From: Pelomonas sp. Root1237
Lineage (GTDB): Bacteria > Pseudomonadota > Gammaproteobacteria > Burkholderiales > Burkholderiaceae_C
NCBI RefSeq assembly: GCF_001425055.1
Contig: NZ_LMDK01000012.1
Coordinates: 335,337 to 399,336, forward strand
Direction: 5' to 3'
Length of the DNA stretch: 64,000 nucleotides
A model generated the notes under the pieces. That model ran no database searches, had not been told where the DNA came from, and was given only the letters and a program-made list of their open reading frames with translations. This document shows positions 1 through 64,000 of the stretch, piece after piece. The translations under genes and the position numbers were made by a program. The stretch's first letter is position 1, and each line of letters opens with the position of its first letter.

Positions 1-1029
1 GGTGTCGACTAGGAAGGCAAAGCCCGCCAGCCGGTTGTAGAGCAGGTATTCGCGCCAGAAGCTCTGCTCGTCGTCGGCGTCCTCGGGGATGTCGCAGCGC
101 TCCTGGTAGCCCACGACCTGCCAGGCTTCGGGCTTGCCGCCGTCAACGGCCAGCGTGCCGGTGCGGCCCAGCGGAATCAGCGGCGGCAGGCCGCGATCCT
201 GCGGGGTGAAGCCCAGGGCCTTGGATTCGCCCTCCGGCAAGTCGACGACGGCATTGCACTGGGCGCAGACCATGCTCTTGGTCTGCGTGAGCTTGGGCTC
301 CAGTGGTGCGCCGCAGCTCGGGCAGGCGATGGCCCGGCCCTTGAACTTGGCTTCCGCGACCGACTCGCCCTCGGCCGTGGTGCGCAGGCCCTGCAAGGCC
401 ATGTCGGCGAGAAGCACATTGCGGCCAACGGACCAGACCGGTGGCTGGCCGTCGCGGTATTCCAGGCTGCCGACCTCGCCCTTGTCGTTGCGCAGCTCGA
501 TGACGCGGCCCGGCTTGGGCGGCCGTGGCAGCTCGCCTTCGGCCGCACGCAGCGCCGCCTCGACGATGGCGGCCACCTGCCAGCGCTGGCCGGCCAGCGT
601 CAGCGGCTGGCCGAGGGCGGGGGCTTCGGGCGGAGCTTCAGCGAGTGGCGCTTCCAGGCTGAGGACGAACTGGCCGTTGTCCTCGCTGAGCCAGGCCACG
701 CGGGGTGCGTCGGCACCGGTGTCGAAGAACAGATGCCATTCGTTCCAGTTGCCCAGCTCCGAGCCACGCTGCACGCGGCCGACGACGGCAAAGCTGCGGC
801 CCATCCAGCGGCCGGTCGTGCCGAGCTGCAGCGGCGAATAGTCTTCGAAGATCTCGGCGCTCTGGCCGATCTGGCTCAGCGCCTCACCGTCGCGCAGCAA
901 GGTGCTGCGGCAGAAGCCGCAGACGGCACTCGCAGAAGCCGCGCTCGCGAACTCGACCGGCGCGCCGCAGTTGGGGCAGGCGGCGCGCCAGCGACGCTGG
1001 GCGGCTGGCGCCTGAGGGCCTGTGGACAC
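1..1029 (-). CDS. Partial zinc-ribbon protein (possibly DUF4178-like); the 5' end lies at a GTG near 1027-1029 and the gene runs off the window start
   Basis: Reverse-strand translation reads VSTGPQAPAAQRRWRAACPNCGAPVEF...CGFC...IACPSCGAP...CAQC with high GC3. It sits immediately downstream of the SPFH-SHOCT gene on the same strand. It is absent from the ORF track, presumably because it runs off the window edge. The DUF assignment comes from memory. Confidence 0.5.
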   Translation of the reverse strand, partial: MSTGPQAPAAQRRWRAACPNCGAPVEFASAASASAVCGFCRSTLLRDGEALSQIGQSAEIFEDYSPLQLGTTGRWMGRSFAVVGRVQRGSELGNWNEWHLFFDTGADAPRVAWLSEDNGQFVLSLEAPLAEAPPEAPALGQPLTLAGQRWQVAAIVEAALRAAEGELPRPPKPGRVIELRNDKGEVGSLEYRDGQPPVWSVGRNVLLADMALQGLRTTAEGESVAEAKFKGRAIACPSCGAPLEPKLTQTKSMVCAQCNAVVDLPEGESKALGFTPQDRGLPPLIPLGRTGTLAVDGGKPEAWQVVGYQERCDIPEDADDEQSFWREYLLYNRLAGFAFLVDT

Positions 1030-1279
1030 TACGGAAGTAGGCCGCGAAGGCCATCCGCCCGGGGCCAATCAAGGCGTACCGCGCCGCCCGCACTGATGTG
1101 CGGGCAAGCGGTGCAACGCGGAGTGGCCCCGGGCGGATGGCCTTCCCTGCGGGTTGCGGCCAGAAAACCCGCGCGCGGCGTTGCGAAGCCTCGCTTGGGG
1201 CCTACCCAAGCCTCGTTTCGCGCCTTGCTCGCGGGCTTTCTGGCCACAACGCGGTCTGCTGCCGTAGTGTTCACAGGCC

Positions 1280-2308
1280 CTAGCCAAGTTTCTTCAGCAG
1301 ATCGGCCTTCTTGGCGGCGAATTCCTCGTCGGTCAGGATGCCCTTGGCCTTGAGGTCGCCGAGCTTTTCCAGCAGCGAGACGATGTCTTCGGGCTTGCTG
1401 GCCGCCGGTGCGGGCGCTGCGGTGCCGACGCCGGCCAGGCCCTGGCCCAGCGTCTGCGCCAGCGTCTGGCCCAGGGCCACGCCGGCGCCCAGGCCCACGG
1501 CCTGGCCGGCGATGCCACCGCCGTCGCCACCGCCCTTGGCCATCTCGGGCAGGGCTTGCGCGGCCTGGTACTGCATGAACTGGCCCATGTTCTGGCCAAT
1601 GATGCCCATGCCGATGCGCTGGTCGAGGATCTTCTGCAGCTCCTCGGGCAGGGACACGTTCTGCATCGTCACCGAGATCAGCTCCAGACCGATGGCCGAG
1701 AAGGACTCGGCAGTTGCGTTCTTCAGCGCGGCAGCGAACTCGACCTGGTTGGCGGCCAGGTCCAGGAAGGGCGTGCCGCTGCTGGCGACGGCGTCGCTGA
1801 TGTGCTGCAGCATCAGGCCACGCAGCTGGCCGTCCAGGTCCTGCACCGTGTAGCGCTCGCGCGTGCCGGAGATCTGGCTGTGGAAGACCTTGGGGTCCAG
1901 GATGCGGTAGGCATAGTTGCCGAAGGCGCGCAGGCGCACGGCGCCGAAGTCCTTGTCGCGGATGGCGACCGGCTGGCTGGTGCCCCAGCGCTGGTCGATC
2001 TGCTGGCGCGTGCTGAAGAAGTAGACGTCGCTCTTGAAGGGCGACTCGAAGAGCTTGTCCCAGTTTTTGAGGTAGGTCAGCACCGGCAGGGTCTGGGTCG
2101 TCAGCTTGTGGGTGCCGGGGCCAAAGACGTCGGCCACTTGACCCTCGTTGACGAAGACCGCGACCTGGGATTCCCGCACGACGAGCTGGCCGCCGTTCTG
2201 GATTTCCATGCCGGACATCGGGAAGCGCCAGGCCAGCACGCCATCGCCGTCCTCCGTCCACTGGATGACGTCTATGAACTGTTTCTTGATGAAATCCATC
2301 AGGGCCAT
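1280..2308 (-). CDS. SPFH/band-7 domain protein with a C-terminal SHOCT domain
   Basis: The 342-aa ORF starts MALMDFIKKQF (ATG at 2306-2308). It has an SPFH-like core, a Gly/Ala-rich linker and the C-terminal SHOCT signature ILTDEEFAAKKADLLKKLG. Confidence 0.8.
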   Translation of the reverse strand: MALMDFIKKQFIDVIQWTEDGDGVLAWRFPMSGMEIQNGGQLVVRESQVAVFVNEGQVADVFGPGTHKLTTQTLPVLTYLKNWDKLFESPFKSDVYFFSTRQQIDQRWGTSQPVAIRDKDFGAVRLRAFGNYAYRILDPKVFHSQISGTRERYTVQDLDGQLRGLMLQHISDAVASSGTPFLDLAANQVEFAAALKNATAESFSAIGLELISVTMQNVSLPEELQKILDQRIGMGIIGQNMGQFMQYQAAQALPEMAKGGGDGGGIAGQAVGLGAGVALGQTLAQTLGQGLAGVGTAAPAPAASKPEDIVSLLEKLGDLKAKGILTDEEFAAKKADLLKKLG

Positions 2309-2420
2309 GTCGATTCCTGGCTGCGTGAGAAGAAATGAGGGGCAAGTATCCGGCGGCGGGCTCAGACTTCAACGGCCAAACATGTGAATCTCACCGCGCG
2401 CCAGGGTGAGAATCTCTGTC

Positions 2421-2894
2421 ATGCCCAGAGTTTGCATCCAGTCCGGGGACTTTGACGTCGGCGCCGAAACCTCCGCCCTGCGGATGGGGGATGGCGGCGT
2501 CGGTGCCGTCGTCGCCTTCGTCGGCACCGTGCGCGAGCACAGCAGCGGCGCGGCAGTGTCGGCGATGGAGCTGGAACACTACCCGGGCATGACGGAGGCG
2601 GCCATCGAAGCCATGGTCGACGCGGCCATGGCCCGCTTCGACATCCGTGCCGCCAAGGTCATCCACCGCGTCGGCACCCTGCAGGCCCGCGACCAGATCG
2701 TGCTGGTGCTCGTCACCAGCGCCCACCGAGGGCAGGCCTTCCAGGCCTGCGAATTCCTGATGGACTATTTGAAGACCCAGGCGCCGTTCTGGAAGAAGGA
2801 GCACACGCCGGACGGCGCGCACTGGGTGGATGCCCGGGTGGCGGACGACGAGGCGCTGGCGCGTTGGGGGATTGCCGGGGGGAATGCCCTGTGA
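2421..2894 (+). CDS. moaE: Molybdopterin synthase catalytic subunit MoaE
   Basis: Matches E. coli MoaE in the motifs [33 protein letters not shown] and WVDAR. The start is either ATG 2421 or GTG 2406. Its stop overlaps the crcB GTG (GTGA). Confidence 0.85.
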
Positions 2895-3256
2895 ATGCGT
2901 TGGCAGTTTCGATAGGCGCCGCCTTGGGCGCGCTGACTCGCTGGCAGGCCGGCCTGCTGTTCAACACCCGTTGGGCCGGTTTCCCGCTCGGTACGCTGCT
3001 GGTCAACCTCGTGGGGGGCCTGTTGATCGGCGTTGCGCTGGAGTGGCTGGGCCGCCATCCGAACGAATTGCTGAAACTTTTGCTGGTGACGGGCTTCCTC
3101 GGCGGGCTGACGACGTTTTCAGCCTTTTCGGGCGAGTCGCTGGCGTTGTTGCGGCATGGCGAGCTGGGCATGGCTGCTGCCCATACGCTGGCCCACGTGC
3201 TGGGAGCGCTTTTTGCCGCGTGGCTGGGGATGCGTCTCGTGCAGGCCTTGATCTAG
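2891..3256 (+). CDS. crcB: Fluoride ion channel CrcB/FluC
   Basis: About 121 aa with four TM helices and the GGLTTFSAF motif. The GTG start overlaps the moaE stop. An alternative upstream ATG lies at 2864. Confidence 0.85.
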
Positions 3257-3315
3257 CTCAACTTGAAAAGCGCCGGCTGGCGCCCACTTGGCTTGGCAAC
3301 CGGAGGATTCCCACC

Positions 3316-5907
<2,592 letters not shown>

Positions 5908-5932
5908 GCGGCGTGCGCGGCGCCCGCCACGC

Positions 5933-7276
5933 TCAGAGCGTGGTGACGGCGTCGTGCGTGGTGTCGAGTTCGACGCGGTTGCGACCGGCGGCCTTGGCGC
6001 GGTAGAGGGCCGCGTCGGCCCGCTTGAAGGCGCGGTGGGTCGACGCCCCGGGCGGTGCCAGCGCAACGCCGAAACTCGCCGTGATGCCGAAACGGCCCTT
6101 GGCGTCGAAGTTGCCGCGTTGCACGGCATCGCGCAGCTTCTCCGCCAGCCGCACCGCGTCGTCGGCATGGCGGCCCTGGCAGGCGACGAGGAACTCCTCG
6201 CCGCCCCAGCGACCGATGACGTCACTCGTGCGCAGATTGGCCGACACGATGGCGGCCATGCGGCGCAGCACCTCATCGCCGACGGGGTGGCCCCAGCGGT
6301 CGTTGATGTGCTTGAAGTGGTCGATGTCGAGCAGCACGAGCGCCACGCCGGCCGATTCGGCCTCGAAGTCCTCCAGCGCTGACTCCAGCCCGCGCCGGTT
6401 GAGCACCCCGGTCAACTCGTCGATGGTGGCCAGGCGGCGCAGCTTGTCCTGCTCGACGCGCAGCAGGCGGGTGCGTGCCGTCAACGCGTCGATCTCGCGC
6501 TGCTGGCGCAGATGGCTGCGCCGCAGCGCGCGCCAGTGCCGGCCCACCACGGTGCCGGCCGCCAGCAGCCAGGCGCAGAGCAGGCCGAGGTAGAGGGTGT
6601 CGCGGGCGATCCACGGCCCCTTGAGCGTGAGATGGCGCAGCTCCAGCTCGTGGTTCTGGCCGGCGAGGCCGTCCGCCACGTCGATGGACAGGCTCGTCAC
6701 GTTCTCGACACTGGGCCGGTTGAACTCGCGCGGCAGGTCGAACTGCGTGATCCACCACTCGGGCACGGTCAGCTCGGAAAGTTCAAGGGTGACCGGCCCG
6801 GTGACATCGCGCCCCCTCAGGTTGATCGACTGCATGCGGGAGCTGTTGCCGTCGGTCAGCTTGGAGAAGCGCGGGTCGAAATTGCGCAGGGCCACGCGCA
6901 GATGAGCGGCACTGCCCTGGTAGGCCAGGTCCATCTCCAGGTTGTCGAATCCGCTCAGGTTCCTGCCGCGGGCCGGGTCGTCGCCGCTCAGCACGAGGGT
7001 GATGCCACACGATTGCGAAGGGCTGTTCGCGGGATAGCGGCAAACCCAGCGGCGGCGTTCGAAATCGACCCACTGCACGGGGGGCTCGCCCGGTGCGTCG
7101 CCCGCGGTGATCAGGAACAGGTTGCTCACCGCACCGGGGGCCGCGAGGTCGATGCTGCGCTCGGGCAGCCAGGCCTGCGCCAGCACCAGTGCCACGGTCA
7201 GCGCAATGCCGGCCGCGAGGTTGCGTGTGGGTGTGGTGGCGTGGGGCACGTGGGGGGGCGACTGGAGATGCGCCAT
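5933..7276 (-). CDS. Diguanylate cyclase (GGDEF domain) with an N-terminal periplasmic sensor region and a TM helix
   Basis: The C-terminal GGDEF domain carries RWGGEEF and the I-site-like RxxD context. The N-terminal ~230 aa is extracytoplasmic and of unknown type. Confidence 0.85.
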   Translation of the reverse strand: MAHLQSPPHVPHATTPTRNLAAGIALTVALVLAQAWLPERSIDLAAPGAVSNLFLITAGDAPGEPPVQWVDFERRRWVCRYPANSPSQSCGITLVLSGDDPARGRNLSGFDNLEMDLAYQGSAAHLRVALRNFDPRFSKLTDGNSSRMQSINLRGRDVTGPVTLELSELTVPEWWITQFDLPREFNRPSVENVTSLSIDVADGLAGQNHELELRHLTLKGPWIARDTLYLGLLCAWLLAAGTVVGRHWRALRRSHLRQQREIDALTARTRLLRVEQDKLRRLATIDELTGVLNRRGLESALEDFEAESAGVALVLLDIDHFKHINDRWGHPVGDEVLRRMAAIVSANLRTSDVIGRWGGEEFLVACQGRHADDAVRLAEKLRDAVQRGNFDAKGRFGITASFGVALAPPGASTHRAFKRADAALYRAKAAGRNRVELDTTHDAVTTL

Positions 7277-7333
7277 GACTGTATCGACCCGCCCCGGTCT
7301 TTGAACCGACCTGCCGAGCCCGAGCGTGACGTA

Positions 7334-8317
7334 TCACCAGCGGGAGCGGTGGTCCTCGGTCACGCCCAGCAGGCCGTCGATGCGGCGCGCCGGTGCGCCG
7401 GCACCGGCCCGCACCGTGCCGGCGAAGCAGCCGATGGGCTGAACGTAGTGGCTGGCGGCGACGAGGAGGTCACGGTCCTCGGCACGTGCGCCTTCAGGCG
7501 TGAAGACCAGGTCAAGCAGGCCGTCGTCGGTGTGCACCCGCCACGGCCGCAACGGCTGGGTGGGGTCGAAGTCGAAATGCGCGTCGGCCAGCGCGATCGG
7601 CATGCCGTCCAGCCACAGCACGTTCTCCTGCCCGCCGAAATAGCCCTGCTGCAGATTGAAGCCGGCGTCGGCGCGGTGGGCGCTGGCCCAGCGCCAGGCG
7701 GTGTTGCGGGCGAGCAGGCCATTGGACGCGTCGACCGCCGCCCAGGCGCCATCCAGGCCGAAATGATGGCCCTCGGCCTCGGCCCAGCCTTGCACGGGCA
7801 GGGCGGTGGTCTTTTGCGTCGCATGGACGATGCCGCCGTCGACCGAGCCGATGGCCAGCAGCGGGGGCGCCATGAGGCCGAGGTCCAGGCGAGCCTGGAT
7901 GCGCAGCGCGCGCGTGGCGACCGTGAGGCGCAGGCTGTCGTCCGGCTCGTGGCAGAGCGTCAGACGCGCGCCTGGGCCGCGGAACCAGGTGCGGGCGCCG
8001 GCGAGCGGCGCGTCGGATACACCGGCCTGCAATCCCGGCAGGCCGTCCTGGCGCCAGTTGGCCAGCAAGGTGCGGCGACGGCGGTCGAAGAGGTAGGCGA
8101 AAGCCGTGCAGGTCCAGCCGAGGTGGACGATGGCGACGCCGATGAAGAGCTGCTCATTGCCCAGGCCAACGTAATGCCAGCGCTTGTGATGCAGCTTGTG
8201 CCAGAGCCAGGAGCGGCGCTCACGCATGGGTGACCAATCGATGCGCGATATGCGGCCGGCATAGCGGCCCATGGCCGGCGCGCCATGGGTGACGACGGTT
8301 TGGGGAGCCGGGTTCAT
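7334..8317 (-). CDS. DUF2804-like hypothetical protein
   Basis: A roughly 330-aa ORF with motifs WHYVG, SHYVQPIGCFAG that I remember from the DUF2804 family. The start is ambiguous: ATG 8315-8317 overlaps the AraC stop by 2 nt, or an upstream ATG at 8362. Confidence 0.5.
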   Translation of the reverse strand: MNPAPQTVVTHGAPAMGRYAGRISRIDWSPMRERRSWLWHKLHHKRWHYVGLGNEQLFIGVAIVHLGWTCTAFAYLFDRRRRTLLANWRQDGLPGLQAGVSDAPLAGARTWFRGPGARLTLCHEPDDSLRLTVATRALRIQARLDLGLMAPPLLAIGSVDGGIVHATQKTTALPVQGWAEAEGHHFGLDGAWAAVDASNGLLARNTAWRWASAHRADAGFNLQQGYFGGQENVLWLDGMPIALADAHFDFDPTQPLRPWRVHTDDGLLDLVFTPEGARAEDRDLLVAASHYVQPIGCFAGTVRAGAGAPARRIDGLLGVTEDHRSRW

Positions 8318-9300
8318 CGTGAATGCTGTCTGCGCCACTGCAGCGGCGCCTGGCCTGTCCACTGCCGGAAGGCGCGCGTAAAGGCGCTTTGCTCGGAATA
8401 GCCGAGCAGCAGAGCCACTTCGGCCAACTCGACGCCGGGGTCGCGCAGATAGGCCTCGGCCAGTTGCTGGCGAGTCTGCGACAGCAGGGCCTGGAAGCTC
8501 TGGCCCTGTTCGGCCAGCCGCCGCTGCAGGCTGCGCGGGCTCATCTGCAGGCTGAGCGCCAGATCGGGCAGCTGGGTGCGGCCACTGCGGATCAGGCCGA
8601 CCAGGGCCTGGCGCCAGACGCCGACCGGCTCGCTGATGGCAGCCACCTCCTGCAGCAGGCGTTCGGCTTGATCGTCGAGCAGCGCCAGCAGGGCCGCGTC
8701 GGCGCCGCGCAAGGGCAGGGCGAGGTCGCGCAACGCCAGCACAAGGCGTGTGCTGGGCTGATCGAAGCGCACCGGGCCGCCGAAGAAGTCCTCGTAGGGC
8801 CGCACGTCGGCCGGGTGGCGGTTGACGAAATCCACCGCCAGTGCGCGCACCGGCCTGCCCGTGAACTCACGCGTCAGCTGCACCAGGGCCGCGATGGCGG
8901 TCTCGTCGACCAGGGCGCCGGGGCGGCCGCGCTCCACGCCCCATTCGATGCAGATGCCCTCGGGGCAGGGGTGGACCTGGGCGATGTTCACGTCATAGAC
9001 CGAGCGGTGATAGCGCTCCAGCCGCAACAGGGCCTCGCCCAAGGTACCGCAGGCCAGCGCCGCGAAGCCGACGACGCCGAAGTGCCGCGGCGCGATGCCG
9101 CGGGCCAGGCGCAGCGGGAAGGTCGACTTCGGGCCGGGGTCGAGGTCGCGTGCCCGTTCGAGCAGCGCCTGCCAGCGGCGCAGCGCGACAAAGGTCTCGG
9201 CCGGCGCCGGCGGTGTGCCAAGGGCTTCGGCACAGCCGAGCGCGCCCATGTGCTCGAAGAGCAACTGGACATAACTGGCGGCGACACGGGTCTCATCCAC
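8314..9300 (-). CDS. AraC-family transcriptional regulator
   Basis: The C-terminal AraC-type HTH reads LAEVALLLGYSEQSAFTRAFRQWTG. It is divergent from the fatty-acid hydroxylase gene at 9428. Confidence 0.8.
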   Translation of the reverse strand: MDETRVAASYVQLLFEHMGALGCAEALGTPPAPAETFVALRRWQALLERARDLDPGPKSTFPLRLARGIAPRHFGVVGFAALACGTLGEALLRLERYHRSVYDVNIAQVHPCPEGICIEWGVERGRPGALVDETAIAALVQLTREFTGRPVRALAVDFVNRHPADVRPYEDFFGGPVRFDQPSTRLVLALRDLALPLRGADAALLALLDDQAERLLQEVAAISEPVGVWRQALVGLIRSGRTQLPDLALSLQMSPRSLQRRLAEQGQSFQALLSQTRQQLAEAYLRDPGVELAEVALLLGYSEQSAFTRAFRQWTGQAPLQWRRQHSR

Positions 9301-9427
9301 GGCCGGTCGATGATGCAGCAGTGCCGGCCACCGTCCTCTGCGTGATCTCCCCAGGCGTGGCGTGATCCGTCAAAAACCCGGGTTTTGCCGTCAAGAAAGC
9401 CTGGCCGTTTCGGATCAACATGGCGGC

Positions 9428-10303
9428 ATGGACTGGCTGCTCGACCTCTACCACCGCCACGGCGACTGGCGCGACCTGACGCTGGTCATGTTGTCACCCG
9501 TCTTCGGCGTCTTCATCGCGATGGAGGCCTGGCGCTTCCGCAGGACCGGCGTCTTCGACCTCTGGGACACCTTTGACAGCATGAACAGCGGCGGCAGCTA
9601 CCTGGTTGCCGACCTGGTGCTGCTCGTCGTGCTGGTGTTGCCGGCCATGGGCTGGGTCCATGACCACCGCCTCTTCACCGTGGACGTGACCGTCTGGCGC
9701 TTCATCGGCCTGTTCCTGCTCGTCGAGTTCCTTTATTACTGGTTCCACCGCGGCAGCCACCGCATCCGCTGGTTCTGGTGTGCCCATGTCGTGCATCACG
9801 GCTCGGAGAAGATGAACTTCGGCACCGCGCTGCGCCAGAGCTGGTTCTATCCGATTGCGGGCAACTGGCTGTTCTACCTGCCGGCCGTGTGGCTGGGCTT
9901 CGAGCCTCGCTGGGTGCTGTTCGCGCTGTCGCTCAACCTGGGCTACCAGTTCTTCGTGCACACCGGCTGGGTCGGCAAGATGTCGGCCTGGTTCGAGTTC
10001 ATCTTCAACACGCCGTCCCACCACCGCGCCCACCACGGCCGCAACCCGCAATACATCGACAAGAACTTCGGCGGCACGCTGATCGTCTTCGACCGCCTCT
10101 TTGGCACTTTCGTGCCCGAAGAGGCGGCGGTCGACTACGGCCTGGAGCACCCCTTTTACACACACAACCTGTTCTGGCTCAATGCGCACGAGTGGCGGGC
10201 GATGTTCCACGACATGGCCCAGGAGAAGACCTGGGGCATGCGCCTGGCCCACCTATGGAGGCCGCCGGAGTGGCGGCGGCATTACAACGGGTTCAAGGGC
10301 TAG
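9428..10303 (+). CDS. Sterol desaturase / fatty-acid hydroxylase superfamily membrane protein
   Basis: It carries the histidine boxes HRGSHRIRWFWCAHVVHHGSE and HHRAHHGRNP with multiple TM helices. The start chosen is MDWLLDLY; the ORF track extends upstream to 9362. Confidence 0.75.
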   Translation: MDWLLDLYHRHGDWRDLTLVMLSPVFGVFIAMEAWRFRRTGVFDLWDTFDSMNSGGSYLVADLVLLVVLVLPAMGWVHDHRLFTVDVTVWRFIGLFLLVEFLYYWFHRGSHRIRWFWCAHVVHHGSEKMNFGTALRQSWFYPIAGNWLFYLPAVWLGFEPRWVLFALSLNLGYQFFVHTGWVGKMSAWFEFIFNTPSHHRAHHGRNPQYIDKNFGGTLIVFDRLFGTFVPEEAAVDYGLEHPFYTHNLFWLNAHEWRAMFHDMAQEKTWGMRLAHLWRPPEWRRHYNGFKG

Positions 10304-12299
10304 TCGGGCCCAGGTATTTGGCCAGGAAAGCCTCCATGCGCTCGGCGAAATCGACGCGATTCTTGAGCACCGCAAAGCCATGGCCTTCGCCGGGGTAGGT
10401 CACCCAGGCCGGCTCGTTGCCGGCCTCGCGCATGGCCTTGCGCAGGCGCTCACCGTGGGCCAGCGGCACGCGCAGGTCGGCTTCGCCGAAGGCCAGCAGC
10501 ACGGGCGCCTTGATGCGCGCCGCCTGCTTGACGGGTGAATGGGCGGCGATGAGGGCGGCGTCCTTCTCCGGGTCGCCCACCATGTCGCGCAGCTGGAACT
10601 GGCGGCCCCACTCGGGGATGTCATCGCGGACCCACCAGGACCCCGCCACATACAGATCCAGGTCGGTCACGGCCACCCAGGCCACGCCGCAGCGGTAGAG
10701 CTCGGGGTCCTTGATCAGGCCCATCAGCGTGCTGTAGCCGCCGTAGCTGGCGCCGGCGATGCAGGCCTTGTCGCTGGCGATCTTCTGTTCCTGCGCCCAG
10801 CGCAGAGCGTCCGCCACGTCGTCCTGCATGGCCTGGCCGAACTGGCGGAAGCCGGCGCGGAAATGGTCTCGGCCGTAGCCGGTGCTGCCGCGGAACTCCG
10901 GCTCGATCACGGCGTAGCCTCGCGAGGCCAGGAATTGCGCATAGGCATGCCAACCCCAGGCATTGCCGCGCACCCAGGGTCCACCGTGTACGAGAACGAC
11001 GGCCGGCAGCGGACCTGTGGCCTCGGCGTTCTTCGTGACCCAGACAGGCAAATCGCGGCCATCGCGTGCCTTGATGCGGTGCAGGTCCATCTGTGCCATC
11101 TCGGACGGCTCGATCGCGTTGCGCATGCGGCCCACGGGGCGCCAGACTGATTCGCCCGCGGGCGGCTGGGCCTGGTAGAGCCACAACTGGCCGGGCTCGC
11201 GGTCGCTGTAGGAGCGCACCAGCGCCACGACATCGGCCTGGCCACAGCGTCGGCAACTGATGCTGTTGACGCGGCCCGGCATGCGCTCGTCCGCCGCCTT
11301 TTGCAGCGCCTGCATGGCGGCGTTCTGCCAGACCGTCGTCTCGGCGTCGGTCGTGACACGCACGCCCAGGGCAGTGCCCGCGGCGTCATTGAGCACACGA
11401 CCGTTGAAGTCGAAACCCGGTGTCACGACCAGGGGCTTGGGGTCTGGCGCGTGACGTTCGAAGTCGTACAGGCTCAGCACCGTTTCGCTGCCGCGCTGGG
11501 TGTGCGTCACATAGAGCCGGCCGGCATCGTCGACGGCGTTGATGCCGAAGGGCGCGTTCAGCAGATCGCTCTCGTACAAGGGCTGCCAGTCCTGGCGGCC
11601 CGGGCCGCGCCACAGGGCGCCTCGCCGGCCGTCGCGGCGCGTCAGCGCGACGCGCAGCTCGCCGCGGCTGTCGGTCACCCAGCCCACGGTGTCGGGTGGG
11701 GCGTTCACGCCGGTCAGCCGCGTGCGGCCGGTGCGGGTGTTGAGCCACAACGGCGTTTCCAGGTGGCGCTCGTCGGGCGTGAACTCGGCCAGCAACACCT
11801 CTTCGTTGACCTCGTTCGGTTGTGGCCGCGGCACGGCCAGCAGGCGGTGGTTCCAGTCCAGCAGACGATCCTGCCGGCTGCCGTCAGTGAAGAATGGCCG
11901 CCCCATGCGCCGCACCAACTGTCGGATCTGGTTGCCGTCGGGGTTGATTGCAAACAAGCCAGGCGCGCCATTGGGGCGGCCGCTGCCATCGGACAGGTCC
12001 GTGACGCTGAAGACCAGGCGGTCATCGTTGACCCAGTAGGCCTGCGAGATGTCACCATCATTGAACTGCGCGGTGCGCATCGGCTTGCCGCCAGGGTTGA
12101 GGTCGAAGACCCCGAGGCCGACGCGCGGCCCGCCGAAGGTGCTCCTCACGGCGAGCTTGCGGCCCGACGGCGACAGCACGGCCTCGACGATGGTGGGGTC
12201 CTTGAAGAAGGCCTCGACTGGCGGCGGCGCGGCCAGGACCGGGTTCGCCGAGGCGAGCGCGGCCAGCAGGATCAGTGGAGCGAGCAGGCGCTGCTTCAT
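10293..12299 (-). CDS. S9-family serine peptidase (prolyl oligopeptidase / dipeptidyl aminopeptidase-like), secreted
   Basis: The signal peptide is MKQRLLAPLILLAALASANPVLA. A C-terminal alpha/beta-hydrolase domain carries GASYGGY, and an N-terminal propeller-like region is present. The start ATG at 12297-12299 overlaps the stop of the upstream paralog. Confidence 0.85.
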   Translation of the reverse strand: MKQRLLAPLILLAALASANPVLAAPPPVEAFFKDPTIVEAVLSPSGRKLAVRSTFGGPRVGLGVFDLNPGGKPMRTAQFNDGDISQAYWVNDDRLVFSVTDLSDGSGRPNGAPGLFAINPDGNQIRQLVRRMGRPFFTDGSRQDRLLDWNHRLLAVPRPQPNEVNEEVLLAEFTPDERHLETPLWLNTRTGRTRLTGVNAPPDTVGWVTDSRGELRVALTRRDGRRGALWRGPGRQDWQPLYESDLLNAPFGINAVDDAGRLYVTHTQRGSETVLSLYDFERHAPDPKPLVVTPGFDFNGRVLNDAAGTALGVRVTTDAETTVWQNAAMQALQKAADERMPGRVNSISCRRCGQADVVALVRSYSDREPGQLWLYQAQPPAGESVWRPVGRMRNAIEPSEMAQMDLHRIKARDGRDLPVWVTKNAEATGPLPAVVLVHGGPWVRGNAWGWHAYAQFLASRGYAVIEPEFRGSTGYGRDHFRAGFRQFGQAMQDDVADALRWAQEQKIASDKACIAGASYGGYSTLMGLIKDPELYRCGVAWVAVTDLDLYVAGSWWVRDDIPEWGRQFQLRDMVGDPEKDAALIAAHSPVKQAARIKAPVLLAFGEADLRVPLAHGERLRKAMREAGNEPAWVTYPGEGHGFAVLKNRVDFAERMEAFLAKYLGPTSP

Positions 12300-14278
12300 G
12301 GCTGGTCCAAATGCTTGGCGAGAAAGGTCTCCACCCTGCGGGCGAAGTCCAATCGGTTCTCGGGCTTGCCGAAGCCATGGCCTTCTTCGGGGTAGCTGAC
12401 CCATTCCGGCGGATTGCCGGCCGCCTTCAGGGCGTCGCGCATGCGCTTGCCATGCACGATGGGCACGCGCAGGTCTGCCTCGCCGTAGGCCAGCAGCACC
12501 GGCGCCTTGATGCGCGAGGCCAGCTTCACCGGTGAGTTGGCGGCCAGCATGGCGGCATCCTGCTTGGGGTCGCCGACCATTTCGGGAAGGGTCAGCTTGC
12601 GGGCGATGCTGCTGTCATCGCTCACCCACCACGACCCCTGAACCATCAGCTCCAGGTCCGTCACGGCCACCCATGCCACGCCGCAGCGGTAGAGGTCGGG
12701 TTCCCTGGCCAGGCCCATCAGCGTGCTGTAGCCGCCGTAGCTGGCGCCGATGATGCAGGCCTTCTCGTTGGCCAACCCTTCCTTCTGCGCCCAGCGCAGC
12801 GCGTCGGTCACGTCGTCCTGCATGGCCTGGCCCCATTGCTTGAAGCCGGCGCGCAGGTGCTCCTCGCCGTAGCCGGCGCTGCCGCGGAACTCCGGCTCGA
12901 TGACGACGTAGCCGCGCGAGGCCAGGAACTGCCCCCATTTGTCCCATTCCCAGACATGGCCCCGCACCCAAGGCCCGCCGTGCACCAGCACAACGGCCGG
13001 GCGCGGCCCCTTGGCATCGTCGGCGCGCGTGATCCACACCGGCAGTTCGCGTCCGTCACGGGCCTTGATGGTCTTGAAATCCATCGTCGCCATCTGCTCG
13101 GGGGTGACCGCCTCGCGCACCCGGCCGATGGAGCGCCAGTGCGGTTCTCCGTCGGGCGGTTTACCCAGGTAGAGCCAGACCTTGCCGGGGTCGTGATCGC
13201 CGTAGGACTTGATGATGGCCACCATGTCCTGCTGGCCGCAGCGAAGGCAGCTGATGCGGTTGATGAAGCCCGGCAGGCGCTTGTCGGCCTGCTGCTGGAA
13301 CTTGGCCATGCGTTCATCCAGCCAGACCGTCGCCTCGCTGTCCACCAGCGCCCGCACGCCCAGCACGGTGCCGCCTTCGGTGATCAGGTGGCCGGCGAAA
13401 TCGAAGCCAGGCGTTGCCACGATGGCGGCCTGAACGGGCGCTTTCGTTTGGACGTCATAGCGCGCCAACACGCCTTGCGGTCTTCCTTTGGGCACGTGCG
13501 TGACGTAGAGCGTGCCTTTGCTGTCGACGTCCTGGAGCCTGAAGGGCTGCTTCAGCACCGTCGTGTCGTAGAGCTGCTCCCATTGCGTGCTGCCCGGCTT
13601 GAGCCAGTAGGCCTGCAGACGGTCGTTCGTGAAGCTCACTGCGGCGCGGGGCGCGCCGCTGGCGTCGACCAGCCACTGCTGGATGTTGTCGGCCGGTGCC
13701 TGAACGGCGACATCGCGCGTCATGCCCGTGCGAGTGTTCAGCCACAACAGCGCCTGGGTGCGGCGCGAGTAGGAGGTCACCAGCACTTCTTCATTGGGTT
13801 CACCGGGCCGTGGCTCGGGCACCAGGCGCAGGCTGTGGCTCCAGTCCAGCAAGCTGTAGTCAGGCTCCCCCTTGTTGATCCCGAAGCGGTTGTCGCGCTC
13901 GATGAGCTTTCGCAGCCCGGTGCCGTCCGCGTTCACGGCGAACAGGCCCGGCGGCCGCCAGTTTTCGCCACTGAGGTCCGTGAGGCTGAAGACGAGCCGC
14001 TCATCGTTGACCCAATGGACGTGGGTGACGTCCTCCTTGCCGAATTGCACGGCTCGCGTCAGCTTGCCACCGGCGGCCAGTTCCAGGACGACGAGGCCGA
14101 CGCGCTTGGCGCCTTTGGCGGTCGTGATGGCCAGCCGCTTGCCCGAGGGCGACAGCGCGATTTCGCCGATGTCGGCATCGCCGAAGAACACCTCGGCGGG
14201 CGGTGAAGCCGCCTGCGCGGCGCTGACGGACAGCAAAAGGCCGGCAACGACGCCGGCCCAGCACTTCAAAATCTCCAT
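12296..14278 (-). CDS. S9-family serine peptidase, tandem paralog of 10293-12299
   Basis: The signal peptide is MEILKCWAGVVAGLLLSVSAAQA. It shares the same architecture and many aligned blocks with the downstream paralog (WVNDERLVFS, GASYGGYSTLMGL, DLRVP). Its stop at 12296-12298 overlaps the next gene's ATG. Confidence 0.85.
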   Translation of the reverse strand: MEILKCWAGVVAGLLLSVSAAQAASPPAEVFFGDADIGEIALSPSGKRLAITTAKGAKRVGLVVLELAAGGKLTRAVQFGKEDVTHVHWVNDERLVFSLTDLSGENWRPPGLFAVNADGTGLRKLIERDNRFGINKGEPDYSLLDWSHSLRLVPEPRPGEPNEEVLVTSYSRRTQALLWLNTRTGMTRDVAVQAPADNIQQWLVDASGAPRAAVSFTNDRLQAYWLKPGSTQWEQLYDTTVLKQPFRLQDVDSKGTLYVTHVPKGRPQGVLARYDVQTKAPVQAAIVATPGFDFAGHLITEGGTVLGVRALVDSEATVWLDERMAKFQQQADKRLPGFINRISCLRCGQQDMVAIIKSYGDHDPGKVWLYLGKPPDGEPHWRSIGRVREAVTPEQMATMDFKTIKARDGRELPVWITRADDAKGPRPAVVLVHGGPWVRGHVWEWDKWGQFLASRGYVVIEPEFRGSAGYGEEHLRAGFKQWGQAMQDDVTDALRWAQKEGLANEKACIIGASYGGYSTLMGLAREPDLYRCGVAWVAVTDLELMVQGSWWVSDDSSIARKLTLPEMVGDPKQDAAMLAANSPVKLASRIKAPVLLAYGEADLRVPIVHGKRMRDALKAAGNPPEWVSYPEEGHGFGKPENRLDFARRVETFLAKHLDQP

Positions 14279-14407
14279 ATCGCTCCCTGCACTGCTTCGT
14301 TGACAGCGGCGCGCAGCATAGGGGAGGGCGTGGCGTAGGCAGCCTGCGTGTGATGGCAATCCTCACCATGGCGCGGGAGTGCCGGCACTGCATGACAATG
14401 CCCGGCC

Positions 14408-16012
14408 ATGACTGCTGCCCCCCCGGACGACGCCCCCGTCGTCATCATTGGCGCCGGCCTGGCCGGCCTCACCGTGGCCCTGCATCTCGCCGACAGCGTG
14501 CCCGTCGTCATCCTCGCCAAGCGCGAGCTGACCGAGGCGGCCACCGCGTGGGCCCAGGGCGGCATCGTCGGCGTGCTGGGCAGCGACGATTCCATCGAAA
14601 GCCATGTGCGCGACACCCAGGACGCTGGCGCAGGCCTCGTCGACGAAGCCGCCGCCCGCTTCATCGCCGAGCGCAGCGCTGCAGCCGTAGGCTGGCTGGT
14701 GGACCAGGGCGTGCCCTTCACGACCGACGACACCGGCCCGATGGGCCTGCACCTGACGCGTGAGGGCGGGCACGCTGTGCGTCGCATTGCCCACGCAGCC
14801 GACGCCACCGGCAAGGCCATCCACGACCAGCTGCTGGAGCTGGCCCGCAAGCACCCCAACATCACGCTGCGCGAGCGCTGGATGGCGCTGGACCTGATCA
14901 CGTCACGCCACGTGCAGCGCGACGAACCGCCCCGCGTCTATGGCACCTACGCGCTGGACATCGACACCCAGCGTGTGGAGACGCTGGCGGCACGCGCCGT
15001 CGTGCTGGCCACTGGCGGCGCCGGCAAGGTTTACCGCTACACCACCAACCCCGACACCTCGACCGGCGATGGCATCGCCATGGCCTGGCGCGCGGGCTGC
15101 CGGGTCGCGAACATGGAGTTCATCCAGTTCCACCCGACCTGCCTGTACCACCCGCAGGAGCGCAGCTTCCTCATCACCGAGGCCTTGCGCGGCGAGGGTG
15201 GGCATCTGAAGTTGCCGGATGGCACCCGCTTCATGGCGGCGCATGACGAGCGCATGGAGCTGGCACCGCGCGACATCGTCGCCCGCGCCATCGACTTCGA
15301 GATGAAAAAGCACGGCCTGGACCATGTGTGGCTGGACGCCACGCATCTCGGCGAAGCCTTCCTCATCGAGCATTTCCCGACCATCCATGCCCGCTGCCTC
15401 AAGCTCGGCATCGACATCGCCCGGCAGCCCATCCCCGTCGTGCCGGCCGTGCACTTCACCTGCGGCGGTGCTGTGACCGACCTGCTCGGCCGCTGCGACC
15501 TGCCGGGCCTGTATGCCGTGGGCGAAACCGGCTACACCGGCCTGCACGGCGCCAACCGCCTGGCCAGCAACTCGCTGCTGGAATGCGTGGTGCTGGGCCA
15601 GACCTGTGCGGCCGACATCCTGTCGCACCCGCTCCCCGACGGGGCTCCCATCCCGGCCTGGGACGAGAGCCAGGTCGAGAACGCCGACGAGCAGGTCGTC
15701 ATCGCCCACAACTGGGACGAACTGCGCCTGTTGATGTGGAACTACGTCGGCATCGTGCGTACCACCAAGCGCCTGGAGCGCGCGCTGCATCGCATCAAGC
15801 TGCTGCGCGGCGAGATTGATGACTACTACGGGAGCTTCCGAGTCACGCGCGACCTGCTGGAACTGCGCAACCTCGTCGAATGCGCCGAGCTGATCGTGCG
15901 CTCGGCCCTGATGCGCCACGAGAGCCGCGGCCTGCACTTCAGCCGCGACTACCCGCGCACGCTGCCGGTGAGCTTCCCGACGGTGTTGATCAGCAAACGG
16001 CGCCGACGCTAG
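14408..16012 (+). CDS. nadB: L-aspartate oxidase
   Basis: An FAD-binding N-terminus ([11 protein letters not shown]) and succinate-dehydrogenase/fumarate-reductase flavoprotein-family motifs run throughout; 534 aa. Confidence 0.9.
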
Positions 16013-16121
16013 CACCGAGCGCGGATATGCCGGGCCTCAGCTCTTCACCATACAAGCTCGCCGTCGTGCCAGGCTGCTCGTTCCGACTCAAGTTCTGATC
16101 AGGCCTGCCGATACATGCGAG

Positions 16122-16322
16122 ATGGACATCGCCAACTCCGCCAGCGTCAACATCGCGTCGAGCAATACCCAAGGGGCAGCCGATGCGGTCGGCCTCCTGG
16201 TGCTGCGCAAGGCGATCGACATTCAGGCGGCGGGCGCCATGGCCCTGCTCAGCGCGCTGCCGCAGCAGCCTGCACTGGCGACCGAAGGCACGCTGGGGCG
16301 CAACGTGAACGTTTACGCCTGA
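16122..16322 (+). CDS. YjfB-family putative motility protein
   Basis: A 66-aa protein, MDIANSASV...VLRKAIDIQAAGAMALLSALPQ...GRNVNVYA, matches the YjfB pattern (VxKKAxDxQ...LP...NIDV). Confidence 0.65.
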   Translation: MDIANSASVNIASSNTQGAADAVGLLVLRKAIDIQAAGAMALLSALPQQPALATEGTLGRNVNVYA

Positions 16323-16603
16323 GTAAGACCGGGGCGCGGTTCAGGCGCCCAGAATCCCCCGACCACCGCGCATCGCCCCTCTGCCCCAACGCGAGACCCG
16401 GCGCCGGCATAGGGCATCGTGACAGGCGTGGGCGAATTGAAGGCGGCAGCCAATCGGGCGCCGAAGAGCGGGCCGGTGGCGATGGCCATCACCAGGTTCC
16501 CGTCGCCATCGCGGGCGCTGATCCTGCCGGCGGCGCTGTCGAAGGCCCAATGGCTGACGCCGGCCTCGGCGCCAAGATGGCGGTTCGCATCAAGCAATCC
16601 CAT
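16313..16603 (-). CDS. Hypothetical small protein (96 aa), third gene of a three-ORF operon
   Basis: The ATG is preceded by AGGAG and overlaps the upstream ORF by 14 nt. GC3 is high. I recognise no family. Confidence 0.45.
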   Translation of the reverse strand: MGLLDANRHLGAEAGVSHWAFDSAAGRISARDGDGNLVMAIATGPLFGARLAAAFNSPTPVTMPYAGAGSRVGAEGRCAVVGGFWAPEPRPGLTQA

Positions 16604-16826
16604 GATCGTCTCCTGCTCTGGCGGCGAACTCGGCGACGGTGTCTTGCCACTCGTTCCAGCCGCCTTCCTTCACCTCGATGGCGCACAGAAATTCCATCTC
16701 GAAGCGCTTGGCCTGAGCCTCACGCCTGAGCCTGGCTCGCTCTTCGACCCGCTTGGCCCGGGCCGCGAAACGCCGCGGCATCTTCTCGAGCAGCGCGGCG
16801 AAGCCGACAGGTTTGTTGATCGTCAA
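16590..16826 (-). CDS. Hypothetical small basic protein (78 aa), second gene of a three-ORF operon
   Basis: TTG start with an upstream GGAGGA. The protein is Arg/Lys-rich (RRFAARAKRVEERARLRREAQAKRFEMEF). GC3 is about 80%. Confidence 0.45.
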   Translation of the reverse strand: MTINKPVGFAALLEKMPRRFAARAKRVEERARLRREAQAKRFEMEFLCAIEVKEGGWNEWQDTVAEFAARAGDDHGIA

Positions 16827-17011
16827 AGCACCGTCCTCCGCGGGTCCAGTTCGGTGCCTTCCCAGGCCTCTTCATCGGTCGCTGGCTGCGCGGCGAGGTG
16901 CGGCGCGTATTCGGCTTCCCACGCGCGCAACTGGCTGATGGTGATGCGCAGCAGCGAGGCGCTGGCCCAGAGCGCGTCATCCGGGGCAAGTGGGGTGGAT
17001 TGAGATTGCAT
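16823..17011 (-). CDS. Hypothetical small acidic protein (62 aa), first gene of a three-ORF operon
   Basis: ATG at 17009-17011 is preceded by AGGAG. GC3 is high. Its stop TGA overlaps the TTG start of the next ORF (TTGA). Confidence 0.4.
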   Translation of the reverse strand: MQSQSTPLAPDDALWASASLLRITISQLRAWEAEYAPHLAAQPATDEEAWEGTELDPRRTVL

Positions 17012-17252
17012 GGCGGCTCCTGTTTTCGATGGAGCCAGTCTCGGAGCCCGCCGGCCGCGGGGGTATCGCCCTTTGGGGGTGCCGAGGGGGGATGGGCGGG
17101 CGGGCATCCCCCGTCGTATCCCTCCAAAGGGGGATGGCGGTCGACTCGAAAGCCACGACCTCAGATGCGAGAAAGGCGCCTAGGCTGTTGATTTCGCTAG
17201 GGATTCGTGGGCCTACGGCACCGGAGCCTGCGTCTGCGCCCGGGAAGGTGTC

Positions 17253-19148
17253 TCAGCCAGGGTTCAGTGCCGTCGCGGGCGGGCAGAAAGTCCTGGGCAG
17301 CACCGAGCGCCCGCTGAGTCTGACGCAGTTCGGCTGCAGGCCCTGCCAGGCCCGGCTGCCGAAGTTGGCTGTCACGGCCCTGCCGTCTGCGTAGCTGACC
17401 TGCTGCACGCTGTGGTCGTCCGTGAGCCACGCGAAGGCCGTGAGCGCCACGGGTGCCGACACGCCGTGCACGGCCTGGAAGTCGTCATGCGCCGCCTTCA
17501 GCCAGGCGGCGGCACTGGCGAGGTCGCGCCGGTCAAGGTTCCACAGAGTCGGCACGCCATACAGCAACGAACGCGCGTAGCGGCGCGCTTCCTGGCCCAC
17601 CACCTTGGTCAGGCTGAGCTCCCAACGATCCACGGTCACCAACGCGTCGTGGTAGACCGCATCGAACAGGGGCAGGCGATCAGCGGGTTCGAACAGAGCG
17701 CGTGCTTCGTCAGCCGTGGGCGTGAAACGGCCGAAATAGATCGGAGGGCGCTCCGGTGGCCAATAGCCGCTGAAGCGCTTGTCGCTGAGCAGGGGCCAGA
17801 ACGCCGCCACGTGGGCCTGCCCGGTGCCGTGCGAGTAATGCGTGACGTCGGCGCTCCAGGCGGTCACGTTCTCCGAGCCCAGCACCAGGCCGAACTTGCG
17901 CATGCCCAGTTTCAGGCGGGCCAGGACGTTGCGGCGATCCTGCGCCTTGGTCATGCGGTGCTCGGGGCTGAAGTCGTCGTAGAAGTTGCCGAAGCCGTCC
18001 ACGTCGATGAAGACCTGGCTTGCGCCGTCACGGATGTGCCCCTCGTAGCGCTGCGCCGGGACAAAGCCTGCCGGGTGCCGTGCGATGGCTTCGCTGGACA
18101 TCTGGCAGCCTCTGCTGGCGAAGCCCGGCACGACGGCGCCCTGCTTGTCGCGCAGGCAGCCCGACGGATAGAGCTCAGGCCCCCAGATCGCGGCGGGCAT
18201 GTCGGCCGTGTCGTCGGGTTGGCCATTGTCGAAGGCGTCGTAGGGCCCCGCCAGGTAGCCCAGGCCATGGGCCTTCTTCAGGTAGGCCGGCCGGACCAGG
18301 TGCTTGTGCGTCTTCGGGTCCTGGTCGTAGCTGATCACGAGCCTGGCAATACCCAGCGCCTTCAAGTCGTCCAGGAAAGCGAGATCGCGGCCATCGCCCC
18401 ATACGTACAGATGCGGGGCGCCAAACAGGCGGTCCAGTTCAGGCACCTGCTTGTCGGCAAAGGATCGCAACCGACCCTGCTGTCGCAGGTGGCTTCTGTA
18501 GAACAGCGCCGGTGCGAGCGGGTTGGGTGTGCCGAGCTCGATCATCAGATCCAGCGTGCTGGCACCGTCGGCGAAGTCATGTCTCAGGCTGGCCTGCAGC
18601 CCGTTCGAGTTCTGCAGGCAAAGCTCGGACTGAAAGCCGTCGTCCAGCGCGTAGGTGATGGCCCGCGTGCCTGTGAGGTGGGTCCACGCCGGGAAGGACA
18701 ACAGGGTGGTGCCGCCGAAGCACTGCGGGCGGTTGAAGACAGAGCGCCAGTAGGCATCGTTGACGCCGAAGGCCATGCCCTGCCCATCCGGCACGATCCA
18801 GGTTCCTGACGAGACTTCTGGCATGGACGCCTGCCAGCGCGTGCCGTGCTGCCCGGTGACCGACACCTTGAGCGCCCGGCCTTGTGTACTGAGGCGCACC
18901 TGCTGGCCTTCGCCGGTTGTCCAGGCCCAGGCCCCCGGGCTTGTGGTGACCGGGCTGTCATGCGCTTGCACCTGGGGCTTGAGCAGGGGGATCGGTGCGG
19001 CATCGCCGTCGCGGGCTTCGATACGCAAGGTGGCGCTGTCGACGAGGTAGGTGACCGAGCCGGCGTGGACCTCGATCACGGCCGCCTGCGCGATGGTCGA
19101 CAGGATGGCCAGCAGCAGACCGCCGAGGCCCAAGGCGCGGGACGTCAT
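17253..19148 (-). CDS. Secreted glycoside-hydrolase-like protein, family unassigned
   Basis: It has a signal peptide (MTSRALGLGGLLLAILSTIAQAA) and is 631 aa. The central region has TIM-barrel-like hydrolase character. The family assignment is an inference, not a recognised match. Confidence 0.5.
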   Translation of the reverse strand: MTSRALGLGGLLLAILSTIAQAAVIEVHAGSVTYLVDSATLRIEARDGDAAPIPLLKPQVQAHDSPVTTSPGAWAWTTGEGQQVRLSTQGRALKVSVTGQHGTRWQASMPEVSSGTWIVPDGQGMAFGVNDAYWRSVFNRPQCFGGTTLLSFPAWTHLTGTRAITYALDDGFQSELCLQNSNGLQASLRHDFADGASTLDLMIELGTPNPLAPALFYRSHLRQQGRLRSFADKQVPELDRLFGAPHLYVWGDGRDLAFLDDLKALGIARLVISYDQDPKTHKHLVRPAYLKKAHGLGYLAGPYDAFDNGQPDDTADMPAAIWGPELYPSGCLRDKQGAVVPGFASRGCQMSSEAIARHPAGFVPAQRYEGHIRDGASQVFIDVDGFGNFYDDFSPEHRMTKAQDRRNVLARLKLGMRKFGLVLGSENVTAWSADVTHYSHGTGQAHVAAFWPLLSDKRFSGYWPPERPPIYFGRFTPTADEARALFEPADRLPLFDAVYHDALVTVDRWELSLTKVVGQEARRYARSLLYGVPTLWNLDRRDLASAAAWLKAAHDDFQAVHGVSAPVALTAFAWLTDDHSVQQVSYADGRAVTANFGSRAWQGLQPNCVRLSGRSVLPRTFCPPATALNPG

Positions 19149-19566
19149 GGATTCAGATGGCTTTGTGCAGTGCGGGCGATTGTCGTAGCCACCGCCGCGT
19201 ACGGAGCGGTTCGGACTTCCGCTTGTCGATTTCTGCCGTCTCGGATCGTCGTGAGGTTGTGGCGGCAGAAACCGCAGCGACTCCCGGGCCGATGCCCCTG
19301 GCCATCAACGAAGGAATCCTTATGCGCAACGGTCTTGTTCCCGTGTCGTCGTGCCGGTGGGTCCATCTTCATGTCGCGATCGTCGTGTGTGCCGTGATCG
19401 CAGCGACGATCCAGTCAATCTGCGCCGTGGCCCCCATGGAAATGCAGGGTGCAACGGCTTCGACCCCTTCTAGAGACGCGCCGCAGCGCAGCGACACCTG
19501 AGTGTCGGCCGAACTGGGCACGGTGCGCAGGCAAGCCGTTGAATCATTCGGTCAGAGGACAGTTCC

Positions 19567-19791
19567 ATGAGAAGGATCGTGTCGGTCGCTGACGGCATCG
19601 CCGGGCGCGGTGGGCGAGCGATAGCCCTGCAGGCCGAGCTCGGCGATATAGCGTCCATCCAGCGCCTGTTCGACGCAGCACAGCAGGCGTTCGGGGCGCC
19701 TGACATCGTGGTCGTCAACGCGGGCGTGGTGGTCATCAAGCCGGCGCGCCCATTCAACCCCCTTCGGCATCGAGATCAAGGAGGTCATTGA
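19567..19791 (+). pseudogene. Short-chain dehydrogenase/reductase gene remnant (internal fragment only)
   Basis: Only the central SDR block is present: ...GRAIALQAELGDIASIQRLFDAAQQAFGAPDIVVVNAGVV. The Gly-rich NAD-binding N-terminus and the catalytic YxxxK C-terminus are both absent, and the reading frame decays after IKPA. Confidence 0.5.
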
Positions 19792-20392
19792 CCGCCGCGT
19801 CCTGCGCATCGGCACTGCTCTTCAAGTCCAAGGCTGATTGACGCTTGTCGAGTAGCGAGACTGCGCCCGAAACGATCAGCGCCAGCATCGCAACTCCGAA
19901 GGAGAAACATCCACCGATGAAAAGCAGCACGGCGTGCGATTCAAGGTGGCGGAAATTCGCGCCGGCGTAGTACGCCGCATAGCCTGCGGCCAGTGCCATG
20001 CTGGCTAGACCGCTTCCGGTCATGACAATGGCCACGAGAAGCAGGAACCAGCAGACAAGCATTCCGGCGAGGGGAACCCGCCGCGCGCTGTGGATATCGA
20101 CAACCTTCTCAGAGAACGTGATTGATGCGACGAGGATGGCGACCAGAATTGTCAAAAAACTCTTTGCCAAGTCCTTCGACTCCGCGTAGTCCTTTTCCAG
20201 AAACAACTTCGCGTTGCGCTCGATGCACTCAGCGAACTTGGCATCCGTCGACTGCAAGACCTGGTTCGAGCCATCCACGCAGATGGTCAAGGAGCCGGGC
20301 GCTTGGAACCACGGGAGGGTCAATTGCCTGGCAGCGAAGATCGCTAAGGCAGCAATACCAACGACTAAGAACCAGCGAATTGATTTGGTCAT
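19754..20392 (-). CDS. Hypothetical membrane protein in a low-GC islet
   Basis: The MTKSIRWFLVVGIAALAIF start is followed by several TM helices. Local GC is about 55% against about 69% elsewhere. The ORF track allows a start as far up as 20500. Confidence 0.5.
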   Translation of the reverse strand: MTKSIRWFLVVGIAALAIFAARQLTLPWFQAPGSLTICVDGSNQVLQSTDAKFAECIERNAKLFLEKDYAESKDLAKSFLTILVAILVASITFSEKVVDIHSARRVPLAGMLVCWFLLLVAIVMTGSGLASMALAAGYAAYYAGANFRHLESHAVLLFIGGCFSFGVAMLALIVSGAVSLLDKRQSALDLKSSADAQDAAVNDLLDLDAEGG

Positions 20393-20771
20393 GACTCCGT
20401 GTACAGGCGCAGGGCATTGGATCGCCCTCAAGCAGTCGCACGTTCGCACGCAGGTCCAACCGAGCGAATCATCAGATGTGAGGAGGAAGATCGTTCGCAT
20501 ATCGGACTGTCACGCTTTTCCGTTCGACAGCTTCGCCCAAGGCGCGACGCCGAGCCGGCCGGTGCATCGAAGCCGACGGCGAATTGCATCAGATGGCCGC
20601 CGGCATACTTAAAGAAGCGACGGGACGGCGAGGATAAAAGCGACTCAATGGGTCGAGGTCAGCGCGCTTGCCGTGGCCCGCCGCTGCCAAAAGCGGACAT
20701 GCTCCGTCTCTCGCGGTCCGGTCCGCGATGCCATTAGTCCCGTGCCACTCGGTCAACCGCCACCTGACACG

Positions 20772-20806
20772 AAAAAAGCGCCTAAGCCCTTGAGGAACTT
20801 AGGCGC
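20772..20806 (-). terminator. Rho-independent terminator downstream of tRNA-Arg
   Basis: A perfect 9-bp stem (gcgcctaag / cttaggcgc) with an 11-nt loop is followed on the minus strand by TTTTTT. Confidence 0.6.
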
Positions 20807-20840
20807 CTGATCGGCAGTGAGTTCTCGTGAACTCTTGATT

Positions 20841-20917
20841 TGGCCTGCCCGGAGGGACTCGAACCCCCGACCTGCTGCTTAGAAGGCAGCTGCTCTATCC
20901 AGTTGAGCTACGGGCAG
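20841..20917 (-). tRNA. tRNA-Arg (anticodon UCU)
   Basis: The reverse complement folds as a 77-nt cloverleaf. The acceptor stem pairs CTGCCCG with CGGGCAG. The D-arm is GCTC/GAGC. The anticodon stem is GCTGC/GCAGC with loop CTTCTAA, giving anticodon TCT. The T-arm is GGGGG-TTCGAGT-CCCTC, and a 3' CCA is encoded. Confidence 0.9.
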
Positions 20918-20933
20918 ACAGAACAGGTGATTA

Positions 20934-22931
20934 TCAGATCAGCACGCCGATGATCGCGTCGCCGATGCCCATCAGGGCGGCGCCGGAGATCAGCCCGGCG
21001 CAGATGGGCTCCATGCCTTCGACCCAGATGCGGTGGCCGCGGGAGTCGGCGGGGGCGTTCTTGTACTTCTTGGCCATGTACCAGAACATCAGCGCGCCGA
21101 CGAACATCATGAAGGTGGCTTGCGGCGGCAGCGTGACGCCCAGGCCGATGGCTACGGCCGACAGGCCCGATTTGCCCTTGGTGACGATGCGAGCCACTTC
21201 GATGGCGACGGCCGCCAGGGCGGCAACGGCCATGGAGATCAGCGCCGAGGTGGGCAGGCTCTTCAATCCCTTGGCGATGATGTCGGCCACGCCCTTCCAC
21301 TGCAGCGCGGCAGGGAAGCCGAACTGGTCGGACACCATGTTCGCCGCGCTGGCAGCGCCGTTGGCATCAGGCTTGATGAACAGCAGGAAGAACAGCGGCA
21401 CGCAGACCAGCACGCCGGCCAGGTTGCCGATGATGTGGCCGATGGCCTGGTGGCGCGGCTTGCCGCCGAGCATGTAGCCGGGCTTGATGTCGGACAGCAG
21501 GTTGGCCGCGTTGGAGGCGATCTCGGCCGTCATGCCCGCAGGCAGCAGGTTGGAACCGGGGTTGGTGCGGTCCAGCGCGCCCATCGTGAACTGCGTGATC
21601 TTGGACAGGGACCCGGTCGGCGTCCACGACGTCAGCGCCATGGAGTTGGTGCAGATCACGGTCAGCACGAAGATCAGCGGCAGCGACACGATGGCCAGCC
21701 ACAGCGGCACGCCGAAGAAGGCGTGCGTGGCGTAGCAGCCCATCAGGCTGACGACGGGCACGCCAATCCAGCTGATCCACAGCGGCACCTCGATGTCCTT
21801 GAGCAGGTCACTCTTGGGTTCCGCCTTGGCCGCGATCTGCGCCGGCGTCTTGCGCTTGAACGCACTCGTGAAGATCTCGGGCTTGGCCAGCAGCGACACC
21901 AGCGCGCCCACGACCATCATCGTCACGCCCCACCACAGCGACCACTGGTTGACGATCTCCACGCGGTTCAGCGGGATCAGCACGCCATTGGCGCCCAGGC
22001 GCGGCGCGATGTCACCGGCCTGGATCATCAGCGGTGCCAGGAACACGAAGTTGACGATGACGCCAACGAAGCAGCTCGTCGCGACGGCGAGGCCCATCAG
22101 GCCCCCGGTGCCGATCAACGCGGCGTCCACCACCAGGCGCAAGCCCAGGGTGCGGAAGTCCGTTCCCAGGATGCTGGGAATGAAGCCGTGCGCCTTGACG
22201 GCCCAGGCGTAGTAGTAGTCGTCGATGCGCTCGTGCAGATGCCAGGGCTCCGTCATGCCGGCCCACTTGTCCATGGCCAGCAGCTTGAACTGGATCAACT
22301 TCATCCAGCCTTCGCCGCAGATGCCCTGTAGCAGCGCCGCGCCGCCCGCCACCCAGCCCAGCAGCTTGGCCTTGAACATGCCCTCGCTGCCCTTGCCGTG
22401 GTACAGCGAGTCGAGCACCACGCCGCAGGCACGGCCTTCCGGGAAGGGCGCCTGGTCTTCATTGATGAAGCGGCGCTTCAGCGGGAAGGCCAGCAGCACG
22501 CCCACCAGCGACACCAGGAACATCCAGATGGCGATCTGCCACCACAGCGGCACATGGCCCGTCACCAGCATGTAGGCCGGCAGGCTGGAGATCAGCGCCG
22601 TGGTCACATAGCCCGACGCTGTGGCGATGGACTGGGTGCAGTTGTTCTCGAGGATGGTGTAGTCCTGAGCCAGGCCGGCCGCGTGCAGCGCGCGGAACAG
22701 TGCAAAGGCCAGGATGACCGAAGTGAGGCCAACGCCGAGGGAAATGCCCGTCTTGGCACCGATGTACAGGCCGGTGGAGGAGAGCACACCGCCGAGCAGG
22801 AAACCGGTGATACCGGAGCGCAGCGAAAGCTGGGCCATGTCGCCGCGGAAGACGTTCTTGAACCACCACTCGTCCTTTTGGGCGCGTGTCATGGTGGCGA
22901 TCTGCTCGTCGGTCAGGTGTTGGAGTGCCAT
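20934..22931 (-). CDS. OPT-family oligopeptide transporter
   Basis: 665 aa from MALQHLTDEQIATMTRAQKDEWWFKNVFRGD, multi-TM, typical of the OPT superfamily. The ORF track's N-terminal extension to 23198 is discarded. Confidence 0.8.
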   Translation of the reverse strand: MALQHLTDEQIATMTRAQKDEWWFKNVFRGDMAQLSLRSGITGFLLGGVLSSTGLYIGAKTGISLGVGLTSVILAFALFRALHAAGLAQDYTILENNCTQSIATASGYVTTALISSLPAYMLVTGHVPLWWQIAIWMFLVSLVGVLLAFPLKRRFINEDQAPFPEGRACGVVLDSLYHGKGSEGMFKAKLLGWVAGGAALLQGICGEGWMKLIQFKLLAMDKWAGMTEPWHLHERIDDYYYAWAVKAHGFIPSILGTDFRTLGLRLVVDAALIGTGGLMGLAVATSCFVGVIVNFVFLAPLMIQAGDIAPRLGANGVLIPLNRVEIVNQWSLWWGVTMMVVGALVSLLAKPEIFTSAFKRKTPAQIAAKAEPKSDLLKDIEVPLWISWIGVPVVSLMGCYATHAFFGVPLWLAIVSLPLIFVLTVICTNSMALTSWTPTGSLSKITQFTMGALDRTNPGSNLLPAGMTAEIASNAANLLSDIKPGYMLGGKPRHQAIGHIIGNLAGVLVCVPLFFLLFIKPDANGAASAANMVSDQFGFPAALQWKGVADIIAKGLKSLPTSALISMAVAALAAVAIEVARIVTKGKSGLSAVAIGLGVTLPPQATFMMFVGALMFWYMAKKYKNAPADSRGHRIWVEGMEPICAGLISGAALMGIGDAIIGVLI

Positions 22932-23164
22932 GAGATCAGGGCGGCGCTTGTGACGCGGCCTGGTTAAAGCAAAGCTGGCGATTGTCCCGGCCGACCGCTC
23001 GGTCGGACTTTGGGATATGCCCTGGGTCGAAGCCCCTGGATGCGGGGGCTCAAAAAAATACCGCCACGGCAAGGCCAGCGGCGGCGCATCGGTCAGAAGC
23101 GGGCGCATTTTGCCAGCTTTCCCGAACCGGGCCGCGCCACAATGCGGCGGCTCCAGGCATTGGC

Positions 23165-23557
23165 ATGACAGCTCCCATTTCTCCCCTGATCCACGCACTG
23201 CGCCTGCTCAAGGCCGAACTGGCGCAGGCGCGCCATTCGCCGTCGCAACGCCAGGCAACGGCCGGGGCCTCGGCTGGCTTGGTCAATCGGGCCGCGCCAC
23301 CCGCGGCCGTGACGGCATTGCAGGGGCTGACCGCCAAGCTCAAGGCCGCCCGAGCTCAAGGCGGTGCCATCCCCCGTGCCAAGGCCTTGCGCCTGTTCGT
23401 CGAGGCTGCGTTGCTCGATGAACTCGGCGGCGAGTTGCAACTGGATCCGGCGCTGGAAGGCCTGGTGGAGCGCACCTGCCGGGCCATCGAGCAGGATGCC
23501 GGCAGCGCGGCCTTGTTGGACGAAGCCTTGCAGGAGCTTCAGGCCCTGGTTGACTGA
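23165..23557 (+). CDS. Hypothetical protein (131 aa, Ala/Leu-rich, helical)
   Basis: Starts MTAPISPLIHALRLL with high GC3. It is convergent with arr and does not overlap it if arr ends at 23588. Confidence 0.35.
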   Translation: MTAPISPLIHALRLLKAELAQARHSPSQRQATAGASAGLVNRAAPPAAVTALQGLTAKLKAARAQGGAIPRAKALRLFVEAALLDELGGELQLDPALEGLVERTCRAIEQDAGSAALLDEALQELQALVD

Positions 23558-23587
23558 GCCTCACCGGCTGGGCCGCAGGGCCTATTG

Positions 23588-24005
23588 CTATTCCTGGATG
23601 GCCTCGATGCCGAGTTCGCGCATCCGCTGCACATGCGCCAGCATGGTTTGCATGCTGCTCGGGGGAGTGGCCCTGCCATTGCATGACTTCGCCCGTCACC
23701 CGCAGCCCCGCCTTGCAGCGGTAGGACTTGGTTGGATTGCCGGGGAACTTGCGGTCAGTCAGGTTGGGGTCGTCTTCGATGGGGCCGGTGGGCTCCACGA
23801 TGTAGATGCGGCCGCGGTCCTCGCCCACGGCCAGCTCAGCGCCCCAGATCGCGGCTTCCAGCGTCGCGGACAGATAGACGTAGTTCGCCTTCTTGCGCTG
23901 GCCGTAGTTGGACACGTAGCCAGGCTGGATCAGGTCACCGGCCTGCAGGTCGGCCTTGGTGCCGTGGTAATACGGTGGAGGGCTTGGAGCGTCGGTGCTT
24001 GTCAT
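23588..24005 (-). CDS. arr: NAD(+)--rifampin ADP-ribosyltransferase Arr homolog with an apparent +1 frameshift near 23654
   Basis: YYHGTKADLQAGDLIQPGYVSNYGQRKKANYVYLSATLEAAIWGAELA...RIYIVEPTGPIEDDPNLTD.KFPGNPTKSYR...WQGHSPEQ matches Arr-2/Arr-ms along its length. After GHSPEQ the frame-0 reading becomes a Pro/Arg-rich tail running to 23340. The +1 frame instead reads MQTMLAHVQRMRELGIEAIQE* and ends at 23588, matching the Arr C-terminus in length and character. Confidence 0.7.
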
Positions 24006-24066
24006 CGGGCCGTTAGGGGCGAGGGCGCGACAGTGTCCATGACAGAGGCAATCTCGTGAAGCCCCG

Positions 24067-25326
24067 TCACGCCTGGGCCGGCACCGCCGCCGTCCTGCGG
24101 CTCAGGCCCAGCCCCACCAGGCCCGCCGACGCAATGCCCATCATCAACGCCGCCGCCGAGCCCGCGAACACGCCGCGCGGCATGCCCTGGTCCAGGATGG
24201 CCCCGAACACGGGTGCGGCAATCGCAAAGCCGATGTCGAGGCCCGAATACACGGTGCCATAGACCCGGCCGGTCGCTCCCGGCGGCGAGGCGCGCTTGAT
24301 CAGCATGTCGCGCGACGGGCCGGCCAGGCCGGTACCAAAACCCGCCAGCGCGGCCACGATGGCCGCCAGCCCGCCGGGCAGCCAGCCGGTCGCCGTCAGC
24401 AGCAGCAATGCGGCGGCAAAGGCCATGGCAAACGCAATCGTGCGCTCCAGCCGCTCGGCCTTGGCGACCAGGAAGCCGCCGCAGACCATGCCCGCCGCGC
24501 CGGCCAGCATGTAGCCGGTGACGACATAGGCCGTCAGTGCCAGCGGCAGGCCGTAGATCTGGTGCAGGGCCGGGCTGGCAAAGCTCTGGATGGCCGACAG
24601 CGCCGCCGTGCTCCAGAAGAAGAAGGAAAAGCACAGCCACACCGAGGGCAGCTTCAAGAAAGCCATGGGGTGCTCCGCCTTGACGCCGGCCGCCGGCTTC
24701 GCGTGTCCCCACGACCCTTGGCGGTCGTCTATTGCCGAGCGCTGCCAGAACAGCAGGGCCATCACCGAAAGCGCGACGAGGGCTGTGCCGACATAGGCGA
24801 AACGCCAGTTGCCCGTCGCCTCGGCAATGCCGATGGAGAACACCGGCGCGAAGGCCCAGCCGAGGTTGCCGCTGATGCCATGCACCGAGAAGGCGTGGCC
24901 CAGGCGTGGTTGCGACACACGCTTGTTCAGGATGGTGAAGTCGGCCGGGTGGAAGGGGGCGTTGCCGACGCCGGCGAGTGCTGCCGCCAGCATCAGCCCG
25001 CCAAAGCCCTGGGCCAGGCCCGCAGCGATGGAGGCGAGAAAGAAGCTCGCCATCGCCGCGAACAGTACCGGCCGGGCACCGATGCGGTCGACGATGAAGC
25101 CCGACAGCGCCTGCCCGGCGCCCGAGATGACGAAAAAGGTCGTCACCAGCAAACCCAGTTCCGAATAGCTCAGGCCAAAAGCCTGGATGAAGGCCGGGAA
25201 CAGCGGCGGCAGCAGCATGTGGAAGAAGTGCGACGTGCCGTGGGCGACACCGATGGTCGAGATCGTCGTGACGTCACGCCGGCGCTGCAGGCCGGCGTCG
25301 AGGGAAGAGGCGAGGGCGGTATCCAT
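24067..25326 (-). CDS. MFS transporter
   Basis: 419 aa, about 12 TM helices, with MFS-type motifs. Confidence 0.8.
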   Translation of the reverse strand: MDTALASSLDAGLQRRRDVTTISTIGVAHGTSHFFHMLLPPLFPAFIQAFGLSYSELGLLVTTFFVISGAGQALSGFIVDRIGARPVLFAAMASFFLASIAAGLAQGFGGLMLAAALAGVGNAPFHPADFTILNKRVSQPRLGHAFSVHGISGNLGWAFAPVFSIGIAEATGNWRFAYVGTALVALSVMALLFWQRSAIDDRQGSWGHAKPAAGVKAEHPMAFLKLPSVWLCFSFFFWSTAALSAIQSFASPALHQIYGLPLALTAYVVTGYMLAGAAGMVCGGFLVAKAERLERTIAFAMAFAAALLLLTATGWLPGGLAAIVAALAGFGTGLAGPSRDMLIKRASPPGATGRVYGTVYSGLDIGFAIAAPVFGAILDQGMPRGVFAGSAAALMMGIASAGLVGLGLSRRTAAVPAQA

Positions 25327-25395
25327 GCCCTCAATGTAGGCAGGGCAGCGTCGGCGTTGTTACGATGGTTCGTCAACTTCTGTCGAAATTCAGCC

Positions 25396-26205
25396 ATGGC
25401 CAGCCGTCGCAGCTTTCCTGCCTTCTCGCCCGAGCTCTTCGCGCCGACGCCCGAGCGGCCGCTGCGCGCCAAATCGCGGCTGCTGGAGCACCTGGCCGAC
25501 ATCCAGCCGCACCGGCACGACTGGGCCCAGCTCGTGTTCTCGATGACGGGCGCCGTGCGCGTGAACACCGAGGCGTCGACCTACATCGTGCCGCCGTCGC
25601 GGGCGGTGTGGATTCCGCCTGGCGTCGTCCACGCGGTCACGGCCATCGAGCAGTGCGACCTGCGCACCCTCTACCTCGGCCCCGAGCTGCTGGCGGGCGA
25701 GGCCTGGCAGGTGGGGCGGGTGCTGGAGGTGTCGCCGCTGCTGCGCGAGCTGGTGCTGGCCCTGCCCGCCATGCCCGATCCCGCACCCCCGGAGAGCCGC
25801 GACGACGCCGAGCGACGCGGCGCCATGGAGCGGCTGGTGCTCAGTGAACTCCAGCGCGCCCGCCCGTTGGCGCTGGGCGTTGCCCTGCCTCAGGACGCGC
25901 GGCTGCGCAAGCTCTGCGAGGCCATGCTGCGCGAGCCCGGTCGCCATGCCGGCCTGGACGAATGGGCCGCCGAGGCGGGCGCCAGCCCGCGCACGCTGAG
26001 CCGGCTGTTCCGCGAGCAGCTCGGCACCAGCTTCGCGCAATGGCGCTCGCAACTGCTGCTGGCCCACGCGCTGACCCTGGCGGCGCGCGGCCGGCCGATG
26101 AGCCATATCGCCAGCGAGCTCGGCTATGCCAGTGCCAGCGCCTTCACGGCCATGGTGACGCGCACGGTGGGCATGCCACCAAGCCGGTTCTTTGCAGAGG
26201 CGTGA
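25396..26205 (+). CDS. AraC-family transcriptional regulator (cupin plus HTH)
   Basis: An N-terminal cupin-like region (VWIPPGVVHAV) and a C-terminal AraC HTH (IASELGYASASAFTAMVTRTVGMPPSRF). It is divergent from the MFS gene. Confidence 0.8.
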   Translation: MASRRSFPAFSPELFAPTPERPLRAKSRLLEHLADIQPHRHDWAQLVFSMTGAVRVNTEASTYIVPPSRAVWIPPGVVHAVTAIEQCDLRTLYLGPELLAGEAWQVGRVLEVSPLLRELVLALPAMPDPAPPESRDDAERRGAMERLVLSELQRARPLALGVALPQDARLRKLCEAMLREPGRHAGLDEWAAEAGASPRTLSRLFREQLGTSFAQWRSQLLLAHALTLAARGRPMSHIASELGYASASAFTAMVTRTVGMPPSRFFAEA

Positions 26206-26310
26206 TCAGGCGTTCCGCCCGCACCCCACCCGTCGCAGCGCCGGCCGGAATGCATCTTTGAGTCGATAGAGTTGCGCCGGCCTGGAGGCACACAACAACA
26301 GGACACGCCC

Positions 26311-27153
26311 ATGAAGACGCATCTGCTGCTGATCGACCCTCAGAACGATTTCTGCGACCTGCCGGTGGACTGGCTGCCGCGCTCGCCCGTGACGGGAGAA
26401 CTCATCCAGCCCGCGCTGCCGGTGGCCGGTGCTCACGCCGACCTGCAGCGCGCCGCTGGCCTGGTGGAGCGCCTGCGCGGCCAGATCGACGCCATCACCG
26501 TGACGCTGGATTCGCATCACCGCATCGACATCGCCCACCCTGGCTTTTGGCTGGAAACGGCCAGCGGCCGCCACCCCGGGCCGTTCACGCCCATCACGGC
26601 CGCCCAGGTCCGATGCGGCGAGTACCTGCCGCGCGACCCCGCCCACCTCGACCGCGCGCTGGCCTATCTGGATGCGCTGGAGGCCGCCGGCCGCTACACG
26701 CTGATGGTCTGGCCGGTGCACTGCCAGATGGGCAACTGGGGCCATGGCGTGCACGCCGGCCTGCAGGCTGCGCTGGACGCCTGGGCGGACAGGGAAGGGC
26801 GCTCGGTGGCCGTCGTCACCAAGGGCGAGAACCCCTGGACCGAGCACTACAGCGCGCTTCAGGCCGAGGTGCCCGACCCCTCCGACGAAAGCACCGCGCT
26901 GAACCAGGCCCTGCTGGCCGAGCTGGATCGCTTCGACCGCGTGCTGATCGCCGGCGAGGCCGGCAGCCATTGCGTGAGAGCCACCGTCGAACACCTGGCC
27001 GACCATCTGCCGTCGCGGCAGTTGGCCAAACTGGTGCTGCTGACCGATTGCATCAGCCCCGTGGCGGGCTTCGAGGCCCAGCAGGCCGGCTTCCTGGCCG
27101 CGATGCGGGCACGCAGTTTGCAGTTGTCCACCAGCACGGAGATCCAGGCATGA
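26311..27153 (+). CDS. Isochorismatase-family cysteine hydrolase (nicotinamidase-like)
   Basis: [10 protein letters not shown] and the catalytic-Cys context [10 protein letters not shown] fit the family. The stop overlaps the pncB start (ATGA). Confidence 0.7.
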
Positions 27154-28346
27154 GCACCCCCGTCATCACCAGCCTGCTGGACACCGACCTCTACAAGTTC
27201 ACGATGTGGCAGGCGCTGCTGCATCGCCACCCGCAGACGCAGGCCGAGTACCGCTTCGTCTGCCGCAACCAGCCCGGCTACCCGCTGGCCGAGCTGAAGG
27301 CCGACGTCGAGCGCGAGCTGCAGGCGCTATGTTCCCTGAGCTTTCGCGCCGATGAGCTGGCCTATGTGAAGGGCCTGCGCTTCATCAAGAGCGACTTTGT
27401 CGACTTCCTGCGCATCTTCCGGTTCCAGCGCGATTTCGTCGAAGTGACGACGGACGGCGCGCAGCTCAACATCGTCGCGCGCGGCCCGCAGGTGCATGTG
27501 ATGGGTTTCGAGATTCCGATACTGGCCATCGTCAACGAGCTCTATTTCCGCCGGCTGGATACGCCCGAGGTTCGTGCCGAAGGCCAACGCCGGCTGAACG
27601 CCAAGATCGCCACGCTGCAGGCCTTTGCCGCCGAGCCCCTGCCGCAGCGCCACCCCTTCGATCTGTTCGACTTCGGTCTGCGCCGCCGTTTCTCCGGCGC
27701 CTGGCAGCGCGAGGTGGTGACCCGGCTGCGCGACGCCTTGCCCCAGCATTTCAAGGGCAGCTCCAACGTGCTGCTGGCCAAGGAGCTGGGCCTGGTGCCC
27801 ATCGGCACCATGGCGCACGAATACCTGCAAACCTACCAGGCCCTGGGCACCGTGCGCTTGCGCGACCACCAGAAGGCGGCGCTGGAGGACTGGGTGCAGG
27901 AATACCGCGGCGACCTCGGCACGGCGCTGACCGACGTCGTCGGCATGGACGCCTTCCTGGCCGACTTCGATCTCTATTTCGCCAAGCTCTTCGACGGCCT
28001 GCGCCATGACAGCGGCGACCCGGTCGCCTGGGGCGAGAAGGCCCTGGCCCACTACGCCAGGCTGCGCATCGACCCGCACACCAAGCGCCTGGTGTTCAGC
28101 GACGGCCTGACCGTGACCAAGGCCATCGAGCTGTACCGCCACTTCGCCGACCGCGTGCAGCTCGGCTTTGGCATCGGCACCCACCTCAGCAACGACCTGG
28201 GGCCCACGCCGCTGAACATCGTCATGAAACTGACCCACGCCAACGGCCAGCCCGTGGCCAAGCTCAGCGACAGCCCCGGCAAGACGCTCTGCGACGACGA
28301 GACCTTCCTCGCCTATCTGCGACAAGTGTTTGGCATCAAGCCATGA
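27150..28346 (+). CDS. pncB: Nicotinate phosphoribosyltransferase
   Basis: 399 aa starting [19 protein letters not shown], with PncB motifs throughout. Confidence 0.9.
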
Positions 28347-28534
28347 TCAAGCTCATCCTCGTCCCGGTGCTGGACGGACTGCTCAAGCCGCTCATTGAAC
28401 GCGTCGCCCGCATGGTCCAGCGCCGCGGATACAAGCGCCGCCAGGCGCCGCCGCTGATCCGGCTGCATGCCCGCGCTTTTGGCCAGGGGCGGCAGGTGCC
28501 CATTGCGGCGGTTTTTCCCGGAGTGCTGTCATGA
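28343..28534 (+). CDS. Hypothetical 63-aa protein translationally coupled between pncB and nadM
   Basis: ATGA overlaps at both ends. GC3 is about 80%. The product is basic ([34 protein letters not shown]...). Confidence 0.35.
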
Positions 28535-29562
28535 CCTCTGCCGCCGTCGTCATCGGCCGCTTCCAACCGGTTCACAACGGCCACGTCAGCTTGTTGCGCG
28601 CGGCGCTGGCCGAGGCGCCCCGCGTCATCGTGCTGCTCGGCTCGGCCCACCAGGCGCGTTCACCGCGCCATGCCTTCAGCTGGACCGAGCGCGCCGAGAT
28701 GCTGCGCCTGGCCCTGACCGACGCCGAGCGTGAATGCGTGGAGATCGTGGCGCTGCGCGACCTCTATGACGAGGCGCGCTGGGTGCAGGCCGTGCGTGCG
28801 GCCGTGCAGGAGCGCGTGGGCGACGCCGACGTCACGCTGGTCGGCCACTTCAAGGATGCCACCAGCGACTACCTGCGCCGCTTCTCGCCCTGGCGCCTGC
28901 TGAGCCTGCCGCGCCAGCACCGCGTGGACGCCACCGACCTGCGCGCCGCACTGTTCGAGGCCGGGCCCGAGGCCCTGGACGGCGTGCTGGCCAGCTGGGT
29001 CGATCAGGTGCCGCCGGGTACGCGCAGCTTCGTGCAGGCCTGGGCGCATCTGCCCTACCTGGCGGCGCTGCGGCGCGAATGGGCCATGCTCAAGGCCTAC
29101 CGACAGGCCTGGGCGGCGGCGCCGTATGCGCCGGTCTTCGTCACCGTGGACCTGGTGCTGCGCTGCGCCGACCATGTGCTGCTGATCCAGCGCGCCAAGG
29201 ACCCCGGCCAAGGGTTGTGGGCCCTGCCGGGCGGCTTCGTCGAGCCGCGCGACACGCTCCACCAGTCCGCCGTGCGCGAACTCGAAGAGGAAACCGGCCT
29301 GCGCCTGCTGCCCGAGACGCTGGCGGGCGCGCTGCAGGGCGTGGCCGTCTTCGACCACCCCGACCGCAGCCAGCGCGGTCGCACGATCTCGCACGCCCAC
29401 CACTTCGATCTGGGGGATCGCGAGTTGCCCGAGGTGCTGGGCGCAGATGACGCGGCCCAGGCACGCTGGGTGCCGGTGGCTGAACTGGTGGCGATGGAAG
29501 AGCAGTTCTTCGACGACCACTTCCACATGCTGGACCGCTTCCTGAGCTTGCTGCCGGCATGA
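28531..29562 (+). CDS. nadM: Bifunctional nicotinamide-nucleotide adenylyltransferase / ADP-ribose pyrophosphatase (NadM-Nudix)
   Basis: An N-terminal cytidylyltransferase fold (VIGRFQPVHNGH) is joined to a C-terminal Nudix box (GGFVEPRDTLHQSAVRELEEETGL). Confidence 0.85.
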   Translation: MTSAAVVIGRFQPVHNGHVSLLRAALAEAPRVIVLLGSAHQARSPRHAFSWTERAEMLRLALTDAERECVEIVALRDLYDEARWVQAVRAAVQERVGDADVTLVGHFKDATSDYLRRFSPWRLLSLPRQHRVDATDLRAALFEAGPEALDGVLASWVDQVPPGTRSFVQAWAHLPYLAALRREWAMLKAYRQAWAAAPYAPVFVTVDLVLRCADHVLLIQRAKDPGQGLWALPGGFVEPRDTLHQSAVRELEEETGLRLLPETLAGALQGVAVFDHPDRSQRGRTISHAHHFDLGDRELPEVLGADDAAQARWVPVAELVAMEEQFFDDHFHMLDRFLSLLPA

Positions 29563-29598
29563 CGATTGCCGGAGGCTGCTCACAGCCAAGGAACAGCC

Positions 29599-29817
29599 AT
29601 GAACAACCCTTTGCGCCACGTGGGGCAGACGGCGCGCCCGGAGGATCCGCAGGCGCCTGCCGCTCAGCCCGGCGATGCCGCCGCCCAGTCGCTTCCGCAG
29701 CATCCGACGGAGAAATCGGACCCGGCTGATGCGCAGCTGCCGACGCCCGCCGGGAAGAAGGACATCCCCGACCTCAAGCCCGGCGAGCCGCCACCGGAAT
29801 CCAGCGCGGGGTCGTAA
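29599..29817 (+). CDS. Hypothetical small Pro/Ala/Gln-rich acidic protein
   Basis: A good ribosome-binding site (AAGGA, 7-nt spacer) and high GC3, but the product is low-complexity and the function unknown. Confidence 0.3.
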   Translation: MNNPLRHVGQTARPEDPQAPAAQPGDAAAQSLPQHPTEKSDPADAQLPTPAGKKDIPDLKPGEPPPESSAGS

Positions 29818-29821
29818 GTCC

Positions 29822-30520
29822 TCAGGACAGCCGGGCCAGCATCATGGCTTCGGTGGCTTCGTCCCAGGCCAGCGGGTAGAGGCTGCGCGCCGAGGCCAGG
29901 GAGTCCGGGTGGCCGCCCCACAGCGAAATCTGCTCGCGGATGTCGGCGAAGGCAATGCTCATCAGCACGGCCGGCGCGTCAACACGCGGATTGTGGCGTT
30001 CCGCGGTGTAGGGCACGAGGCCCAGGCAACGCCGGTAGAAGCCCACGTGGCGCGGGTTGACCTCGATGACGAGGCGCGCGCAGCGGGCACGACGGTGGGC
30101 GTGCAGATAGCCCAGGTGGAAGATCTGTGCCAGCACGCGCTTGGGGTCATGGGAATGCCTGTCAACGGCCAGGCCGCCGAACTCGCAGAGCTTGTCGCCC
30201 GCGGCGCGCCATTCGTCCAACTCTTGCTTGAACAACAGATCGGCGTGAAGGCCGCCGCTGCCGTCGAAGCGCACGGACAGGGTGCCGACGATCTGATCGC
30301 CGTCGCGCGCGGTGCAGACGATGTCGCCATCCTGGTTGCGGCTGCTGTAGCGCTCGCGTGAGATGACCAGCCCGCGGTCGCCATAGCGGCGCTCGACAAG
30401 GCCCAGGGCCTCGCCATCGAGCGCGCCGAAGTCGCTGTTCAAAGCCAGTGCGGCAGCGCCCGAGAAACTGGGCGACGACGCACTGTGCCGCGTTTGCATG
30501 GCAGGGGTCATGGACTGCAT
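29822..30520 (-). CDS. GNAT-fold N-acyltransferase of the FeeM/LuxI-like type (possibly exosortase/PEP-CTERM-associated N-acyl amino acid synthase family)
   Basis: About 230 aa with VERRYGDRGL...RERY and VNPRHVGFYRRCLGLVP. The family call is from memory. The start may be 30520 or 30511. Confidence 0.5.
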   Translation of the reverse strand: MQSMTPAMQTRHSASSPSFSGAAALALNSDFGALDGEALGLVERRYGDRGLVISRERYSSRNQDGDIVCTARDGDQIVGTLSVRFDGSGGLHADLLFKQELDEWRAAGDKLCEFGGLAVDRHSHDPKRVLAQIFHLGYLHAHRRARCARLVIEVNPRHVGFYRRCLGLVPYTAERHNPRVDAPAVLMSIAFADIREQISLWGGHPDSLASARSLYPLAWDEATEAMMLARLS

Positions 30521-30791
30521 CCTTCTTTCCGCGCCGAACGCGCGAGCGGCGCAGTCTAGGAAGGACACCCCCCAAATGGGGGGAGTCTCACAGACCGATA
30601 CACCGGTCGCATTCAGCCCATGAGATTTCTCACGGCCTACCAGTTGCAAGCCGTGCCCTTTGTTAGCGTATGTTTCCCGCTGGTGCGGCGTCGTCCTACA
30701 GCGAGGGCGCCGTGCTGGGGCTAACGTTGCGCCCGTCTGCTTCTCCCTCCCTGAGCAGACCGCTGGCAGCCTCGCAGGCGTGCAAGTGATT

Positions 30792-30820
30792 GCCCCGGCC
30801 ACTGGCCGGGGCATTTTTTT
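30792..30820 (+). terminator. Orphan intrinsic terminator-like hairpin
   Basis: gccccggcc-actg-gccggggc is followed by ATTTTTTT on the plus strand. No plus-strand gene lies upstream; the site is about 120 nt before the flotillin start. Confidence 0.5.
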
Positions 30821-30940
30821 GGGTGCTACGTGTTTGGGTCCCTGTTGGCACCGGCCGCCTGACGGCCCTGCGTAGCGCTCGTCCTGGCCGACTGACCGAG
30901 AGAAACGCCCTTATGCGGCGCTAACGCCGCCCCGCACACA

Positions 30941-33031
30941 GTGGAGGCCTCTTCACCACTCGTGCTCCTCATGGACGCCCTGTTCACCCTGTTCGCCCAT
31001 CCCCTGCTGACGGCCGCCGGCCTGCTTGGCATCGTGGCGCTGGTCTTCTACAAGCGCACGCTGCGCCTGTTCGGCTTCGTCATCGTGCCCGACGACTCCA
31101 TCGGCACGGTGACCAAAAACTTCGTTCTGTTCGGCCGCCACCGCGAGCTGCCGCCCGGCCGCATCGTCGCCCTCTACGGTGAAGCCGGCCTGCAGGCCGA
31201 CACGCTCGCCCCGGGCCTGCACCTGGGCCTGTGGCCCTGGCAGTACGAGATCGAGCTGGTCAAGTTCACCGTCATTCCCGATGACGCCGTCGGCATCGTC
31301 GAGGCCTGCGATGGCCTGCCCATGCCCGACGGCCGCGTGCTGGCCCGCCATGTCGACTGCGACCACTTCCAGGACGCCCGCACCTTCCTCGCCGCTGGCG
31401 AGCGCGGCCTGCAGATGACCGTCGTGCCCCCGGGCGCCTGGCGCATCAACACGCTGCTGTTCACCGTGCACCTGGAGCGCATGACCGTCATCGAGCCCGG
31501 CAAGATCGGCATCGTCGAGGCCCGCGACGGCAAGCCGCTGGCCGGCGGCCGCGTCATCGGCCGCACGGTGGCCTGCGACAGCTTCCAGGACGCCCGCGCC
31601 TTCATGGCCGGCGGCGGCGAGCGTGGCCCGCAGATGACCGTCATCCCGCAAGGCAAGTACCGCATCAACCCGCGCTTCTTCAAGGTCGTGCAGGTGCCCG
31701 TCACCGACGTGCCCGACAACAAGGTCGGCATCGTGACGACCCGCGAGGGCACGTCCCTGACCACCGGCGAGATCGCCGGACCGGAAGTGCCCGGCCACAA
31801 CCTGTTCCAGGAGCCGCATGCCTTCGTCAACGCCGGTGGCACCAAGGGCCTGCAGGAGCAGGTGCTGCTGGCCGGCCGCTACTTCATCAACCCGATGTTC
31901 GCCACCGTCGAGATCATCGACATGACCGAGGTGCCCATTGCCTCGGTGGGCGTCGTCGTGGCCTTCGTCGGCAAGCCCGGCGTGGACGTGACGGGCGAGG
32001 GCTTCCGCCATGCCAACATGGTCCGCCGTGGCGAGAAGGGCGTGTGGGTGGATGTGCTCGACCCCGGCAAGTACGCCATCAACACCTACACCCACAAGGT
32101 GCGGGTCGTGCCCACGGCCAATGTGGTGCTGAACTGGGCCACCGGCAAGACCGAGGCCCACCGCCTGGACGCCAACCTGTCAACCATCACCGTGCGCTCC
32201 GCCGACGGCTTCACCTTCAACCTCGACGTCAGCCAGATCATCCACATCCCGCGCAACGACGCGCCCAAGGTCATCGCCCGCTTCGGCAGCATGGAGGCCC
32301 TGGTCACGCAGGTGCTGGAGCCCACCATCGGCAACTACTTCCGCAACGCCGCGCAGAACTCGGACGTCATCGACTTCCTGAAGAAGCGCAGCGAGCGCCA
32401 GGCCGAGGCCAAGGCCGCCATTGCCGTGGCGTTGAAGGCCTATGACGTCGGTGCGGTGGAGACGCTGATCGGCGACATCGTGCCGCCGGCCGAACTGATG
32501 AAGACGCTGACCGACCGCAAGCTCGCCGAGCAGGAGAAGGTCACCTTCACGACGCAGATGGAAGCCCAGGGCGTGCGCCAGCAGCTCGAGCAGGCCACAG
32601 CCCTGGCCCGCACCCAGGCCCAGGTGGTGGATGCCGAGCGCAAGGTCGCCATCGCCGAGTTCAGCGCGCAGGCGGCGGTGAAGACGGCCGATGGCGCGGC
32701 GCGCTCGAAGAAAATCACGGCGGAAGCCGATGCCGAGGTCACGCGCGTGACCGGCCAGGCCGAGGCCGGCCGCACGCTGGCCATCGGCGAGGCCGAGGCC
32801 GAGGTCATCCGCCAGAAGATCGGCTCCATGGAATCGGGCAACTACGCCATCGTGCAGGTCGCCCAGGCCCTGGCTGGCGCCGGCGTGCAGCTGGTGCCCG
32901 AGGTCGTGGTGGGTGGTGGTCAGGGCGCGGGGCAGGGCGGCACCCTGGTGGACGTGCTGCTGGCTGGCCTGGTGAAAGATCGCCTCGACAAGCCGGTGCG
33001 GCCGCAGGTCGAGGTGGTGGAGGCCTCCTAA
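30941..33031 (+). CDS. Flotillin/YqiK-like SPFH-domain protein with an N-terminal TM helix and repeated modules
   Basis: 696 aa with an N-terminal TM helix, about four tandem ~65-aa repeats (GIVEACDG...RIN / GIVEARDG...RIN ...), an SPFH core and a long Ala/Glu-rich coiled coil. Starts with GTG at 30941; an alternative ATG is at 30971. Confidence 0.85.
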   Translation: MEASSPLVLLMDALFTLFAHPLLTAAGLLGIVALVFYKRTLRLFGFVIVPDDSIGTVTKNFVLFGRHRELPPGRIVALYGEAGLQADTLAPGLHLGLWPWQYEIELVKFTVIPDDAVGIVEACDGLPMPDGRVLARHVDCDHFQDARTFLAAGERGLQMTVVPPGAWRINTLLFTVHLERMTVIEPGKIGIVEARDGKPLAGGRVIGRTVACDSFQDARAFMAGGGERGPQMTVIPQGKYRINPRFFKVVQVPVTDVPDNKVGIVTTREGTSLTTGEIAGPEVPGHNLFQEPHAFVNAGGTKGLQEQVLLAGRYFINPMFATVEIIDMTEVPIASVGVVVAFVGKPGVDVTGEGFRHANMVRRGEKGVWVDVLDPGKYAINTYTHKVRVVPTANVVLNWATGKTEAHRLDANLSTITVRSADGFTFNLDVSQIIHIPRNDAPKVIARFGSMEALVTQVLEPTIGNYFRNAAQNSDVIDFLKKRSERQAEAKAAIAVALKAYDVGAVETLIGDIVPPAELMKTLTDRKLAEQEKVTFTTQMEAQGVRQQLEQATALARTQAQVVDAERKVAIAEFSAQAAVKTADGAARSKKITAEADAEVTRVTGQAEAGRTLAIGEAEAEVIRQKIGSMESGNYAIVQVAQALAGAGVQLVPEVVVGGGQGAGQGGTLVDVLLAGLVKDRLDKPVRPQVEVVEAS

Positions 33032-33044
33032 ACTCCGCCGCCTC

Positions 33045-34328
33045 ATGATCCCTCGTCCCGTTGTCCAATTCCTGCCCTGGATCGCCGTCGGCTCGCTGAT
33101 GGGCCTGGCCTGGGCGGGCTGGCGGCTGCGCCTGGCCTGGCAGGGCCTGCAGGCTGCCCAGCGCGCCGCTCAGCTCGAGCGCGCGCTGCGCGAGTTCGGC
33201 GACCTGATGCGTGACGCCGACCTTCCCGAGGCCCATGTCCACGAACTGTTGCAGGCGCTGGCCGGCAACACCGGCCTGGCCACGGCGGCACTGCTGCGGC
33301 CGTCGCCCGGCGCGCAGGACATCGTCGTCGGCGAGCCGGATGCGAATGCGCTGGCCGGCCTGCAGCTGTGCGCCGATGGCGGCCGGGCGCTGGGCCCCGG
33401 CACCGACCATCACGCCGAGGAGCCTGACCTCTATCTGCCGCTGCGCGGCCGCGATACGGCCCTGGGCGCCGTCACGCTGCGCGGGCTGGGCACCGAGGCC
33501 TTGGCCGTGGACCAGCTTGCGCACGCCCAGGCCCTGTGCGACCAGATGGGCCTGGCCCTGCAGCGCCGCCGTGTGCAGGATGAGGCCCGGCAATCGGCCG
33601 AACTGGCCGAGACCCAGTCCACCCGCAACGCCATGCTGGCCGCGATCTCGCACGACTACCGCACACCGCTGGCGACCATCATGGGTTCGGCTTCTGCCCT
33701 GCAGACCCAGGGGGATCGGTTGACGACGGCGCAACGCAGCGAGTTGGCCAGCCGCATCGTCGACGAGACCGCCCGCCTGGTGCGACTGACCGACAACACG
33801 CTGCAGCTCGCTCGCCTGGGCGCGCCCGGCGTGGCGCTGCGCTGCGACTGGGAGTCGGCCGAGGAGATCGTCGGCGCGGCCCTGCGCCGCGTGCGCCGCC
33901 GCCCGGACGGCGAGCGCGTGAAGGCGCGAATCGAGCCGGAGCTGCCGCTGCTGTGGTGTGATGCGGCCCTGATGTCGCAGCTGCTGGACAACCTCATCGA
34001 CAACGCATTGAAGTACAGCCCGGCCGAAGCCGTCGTCGAGCTGGTCGTGCGCCGCCTTGGCAGCGAAGTGATGTTTGCCGTGCGCGACCGCGGCCCCGGC
34101 ATCGACCCGGCCTGGCGCGAGCGCGTCTTCGACGCCTTCCAGCGCGGCGACCTGGCCGCCTTTTCTCAGCGCCCACCGGGCTCGGGCGTGGGCCTGGCCT
34201 TGTGCCGCGCGATTGCCGAGGCCCACGACGGCGCCCTGAGCCTGCGCCCGCGCGGCCATGGCGGTTGCAGCTTCGAGCTGCGCCTGCCGTTGCGCGACGC
34301 GCCTGAGCTGCCGGAGGCCGCGACGTGA
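33045..34328 (+). CDS. Sensor histidine kinase resembling the C-terminal half of KdpD (single TM, HisKA plus HATPase); the KdpD N-terminal sensor and Usp domains are absent
   Basis: The H-box is ISHDYRTPLATIMG; N, G1 and G2 boxes are present. Its start lies 14 nt after the flotillin stop, and its stop overlaps the response-regulator start. Confidence 0.85.
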   Translation: MIPRPVVQFLPWIAVGSLMGLAWAGWRLRLAWQGLQAAQRAAQLERALREFGDLMRDADLPEAHVHELLQALAGNTGLATAALLRPSPGAQDIVVGEPDANALAGLQLCADGGRALGPGTDHHAEEPDLYLPLRGRDTALGAVTLRGLGTEALAVDQLAHAQALCDQMGLALQRRRVQDEARQSAELAETQSTRNAMLAAISHDYRTPLATIMGSASALQTQGDRLTTAQRSELASRIVDETARLVRLTDNTLQLARLGAPGVALRCDWESAEEIVGAALRRVRRRPDGERVKARIEPELPLLWCDAALMSQLLDNLIDNALKYSPAEAVVELVVRRLGSEVMFAVRDRGPGIDPAWRERVFDAFQRGDLAAFSQRPPGSGVGLALCRAIAEAHDGALSLRPRGHGGCSFELRLPLRDAPELPEAAT

Positions 34329-35011
34329 AACTGCTGCTTGTCGAAGACGACCGTGAATTGCGCGTGACCTTGCGCGAGGCCCTGGTCGTCGAAGGCTACG
34401 AGGTGCTGACCGCCGCTAGCCTGGCCGATGCCATGGCCCAGCTCGCTCACGCCGGCCATCTCGATGCCGTGCTGCTGGATCTGGGCCTGCCCGACGGCGA
34501 TGGTGAGGAACTGCTGCAGGCCCTGCGCCGAGAGCGCTCGACGCCGCTGATCGTCATTTCGGCCCGCCAGGTCGAAGGCCAGAAGATTCGCCTGCTCGAT
34601 GCTGGCGCCGACGACTACCTCGTCAAGCCCTTCGGCATCGGCGAGCTGCTGGCGCGGCTGCGCGTGGCACTGCGCCATCGCGGCACCGTTGCCCAGCCAG
34701 CCATCACCATGTACCGCCGCGCCGGCCTGGAAGTCGACCTGGCCGCCCACCGCGTACGTCGCGATGGCGCCGACGTGCGCCTGACGCCCACCGAGTTCAA
34801 GCTGCTCGCCCGCCTGGTGCGCCAGGCCGGCCAGGTCGTCACCCACCGCCGCCTGCTGGCCGACGTCTGGGGCGCGGACGCGACCGAGCAGACCCACTAT
34901 CTGCGCCTGTACATGGGCCAGTTGCGCGCCAAGCTCGAGGTCGAGCCGGCCGAGCCCTGCGTGCTGCTGACCGAGCCGGGCGTGGGCTATCGCATCGCCG
35001 AACCGAACTGA
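34325..35011 (+). CDS. OmpR/KdpE-family response regulator
   Basis: A receiver domain (LLVEDD...D) is joined to a winged-helix DNA-binding domain. Confidence 0.9.
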   Translation: MKLLLVEDDRELRVTLREALVVEGYEVLTAASLADAMAQLAHAGHLDAVLLDLGLPDGDGEELLQALRRERSTPLIVISARQVEGQKIRLLDAGADDYLVKPFGIGELLARLRVALRHRGTVAQPAITMYRRAGLEVDLAAHRVRRDGADVRLTPTEFKLLARLVRQAGQVVTHRRLLADVWGADATEQTHYLRLYMGQLRAKLEVEPAEPCVLLTEPGVGYRIAEPN

Positions 35012-35019
35012 TCCCGCTC

Positions 35020-35847
35020 ATGCAAGTCACCCACTGGATTCCCGTTGACGGCGCCGAGCTGGCCGTCGAATACCGCCCCCACGACGATGGCCGCGCACCG
35101 CTCGTGTTCCTGCACGCCGGCGTCACCGACAGCCGGTTGTGGGACGGCGCCATGGCCGCGGCTGCCGGGCAGCGCTCAGCTCTGCGCATCGACCGCCGCG
35201 GCTTTGGTCAGACGCGCGTGGCCGCCGCTCGCCCGCATGCCTGGGTCAGCGACCTGCGCGCCGTGCTGGACGTGCTGCGGCTGGACCGCGTGGAGCTGGT
35301 GGGCTGCTCGTTGGGCGGCCGCATCGCCATCGATTTCGCGCTGGCCTCGCCCGAGCGCGTGGCCGGCCTGACGCTGGTGGCGCCTGCCGTCACCGGCGCC
35401 CCCGACCCCACGCCCGAGCTGGATGCCGCCAGCCGTGAGTTGAACGACGCCACGCAGGCCGCCCGCGCCGCGGGCCAGCTCGACGAGGTCAACCGCCTGC
35501 AGGCCCGCCTGTGGCTGGACGGCCCCGGCCAGCCCGAAGGCCGGGTCGGCGGCGCCGCGCGCGAGCTGTTCCTGGCGATGAACCGCATCGCGCTGCACGC
35601 GCCGGCCATCGGCGAGTTGCAGCCCGCGCCCGACGCCTGGCCGCGGCTGGAGCAACTGGCCATGCCCACGTGCGTGGTGTGCGGCGACCTGGACCTGCCT
35701 TACCTGGTGCAGCGCTGCCGGCAGATGGCCGCGCGCATCCCTGGCGCGCGCCACGTGGCGCTGCCGGGGATGGCCCACCTGCCGTCGCTGGAAGCGCCGG
35801 AGGCCTTCACCCGCGTGATGCAGGACGCCGGGCTGCTGGACCGCTGA
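35020..35847 (+). CDS. Alpha/beta-fold hydrolase
   Basis: The nucleophile-elbow motif is GCSLGG. It sits 8 nt after the regulator's stop. Confidence 0.8.
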   Translation: MQVTHWIPVDGAELAVEYRPHDDGRAPLVFLHAGVTDSRLWDGAMAAAAGQRSALRIDRRGFGQTRVAAARPHAWVSDLRAVLDVLRLDRVELVGCSLGGRIAIDFALASPERVAGLTLVAPAVTGAPDPTPELDAASRELNDATQAARAAGQLDEVNRLQARLWLDGPGQPEGRVGGAARELFLAMNRIALHAPAIGELQPAPDAWPRLEQLAMPTCVVCGDLDLPYLVQRCRQMAARIPGARHVALPGMAHLPSLEAPEAFTRVMQDAGLLDR

Positions 35848-35851
35848 GGGC

Positions 35852-36631
35852 TCAGCGCGGCGGCTTCACGCTGGCCAGGTGCATGCCGCTGTCCAGCATC
35901 AGCAGCTCACCGGTCACCGTGCGGGCGCCGTCCACCAGCCAGACGATGGCTTCCGCCACGTCCTCGGGGGAGCAGGCGCGCTGCAGCGGCACGCCGGCTT
36001 CATAGGCCTTCAGGCCAGCCTCGTAGCCCTGTTGCCCCACGCCCTGCACGAACCAGCGTGACGTGATGAGGCCAGGGCACACGGCGTTCACGCGCACGGC
36101 GGGTGCCAGGGACCGGGCCAGGTGCAGCGTCATCGCGTTGATGGCGCCCTTGGACGCGATGTAGGGCATGGACGAGCCCACGCCCAAAGCGCCGGCCACC
36201 GACGATACGTTGACGATGCAGCCCTGCGCGGCTTTCAGCGCGTCGACGCAAGCCCGCACCATCTGGAAGCTGCCCAGCGCATTGACGGCCAGGATGCGCT
36301 GGAAGGTGTCGGCGTCCAGCGCGTCCCAGTCGGCCGCGGCGCCGAACACCGACACGCCGGCGTTGTTCACCAGTGCGTCGATGCGGCCCCAGCGGTCCAG
36401 CGCGGCCTGCGCCAGCGCGCGGCAGTCGCCGTCCTGCGCCACGTCGCCCTGCTTCACGAACACGTCGGACCCGGCCGCACGGCAGGCCGCGGCGCAGGCT
36501 GCGGCCTCGTCCGCGCTGCGCGAGTAGTTGATCAGCAGGTCGTAACCCCTGCCGGCCAGCATCAGCGCCGTGGCGGCGCCCACACCCGTGCCGCCGCCGG
36601 TGATCAGCGCGACCTTGCCTGCCGTAGCCAT
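35852..36631 (-). CDS. SDR-family oxidoreductase
   Basis: TGGGTGVG NAD-binding motif and a YxxxK catalytic motif. Confidence 0.85.
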   Translation of the reverse strand: MATAGKVALITGGGTGVGAATALMLAGRGYDLLINYSRSADEAAACAAACRAAGSDVFVKQGDVAQDGDCRALAQAALDRWGRIDALVNNAGVSVFGAAADWDALDADTFQRILAVNALGSFQMVRACVDALKAAQGCIVNVSSVAGALGVGSSMPYIASKGAINAMTLHLARSLAPAVRVNAVCPGLITSRWFVQGVGQQGYEAGLKAYEAGVPLQRACSPEDVAEAIVWLVDGARTVTGELLMLDSGMHLASVKPPR

Positions 36632-36682
36632 GCGTCTTCTCCAGTGGAATTGCGGCGGGTCAGTCCAGGACCCGCCGCCGCC

Positions 36683-38994
<2,312 letters not shown>

Positions 38995-38998
<4 letters not shown>

Positions 38999-39462
38999 GC
39001 GGCACCGCCTTCCAGGCCGGCGGCCGACTTGATGGCGCTGCGGATGCGCGTGTAGGTGCCGCAGCGGCAGAGGTTGCCGCTCATGGCCGCGTCGATGTCG
39101 GCGTCGGTGGGCTTGGGCTTTTGCTGCAGCAGGGCTGTCGCGCTCATGATTTGACCCGCCTGGCAGTAGCCGCACTGCGGCACGCCGAGCTTGACCCAGG
39201 CGTGCTGCACGGCCTGTCCGGTCTTGGTCGCGCCAACGCCTTCGATGGTCACGACGCGCTTGCCCGCCGCGGCGGACAGCGGCGTCTGGCAGGCGCGCAC
39301 CGGCTGGCCATCGAGGTGCACCGTGCAGGCGCCGCACAAGGCGAGGCCGCAACCGAACTTGGTGCCCGTCATGCCGAGATGGTCGCGCAGCACCCACAGC
39401 AGCGGGGTCTCGTCGCTGGCCTCTACCGTCATCGATTGGCCATTGATCTGCAATGTCGTCAT
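38995..39462 (-). CDS. (2Fe-2S)-binding small subunit of the Mo-hydroxylase
   Basis: Carries [12 protein letters not shown] and QCGYCQ...CRCGTY. Confidence 0.85.
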
Positions 39463-39557
39463 CGAAGTCTCCACGGGTCGGAAACGTGCGCGGAACCGGC
39501 GCATTCGGCTACAGCAGCCGCGAACGCTACACGTTTCCGGCCAAACGCGCTGGCGGC

Positions 39558-40325
39558 TCAGTGCGATTGCTCGTCCAGCATCTGCGCCAGCGCCTGCGCG
39601 AAGGCGTGGGCGTCGCCCGGCCAGCGCGCGCTGAGGTAGTGGCCGTCGCGGACCGTGAAACCGCGGCCGAGGTGCTGGGGCGTGTCGCGCAGCAGGGGTG
39701 GCGGGCCGGCGTCGAAGTCCCGCGGGCTGGCCAGCAATGACTGCACTTCGGTCTGCAGCGGTGTGGGATAGGTGCGGTAGTAGCTGCCCAGCCAGGCGGC
39801 CGTCATCAGCCAGGCCGTCATTTCCTGCTGCTTTGTCAGGCCGGTGGTTCGCCGGCCGTGCAGCACGGACTTGCCGTCGGCGCGCTTCGAGCGGGCCGCC
39901 AGCAGCACGCCGTGGCAGATGGCGGCGACCGGCTTGTCGGCCGCGAACTGCGCCGCCACCACCGCCTGCAGCCGAGGCGATTCGAGATAGACCTTCATGC
40001 CCGGCGCATGGCCACCGGGCAGCAGCAGGGCGTCGACGCTGCCGGCGTCGATGTCGTCATAGGGAACAGGTTGCCGGAACGCCTCGCTCTGCACCATCGC
40101 CGCATGCGCCTCGCGGGCCGTGGCATCGGCCCTGAGCACGGATTTCCAAGGTCCCAAGCCTTTGCCATCCAGCATGCGCGGATCAGCCTGGGCGGGGCGG
40201 CCGTCGGGCGTCGCGAAGCGGATGGTGTGGCCCCGTGCCGTCAGCAGCTTCCAAGGGATGCCTGCCTCGGAGGGGTCGTAGTCCTGGGCGGGCAGGGGGA
40301 TGAGGATGCGGGCCATGTTGAGCAT
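39558..40325 (-). CDS. DJ-1/PfpI-family (type-1 glutamine amidotransferase-like) protein
   Basis: [11 protein letters not shown] gives the nucleophile-elbow Cys context. It lies about 95 nt upstream of the Mo-hydroxylase small subunit on the same strand. Confidence 0.7.
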
Positions 40326-40398
40326 CCTAAAGACAGAAAGGTGCCGATGCTGCTAGGCTGCCCCGCGCCCGCCAGCGGTGGCGGAACGGGAGCGAGGC

Positions 40399-40893
40399 AT
40401 GGCGGAGTTGACGGTCAACGGCAAGCGGGTGCAGTTCGAGGCGGAGGCCGACACGCCGCTGCTGTGGGTGCTGCGTGAGCAGCTCAGCCTCACGGGCACC
40501 AAGTACGGCTGCGGCGTCGCCCAGTGCGGCGCCTGCACGGTGCACATCGACGGCGCGCCGGTGCGCAGCTGCGTGATGCCGGCTTCGGCGCTGACGACGG
40601 CGCAGAAGATCACCACCATCGAGGGCTTGGCGCCGAATGCAAGCCATCCGCTGCAGAAGGCCTGGGACGCGCTGGACGTGCCGCAATGCGGCTTCTGCCA
40701 GAGCGGCATGCTGATGGCCGCCGCGGCGCTGCTGAAGGCCAAGCCCAAGCCGACCGATGCCGACATTGACGCGGCCATGACCAACATCTGCCGCTGTGGC
40801 ACCTACAACCGTGTGCGCGCCGCCATCCACCTGGCCGCGGGCCAGGTGCAGCGCAAGCAGATCCCCATCGTCATCGAAGGGGGCCAGGCATGA
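40399..40893 (+). CDS. (2Fe-2S)-binding small subunit of a second Mo-hydroxylase (IorA-like)
   Basis: Carries [12 protein letters not shown] and QCGFCQSG...CRCGTY. It is a paralog of 38995-39462. Confidence 0.85.
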
Positions 40894-40964
40894 GTCCCGC
40901 ACGGCCGCCCGAAGGGGCTCAACTCCCGCTTGGCGGGACAGCGCGCAGCGCGAAGGGTGCACCA

Positions 40965-43115
40965 ATGAGCGCGGTTCTTTCCCGTCGAAGCTTTTTGCAC
41001 ACCACGAGCGCCGCCGCCGGCGGGCTGATGGTGGGCTTCCACGTGCCAGGCCTTGCCGAGGGTGAAGCCACGCCCGAGCTGAACGCCTGGGTGCAGATCC
41101 TGCCGGACGAGAGCGTCGTCATCCGCATCGCGCGCTCGGAGATGGGGCAGGGCACGCTGACCGGCCTGGCCCAGCTCGTGGCCGAGGAGCTGGAGTGCGA
41201 CTGGGCCAAGGTGAAGACCGAATACCCGACGCCGGGCCAGAACCTGGCGCGCAACCGCGCCTGGGGCAGCATGAGCACGGGCGGCAGCCGTGGCGTGCGC
41301 GAGTCGCACGAGTACGTGCGCAAGGGCGGGGCGCTGGCGCGGGCGCTGTTGATCCAGGCGGCGGCCAACCAATGGCAGGTGTCGGTGGTGGAGTGCACGA
41401 CCTCGGCGGGTTGGGTGGTGCATGCCGGCAAGCGCTTGAGTTACGGCCAGCTCGCCGCCGAGGCCGCCAAGCTGGCCGCGCCGGCCGACATCCAGCTCAA
41501 GCCGGCCAAGGAATGGACGTTGGCGGGCAAGCCGATGAAGCGGCTGGATACCCGCCCCAAGCTCGACGGCTCGCAGGTCTACGGCATGGACCTGCAGCTG
41601 CCCGGCATGCTGAATGCGGCGATCAAGGACTGCCCGGTCTTCGGCGGCAAGCTCAAGAGCTTCGACGCGGCGGCCATCGAGGGCCGGCCGGGCGTGAAGA
41701 AGGTGGTGAAGGTGGGCGACTCGGCCGTGGCCGTCGTGGCCGACACCTGGTGGCGGGCCAAGACGGCGCTGGACGCGCTGCCCATCGTCTGGGACGAGGG
41801 CGCGAACGTCAACCAGAGCAGTGCCGACACGGCCGCCACGCTGAAGGCCGGCCTGGACGCCGCCGAGGCCGCGGTGGGCAGCAGCCAGGGCGATGTGAAG
41901 GCCGCGCTGGCGGCTGCCGCGAAGAAGGTCGAGGCTGTCTACAGCTACCCGCACCAGAACCACGCGACGATGGAGGTCATGAACGCGACGGCCAGGTGGA
42001 CACCCGAGCGTTGCGAGGTCTGGACGCCGACGCAGAACGGCGAGGCCGCGCTGGCCGCCGCTGCTGAATCGTCTGGCCTGCCGCCCTCGGCCTGCGAGGT
42101 CTACAAGCTGCATCTGGGCGGTGGCTTCGGCCGGCGCGGCGCCGTGCATGACTGGGTGCGCCAGGCCGTGGCCATTGCCAGGGAGCTGCCGGGCACGCCG
42201 GTCAAGCTGATCTGGAGCCGCGAGGAGGACATGACCCACGGCCGCTACCACCCGGTCACGCAGTGCAAGCTGATGGCAGGCCTGGACGCGGCGGGCAAGC
42301 TGACGGCCCTGCACATGCGCATCTCGGGCCAGAGCATCATCGCGGGCATCTTTCCGCAGAACATCAAGGACGGGAAGGACCCGGTCGTCTTCCAGGGGCT
42401 GAGCGCCGGTGGCGCGGAAGGGGCGCTCGGCTACGCGGTGCCGAACCTGCTCGTCGACCACGCGATGCGCAACCCGACGGTGCCGCCGGGGTTCTGGCGC
42501 GGCGTCAACCTGAACCAGAACGCGGTCTATCTGGAGTGCTTCATCGACGAGGTGGCCCACGCCGCCAAGCGCGATCCGCTGGAGCTGCGCCGCGAGCTGC
42601 TCGCCAACTCGCCCAAGCACCTGGCCGTATTGAATGCCGTGGCGGCGAAGGCCGGCTGGGGCAAGCCACGAGCGAAGGGAAGATATCTGGGCCTGGCGCA
42701 GATCATGGGCTTTGGCAGCTATGTGGCGGCCTGCGCCGAGGTGTCGGTGAGCAAGAAGGGTGAGCTCAAGATCCACCGCATCGTCGCCGCCACCGACCCC
42801 GGCCATGCGGTCAACCCGCAGCAGATCGCGGCCCAGGTCGAGGGCAGCTTCGTCTATGGCCTGTCGGCGGCGCTGTTCGGCGAGATCACCGTCAAGGATG
42901 GGCGCGTCGAGCAGCAGAACTTCGACACCTACCCGGTGCTGAAGATGGAGCACATGCCGGCCGTCGAGACCATCGTCATGCCCTCGGGCGGCTTCTGGGG
43001 CGGCGTGGGTGAGCCCACCATCGCGGTGGCGGCCCCGGCCGTGCTGAATGCGATCTTCGCGGCGACCGGCAAGCGCATCAGGGACCTGCCGCTCAGCAAG
43101 AACAAGCTCGCGTGA
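40965..43115 (+). CDS. Xanthine-dehydrogenase-family molybdopterin-binding subunit (IorB-like) with a TAT signal
   Basis: Starts MSAVLSRRSFLHTTSAAAGGLMVG and contains SEMGQGTLTGLA. It is a paralog of 36683-38998. Confidence 0.85.
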   Translation: MSAVLSRRSFLHTTSAAAGGLMVGFHVPGLAEGEATPELNAWVQILPDESVVIRIARSEMGQGTLTGLAQLVAEELECDWAKVKTEYPTPGQNLARNRAWGSMSTGGSRGVRESHEYVRKGGALARALLIQAAANQWQVSVVECTTSAGWVVHAGKRLSYGQLAAEAAKLAAPADIQLKPAKEWTLAGKPMKRLDTRPKLDGSQVYGMDLQLPGMLNAAIKDCPVFGGKLKSFDAAAIEGRPGVKKVVKVGDSAVAVVADTWWRAKTALDALPIVWDEGANVNQSSADTAATLKAGLDAAEAAVGSSQGDVKAALAAAAKKVEAVYSYPHQNHATMEVMNATARWTPERCEVWTPTQNGEAALAAAAESSGLPPSACEVYKLHLGGGFGRRGAVHDWVRQAVAIARELPGTPVKLIWSREEDMTHGRYHPVTQCKLMAGLDAAGKLTALHMRISGQSIIAGIFPQNIKDGKDPVVFQGLSAGGAEGALGYAVPNLLVDHAMRNPTVPPGFWRGVNLNQNAVYLECFIDEVAHAAKRDPLELRRELLANSPKHLAVLNAVAAKAGWGKPRAKGRYLGLAQIMGFGSYVAACAEVSVSKKGELKIHRIVAATDPGHAVNPQQIAAQVEGSFVYGLSAALFGEITVKDGRVEQQNFDTYPVLKMEHMPAVETIVMPSGGFWGGVGEPTIAVAAPAVLNAIFAATGKRIRDLPLSKNKLA

Positions 43116-43480
43116 TGCGTGCGCTGCTGGCACTCGTGCTGACCGCCAGCGCGCATGCCGGCGACGTCGAGCGTGGCCGGGCGCTGGTGGCCGACCGCAC
43201 GCAGAGCCTGTGCCTGCTGTGCCATGCGCTGACGGCCTCAGGAGATGCCAACCAGGGCAATCTAGCGCCGCCGCTGGATGCAGTGGCGACGCGTTTGAAT
43301 GCGCAGGGCCTGCGCGATCGCATCGCCGACATGCGGCGCTTCAACCCGTCCACGGTCATGCCGCCCTTCCGCTCGACGGAGGGGCTGCGCGATGTGGCGC
43401 CCGCCTGGGCGGGCCGGGCGGCGCTGACCGAGCAGCAGCTCGACGACATCGTGGCCTATCTCGGCACGCTCGCGAAATGA
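43115..43480 (+). CDS. soxX: SoxX-like monoheme c-type cytochrome
   Basis: Signal peptide, the single heme motif CLLCH, and a C-terminus ...QQLDDIVAYLGTLAK typical of SoxX. The start overlaps the Mo-subunit stop (TGATG). Confidence 0.6.
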   Translation: MRALLALVLTASAHAGDVERGRALVADRTQSLCLLCHALTASGDANQGNLAPPLDAVATRLNAQGLRDRIADMRRFNPSTVMPPFRSTEGLRDVAPAWAGRAALTEQQLDDIVAYLGTLAK

Positions 43481-43887
43481 AGCGGCGCGAGTTCACGCTG
43501 GCCGCCGCGGCGCTTGCGCTGCTGCCGGAGGCTCGCGCGTCCGACGAAGTCATGCGTGCAGCCATCCGTGCCTGGGCCGGTCGCGACCCCGAGCCCGGCG
43601 TGCTGAAGATCGAGATGGCCGAGCTGGTGGAGAACGGCAATGCGGTGCCGGTGCGTGTGGCCGCCAGCGAGGCTGTCGTGGGCCTGGCGCTGTTCACGCC
43701 GCTCAACCCCGAGCCCGAGGTCGTGCATGTCGCCTTTGGCGCCAACAGCGACAGGCCCGAGTTCAGCACCCGCATGCGCCTGGCGCGCAGCCAGCGCATC
43801 GTCGCCGTCGCCAAGGCAGCCGATGGGCGCTGCTGGCAGAGCGGAGTCGATGTCATCGTGACCTTGGCCGCCTGCGTGGAGCCCTGA
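43477..43887 (+). CDS. SoxY-like carrier protein with a TAT signal and the C-terminal arm ...TLAACVEP instead of canonical GGCGG
   Basis: Starts MKRREFTL... (twin-arginine) on a SoxY-like Ig fold and ends in AACVEP. ATGA overlap with soxX. The ORF track lists 43480, but the ATG is at 43477-43479. Confidence 0.6.
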   Translation: MKRREFTLAAAALALLPEARASDEVMRAAIRAWAGRDPEPGVLKIEMAELVENGNAVPVRVAASEAVVGLALFTPLNPEPEVVHVAFGANSDRPEFSTRMRLARSQRIVAVAKAADGRCWQSGVDVIVTLAACVEP

Positions 43888-44210
43888 TGGCGACGCGCGC
43901 TGTCATCACCCTGCCTGCTGCCATCAAGGCCGGTGAGCCTTTCGAGGTGCGCGTGACCGTCGCCCATGCGATGGAGACCGGCTACCGCAGCAGCGATGAG
44001 GGTGCTCGCTTGCCGCGCGACCTCGTGCGCCGTTTTGAATGCCGGCTCGACGGCGAATTGGTCTTCGCCGCCGAGTTGTTCGCTGCTGTCTCGGCCAATC
44101 CCTATCTCGCCTTCTGGCTGCGTGCTGGCAAGCCCGGCGAGCTGAGCTTTGTCTGGCGTGGCGACAACGACTTCGAGCACCGCGAGACGCGGCCGCTGAC
44201 CCTCACGTGA
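43887..44210 (+). CDS. soxZ: SoxZ-like protein
   Basis: 107 aa with no signal peptide, as expected for a SoxY-piggyback partner. Overlaps on both sides (ATGA upstream, GTGA downstream). Confidence 0.6.
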   Translation: MATRAVITLPAAIKAGEPFEVRVTVAHAMETGYRSSDEGARLPRDLVRRFECRLDGELVFAAELFAAVSANPYLAFWLRAGKPGELSFVWRGDNDFEHRETRPLTLT

Positions 44211-44932
44211 GAACGGTCTGGCTGCTGCTCTGCATCGCGCTCACGGCCCACGCCGACGAGCGCCGCTCCGGCCGCGACACCATGAGCCCGGCCCTGCGCA
44301 CGCTGCAGGCCGACGACGCGCAGCATCCCGCCCAGCTCGCGCTGGCGCTTGGCAAGGAGCTTTGGAGCCAAGGCCCCAAGTCCTGCACGAGCTGCCATGG
44401 CGAGCCCGAGAAGCTGCGCGGCGTTGCGACGCGCTATCCCGCCTGGGACCAAGGCATGCTCGACCTGCCCGGGCGCATCCAGCGCTGCCGCGTGCGCCAG
44501 CAGCAGCAGCCGGCTTGGCCACCAGAGGCCGAGCCCCTGCTGGCGCTGGCGGCCCTCGTCGCTCAGCAGTCGCGCGGCATGCCGCTGGTGCCTCAGCGTG
44601 GCCCTGAAATGGAGAAGGCAGCGCAGCAAGGCCAGCGCTTTTACTCAACCCGCATTGGCGCGCTCAATCTCTCCTGCGCCCAATGCCATGACGAGCGCGC
44701 CGGCCTGCGCCTGGGCGGCAGCCTGATTCCCCAGGCCCATGTCGACGACTACCCGGTCTACCGCCTCGAATGGCAGTCCCTGGGCAGCCTGCAGCGCCGC
44801 CTGCGTGGCTGCCTGAGCGGCGTGCGCGCGACAGTGTGGGACTGGGACAGCGCCGAACTGCTGGCGCTGGAGGTGTATCTGTCGCGCCGCTCGGCTGGCA
44901 TGGCGATGCAGCCGCCGGGTGTGCGCCCCTAA
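44207..44932 (+). CDS. soxA: SoxA-like diheme c-type cytochrome
   Basis: GTG start; signal peptide VRTVWLLLCIALTAHA; two heme motifs (CTSCH, CAQCH); and RRLRGC, consistent with the SoxA Cys ligand context. Confidence 0.6.
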   Translation: MRTVWLLLCIALTAHADERRSGRDTMSPALRTLQADDAQHPAQLALALGKELWSQGPKSCTSCHGEPEKLRGVATRYPAWDQGMLDLPGRIQRCRVRQQQQPAWPPEAEPLLALAALVAQQSRGMPLVPQRGPEMEKAAQQGQRFYSTRIGALNLSCAQCHDERAGLRLGGSLIPQAHVDDYPVYRLEWQSLGSLQRRLRGCLSGVRATVWDWDSAELLALEVYLSRRSAGMAMQPPGVRP

Positions 44933-44976
44933 CAAGCAGGGTGACTGTTACACCGCGTCCTTCCTAGTATGGGGCC

Positions 44977-45774
44977 ATGGCAGTCACGACAACAAGGCGC
45001 GAACCGACACTGGAGCGTCTGCGGCTGTCGGTGGGCGAAGCGCTGGTTTTCATCGACCTGGCCAGTGGCGACCTCATCACGACGGGTCTGCGCTGCAGCC
45101 TGGTGCAGCGTGGCGGTGGCCGGCTGCTCGGTCGTTCGGTCGTCACGCCGTCGGGCCTGCATGTGTGGCCGGACCTGCCCGAGCGCTGGCGCCAACCGCA
45201 GGAGGGCGTCTGTGCCGACGTGCTGGTGCGCGATGAACTGCAGCGTTTCCAGCCCCTGAACCTGCCCTGGCCGCTGCCGGTCCGACCGGTGGGCCAGATC
45301 CTCAGTGACCGGGTGCTGGGAGGCATGCGCATGATGCGGGTGGGCTTGCTCAGCGCACCGACACGCAGGCCGCCGCCGGGTGTCTGCAGCGTCTACGGTC
45401 TGCTCACCTGGCAGGGCGACGGCGAGCCGGCGGCCTGGGCCCGCGTGTGCCTGATCGATGGCGAAGGCCGTGTGCACGAAGGCGCGAGCGATGCTGAGGG
45501 CAGGCTGGCCTTGCATCTGCCGCCGCCTCGCCCGGGCGGCGTCGGAGCGACAGTGCTGCAGGTCTTCGCCGATCCGGCGCTGGGCTTGGCTTCAATGGGC
45601 TTGGGCGCGCCCGATGTGATGGCCTTCGCCGACCAGCCGGCGGTGGTCGCGCTGGCCGACGTCGAAGGGCAGGCGGCTTTTGTGCCGGGCGTCGTGGCGG
45701 CGCACGAGCCCCTCATCCTCGCCAGTCATGGCCTGCCGCCCGCGCATCGCGAGCTGCGCCTGGTGCCTGTCTGA
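44977..45774 (+). CDS. Hypothetical protein with a carboxypeptidase-regulatory-like (transthyretin-like beta-sandwich) motif
   Basis: High GC3. VCLIDGEGRVHEGASDAEGRLALHLPP resembles the CarboxypepD_reg domain. It lies directly downstream of soxA. Confidence 0.4.
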   Translation: MAVTTTRREPTLERLRLSVGEALVFIDLASGDLITTGLRCSLVQRGGGRLLGRSVVTPSGLHVWPDLPERWRQPQEGVCADVLVRDELQRFQPLNLPWPLPVRPVGQILSDRVLGGMRMMRVGLLSAPTRRPPPGVCSVYGLLTWQGDGEPAAWARVCLIDGEGRVHEGASDAEGRLALHLPPPRPGGVGATVLQVFADPALGLASMGLGAPDVMAFADQPAVVALADVEGQAAFVPGVVAAHEPLILASHGLPPAHRELRLVPV

Positions 45775-45783
45775 CGCCGCGCT

Positions 45784-46476
45784 TCAGCGCTGTTCCAGCT
45801 GGCGCTTGCCGAACAGCACCTCGCGCGCCTTGTCGTCGGTCAGCGGCTTGCGCGCACCGGCCAGCACCTCCACGCCACGCTGCACGGCCGGGCGCTTGGC
45901 GATCTCGTCGAACCAGCCTTTCAGATGCGGGTAGTCGCCCATCTCCACGCCCTGGTTCTTCCAGGAGCGCAGCCACGGGAAGACGGCGATGTCGGCAATG
46001 CTGTAGTCCGGCCCACCGAGATAGGTGGCATGGGCCAGGCGCTTGTTGATGACGCTGTACAGGCGCTTGGCCTCGTTGGTGTAGCGATCGATGGCGTAGT
46101 CGATCTTCTCGGGCGCGTAGATGCGGAAGTGATGCGCCTGGCCCAGCATGGGCCCGACGCCGCCCATCTGGAACATCAGCCACTGCAGCACCTCGTATTT
46201 GCCACGCACGTCGGCGGGCAGGAACTTGCCCGTCTTGCCAGCCAGGTAGAGCAGGATGGCACCGCTCTCGAACAGCGAGATGGGCTGGCCGCCGGGGCCG
46301 TCGGGGTCGGTGATCGCGGGGATTTTGTTGTTGGGACTGATGGCGAGGAAGTCGGGTGCGAACTGCTCACCGGCGCCGATGTCCACGGGATGCACCCGGT
46401 AGGCGAGGCGGCACTCCTCCAGCATGATGTGCACCTTGTGGCCGTTGGGCGTGGGCCATGAATACACTTCAATCAT
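45784..46476 (-). CDS. Glutathione S-transferase (Nu-class, YfcG/YghU-like)
   Basis: Starts MIEVYSWPTPNGHKVHIMLEE and carries FESGAILLYLAGKTGKFLP. Confidence 0.85.
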   Translation of the reverse strand: MIEVYSWPTPNGHKVHIMLEECRLAYRVHPVDIGAGEQFAPDFLAISPNNKIPAITDPDGPGGQPISLFESGAILLYLAGKTGKFLPADVRGKYEVLQWLMFQMGGVGPMLGQAHHFRIYAPEKIDYAIDRYTNEAKRLYSVINKRLAHATYLGGPDYSIADIAVFPWLRSWKNQGVEMGDYPHLKGWFDEIAKRPAVQRGVEVLAGARKPLTDDKAREVLFGKRQLEQR

Positions 46477-46537
46477 TCGTCGCCTCCATGCGGTGTGCCT
46501 AGCAAGCAGGCCCCATTCTCAGACTTCCTCACGACTC

Positions 46538-47275
46538 ATGGTGGTAAAGCAAGTCAAGCACTGGCTCGTGACGCGCGCCAACGCGTCGCGCTGGCGTCCG
46601 ATCGAGGACTGGGCCGAGGCACGCGGGGCCGGATTCACGCAGACGCGGGACGGGTTGGGCTTCCTCGTCGAGCAGCCCAAGGCGTCGCCGGGGCCGCTGC
46701 GCATCGAATGGGGTGTGTCGCAGCGCAGCTATCTGCCTGGCTTTGAGCTGCGCATGCGCTGTGAGATGGGCCTGCACCATGACCTGCAGATGATGGTGCT
46801 GTGCCGGGCGCTGATGGAGAACCTTGAGCGTGCTGTCTTCGAGGCCTACACCGACACGCTCAAGACCCGCGTCGATACCGACACGCCGGAAGAGATGCGC
46901 TGGCTGGTGATGTTCCCCAAGTTCAACAACGCCGCTTCGCAGATGCTGCGCCAACGCTATGGGATCGTCGGCGTGACCAAGGATCTGACCGGCGCGTGGA
47001 TCGAGGGCGAACTCAGCGAAGCCCTGGTTCAGGCCAGCCAGGACCTGCTGCCCGAAGGCCATCCCTTCGTGCTGATGGCGATGCGCGGCAACCTCTACCT
47101 GCGCACCGAGATGAGCGAGGCCGACCTGCCCAGGCTGCAGGCCCTGGTGAAGCTGCTGGAAGTCGCAGCGCGTGAGGCGCAGCGCGTGAACGGGCGGCTG
47201 TCGGACAGCGGGGCCTGGCCGACGACGACGTCCATCGCCTGGACGCCCTCGACGCGCCCGGGGGATGTGACCTGA
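46538..47275 (+). CDS. Hypothetical protein
   Basis: 245 aa with high GC3 and no recognised family. Confidence 0.45.
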   Translation: MVVKQVKHWLVTRANASRWRPIEDWAEARGAGFTQTRDGLGFLVEQPKASPGPLRIEWGVSQRSYLPGFELRMRCEMGLHHDLQMMVLCRALMENLERAVFEAYTDTLKTRVDTDTPEEMRWLVMFPKFNNAASQMLRQRYGIVGVTKDLTGAWIEGELSEALVQASQDLLPEGHPFVLMAMRGNLYLRTEMSEADLPRLQALVKLLEVAAREAQRVNGRLSDSGAWPTTTSIAWTPSTRPGDVT

Positions 47276-47505
47276 TGCGCACGAGTTGCGGGTCGAGCGC
47301 TGGGCCGCTCCCGAGCCGGCCCGCCATGGCGATGTGCTTGCCGGTCAATCCGGCGAGCATCGCCGTCCCCTCGGGGGCTGAGGCCGGACACATGGCGCCC
47401 AGTGGGCGGCATGCGCCTGCCGAAGAGCTGCGGCACTGCCGCAGCGCGGTCTGCAAGACCGACCAGGTTCGCGCGCGTTCAGCGTTGCGAAACTGGGCGA
47501 GGGGC

Positions 47506-48603
47506 TCACGCTTTCACCGCGAAGCTCCAAGCTAGATCCGCTAGCGGTCGGGCGCTTTTGGCCGTCTCCCTGGCCTGGTCGCTGGAGGCCGTGCCGTCCA
47601 CCACGCGTTTGGCAATGCCCTGCACGATGGCCGCGATGCGGAACATGTTGTAGGCCATGTAGAAGTTCCAGTCGGCCATCACGGTGCCGGCGTCCCCACG
47701 GCCGGTGCGCTCGAAGTAACGCTGTACATACTCGCGCTCGCTCGGGATGCCCAGTTCCACGAGGTTCTTGCCGCCCAGGCCGCGCGCGGCGCCCGAGGTC
47801 TGGATGTGCCAGCTCATGCAGTGGTAGCTGAAGTCGGCCAGCGGATGGCCGAGCGTCGAAAGCTCCCAGTCCAGCACGGCGATGATGCGAGGCTCGCTGG
47901 GGTGGAAGACGACGTTGTCCATGCGGTAGTCGCCATGGACGATGGCCACCTCGCTCTCGTCGCGGGCCGAGGCCGGGATGTGGGCCGGCAGCCAGGCCAG
48001 CAGCGAATCCATCGCCGGGTTGGGCTCGGTGACGGAGGCCAGGTATTGCTTGCTCCAGCGGCCGATCTGACGCTCGAAGTAAATCCCCGGCTTGCCGTAG
48101 GCCGCGAGGCCCACGGCCTTGAAGTCGACCTGGTGCAGGGCCGCGATGACCCGGTTCATCTCGTCGTAATGGGCGGCGCGCTCGGCATTGGTCATGCCGG
48201 GCAGGCTCTGGTCCCACAGCACGCGGCCGGGCATGAAGGACATGACGTAGAAGGCGCGGCCGATGACGGCCTCGTCCTCGCACAGCGCGTACATGGCGGG
48301 CACTGGCACGTCGGTGCCGGCAAGAGCCCCCATGACCTGGAATTCACGCTCGATGGCATGGGCCGACGGCAGCAGCTTGGCCACGGGGGCGGGCTTGCTG
48401 CGCATCACGTATTGCGCCCCCGGCGTCTTCAGCAGATAGGTCGGGTTGGACTGGCCGCCCTTGAACTGCTCGATGGTGAGCGGCCCGACAAAGCCGTCGA
48501 CGTGCGCGGCCAGCCAGGCTTCGAGAGCCGTGGTGTCCAGGGCTTGGGCAAGGGGACGGGTGCCGGTGAATGCTTCCATGGATGTCTGGGTAGAGAACGC
48601 CAA
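47506..48603 (-). CDS. Phosphotransferase-family protein (APH/ChoK-like kinase fold)
   Basis: HGDYRMDNVVF catalytic loop and a DWE motif. Confidence 0.8.
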   Translation of the reverse strand: MAFSTQTSMEAFTGTRPLAQALDTTALEAWLAAHVDGFVGPLTIEQFKGGQSNPTYLLKTPGAQYVMRSKPAPVAKLLPSAHAIEREFQVMGALAGTDVPVPAMYALCEDEAVIGRAFYVMSFMPGRVLWDQSLPGMTNAERAAHYDEMNRVIAALHQVDFKAVGLAAYGKPGIYFERQIGRWSKQYLASVTEPNPAMDSLLAWLPAHIPASARDESEVAIVHGDYRMDNVVFHPSEPRIIAVLDWELSTLGHPLADFSYHCMSWHIQTSGAARGLGGKNLVELGIPSEREYVQRYFERTGRGDAGTVMADWNFYMAYNMFRIAAIVQGIAKRVVDGTASSDQARETAKSARPLADLAWSFAVKA

Positions 48604-48655
48604 CTGTCCATTCTGCGAGTCGAGGCCCGGCTGCCGTGTCTCCTCGGCGCCAGCC

Positions 48656-49360
48656 TTATCGGGATGCGGCTGCTAGCAGCTTCTCGCGGCTGAGCACGAC
48701 CAGGCGGGTCGGCTCGACGCGCACCGCGCCTTCGCGTTCGAAAGCCTTGAGCTCCTGGTTGACGCGCTGGCGCGAGGCGCCGAGCAACTGGGCGAGGTCT
48801 TCCTGGGCCAGTTGCAAACCGATGCGGATCTCGTCGCCCTCCTGCACGCCATAGGAGCGCGCCAGCAGCAGTACCTGCTTGGCCAGGCGGGCGGCCAGTG
48901 GGCGCGTGTTGAGGTCCTCGATCATGTCGAACATCAGCCGCAGCCGGCGGCAGTTCAGCCGCAGCAAGGCGTCATAGAGCTCGGAGTGGGCCTGCAACAG
49001 CGCGCGGAAATCGGACTTGCGCACGCACAGCAGCGTCGTCTCGCCGTGCGCATAGGCGTCGTGGGTGCGGGGCAGGCCGTCGAAGAGGGCGATATCGCCG
49101 AACCACGTGCCTGGCTCGACATAGGTCAGCGAGATCTGCTTGCCGGCCAGGGACACCGAGCTGACGCGCACGGCGCCCTTGGCCACGGCCGACCACTCCT
49201 CGGCAGGCTCGCCGCGGTGGGACAGCATGGTCTCGTCGGGCAGGCGGCGCACGAAGGCGCGCTGCAGGATGTCGTTGCGCAGGGTCTCGGAGAGCTTGGA
49301 GAACCAGGCGCCCTGATCGATCTGCTGGCGTTCGGCGGGGGTGAGGCTGAGTGCGTTCAT
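48656..49360 (-). CDS. Crp/Fnr-family transcriptional regulator
   Basis: A cNMP-binding domain and C-terminal HTH (QEDLAQLLGASRQRVNQELKAFE). The start is MNALSLTPAE at 49360. Confidence 0.8.
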   Translation of the reverse strand: MNALSLTPAERQQIDQGAWFSKLSETLRNDILQRAFVRRLPDETMLSHRGEPAEEWSAVAKGAVRVSSVSLAGKQISLTYVEPGTWFGDIALFDGLPRTHDAYAHGETTLLCVRKSDFRALLQAHSELYDALLRLNCRRLRLMFDMIEDLNTRPLAARLAKQVLLLARSYGVQEGDEIRIGLQLAQEDLAQLLGASRQRVNQELKAFEREGAVRVEPTRLVVLSREKLLAAASR

Positions 49361-49486
49361 GGTCTGGGGGCATTGTGCCGCCCGCGGTTCCCTGGGAATG
49401 GGGCCGTTGGCGAGGTGGCCCCATGCTAGAGTGATCCGCGCCGTCTTCACCCCCTCGTTCAACCGATAGCTAGCCGCCCGCAGTCA

Positions 49487-51193
49487 ATGCCCTTCACGGC
49501 CTTGCGCCCGACCTTGCTGGGTGCTCTCACACCCACTTTGGCACTGCTGCTTGGCCTGGCGCCAGACGCCCAGGCTCTGGGCCTGGGACGGCCGCAAATT
49601 CATTCTGCCCTCGGCAAACCGCTGGACGCCAGCATTCCGCTGACGCTGGCGGATGGTGAACGACTGACCGATTCCTGCGTGCGCGCCGAGGTCTCCGCTG
49701 GCGATGCGCGGGTGCCGGCTGGGCTGTTGCAAATGCGTGTCGAGGGTGAGCCCGGCCAGCAACGTATTCGCCTGCAGAGCCTGGCGCGCATCGACGAGCC
49801 GGCCTTGCGCATCACGCTGGCCTTGGGCTGCCCGCTGCGGCTGACGCGCGAGTTCAATGCTTTCGTCGACCCTGCGGCCGATGCCGCCACAGTGCCGGCA
49901 CCGCCCGCACCTGCGGCGCCGCCGGTGGTCGCCCCGCCGACGAGCGTGATGGCCGAGGCATCGCCCGCACCGGCGCCAGGCCCGGTGGCACGGCAAAAAG
50001 CCCGCTCCAAGCCGCGCGCCAGTGGCCCACGCCTGGTGCTGGAACGGCCTGAGGTGCTGGTGGCCGAAGCGCCGCGGCCCGTCCAGCCTGCCGCCAGCGC
50101 GCCCGAGATGGAGCTCACGCCCGAGCTGGAAGCCCAGATCGCTCAGCTTGAGCAGACCGTGGCCCAGCTGCGCGCCGACCTGGAGGCACGGCTGCTGGCC
50201 GAAGCCGCCGCGGCCTCGGCGGTGGCCATACCGCCGGCCTCCGCACCGGCCGTGGCACCGCCGCCCGTGGCGGTGCGCAGCGCACATGCCTCGCCCTATC
50301 GCGACCCCATGACCTGGGTGCTGACGTTGGGGCTGAGCCTGCTGGCGGGCTCGGCGGCTTTCTATTTCAGCCGCTGGCGCGATCAACGGGCCCGCCGCGA
50401 GCTTGCCTATTGGCGTGCCCTGCATGCCGCCGAAGGGGCCGGCCTGCCGGCGGTGCTGCCACAACACTCGCCGGGCATGGCGCCGCCTGTCGTCGGCCAA
50501 GCCGCGGCGCTGCCGGACGAAGGCCAGCACCAGGTCACGCGGCCACAGCCTCGACCGATGGCGTGGCCGCCGGCGCCCATTGCATCACCGCCACCACCCG
50601 CTGTCGCACCGCCCGCGATGGACATGCAGGCGACCATGCGTCTGCCGGTCCAGGCCGCGGCCGCGCCGGTGCTGTCCAACGAGCTGACCGTGGCGGACGA
50701 GCTGCTGGACCTGCAGCAACAGGTCGATTTCCTGCAGCTGCTCGGCCAGCAAGAAGCGGCGGCCGACCTGCTGGCCACGCGGTTGGCGCGTGGCAATGCC
50801 GGCGCCATGCCCTATCTGATGCTGATGGAGCTCTGCCAGCAGCGCGGTGAGCCCGAGGTATTCGCTGAGCTCGTCAAGCAGTTCGAGCAGCGTTTCCGGG
50901 TGCTGGCGCCGCAGTGGTCGCAGAGCCTGGCGCGTGGCCGCAGCCTGGATGCCAGCCCCAGCGTCATCGCTCATCTGCAGGTCGTCTGGCCTGAACCGGG
51001 CACCGCTTTGCAGATGCTGCAGGACCTGCTCGCCCGCGGCGGCGGACCGGGCGTGCCGAGCTTCGAGCTGCCCGCCTACCGCGATCTGCTGACCCTCTAC
51101 AGCGTGGCGCGCGATCTCTTCGAGGCCGGCCTGCGCGGTGAGGAGGTGGACCTGATGCTGCCGATCGACTCCAGCTTCGGCCGCCAGTCCTGA
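49487..51193 (+). CDS. FimV-like protein (FimV N-terminal-domain type) with a Pro/Ala-rich linker, a TM helix and a FimV-like C-terminal region
   Basis: Signal peptide then LGLGRPQIHSALGKPLDASIPL, which resembles the FimV N-terminal motif. Low-complexity PAPAAPP repeats and a single TM follow, and the C-terminus is DLLATRLARGNAGAMPYLMLMEL. Confidence 0.55.
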   Translation: MPFTALRPTLLGALTPTLALLLGLAPDAQALGLGRPQIHSALGKPLDASIPLTLADGERLTDSCVRAEVSAGDARVPAGLLQMRVEGEPGQQRIRLQSLARIDEPALRITLALGCPLRLTREFNAFVDPAADAATVPAPPAPAAPPVVAPPTSVMAEASPAPAPGPVARQKARSKPRASGPRLVLERPEVLVAEAPRPVQPAASAPEMELTPELEAQIAQLEQTVAQLRADLEARLLAEAAAASAVAIPPASAPAVAPPPVAVRSAHASPYRDPMTWVLTLGLSLLAGSAAFYFSRWRDQRARRELAYWRALHAAEGAGLPAVLPQHSPGMAPPVVGQAAALPDEGQHQVTRPQPRPMAWPPAPIASPPPPAVAPPAMDMQATMRLPVQAAAAPVLSNELTVADELLDLQQQVDFLQLLGQQEAAADLLATRLARGNAGAMPYLMLMELCQQRGEPEVFAELVKQFEQRFRVLAPQWSQSLARGRSLDASPSVIAHLQVVWPEPGTALQMLQDLLARGGGPGVPSFELPAYRDLLTLYSVARDLFEAGLRGEEVDLMLPIDSSFGRQS

Positions 51194-51274
51194 GGCCTGA
51201 GGCCTGCCAGCTTGCATGCTGGCAGTCCTTCATTGGGCGTCAAACAGGCCGCAGGGCCTGTTCTCGGTCCCAAC

Positions 51275-52219
51275 TCAGATCCCGAAGTCGGTCGAGTCGC
51301 CGTTCATGGCCTTCTCGATGAGCTTGCGTGACAGTCGTTCGGACAGCAGTTCGGCAAAGGCGTACACGTAGTTGCGCAGATAGGCGCCGCGTTTGAAGGC
51401 GATGCGCGTCACGTTGCTGCCCAGCAGCGTGCCCAGTGGCCGCGCGACCAGGTCGCTGTTGGCAGGCTCCTCGCGCATGGCCATTTCGGCCACGATGCCC
51501 ACGCCCATGCCCAGGCGCACATAAGTCTTGATGACGTCGGAGTCGATGGCCTCCAGCACCACATTGGGCGTCAGATGACGCGAGGCGAAGGCCTTGTCGA
51601 CGCGGGTGCGGCCCGTGAAGCTGGGGTGGTAGGACACCAGCGGCTCGCCAGCGAGCTGTTCCAGGCTGACGCGCTCGACGCTGGCCAGTGGATGGTCGCG
51701 CGGCACGACCATGACGTGCTGCCACTCATAGCAGGGCAGGGTGACAAGCTCCGGGTACTGGGCCAGGGACTCGGTGGCCAGTCCCAGGTCGGCGGTCTCG
51801 TCGAGCAGCATTTTGGCGACCTGGTCCGGGCTGCCCTGGTGCAGGCTGATGCGCAGCTGTGGCAGGTTCTTGCGCAGCTGGGCCACCGGCGCGGGCAGCA
51901 CATAGCGGGCCTGGGTGTGGGTCGTCGCGATGGAGAAGGTGCCGCTGTCCTGGCGCGAATACTCCTCGCCGATGCGCTTCAGATTGCCGACTTCGCGCAG
52001 GATGATCTCGATGCAGGCCAGCACCTGCTGGCCCGGTTCGGTGATGCGGCGCAGCCGCTTGCCGTGGCGCGAGAAGATGTCCACGCCCAATTCCTCCTCG
52101 AGCTCGAGGATGGCCTTGGACACGCCCGGCTGGGAGGTGAACAGCGCCTTGGCTGTCTCGGTCAGGTTGAGGTTGCGGCGGGCCGCTTCCTGGACGAAGC
52201 GGAATTGATGCAGGTTCAT
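51275..52219 (-). CDS. cysB: LysR-family regulator CysB
   Basis: Begins MNLHQFRFVQEAARRNLNLTETAKALFTSQPGVSKAILELEEELG, close to E. coli CysB. Confidence 0.85.
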   Translation of the reverse strand: MNLHQFRFVQEAARRNLNLTETAKALFTSQPGVSKAILELEEELGVDIFSRHGKRLRRITEPGQQVLACIEIILREVGNLKRIGEEYSRQDSGTFSIATTHTQARYVLPAPVAQLRKNLPQLRISLHQGSPDQVAKMLLDETADLGLATESLAQYPELVTLPCYEWQHVMVVPRDHPLASVERVSLEQLAGEPLVSYHPSFTGRTRVDKAFASRHLTPNVVLEAIDSDVIKTYVRLGMGVGIVAEMAMREEPANSDLVARPLGTLLGSNVTRIAFKRGAYLRNYVYAFAELLSERLSRKLIEKAMNGDSTDFGI

Positions 52220-52596
52220 TCGAGTATTGCCAGGCAGGCCAGGCTGATGGCGTTGAGCACGGCTTCCTGTTCACCCAGCGGCGCATGGAGCAGCCATTGA
52301 ATGGCGTCGCCATGGCGCTCGCGCAGGCGGTCGAGCAGGGGCGGGATGTCACGGCGCACATGGCCACCGGTGCCGAGGAAGAGCGGCAGCACATGGACGC
52401 GTGTGCAGCCGGCCGCGGCCAGCTGCTCGGCCGCTTCCTCGATGCCGGGCGACATGAACTCAAGGTAAGCCATCGCCAACGGCGTGCCGGGACGCGCGGC
52501 GCGCAGCCGTTCGGCAATGGTCTCGAAGGGCCGCGCCCAGGCCGGATCGCGGGCGCCATGGGCGAAGAGCAGCAGGCCTTCCATCAGCGTCCGCAC
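52216..52596 (-). CDS. cbiX: Sirohydrochlorin chelatase CbiX (short form)
   Basis: LLLFAHGARDPAW and VLPLFLGTGGHV. ATGA overlap with cysB. Confidence 0.7.
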   Translation of the reverse strand: MRTLMEGLLLFAHGARDPAWARPFETIAERLRAARPGTPLAMAYLEFMSPGIEEAAEQLAAAGCTRVHVLPLFLGTGGHVRRDIPPLLDRLRERHGDAIQWLLHAPLGEQEAVLNAISLACLAILE

Positions 52597-52660
52597 GGCC
52601 GCCCGAAGGACGCTGGCGCCCCCTCGGGGGGCAGGGCACGAAGTGACCGTGGGGGCTTCA

Positions 52661-53788
52661 TCAGCGGTATCTGACGAGCCAGGTGAAGGCCGCCATCGAC
52701 AACCCGAGGTAGAGCAGGCTGGGCGTTGCCGCGACGACCCAGGGTGTCCAGTTCTTCAGCAGGCCCAGATGGCCGGTCACGTTGTTCAGCAGCACGAAGC
52801 TGATACCCAGCATGATGCCGCCGAAGACCTTGATGCTGATGCCGCCCGAGCGCCCATGCAGGTAGGCGAATGGCAGGGCCAGGGCCACCATGACGAAGCA
52901 GGCAAACGGATAGAAGGCCTTGCGCCAGAACTGGATGTTGTGCGCCTGGGCCGACTGCTCCTGGGCCGACAGATGCTTGGTGTAGCGGTAGAGCTCCAGC
53001 GTCGACATGGACATGGCCGGCAGCACGGCCGCGGCGATGACGCCGGCGTGCAGGGAACTCTGCCAGTCGAGCTTATCGAGCTGCTGCTCGCTGATGACGA
53101 CGTCGCCGACGCTGCCGCTGGCCGTGGCCGTGCCGGGGTTCCAGACCGTGCGCTTGACCGCCTGCAGATGCCACATGCCCTGAGCGTCGACGTCGACCTT
53201 TTCCGCTTCGGTGCGCGACATCAGCCGGCCTTCGGCGTCGAACTCGAAGATGCGCACGTCCTCCAGTTCACCGCCGCCGCCAACGCGGCCCACCTTGACT
53301 GAATAGCTGCGCTCCCGACCATCGATAGTCTGGTGGTCCTTCAGCCAGGCGCCGCGCTTGGCCGGGTTGCTGTCGTGCACGAAGCGGGCGCGCATCTCGT
53401 CCCCCTCGCGTTCGAAGCGCGGCGCCACGTAGTCGCCGACGAAGAAGGTGAGCGCCGCGAACGCGGCGGCCAGGCCGGCCAGCAGGGCCAGGGCCCGCGC
53501 GGGACCGAGGCCACCAGTGCGCAGGATGGTGAACTCGCTGCTCTGCGCCAGTCGGGCCAGGGCGACGATGGCGCCGATCAGCACGGCGATGGGGAATAGC
53601 TCGTAGAAGTGGCCAGGCAGCTCCATCGCTGCGAGCACGGCGGCCTTGCCCGCACCCGCGCCGACGCGGGTCATGCGCTCGATCTCGTCGACGAAGTCGA
53701 TAAAGAAGAACAGCGACAGGAAGGCCAGCGCGACCATCAGCACCGAACCGGCGATGTCCTTGTAGAGCAGGGCGCGGACGGTCCTCAT
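52661..53788 (-). CDS. lptG: LPS export ABC transporter permease LptG
   Basis: YjgP/YjgQ-family topology. It overlaps lptF (ATGA). Confidence 0.85.
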   Translation of the reverse strand: MRTVRALLYKDIAGSVLMVALAFLSLFFFIDFVDEIERMTRVGAGAGKAAVLAAMELPGHFYELFPIAVLIGAIVALARLAQSSEFTILRTGGLGPARALALLAGLAAAFAALTFFVGDYVAPRFEREGDEMRARFVHDSNPAKRGAWLKDHQTIDGRERSYSVKVGRVGGGGELEDVRIFEFDAEGRLMSRTEAEKVDVDAQGMWHLQAVKRTVWNPGTATASGSVGDVVISEQQLDKLDWQSSLHAGVIAAAVLPAMSMSTLELYRYTKHLSAQEQSAQAHNIQFWRKAFYPFACFVMVALALPFAYLHGRSGGISIKVFGGIMLGISFVLLNNVTGHLGLLKNWTPWVVAATPSLLYLGLSMAAFTWLVRYR

Positions 53789-54888
53789 GCCATCGCCTCT
53801 TTGCTTACGCGGCGGCGCAGGCAGAAGCGGTTGGCGTTGTCGCGCAGCCAGATGACGGCCAGGGCCAGGAACAGGGCACCGCCATGCACGGTCAGCAGGC
53901 CGCGGGGCAGGCTGGTGCGACCGTTGCCTACCCAGGACTGCGACAGGTTGATGAGATTGAAGTAGATGACGAAGGCCAGCAGCGCAAACAGCAGATTCCA
54001 GTTGCTGGCGCGGCGCGGGTTGGATGCCGACAGGCCGACGCCGAGCAGGGCCATGTTGAAGCCGGCGAGGATCATGCCGAAGCGCCAGGCCAGCTCGCCC
54101 TGGTTCTTGGGCGTGGGCAGGCGCAGCAGGTCCAACGTCGCCATGGCCTTGGGCGGCAGCTGGTTGGCATTGGCCAGCACCTGCGGGTCGGTCATCACCT
54201 TGTACTGCTCGAAGCGTGCCAGGCTTTTCTCGCCGGTCTTGAGCTGGCTCTCGTTGCGCTGGCCGTGATCCAGCACGAGGAAGCGGTCATCGCCTTCCAT
54301 CTCGAGATGGCCGCGGGCCGAGGTCGTCACCGACTCGCGTTCGTTCTGGTTGGCGAGGATGAAGACATTGCGGCCGGTGGCGGCGTTGTCGCCGTCGCGT
54401 TCGATGAAGAAGACCCGGCTGCCGTCGCGCGAGGTCTGGAACTGGCCCGGCGCCACGCGCGAGAGGTCGCCGCGCTTCTGATAACGGTCCCGCAATTCGG
54501 CGCTGTTCTGATTGCCCCAGGGCCAGACCAGCAGCTCGAGCACGATGACGCCGAGCAGCACCGGCCAAGCCATGCGCAGCACCGGGCGCACGAAGCGCGA
54601 CAGCGGCACGCCGCTGGCAAACCAGATCGTCATTTCCGACTCGCGATAGGAGCGGCTGAGCGTGATGACGACGGCAACGAACAGCGACAGGATGAGCATG
54701 GTCGCGAGGTGGGCGATGGTCGCGTAGCCCATCAACAGCACGACGTCCTGAGGCGCCACATTGCCCCCCGCGGCCTGGCCCAGCGTGCGGATCAGCGTCG
54801 ACGTCAACATGATGGTCAGGATGACCACCAGCGTGACGCCGAAGCTCTTGGCCAGCTCGGATCGCGTGGATGAATCGAATAACATCAA
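53785..54888 (-). CDS. lptF: LPS export ABC transporter permease LptF
   Basis: YjgP/YjgQ family. It is divergent from pepA, the conserved arrangement. Confidence 0.85.
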   Translation of the reverse strand: MMLFDSSTRSELAKSFGVTLVVILTIMLTSTLIRTLGQAAGGNVAPQDVVLLMGYATIAHLATMLILSLFVAVVITLSRSYRESEMTIWFASGVPLSRFVRPVLRMAWPVLLGVIVLELLVWPWGNQNSAELRDRYQKRGDLSRVAPGQFQTSRDGSRVFFIERDGDNAATGRNVFILANQNERESVTTSARGHLEMEGDDRFLVLDHGQRNESQLKTGEKSLARFEQYKVMTDPQVLANANQLPPKAMATLDLLRLPTPKNQGELAWRFGMILAGFNMALLGVGLSASNPRRASNWNLLFALLAFVIYFNLINLSQSWVGNGRTSLPRGLLTVHGGALFLALAVIWLRDNANRFCLRRRVSKEAMA

Positions 54889-54915
54889 AAGTACTTCTAC
54901 CTACTTCTGGTCATT

Positions 54916-56379
54916 ATGGACTTCAAGATTCAAACCGCTGAGCTCGATGGGCTCGCGGGCGCCGGTGCCGACGCCCTGGTCGTCGTGCTCGGCGGTGAGG
55001 CGCTGCCCAAGGGCCTGGATGCAGTGGTTGCCCGTCATGCGCAGGCGGCCATCAAGCTCGGCGACTTCGCGCTGAAAGGTGGCCAGGCACTCACGCTGAC
55101 CCACGCCGAAGGGGTCAAGGCGCCTCGCCTTGTCCTCGTCGCCAGCGGCAAGACGACGTTGGCTGCCGCGCGCGCCGCATTGGCTGCAGGCCTGGCGCAG
55201 ATCAAATCCCGTGGCGTGGTCAGCGCGGCTGTCGCGTTTGTGGGTTTCGATGCCGGCAACGTCGAATCGCTGGCCGAACAGACCGCCCTCGCGGCCACGG
55301 ATACGGTCTATGTCTACCGACACACCAAGCCCAGTGCGCCAGCAGCCCCCAAGCTGGCCAGGCTTGCCCTGCTGGTCGGCAAGGCTGACATCAAGACGGC
55401 CAAGGCCGGTCTGGCTCGTGGCGAAGCCATTGCCGCCGGCGTTGAACTGGCGCGGGAATGCGCCAACCGCCCGGCCAACTTCGCAACGCCGACCTATCTC
55501 GGTGAGGTCGTGCAGGGCCTGGGCAAGGCCCATGGCCTGAAGGTCGAGGTGCTGGACAAGAAGGCCGTCGAGAAACTCGGCATGGGCAGCTTCCTGTCGG
55601 TGGCCCAAGGCTCGGACGAGCCGCTGCGCTTCATCGTTGCCCGCTATGAAGGCGCGGCCAAGACGGTGGCGCCCGTCGTGCTGGTGGGCAAGGGCATCAC
55701 CTTCGACACCGGCGGCATCTCGCTCAAGCCCGGTGCCGAGATGGACGAGATGAAGTTCGACATGGGCGGCGCGGCCAGCGTCATCGGCACGCTGCGCGCC
55801 ATCGCCGAACTCAAGCCCAAGCTCAATCTGGTCATGATCGTCGCTGCCTGCGAGAACATGCCCAGCGGCCGCGCGATCAAGCCGGGCGACGTCGTCACGT
55901 CGATGTCCGGCCAGACCATCGAGATCCTGAACACCGACGCCGAAGGCCGACTCATCCTGTGCGATGCGCTGACCTATGCGGAGCGCTTCAAGCCCGCGGT
56001 CGTCGTCGACGTGGCGACGCTGACGGGCGCCTGCGTCATCGCGCTGGGCGGCGTGCGCAGCGGCATGTACGCCAGCGACGACGAACTCGCCGCTTCGTTG
56101 ACCGCAGCGGGCGACGCGGCCCTCGACCCTTGCTGGCGCATGCCGCTGGACGACGAGTACGCCGAAGGCCTGAAGAGCAACTTCGCCGACGTGCCCAATA
56201 TCGCCGGTCGCGCGGGCGGCTCGATCACGGCGGCCAAGTTCCTGCAGCGTTTCACCAGCAAGTACCGCTGGGGCCATCTCGACATCGCCGGCACGGCATG
56301 GAAGGGCGGCGCTGCCAAGGGCTCGACCGGCCGGCCGGTGGGCCTGTTGACGCACTTCGTGTTGAGTCACGCGAAGTAA
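54916..56379 (+). CDS. pepA: Leucyl aminopeptidase PepA
   Basis: M17 signature NTDAEGRL and a conserved C-terminal catalytic domain. Confidence 0.9.
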   Translation: MDFKIQTAELDGLAGAGADALVVVLGGEALPKGLDAVVARHAQAAIKLGDFALKGGQALTLTHAEGVKAPRLVLVASGKTTLAAARAALAAGLAQIKSRGVVSAAVAFVGFDAGNVESLAEQTALAATDTVYVYRHTKPSAPAAPKLARLALLVGKADIKTAKAGLARGEAIAAGVELARECANRPANFATPTYLGEVVQGLGKAHGLKVEVLDKKAVEKLGMGSFLSVAQGSDEPLRFIVARYEGAAKTVAPVVLVGKGITFDTGGISLKPGAEMDEMKFDMGGAASVIGTLRAIAELKPKLNLVMIVAACENMPSGRAIKPGDVVTSMSGQTIEILNTDAEGRLILCDALTYAERFKPAVVVDVATLTGACVIALGGVRSGMYASDDELAASLTAAGDAALDPCWRMPLDDEYAEGLKSNFADVPNIAGRAGGSITAAKFLQRFTSKYRWGHLDIAGTAWKGGAAKGSTGRPVGLLTHFVLSHAK

Positions 56380-56802
56380 GTGACCCTGCAGGTCAGTTTC
56401 TACAGCGACGCGGCGGACCCGCTGCACTTCGCCTGCCGCTTGATCCGTCGCGCCCTCGCGTCGGGCAAGCCGGTGGGTGTCTGCGTGGGGGCGGCGCAGG
56501 CAACTCGTCTAGACGAGTTGCTGTGGAGCTTCGACGCGGCGGATTTCATCCCGCATCGGCGTTGGGACGGCGCCACGGCGCCCGCGCCGGGCGAGGTCCT
56601 CTTGGTTGATGACGCGGCGCGTCTGCCACACCGCGGATTGCTGTTGAACCTGCGCGACGGCATGCCTTCGGATGCGCTTGCATTTGAACGCGTGCTGGAG
56701 GTCATCGGACAGGCCCCCGAGCGCGTTCAAGCTGGGCGTGCGCGCTATCGCGTCTACCAGCAGTCGGGAGCCAAGCTGGACCACTTTTCCGCGGCGGGTT
56801 GA
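56380..56802 (+). CDS. holC: DNA polymerase III subunit chi
   Basis: About 140 aa starting MTLQVSFY. The pepA-holC adjacency is conserved. Confidence 0.8.
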   Translation: MTLQVSFYSDAADPLHFACRLIRRALASGKPVGVCVGAAQATRLDELLWSFDAADFIPHRRWDGATAPAPGEVLLVDDAARLPHRGLLLNLRDGMPSDALAFERVLEVIGQAPERVQAGRARYRVYQQSGAKLDHFSAAG

Positions 56803-56919
56803 CAACGCTGCGTCCACGCTTTCCCGAATGAGAGCCCCCCGGATTTGGGGTATGTTCAATTGGTTGAAAAATCAACGGTTCTCTGTTTGTTCCTCTCTCT
56901 TTCAAACTGGAGTTGATCC

Positions 56920-58062
56920 ATGCAAATCAAGTTGAATATCGTGGTGGGTGCAGTCGCAGCACTGCTCAGCGGCGCTGCCATGTCGCAGGACCTGGTCGTC
57001 AAGATCGGCCACGTCGCACCGACCAGTGGCGCGATTGCCCACCTGGGCAAGGACAACGAACTGGGTGCCCGCCTCGCCATCGAGGACCTGAACGCCAAGG
57101 GCGTCATGATCGGCGGCAAGAAGGCCAAGTTCGAGTTGCTGGCTGAAGACGACGCCGGCGATCCGAAGCAAGGCACCGCTGCTGCGCAAAAGCTGGTCGA
57201 CTCCAAGGTCAACGGCGTCGTGGGTCACTTGAACTCGGGCACTTCCATCCCGGCCTCCAAGGTCTACAGCGACGCCGGCATTCCGCAGATCTCGCCGTCG
57301 GCCACCAACCCCAAGTTCACCCGCAACGGCTACAAGACGACCTTCCGCGTCGTGGCTGACGACGTGCACCTGGGTGGCACGCTGGGCCGCTACGCCGCCA
57401 AGGACCTGAAGGGCAAGTCCATTGCCGTCATCGATGACCGCACGGCCTATGGCCAGGGCGTTGCCGACGAGTTCGAAAAGGGTGTCAAGGGCGCGGGCGG
57501 GAAGATCGTCGGCCGCGAATTCACCAACGACAAGGCCACGGACTTCACCGCCATCCTGACCTCCCTGAAGGGCAAGAAGCCCGACGTCGTCTTCTTCGGC
57601 GGCATGGACGCCGTGGCCGGCCCGATGCTGCGCCAGATGAAGCAGCTTGGCATCGAAGCCAAGTTCATGGGCGGCGACGGCATCTGCTCGGGCGAACTGC
57701 CCAAGCTGGCCGCTGGCACGATGGCCGATGGCCAGGTCGTCTGCGCCGAAGCCGGTGGTGTCGAGGGCGAAGCCAAGAAGTCGATGGACGACTTCAAGGC
57801 CAAGTTCAAGGCCAAGTTCAACGTCGATGTGCAGATCTACGCGCCGTACGTCTATGACGCCGTCAATGTGATGGCGGCTGCCATGGTCAAGGCCGGTTCG
57901 GCTGACCCGGCCAAGTACCTGCCTGTGCTGGCCAAGACGGCCGGCTACAAGGGTGTGACCGGCACCATCGCCTTCGACGAGAAGGGCGACATCAAGAACG
58001 GCGCCCTGACGCTGTTCACCTACAAGGGCGGCGCCCGCGAGCAGATCGCGGTCGTGCGCTGA
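56920..58062 (+). CDS. Branched-chain amino acid ABC transporter substrate-binding protein (LivJ/LivK-like)
   Basis: Signal peptide followed by a type-I periplasmic binding fold (KIGHVAPTSGAIAHLGKD). Confidence 0.85.
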   Translation: MQIKLNIVVGAVAALLSGAAMSQDLVVKIGHVAPTSGAIAHLGKDNELGARLAIEDLNAKGVMIGGKKAKFELLAEDDAGDPKQGTAAAQKLVDSKVNGVVGHLNSGTSIPASKVYSDAGIPQISPSATNPKFTRNGYKTTFRVVADDVHLGGTLGRYAAKDLKGKSIAVIDDRTAYGQGVADEFEKGVKGAGGKIVGREFTNDKATDFTAILTSLKGKKPDVVFFGGMDAVAGPMLRQMKQLGIEAKFMGGDGICSGELPKLAAGTMADGQVVCAEAGGVEGEAKKSMDDFKAKFKAKFNVDVQIYAPYVYDAVNVMAAAMVKAGSADPAKYLPVLAKTAGYKGVTGTIAFDEKGDIKNGALTLFTYKGGAREQIAVVR

Positions 58063-58080
58063 TTCGGATTCGCGTCCAGA

Positions 58081-58105
58081 ACGCCCGCCTCGGCGGGCGT
58101 TTTTC
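58081..58105 (+). terminator. Rho-independent terminator after the livJ-like gene, followed by a second hairpin at 58110-58133
   Basis: cgcccgcc-tcg-gcgggcg followed by TTTTT. Confidence 0.7.
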
Positions 58106-58666
58106 ATGACGAACCCGCCCTTGGCGGGTTCGTCGCTTTGAGGAACTCCGAAATGGGATCGATCAGATTCAAGGACGACAAAGGAGTGCTCGTTGCGACA
58201 AGCCTTACGGCCGATCGTGAATACTGCCCAGAAAATAAGCAGGGCAATATTTGATTTGCTCGAAAACCGGACCTCGCCGCCGCAAGAGCGCATGAATCGG
58301 GTTTCGTCGGATTTCAATGTGACGCCTGTGCGTTTCGCACGTTTTGCAGCGGCTGGCGCCATCCCTGTCATGGTGTTGTCGCCCGCTTTCGGTTCTACTG
58401 CGGCCCGTTGTGAAAATGACCGCGGCGGAGACCTCGCGGGCTGCGGCACGACGCGGATTCAAGGGGCAAGCACCCTCTAAACGGGGGGCTTTCAAGCCAG
58501 GGGGCCAGAGGCATGATGCCGGCGCGATCAAGGGTTGGTCGGATATGTCCGTTGCGGCGTGTGGCCGAAACGGGCATTCAGAGCCGGCCGGGCGGTCTCC
58601 GAGGAGGTCTGCGCAGTCGAGGTTGTCATCGAGGTGGCGATACGGCAGGCGGTCTCCGCGCTAGGG

Positions 58667-58702
58667 TGAATGGAATATCGATATTGATTCGAATTCCATT
58701 GA
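58667..58702. promoter_or_regulatory. AT-rich inverted repeat (aatggaat-N16-attccatt) in the 600-bp leader upstream of the PEP-CTERM sugar transferase
   Basis: Perfect 8-bp arms at 58669-58676 and 58693-58700 (9 of 10 if extended). The spacer contains ATCGAT, and local GC is far below the genome average. Confidence 0.4.
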
Positions 58703-58744
58703 TCGGATTGCAGATGCGGGAACGCCAGTAGTAATGATCGGGGA

Positions 58745-60133
58745 ATGCAAATGATTCGAATATTCAACCATTACCTGCATAAGCAGACCTTGCTTCAGGT
58801 CTTCTTCGATCTCGGCCTGATAGTTTTCGCCGTCATTGCGGTCGTGCTCAGCCAAGGTGAGTCGGCGCAGATGGTGCTGCCGTTCGCGGCGTCGCACGGC
58901 CTGTCACTGGCCGGTTGCATGTTCGTGATCAATTCGGCTACGGGCTTCTACCAGCATGTGCACAACCGCTCGATCACGGAGTCCTGCGCCCGGGCCCTGT
59001 TCGGGCTGCTGTTTGGCCTGCCGCTGGCCTATGCCATCTTCAGCCTGGTGCCTTCGAACACCAGCCACCGCGACATGCTGACCCTGGTTGCCATGAGCGC
59101 TGTCGCCGCAGTCATGGTGCATCGTGTCTATGCGGCCCATTCGGGTACTCAGGCACGCATGCGCAGCCGCATCCTGATCTTCGGCACCGGCATTGCGGCG
59201 CGCTCCGTCGGCAATACCTTGCGCGCCTCCGATCCGCATGCGCAGATCGTCGGTTTCTACGCCGGCCCCAACGAGGACCAGCCCGAAGTGCCGCGCGCCG
59301 AGATCATCAATGACGGCGCCAACCTGACCGAAGCTGCGCTCAAGCACAACGTCGACGAGATCGTCGTGGCCCTCAGCGAGCGCCGCGGCGGCAGCATGCC
59401 GTTGCGGCAACTGCTGGATTGCAAGCTGTCCGGCGTGCGCGTGGTGGATATCGCCACCCACTTCGAGAAGACACTGGCCCAGATCAACATCAAGCATGTC
59501 AATGCCGGTTGGCTGGTGTTTGGCGACGGCTTCAGCCAGGGCATGCTGCGCGCCGCGATCAAGCGCGTGTGCGACATCGTCTTCGCCGCGCTGATTCTGG
59601 CGGTGACCTGGCCCATCATGCTGATCACGGCCCTGGCCATCCGCTTCGAATCGCGTGGGCCGATGCTCTACCGTCAGGAGCGGGTGGGGCTGAATGGTGT
59701 GCCCTTCAACGTCATCAAGTTCCGCAGCATGCGCACCGATGCTGAAAAGGACGGCAAGCCGCGTTGGGCCACCAAGAACGACGACCGCGTGACGCGTATT
59801 GGTCGCTTCATCCGCAAGGTTCGCATCGACGAACTGCCCCAGCTCTTCAATGTGCTGTGGGGCGAGATGAGCATGGTCGGCCCGCGCCCGGAGCGCCAGT
59901 TCTTCGTCGACGAACTCATCAGCAAGATCCCCTATTACGCTGTGCGCCACAGCGTGAAGCCGGGCGTCACGGGTTGGGCCCAGGTGCGCTATGAGTACGG
60001 CTCGACCATCGAAGACTCGGTCGAGAAGCTGCAGTACGACCTGTACTACGTCAAGAACCACTCCCTCTTCCTTGATCTGCTGATCATGCTGGAGACGGTG
60101 GCCGTGGTGCTGACTGGCAAGGGCGCTCGCTGA
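58745..60133 (+). CDS. PEP-CTERM/exosortase-system-associated bacterial sugar transferase (EpsB-like, TIGR03013-type)
   Basis: The N-terminus M(QM)IRIFNHY is typical. The C-terminal sugar-transferase domain carries KFRSM, WGEMSMVGPRP and PGVTGWAQV. The start is 58745 or 58751. Confidence 0.8.
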   Translation: MQMIRIFNHYLHKQTLLQVFFDLGLIVFAVIAVVLSQGESAQMVLPFAASHGLSLAGCMFVINSATGFYQHVHNRSITESCARALFGLLFGLPLAYAIFSLVPSNTSHRDMLTLVAMSAVAAVMVHRVYAAHSGTQARMRSRILIFGTGIAARSVGNTLRASDPHAQIVGFYAGPNEDQPEVPRAEIINDGANLTEAALKHNVDEIVVALSERRGGSMPLRQLLDCKLSGVRVVDIATHFEKTLAQINIKHVNAGWLVFGDGFSQGMLRAAIKRVCDIVFAALILAVTWPIMLITALAIRFESRGPMLYRQERVGLNGVPFNVIKFRSMRTDAEKDGKPRWATKNDDRVTRIGRFIRKVRIDELPQLFNVLWGEMSMVGPRPERQFFVDELISKIPYYAVRHSVKPGVTGWAQVRYEYGSTIEDSVEKLQYDLYYVKNHSLFLDLLIMLETVAVVLTGKGAR

Positions 60134-60195
60134 GCGCGGCGGCGCTTCGGCGTAAGCGCCGATGCCCGAACGCCAGGGGCATGCTTGAATGATGC

Positions 60196-62349
60196 ATGTC
60201 TCTTGTCGCCGATTTGGACTCTGCCCCGGGCGCCATGATTGAGGCGCTGGCTCCCTTCCTCTCCTTGAGCAGCCTTGGCGATCTGATCTGCTGTGCGGCC
60301 TACGGGCTGTTCGCGCTCTACTTCGCGCAGCGGCTGCTGCGGGGCAGCATGCCCGTCTCCGTGCTCGCCATGGTGTTCCTGGCGGCGCTGACAGCCAGTT
60401 CGATCTGGGCCGGCCTGGCGCTGATGGATGAACTGAGGCATTGGTCCGACCGCTTGCCGACCTGGGTCGTTCCGGGCCTTGACCTGCTGCGCATCAGCTT
60501 CTGGTTTGCCTTCATGCTGATGCTGCTCCCGCCACCGCGGCGGGGCGGTGGCCTGGGTTGGTTGCGTCCGCTCGCGGTCGTCGCGGTGCTGGCGCGCCTG
60601 GTGTTGCTCCTGGTCGGCGAGAGCGTACCGGCGGAGAGCCTGGCTCGTCCCCAGGCCTTCGCCGCCTTGGGCTTGGCAGTGCTGGGCCTTGTGATGGTCG
60701 AGCAGATGCTGCGCAATGCGACCGGCGACGCGCGATGGAATGCCAAGCCGGTCTGCCTGGGGCTGGGTGCCATCTTTGTCTTCGACCTCTTCATCGGGTC
60801 GCAGGCCGCGCTGTTCCAGCGTTTTGACGGTGACGCGATCAGCGTTCGCTCGCTGGTCCATGCCGCGGCGGTGCCGCTGCTCTATGTGGCGTCCCGCCGC
60901 TATGCCGACTGGCTCGGCAGGCTGCATGTGTCGCGGGCGGCGGTCTTCCATTCGGCGACGCTGCTACTGGTCGGCGTCTACCTGCTGATGGTGGCCGGCG
61001 TGGGCTACTACGTGCGCTACACCGGCGGCGAGTGGGGGCGGGCGCTGTCCGTAGCCCTGGTTTTCGTCGCGCTGGTGGCACTGACGCTGCTGATGGCCTC
61101 CGGGTCGATGCGTTCGCGCCTGCGTGTCTACATCAGCAAGAACTTCTTCAGCTATCGCTACGACTACCGCGAGGAGTGGCTGCGGTTCACCCAGCTCTTG
61201 TCCGGCAGCGCAGAACCCCAGCACACGGCCGAAACCGTGGTGCGCGCCCTCGCCAACCTGGTCGAAAGCCCGAGCGGCATGCTGTGGTTGCCGCGTGCCG
61301 CGGGTGGCGACTTCGTGCAGGCCGCCCGCTGGAACCTGCCCGCCGAACTGGGCAGCGAGGCGCACGATGGCCCGCTGGCGACGTTCTGGCGCGAGCGCGC
61401 CTGGATCGTCGACGTGGATGAGTGTCGTGAACGCCCTGAGGCCTACCCCGGCCTCGAATTGCCGGCCTGGCTGGCCGAGGAGCCACGTTGCTGGCTGCTG
61501 GTGCCCCTGCTGGTGCGCGAAGCCTTGATCGGTTTTGCGGTATTGGGGCGGCCGCGTGTGGTCGTCGAGGTGAACTGGGAGGTGCGCGACCTGCTGCGCA
61601 CGGCCGCCAGCCAGGCGTCAGGCTATCTGGACCAGGCCCAGGCCACGGAGGCGTTGCTGGAGGCGCGCAAATTCGATGCCTTCAACCGCATGTCGGCTTT
61701 CGTCGTGCACGACCTGAAGAACATCGTCACCCAGCTCTCGCTGATGATGAAGAACGCCAAGCGCCTGCGCGACAACCCTGAATTCCAGCAGGACATGCTC
61801 GATACGGTGGAGAACTCGCTGGAGAAGATGCGCCAGTTGATGCTCCAGTTGCGCGAGGGCGACAAGCCGCATGGCGTGACCAGCGGTGTCGACCTGGAGC
61901 AGATCGCCAAGCGCCTTGCGGCTGCGGCTTCCAGCAAGGGCAGGGTACTGGAATTGACGCTGCAGGGCGGTGTCAGCACGCGTGGGCATGCGGAGCGCGT
62001 GGAGCGCGTGCTTGGCCATGTCGTGCAGAACGCCTTCGATGCAACGCCCGCGAGCGGCCGGGTCTGCCTGACCCTGGATGCCCAGGGCAGCCAGGCGCGC
62101 GTTCGCGTGGAGGACAGCGGCTGCGGCATGAGCGAGGATTTCATTCAGAATCGCCTCTTCAAGCCGTTCCAGACCACCAAGGCCAGCGGCATGGGCATAG
62201 GCGCCCACGAGAGCTATCAATACATACAGGAACTGGGAGGCAAGATCAGCGTGCAGAGTGAATTGAACCGGGGCACCACCGTGACCCTGCTACTCCCGCT
62301 GTTCCATGCGCAGGCGGACGCACCCTTGACGGCGCTGGACGTTCAATGA
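60196..62349 (+). CDS. prsK: PEP-CTERM system histidine kinase PrsK
   Basis: A multi-TM N-terminus, a GAF-like middle and an HK core (HDLKN H-box, HATPase). It is adjacent to prsR. Confidence 0.8.
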   Translation: MSLVADLDSAPGAMIEALAPFLSLSSLGDLICCAAYGLFALYFAQRLLRGSMPVSVLAMVFLAALTASSIWAGLALMDELRHWSDRLPTWVVPGLDLLRISFWFAFMLMLLPPPRRGGGLGWLRPLAVVAVLARLVLLLVGESVPAESLARPQAFAALGLAVLGLVMVEQMLRNATGDARWNAKPVCLGLGAIFVFDLFIGSQAALFQRFDGDAISVRSLVHAAAVPLLYVASRRYADWLGRLHVSRAAVFHSATLLLVGVYLLMVAGVGYYVRYTGGEWGRALSVALVFVALVALTLLMASGSMRSRLRVYISKNFFSYRYDYREEWLRFTQLLSGSAEPQHTAETVVRALANLVESPSGMLWLPRAAGGDFVQAARWNLPAELGSEAHDGPLATFWRERAWIVDVDECRERPEAYPGLELPAWLAEEPRCWLLVPLLVREALIGFAVLGRPRVVVEVNWEVRDLLRTAASQASGYLDQAQATEALLEARKFDAFNRMSAFVVHDLKNIVTQLSLMMKNAKRLRDNPEFQQDMLDTVENSLEKMRQLMLQLREGDKPHGVTSGVDLEQIAKRLAAAASSKGRVLELTLQGGVSTRGHAERVERVLGHVVQNAFDATPASGRVCLTLDAQGSQARVRVEDSGCGMSEDFIQNRLFKPFQTTKASGMGIGAHESYQYIQELGGKISVQSELNRGTTVTLLLPLFHAQADAPLTALDVQ

Positions 62350-62494
62350 GCGCCGCGCCGGGCCGTCTCAAGCAAGCTCGCTCCCGCCTGGCGGGAGTGA
62401 GCCCGGACACGGGATGCCCTGTGGGCATCCCGTGCCTGGCGAACGCCTGGCCGCGCTGTCGGTCAGGCAAGGCCGCAGGCCGAAGGGTGCACCT

Positions 62495-63856
62495 ATGAAC
62501 ACGCCTCGCCATGCGCCGCTGTTGATCGTCGAAGACGATCTGGCCCTGCAGAAGCAGCTCAAGTGGTCGCTGGACCGCTTCGAATCGGTCACGGCCGATG
62601 ACGTCCCCAGCGCGGTGCTGCAGTTCCGCCGTCACAACCCGGCGGTGGTCACGATGGATCTCGGCCTGCCGCCCGATCGGGACTCGGTGTCCGAGGGCTT
62701 CAGATGCCTGGAGAAGCTGCTGGAGCTCGACCCCGGCGTGAAGGTCATCGTGCTGACCGGACAGAACGACCAAGGCAACGCGCTGCGCGCCATCCGCATG
62801 GGTGCCTACGACTTCCTCGCCAAGCCCGTTGATCCCGACGTGCTCAGCCTGACCGTCGAGCGCGCCTACCGGCTCTATGAGCTGCAGCAGGAGAACCGCC
62901 GCCTGCAGACGCAGCAAAGCAGCGACGTCTTCTCGGGCCTCATCACGCGCGACCCCGGCATGCAGCGCGTCTGCCGCATGATCGAGAAGGTGGCCCCCAG
63001 CGACGCCACCGTGCTGCTGCTTGGCGAAAGCGGCACCGGCAAGGAAGTGCTCGCCCAGGGCCTGCATGACGCCTCCAAGCGCAAGGGCCGCTTCGTCGCC
63101 ATCAACTGTGCGGCCATCCCCGAGACGCTGCTGGAGAGCGAACTCTTCGGCTACGAGAAGGGGGCCTTCACCGGCGCCAACAAGTCGACGCTGGGCAAGA
63201 TCGAGACCGCCAACGGCGGCACGCTGATGCTCGACGAGATCGGCGACCTGCCCATGCCCTTGCAGGCCAAGCTGCTGCGCTTCCTGCAGGAGCGGGTCAT
63301 CGAGCGTGTCGGCGGCCGCCAGGAGATTCCGATCGACGTGCGCGTCGTCGGCGCGACCCACCAGGATCTCAAGGCCCGGATCGTCGACGGTCGCTTTCGT
63401 GAAGACCTGTACTACCGCCTGGCAGAGATCGTCGTCGAGATACCGCCGCTGCGTGACCGTGTGGGCGACCCGGTGCTGCTTTCGCATGCCTTTGCGCGAC
63501 GCTTCGCGACCGAAATGCGCCGCCCGGTACCCACACTGGCCGACGATGCCGTGCGAGCGCTGGAAGCGCATCGCTGGCCGGGCAATGTGCGCGAACTGCA
63601 GAACATGCTCAAGCGTGCCGTCATCATGGCCGAGGAGGACCGCATCGCGGCGGTGGACCTCGGTCTGCGGCCGGCGTCGGCACCGGCCGATGACAACGTG
63701 ACGCTGGACCTGCGCACCGTGCGCGAAAACGCCGAACGCCAGGCCCTCATCACGGCGCTCGCCCGCACCGATGGCAACATCGTCCGTGCGTCCGAACTGT
63801 TAGGCATCAGCCGCCCAACCCTCTACGACATGATGAACCGGTTGCAGATCAAATGA
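62495..63856 (+). CDS. prsR: PEP-CTERM-box sigma-54-dependent response regulator PrsR
   Basis: A receiver domain, an AAA+ sigma-54 activator domain (GESGTGKE, GAFTGA) and a Fis-type HTH. Confidence 0.85.
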   Translation: MNTPRHAPLLIVEDDLALQKQLKWSLDRFESVTADDVPSAVLQFRRHNPAVVTMDLGLPPDRDSVSEGFRCLEKLLELDPGVKVIVLTGQNDQGNALRAIRMGAYDFLAKPVDPDVLSLTVERAYRLYELQQENRRLQTQQSSDVFSGLITRDPGMQRVCRMIEKVAPSDATVLLLGESGTGKEVLAQGLHDASKRKGRFVAINCAAIPETLLESELFGYEKGAFTGANKSTLGKIETANGGTLMLDEIGDLPMPLQAKLLRFLQERVIERVGGRQEIPIDVRVVGATHQDLKARIVDGRFREDLYYRLAEIVVEIPPLRDRVGDPVLLSHAFARRFATEMRRPVPTLADDAVRALEAHRWPGNVRELQNMLKRAVIMAEEDRIAAVDLGLRPASAPADDNVTLDLRTVRENAERQALITALARTDGNIVRASELLGISRPTLYDMMNRLQIK

Positions 63857-64000
63857 ACAACAAGATGCATTCCACACCCGCGCGGTTCGCCGGTGCCGTG
63901 CTCGTGGCCTCGGTGCTGCTGACCGGTTGCTGGGGTCCGTCGGCGCCGCAGATGGTCGAGTCGGGCAAGGCCCGCATGCAGAAGGCTGAATACAAGGCGG
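63853..64000 (+). CDS. prsT: PEP-CTERM system TPR-repeat lipoprotein PrsT (5' part; continues beyond the window)
   Basis: The lipobox is ...LLTGC. ATGA overlap with prsR. Confidence 0.55.
   Translation, partial: MNNKMHSTPARFAGAVLVASVLLTGCWGPSAPQMVESGKARMQKAEYKA

Follow-up and report, generated by a model that had tools for sequence, protein, structure and literature searches.

A conserved periplasmic gene module combining a xanthine-oxidase-family dehydrogenase with SoxXYZA-like proteins

Organization of the iorAB-soxXYZA locus

The window analyzed here is a 64-kb stretch of a Roseateles/Pelomonas genome. Six tightly packed plus-strand genes described in the initial annotation at positions 40399–44932 were found again as described:

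40399–40893, plus strand: iorA, small subunit of 164 aa
40965–43115, plus strand: iorB, 716 aa, with the Tat signal MSAVLSRRSFL (motif SRRSFL)
43115–43480, plus strand: soxX, monoheme cytochrome c of 121 aa, with the heme motif CLLCH and a Sec-type signal
43477–43887, plus strand: soxY-like gene (product SoxY′), 136 aa, with the Tat motif KRREF and the end TLAACVEP
43887–44210, plus strand: soxZ, 107 aa, without a signal peptide
44207–44932, plus strand: soxA, 241 aa, with a GTG start and the motifs CTSCH, CAQCH, and RRLRGC

From iorB to soxA, the genes overlap through TGATG, ATGA, TGATG, and GTGA, in this order; the first TGATG is shared by the iorB stop and the soxX start, and the GTG start of soxA overlaps the soxZ stop. 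An alternative ATG of iorB at position 40890 overlaps the iorA stop. Judging from this arrangement, the six genes look like one translationally coupled operon. Their third-position GC contents of 0.80–0.92 are typical of the real genes of this genome.

Molybdenum dehydrogenase IorAB

All six proteins matched the Pfam or NCBIfam families expected for them. IorA has two [2Fe-2S] domains (Pfam Fer2, 1.2e-10, and Fer2_2, 6.4e-27) and no signal peptide, and its orthologues with 62–99% identity are present in 72 related loci. IorB, the molybdopterin-binding large subunit (Pfam MoCoBD_1 and MoCoBD_2), was matched over its full length by 8gy3_C (E 8e-72), the large subunit of a membrane aldehyde dehydrogenase that is its nearest solved relative. 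The RR motif of the IorB Tat signal was kept in 73 of 74 orthologues, and the C-terminal GGVGEP motif was invariant. IorAB is a xanthine-oxidase-family dehydrogenase without an FAD subunit. A small subunit with two [2Fe-2S] clusters, a Tat-exported Mo subunit, the absence of an FAD subunit, and an operon-encoded c-type cytochrome as the presumed acceptor are shared with the 8GY3 enzyme and with deoxyribose and vanillin dehydrogenases (PMC6365646); unlike in those enzymes, SoxX and SoxA, accompanied by a pair of cysteine carrier proteins, take the cytochrome slot in the module.

Sox-like proteins

SoxX and SoxA passed the cut-offs of NCBIfam TIGR04485 (68.2 bits; cut-off, 61) and TIGR04484 (184.4 bits; cut-off, 110), respectively. 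All 79 SoxX sequences compared have CxxCH and M82-P83, and M82 is probably the axial heme ligand. SoxA aligns to 1h31_A and 2c1d_A over its two CxxCH motifs and the cysteine of RxRGC. C60/C63/H64, C157/C160/H161, C202, R197, R198, and R207 were invariant in all 78 SoxA sequences, and C94 was kept in 75. The soxA product is predicted to be a SoxA-like diheme cytochrome c with cysteine-ligated hemes.

SoxZ matched PF08770 (2.6e-21) and scored 65.8 bits with TIGR04490, below the cut-off of 76; in 79 of 80 loci, its gene comes immediately after that of the carrier. SoxY′ matched PF13501 (4.8e-21), and its C-terminal arm, VIVTLAACVEP, bears Cys133, a cysteine conserved across the aligned relatives. 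The top Foldseek matches of its AlphaFold2 model (pLDDT 92.9; tail 131–136 at low confidence) were SoxY structures 2oxg_Y and 2nnc_A. These searches with SoxX, SoxY, SoxZ, and SoxA models removed the possibility that the four proteins are generic cytochromes or unrelated proteins.

The carrier can be assigned to the AACIE-arm family mentioned in the initial annotation. The top NCBIfam model for SoxY′ was TIGR04487, 'SoxY-related AACIE arm protein', with the same arm motif but only 104.4 bits against a cut-off of 172, and RefSeq uses this name, which carries no function, for relatives in the same operon of Methylobacterium and Neorhizobium. Roseateles relatives are named plain 'thiosulfate oxidation carrier protein SoxY' in NCBI records.

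Conservation of the module

An arm-pattern search found AAC-arm carriers encoded in at least 597 species representatives. Among 78 informative loci from other species, 77 encoded IorB directly upstream of the carrier, 77 contained SoxA, and all four sox genes were retained in 77. With its gene order repeated in 77 of these 78 loci, the iorAB-soxXYZA arrangement is far beyond chance. It was found in, among others, Roseateles, Rubrivivax, Pseudoduganella, Polaromonas, Rhodocyclaceae, Acetobacteraceae, Tagaea, and Reyranellaceae, and spans two classes, Beta- and Alphaproteobacteria. The gene order was identical on replicons of Methylobacterium, Neorhizobium, and Roseomonas and was also kept with the divergent carrier arms AACTEE and GACADE, and the median intergenic gaps within module loci were −4 to 56 nt. 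This synteny over two proteobacterial classes disposes of the concern, raised with the initial annotation, that the arrangement is a one-off juxtaposition; iorA-iorB-soxX-soxY′-soxZ-soxA is one conserved periplasmic gene module. The carrier clade appears to be specific to the iorAB context. Our literature search found no paper describing an IorAB-SoxXYZA module; NCBIfam already has a name for the carrier family.

The module might represent two independent periplasmic electron-donor systems joined by shared regulation or electron exit, namely a free-substrate dehydrogenase and a minimal SoxXA-SoxY′Z oxidizer of sulfide or thiosulfate, for example one forming tetrathionate via a carrier thiosulfonate in a TsdA-like manner. 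TsdA, a SoxA-family member, is reported to use a cysteine S-thiosulfonate intermediate (PMC4423706). The genes flanking the module are otherwise not conserved, and one exceptional locus from a Rhizobacter MAG (L087) encodes SoxXYZA and divergent fccAB with no iorAB within 10 kb, both of which agree with independence. However, the near-absolute adjacency, the overlapping stop and start codons, and the fixed order over two classes would hardly be expected unless the two parts were functionally coupled in a direct way, and the context-specific carrier clade also makes two independent systems improbable.

Sulfur-oxidation genes around the module

The claimed absence of soxB and SoxCD from the window was borne out: tblastn with Paracoccus SoxB, SoxC, and SoxG gave no match in the whole 64 kb, and a Pfam scan of ten large open reading frames revealed no sox genes elsewhere in it. 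SoxB, SoxC, and SoxG were also absent within 10 kb in 89 related loci. Fifteen loci encode a SoxF/FccB sulfide-dehydrogenase flavoprotein (E 2e-126 to 5n1t_A), often with a gene for a SoxE-like cytochrome in front of it, and in Alphaproteobacteria the SoxEF/FccAB genes sit between iorB and soxX. These recurring SoxF/FccB neighbors indicate sulfur chemistry.

The module shares with canonical Sox, represented by Paracoccus soxXYZABCDEFGH (locus L090), the X-Y-Z-A order, SoxX and SoxA passing equivalog cut-offs in NCBIfam, the SoxY fold with a C-terminal cysteine arm, a signal-less SoxZ beside a Tat-signal SoxY, and, in some loci, SoxE/SoxF relatives. In contrast, the SoxB, SoxCD, and SoxGH of canonical Sox were not found within 10 kb of module loci, the arm reads VTLAAC[VIL]E where canonical Sox has VTIGGCGG, the proteins are only 29–38% identical to Paracoccus Sox proteins, and the module is coupled to a xanthine-oxidase-family enzyme (77/78 informative loci).

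One explanation is a carrier-based pathway for the oxidation of sulfur or of something else, in which SoxXA loads a substrate onto the SoxY′ cysteine and IorAB oxidizes the bound adduct in the place of SoxCD, with the product released without SoxB, e.g., by thiol or sulfide exchange. The near-constant company of carrier and iorAB, the invariant catalytic residues in SoxA and SoxY, the lack of SoxB and SoxCD nearby, and the recurrent SoxEF/FccAB, with an alphaproteobacterial layout mirroring the content of Paracoccus soxXYZABCDEF minus B and CD, argue for it, and a non-GGCGG arm would be expected with a different partner enzyme. On the other hand, a hydrolase for product release is missing, and we know of no xanthine-oxidase-family enzyme that oxidizes sulfane sulfur or a protein-bound substrate.

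IorB orthologues in operons without sox genes

In Sinorhizobium, Rhizobium, Agrobacterium, and Methylosinus, IorB orthologues with 60–68% identity are encoded in operons that have no sox genes. In PLSDB, 35 records carried IorB at 60–80% identity, the next identities being 43% or lower; tblastn with the SoxY-like protein detected the carrier on just 4 of the 35 replicons, and sox genes were absent from all nine other IorB replicons inspected. The Sox-less gene orders were cyt c-iorA-iorB or iorA-iorB-cyt c-XdhC-MocA. Eight of the nine Sox-less loci had a neighboring c2-type cytochrome gene, compared with 1 of about 90 Sox-linked loci, and soxX occupies the operon position that this cytochrome holds in the Sox-less operons. 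XdhC and MocA genes were direct neighbors in two of the nine (Agrobacterium and Methylosinus) and in 0 of about 90 Sox-linked loci, a contrast that comes from two phylogenetically non-independent lineages.

Sox-less IorB sequences nested within the Sox-linked clade. In 200 neighbor-joining bootstrap trees, the method used for all IorB trees, the Sox-less sequences were monophyletic in 2 and the Sox-linked sequences in none, and the Sox-linked Acetobacteraceae were basal in 199. The positions invariant in Sox-linked copies were mostly invariant in Sox-less copies too (149/169 in IorB and 47/53 in IorA), and no position of the IorB alignment was fixed in one group yet absent from the other. The same molybdoenzyme occurs with or without sox genes, with an ordinary class-I cytochrome c in the Sox-less operons; the rhizobial ones have the cytochrome solution of the 8GY3 and PMC6365646 type. 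The association is one-way: the carrier is nearly always with iorAB, and iorB is not always with sox genes.

The initial annotation had wired the Mo enzyme to a carrier-bound adduct. As stated, this claim is unsupported; adduct oxidation is possible but is weakened by these nested, 60–68% identical orthologues without distinguishing residues, and we regard it as rather unlikely.

The complementary distributions of c2-type cytochrome and SoxXYZA beside the same enzyme, and the position of soxX immediately after iorB with overlapping stop and start, would also fit a role in electron transfer only, with SoxX, together with SoxA, replacing the cytochrome and SoxY′Z being structural or vestigial. 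The His/Cys-ligated hemes of SoxA have very low potentials and are ill-suited to plain electron transfer. Moreover, all four sox genes are kept in 77 of 78 loci, and the active-site cysteine and arginines of SoxA and the SoxY cysteine are invariant despite identities of 36–60%. There is little chance that electron transfer is the whole role.

Possible role of SoxXYZA beside IorAB

SoxXYZA looks like a dedicated helper of IorAB rather than a thiosulfate-oxidation pathway. The Sox-less orthologues, their nesting, and the lack of discriminating residues argue that the substrate of IorAB is a free one and that a plain cytochrome can take the place of SoxXYZA. IorAB is probably autonomous, and SoxXYZA is probably its dedicated accessory, serving as an electron outlet and providing a cysteine-persulfide service, perhaps to maintain the Mo=S ligand. 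The reading as a whole, with an autonomous IorAB, a SoxX outlet, and a SoxY′ persulfide that installs or restores Mo=S, is the one we tentatively prefer, while considering that it may well be wrong.

According to this preferred reading, IorAB would be a Tat-exported dehydrogenase oxidizing a free small substrate, which for characterized relatives is an aldehyde, a lactol, or a heterocycle. Electrons from Mo would travel along both [2Fe-2S] clusters of IorA and on to a c-type heme, that of SoxX within a SoxXA complex in the Sox-linked module. The retention of both the cysteine-ligated catalytic heme of SoxA and the SoxY′ arm cysteine suggests that SoxXA-SoxY′ still loads a sulfur atom, giving SoxY′-Cys-S-S-; the source would be sulfide, aided by SoxEF/FccAB where present. 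The most economical use of a swinging-arm persulfide beside IorAB would be to supply the labile terminal Mo=S ligand or to regenerate it, because only xanthine-oxidase-family enzymes need this ligand and a cytoplasmic XdhC-type chaperone cannot reach the exported enzyme.

Several points weigh against this. To our knowledge, periplasmic sulfuration of the molybdenum cofactor has no experimental precedent. Four proteins apparently co-operonic with the enzyme are heavy for a repair function, thiosulfate as the sulfur donor would require a SoxB-like hydrolase, which is not present, and L087 has SoxXYZA away from iorAB. The proposed step from IorA to SoxX in the electron path is deduced from gene position only, the Sox-less orthologues could have switched substrate via non-conserved residues, and the XdhC contrast has the phylogenetic limitation given above.

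A thiol-based alternative is that SoxY′ captures reactive periplasmic aldehydes as thiohemiacetals for a Mo aldehyde dehydrogenase, in parallel with glutathione-dependent formaldehyde oxidation and with SoxYZ-like carriers beside PQQ alcohol dehydrogenases. However, xanthine-oxidase-type enzymes oxidize free aldehydes directly, the Sox-less orthologues need no carrier, and the sulfur-conjugating heme of SoxXA and SoxEF/FccAB would have no role. Such a trap is very improbable, even though, among solved structures, IorB comes closest to a membrane aldehyde dehydrogenase, IorAB-like enzymes oxidize deoxyribose and vanillin (PMC6365646), and SoxYZ-like carriers do accompany PQQ alcohol dehydrogenases (PMC12997753).

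The preferred reading, upkeep of an autonomous IorAB, explains why SoxB and SoxCD are not needed, why the accessory can be lost with the enzyme unchanged, why the arm is not GGCGG, and why the link is one-way. XdhC/PaoD/CoxF-type proteins deliver persulfide sulfur in the cytoplasm to make the terminal Mo=S of xanthine-oxidase-family cofactors before export. The module would offer the same service with different proteins in a different compartment, heme proteins being absent from the XdhC type; a periplasmic counterpart of XdhC-type sulfuration is only inferred.

There is precedent both for IorAB-like periplasmic dehydrogenases with an operon-encoded cytochrome c partner (PMC6365646) and for SoxYZ-like carriers that are linked to other periplasmic dehydrogenases and are suspected of serving their upkeep (PMC12997753). 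The fused SoxYZ carrier of the latter study is likewise the dedicated partner of a periplasmic dehydrogenase, one not oxidizing sulfur compounds; unlike the module, it comes with rhodanese and SoxH-like hydrolases and without SoxXA. The window proteins scored 42 and 35 bits with the fused-SoxYZ model, whose cut-off is 140.

Gene content of the iorAB-soxXYZA module

The module at window positions 40399–44932 consisted of the following six genes.

40399–40893, plus strand: iorA, small subunit with Pfam Fer2 and Fer2_2 domains
40965–43115, plus strand: iorB, large subunit with MoCoBD_1 and MoCoBD_2 domains and the Tat motif SRRSFL
43115–43480, plus strand: soxX, matching TIGR04485 with 68.2 bits (cut-off 61)
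43477–43887, plus strand: soxY-like carrier gene, Pfam SoxY, with the C-terminus VIVTLAACVEP
43887–44210, plus strand: soxZ, Pfam SoxZ
44207–44932, plus strand: soxA, matching TIGR04484 with 184.4 bits (cut-off 110)

Stop and start codons overlapped at the last four junctions (TGATG, ATGA, TGATG, and GTGA), and iorB would also overlap the stop codon of iorA if it started at an alternative ATG further upstream, at 40890. The third-position GC content was 0.80–0.92 in all six ORFs, and because such a strong bias is typical of the genes of this genome (68% GC), the ORFs were regarded as real genes. The initial annotation had reported these ORFs with their junctions and families, the variant arm of the SoxY-like carrier, no SoxB-like ORF after them, and no SoxCD in the window, and it was upheld in every particular. 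Ten further large ORFs in the window fell into unrelated families.

The nearest solved relative of IorB was the large subunit of a Gluconobacter membrane aldehyde dehydrogenase (8gy3_C), which aligned over the full length with an E-value of 8e-72. The arginine pair of the Tat motif was present in 73 of 74 orthologues, and the motif GGVGEP, which probably contains the catalytic glutamate of a putative Mo=S-dependent hydroxylase reaction, was invariant. No FAD-binding family of Pfam was matched by any of the six proteins. The module thus shares with IorAB-type dehydrogenases a small subunit with two [2Fe-2S] domains, a MoCoBD large subunit, a Tat signal, and the lack of an FAD subunit. The alignment of SoxA to the solved proteins 1h31_A and 2c1d_A spanned both CxxCH motifs and the cysteine of RxRGC.

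A promoter and terminator scan of positions 39400–46600, which is uninformative for a high-GC genome, yielded no promoter-like site and four terminator-like sites versus 2.4 expected. None of the latter was located at a gene junction; three were inside module genes and one was in an unrelated downstream ORF. Within its limits at high GC, the scan does not suggest a transcript boundary in this region. Rfam analysis of positions 35000–47000 revealed no Moco or other riboswitch, the sole match being a chance snoRNA (E = 0.46).

The variant carrier and its family

In the carrier, AACVE at residues 131–135 replaces GGCGG. The initial annotation had pointed to a family of SoxY-related proteins with an AACIE arm, and this family was the best NCBIfam model for the carrier (TIGR04487, "SoxY-related AACIE arm protein"). 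The AACVE arm, the SoxY fold, and a gene context shared with RefSeq-named members agree with this assignment, although the score of 104.4 bits was under the cut-off of 172. Variant carriers were already known, since the family bears an NCBIfam name. Against the SoxY equivalog model TIGR04488, the carrier scored 68.1 bits, which is under the cut-off of 125. SoxZ scored 75.6 bits with the Pfam model (cut-off 25) and 65.8 bits with the equivalog TIGR04490 (cut-off 76). Unlike in the fused SoxY-SoxZ carrier family, the two genes of the module are separate, and the scores with the model of that family were 42.0 and 34.6 versus a cut-off of 140.

The AlphaFold2 model of the carrier (pLDDT 92.9) had the SoxY fold, with 2oxg_Y and 2nnc_A as the top Foldseek matches. 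Low confidence was confined to the last six residues of the model, which fits a flexible arm. Identical or near-identical carriers were found in Roseateles/Pelomonas assemblies, and 793 relatives were recovered from 1.8 billion representatives of 50%-identity clusters. The arm xAC[IVLT][ED], and not GGCGG, was present in most of the 150 best relatives, indicating that the variant arm marks a large family. The real spread of the arm is taken from this representative search; its invariance among loci selected with an arm pattern is a product of the pattern and carries no weight.

AAC-arm carriers of Roseateles and Roseomonas are named "thiosulfate oxidation carrier protein SoxY" by NCBI and JGI (e.g., positions 9599–10039 of the related locus L100). 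The carriers so named have no GGCGG arm, and their scores do not reach the cut-off of the SoxY equivalog model. Because SoxX and SoxA pass curated models for thiosulfate oxidation and many of the carriers go by the plain name SoxY, genome surveys based on soxXYZA counts can wrongly attribute Sox-type thiosulfate oxidation to these heterotrophs; the naming probably contributes to over-called Sox capacity.

Distribution and gene order of the module

One genome per GTDB species was scanned with the arm pattern, and at least 597 species representatives were found to carry the module, including plant-associated Methylobacterium, Neorhizobium, Roseateles, and relatives of Duganella. The 80 best of the at least 597 loci were compared by tblastn with the six window proteins, the start codons in these loci being set heuristically. 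iorB directly preceded soxX in 77 of 78 upstream-informative loci, with iorA ahead of iorB wherever the contig extended, and SoxA followed SoxZ in 77 of 78 informative loci. The median intergenic distances were −4 to 56 nt. Identity to the window proteins was 58–80% for IorB and only 36–60% for the Sox proteins. Among Burkholderiales, the module was present in Roseateles, Rubrivivax, Rhizobacter, Methylibium, Piscinibacter, Paucibacter, Pseudorhodoferax, Polaromonas, Pseudoduganella, Duganella, and Undibacterium; it was also present in Rhodocyclaceae and, among Alphaproteobacteria, in Acetobacteraceae, Tagaea, and Reyranellaceae.

RefSeq-annotated replicons of Methylobacterium, Neorhizobium, and Roseomonas had the same gene order. 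In Methylobacterium (NZ_CP087107), the consecutive products were "(2Fe-2S)-binding protein", "molybdopterin cofactor-binding domain-containing protein", "cytochrome C", "NAD(P)/FAD-dependent oxidoreductase", "SoxX", "SoxY-related AACIE arm protein", "SoxZ", and "SoxA". The Neorhizobium record (CP090555) used the same product names, but the Mo subunit, which was located by tblastn, and the small cytochrome were unannotated. In the Roseomonas record, the carrier was called plain SoxY, and cytochrome and flavoprotein genes followed soxA. The order was also found on metagenomic contigs with the divergent arms AACTEE and GACADE, and on the GACADE contig IorB was just 43% identical to that of the window. 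A one-off juxtaposition, which would have refuted the initial annotation, is excluded by this recurrence across the compared loci, RefSeq replicons, and metagenomic contigs.

Several loci departed from the common arrangement. Piscinibacter defluvii (L071, 10438–13339) was the exception with iorAB-soxXYZ and no soxA, a convergent sensor kinase gene abutting soxZ. A Rhizobacter metagenome-assembled genome (L087, 7801–9566) had AAC-arm soxXYZA with no iorAB within 10 kb, the only such locus among the 80; the upstream place was held by a divergent fccAB pair encoding an FccB-like flavoprotein and a small cytochrome. In two Acetobacteraceae (L044, 3791–8121, and L072, 3770–8106), two tandem iorB genes with products 58–60% identical to that of the window lay between iorA and the cytochrome/FccB/soxXYZA genes.

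A literature search returned no occurrence of "AACIE" and no report of the arm motif or of a link between the carrier and a xanthine-oxidase-family enzyme, and iorAB or xanthine-dehydrogenase terms combined with SoxXA or SoxYZ gave no relevant paper. A large SoxY phylogeny paper left out sequences without "GGC". The module is real and widespread, and apparently undescribed.

Sulfur-related neighbours and conserved residues of the Sox proteins

A flavoprotein with FCSD_central and FCSD-flav_bind domains was encoded in 15 loci. It matched the sulfide dehydrogenase flavoprotein 5n1t_A with an E-value of 2e-126 and was 35–47% identical to Paracoccus SoxF, and a gene for a small SoxE-like cytochrome often preceded its gene. 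The flavoprotein gene was not fixed in place: it was located between iorB and soxX in several Alphaproteobacteria, after soxA in Roseomonas, and just downstream in Pseudoduganella. Apart from the six genes and SoxEF/FccAB, all-against-all clustering of the flank ORFs revealed nothing common to distant loci, and no common transporter or catabolic gene.

In tblastn searches with Paracoccus queries, neither the 64-kb window nor any of 89 related loci (up to ±10 kb) contained a match to SoxB, SoxC and SoxG had none in the window or within 10 kb in related loci, and the single SoxD match was a c2-type cytochrome in the locus L089. All 78 SoxA sequences had both CxxCH motifs, Cys202, Arg197, Arg198, and Arg207, and 75 of the 78 also had the heme-1 cysteine; the CxxCH motif and Met-Pro pair of SoxX were kept in 79 of 79 sequences. 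The module has the SoxXA complex, the carrier fold, and the gene order in common with canonical Sox systems, whereas the defining GGCGG arm, SoxB, and SoxCD are missing from the window and the related loci searched.

The initial annotation had proposed that the molybdoenzyme oxidizes an adduct bound to the carrier. Acting on a sulfur adduct in the place of SoxCD and making SoxB unnecessary, it would give a third kind of Sox-type pathway. Such a pathway would explain the tight linkage of iorAB to the sox genes as well as the sulfur-related neighbours, and would leave the release of the product unexplained. If it were true, IorAB would be the first xanthine-oxidase-family enzyme shown to act on a protein-bound inorganic-sulfur substrate, in hundreds of heterotrophic Proteobacteria.

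Close orthologues of the molybdoenzyme in operons without sox genes

A tblastn search of 72,556 plasmid and chromid records with IorB gave 35 records at 60–80% identity, followed by a sharp gap to 43% or less. Of these 35, only four replicons, from Methylobacterium, Roseomonas, and (two) Neorhizobium, had the SoxY-like carrier by tblastn, and nine other IorB replicons that were inspected had no sox genes. The gene order of these Sox-less loci was c-type cytochrome, iorA, and iorB in Sinorhizobium and Rhizobium; iorA, iorB, cytochrome c, XdhC, and MocA-like transferase in Agrobacterium; and multiheme cytochrome, iorA, and iorB in Methylosinus OB3b, with XdhC and a nucleotidyltransferase alongside.

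A c2-type cytochrome adjoined iorAB in eight of nine Sox-less loci versus one of about 90 Sox-linked loci (L089), and the distributions of this cytochrome and SoxXYZA are nearly complementary. The ordinary cytochrome partner of IorAB-type dehydrogenases, of c2-type or triheme, was likewise missing from the window, where SoxX and SoxA are found instead. SoxX is not a homologue of the cytochromes of the Sox-less operons, which are class-I c2-type proteins resembling the N-terminal half of SoxE. XdhC and MocA adjoined iorAB in two of nine Sox-less loci versus none of about 90 Sox-linked loci, a contrast that rests on two lineages.

In a neighbour-joining tree of IorB with 200 bootstrap replicates, the Sox-less sequences were monophyletic in two replicates and the Sox-linked ones in none, and the Sox-linked Acetobacteraceae were basal in 199. 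The Sox-less sequences thus lay inside the Sox-linked clade without forming a group, which indicates that the Sox-less state is nested and arose more than once. The 22 Sox-linked sequences had 169 invariant IorB positions, 149 of which were also invariant in all seven Sox-less ones, and there was no position that was fixed in either group while absent from the other; for IorA, 47 of 53 positions invariant in Sox-linked copies were also invariant in Sox-less copies. No residues telling Sox-linked from Sox-less IorB or IorA were found, the partial differences tracking phylogeny. Since no residue separates the two and the Sox-less sequences are nested, these comparisons suggest that a single kind of molybdoenzyme occurs both in the company of the Sox proteins and without them. 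Oxidation of a carrier-bound adduct by IorAB, with which the Sox-less orthologues sit poorly, is unlikely in our judgement.

A sorbosone-dehydrogenase-family protein was encoded next to the Sox-less operon of Sinorhizobium medicae (L104, 9250–10560), and an arylsulfatase and a 650-residue multiheme cytochrome next to that of Methylosinus trichosporium OB3b (L098, 2242–6455). These periplasmic neighbours may hint at the free substrate.

Possible role of the Sox proteins

SoxXYZA may be a dedicated helper of IorAB. This pattern is seen in the distribution: the accessory set is nearly always accompanied by the core enzyme, and some copies of the core enzyme lack the accessory set and have a plain cytochrome in its place. 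IorAB would be an autonomous dehydrogenase from which electrons leave via SoxX, as IorAB-like periplasmic dehydrogenases with a cytochrome c operon partner have been characterized on free substrates, namely deoxyribose in Pseudomonas simiae and vanillin in P. putida (PMC6365646). SoxA, the SoxY-like carrier, and SoxZ seem too conserved to be passengers, and the chemistry that they retain would be the oxidative loading of sulfur onto the carrier cysteine.

As far as is known, the xanthine-oxidase family alone among molybdoenzymes depends on a labile terminal sulfido ligand, which is normally put in by XdhC-type chaperones in the cytoplasm. A persulfide on a periplasmic swinging arm would be suited to install or restore this Mo=S ligand, and the SoxEF/FccAB neighbours could supply the persulfide from sulfide. 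Upkeep of the ligand would account for the missing SoxB and SoxCD, the SoxEF/FccAB neighbours, the altered arm, and the dispensability of the Sox set. Taken as a whole, an autonomous IorAB with SoxX as its outlet and a Sox set supplying the Mo=S sulfur is a tentative but reasonable possibility. Weaker alternatives are a role of the Sox proteins in electron transfer only, the simple co-location of two systems, and a carrier that traps aldehydes. Either Mo=S upkeep in the periplasm or oxidation of carrier-bound sulfur, if true, would add something new to the enzymology of the xanthine-oxidase family.

As an example of a SoxYZ-type swinging-arm carrier that is dedicated to an enzyme not belonging to sulfur lithotrophy, the module is clean and testable. 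A SoxYZ-like carrier encoded next to PQQ alcohol dehydrogenases is a second such carrier tied to a non-sulfur periplasmic dehydrogenase (PMC12997753), and the two together suggest that periplasmic cysteine-arm carriers serve more broadly than sulfur oxidation.

Other genes around the module

A histidine kinase and an OmpR-type response regulator were encoded at about 33045–35011 on the plus strand. In the Roseateles loci L008, L015, and L029, the same pair (80–99% identity) immediately preceded iorA in the same orientation, which makes it a candidate regulator of the module. A conserved two-component sensor for the module was rejected, as the pair was kept only within Roseateles and the Sinorhizobium pair differs.

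A second, paralogous iorAB pair was present on the minus strand (iorA, 38995–39462; iorB, about 36683–38998), its IorB being 42% identical to the Sox-linked one. The pair was preceded by a DJ-1/PfpI gene (39558–40325) and followed by an SDR gene (35852–36631), and neither sox nor cytochrome genes were present in this block (35852–40325). Judged against Pelomonas sp. Root1217 (L008), the block looks like an insertion between the two-component system and the module.

Directly after soxA, a 265-residue ORF without a family match was located at 44977–45774 on the plus strand. In other Roseateles (e.g., L011), its homologue lay between the genes for a Pvc16_N protein and Phage_sheath_1/T4 gp19 proteins, a phage-type sheath and tube setting that constitutes an extracellular contractile injection system. 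The ORF in the window appears to be a stranded remnant.

Glutathione S-transferase genes adjoined the module in the window (45784–46476, minus strand) and in L033, L046, L053, L065, and L088, which are loci of unrelated genera, and two such genes flanked the Methylobacterium copy. This recurrence may be due to chance or may reflect a link to thiol/persulfide metabolism.
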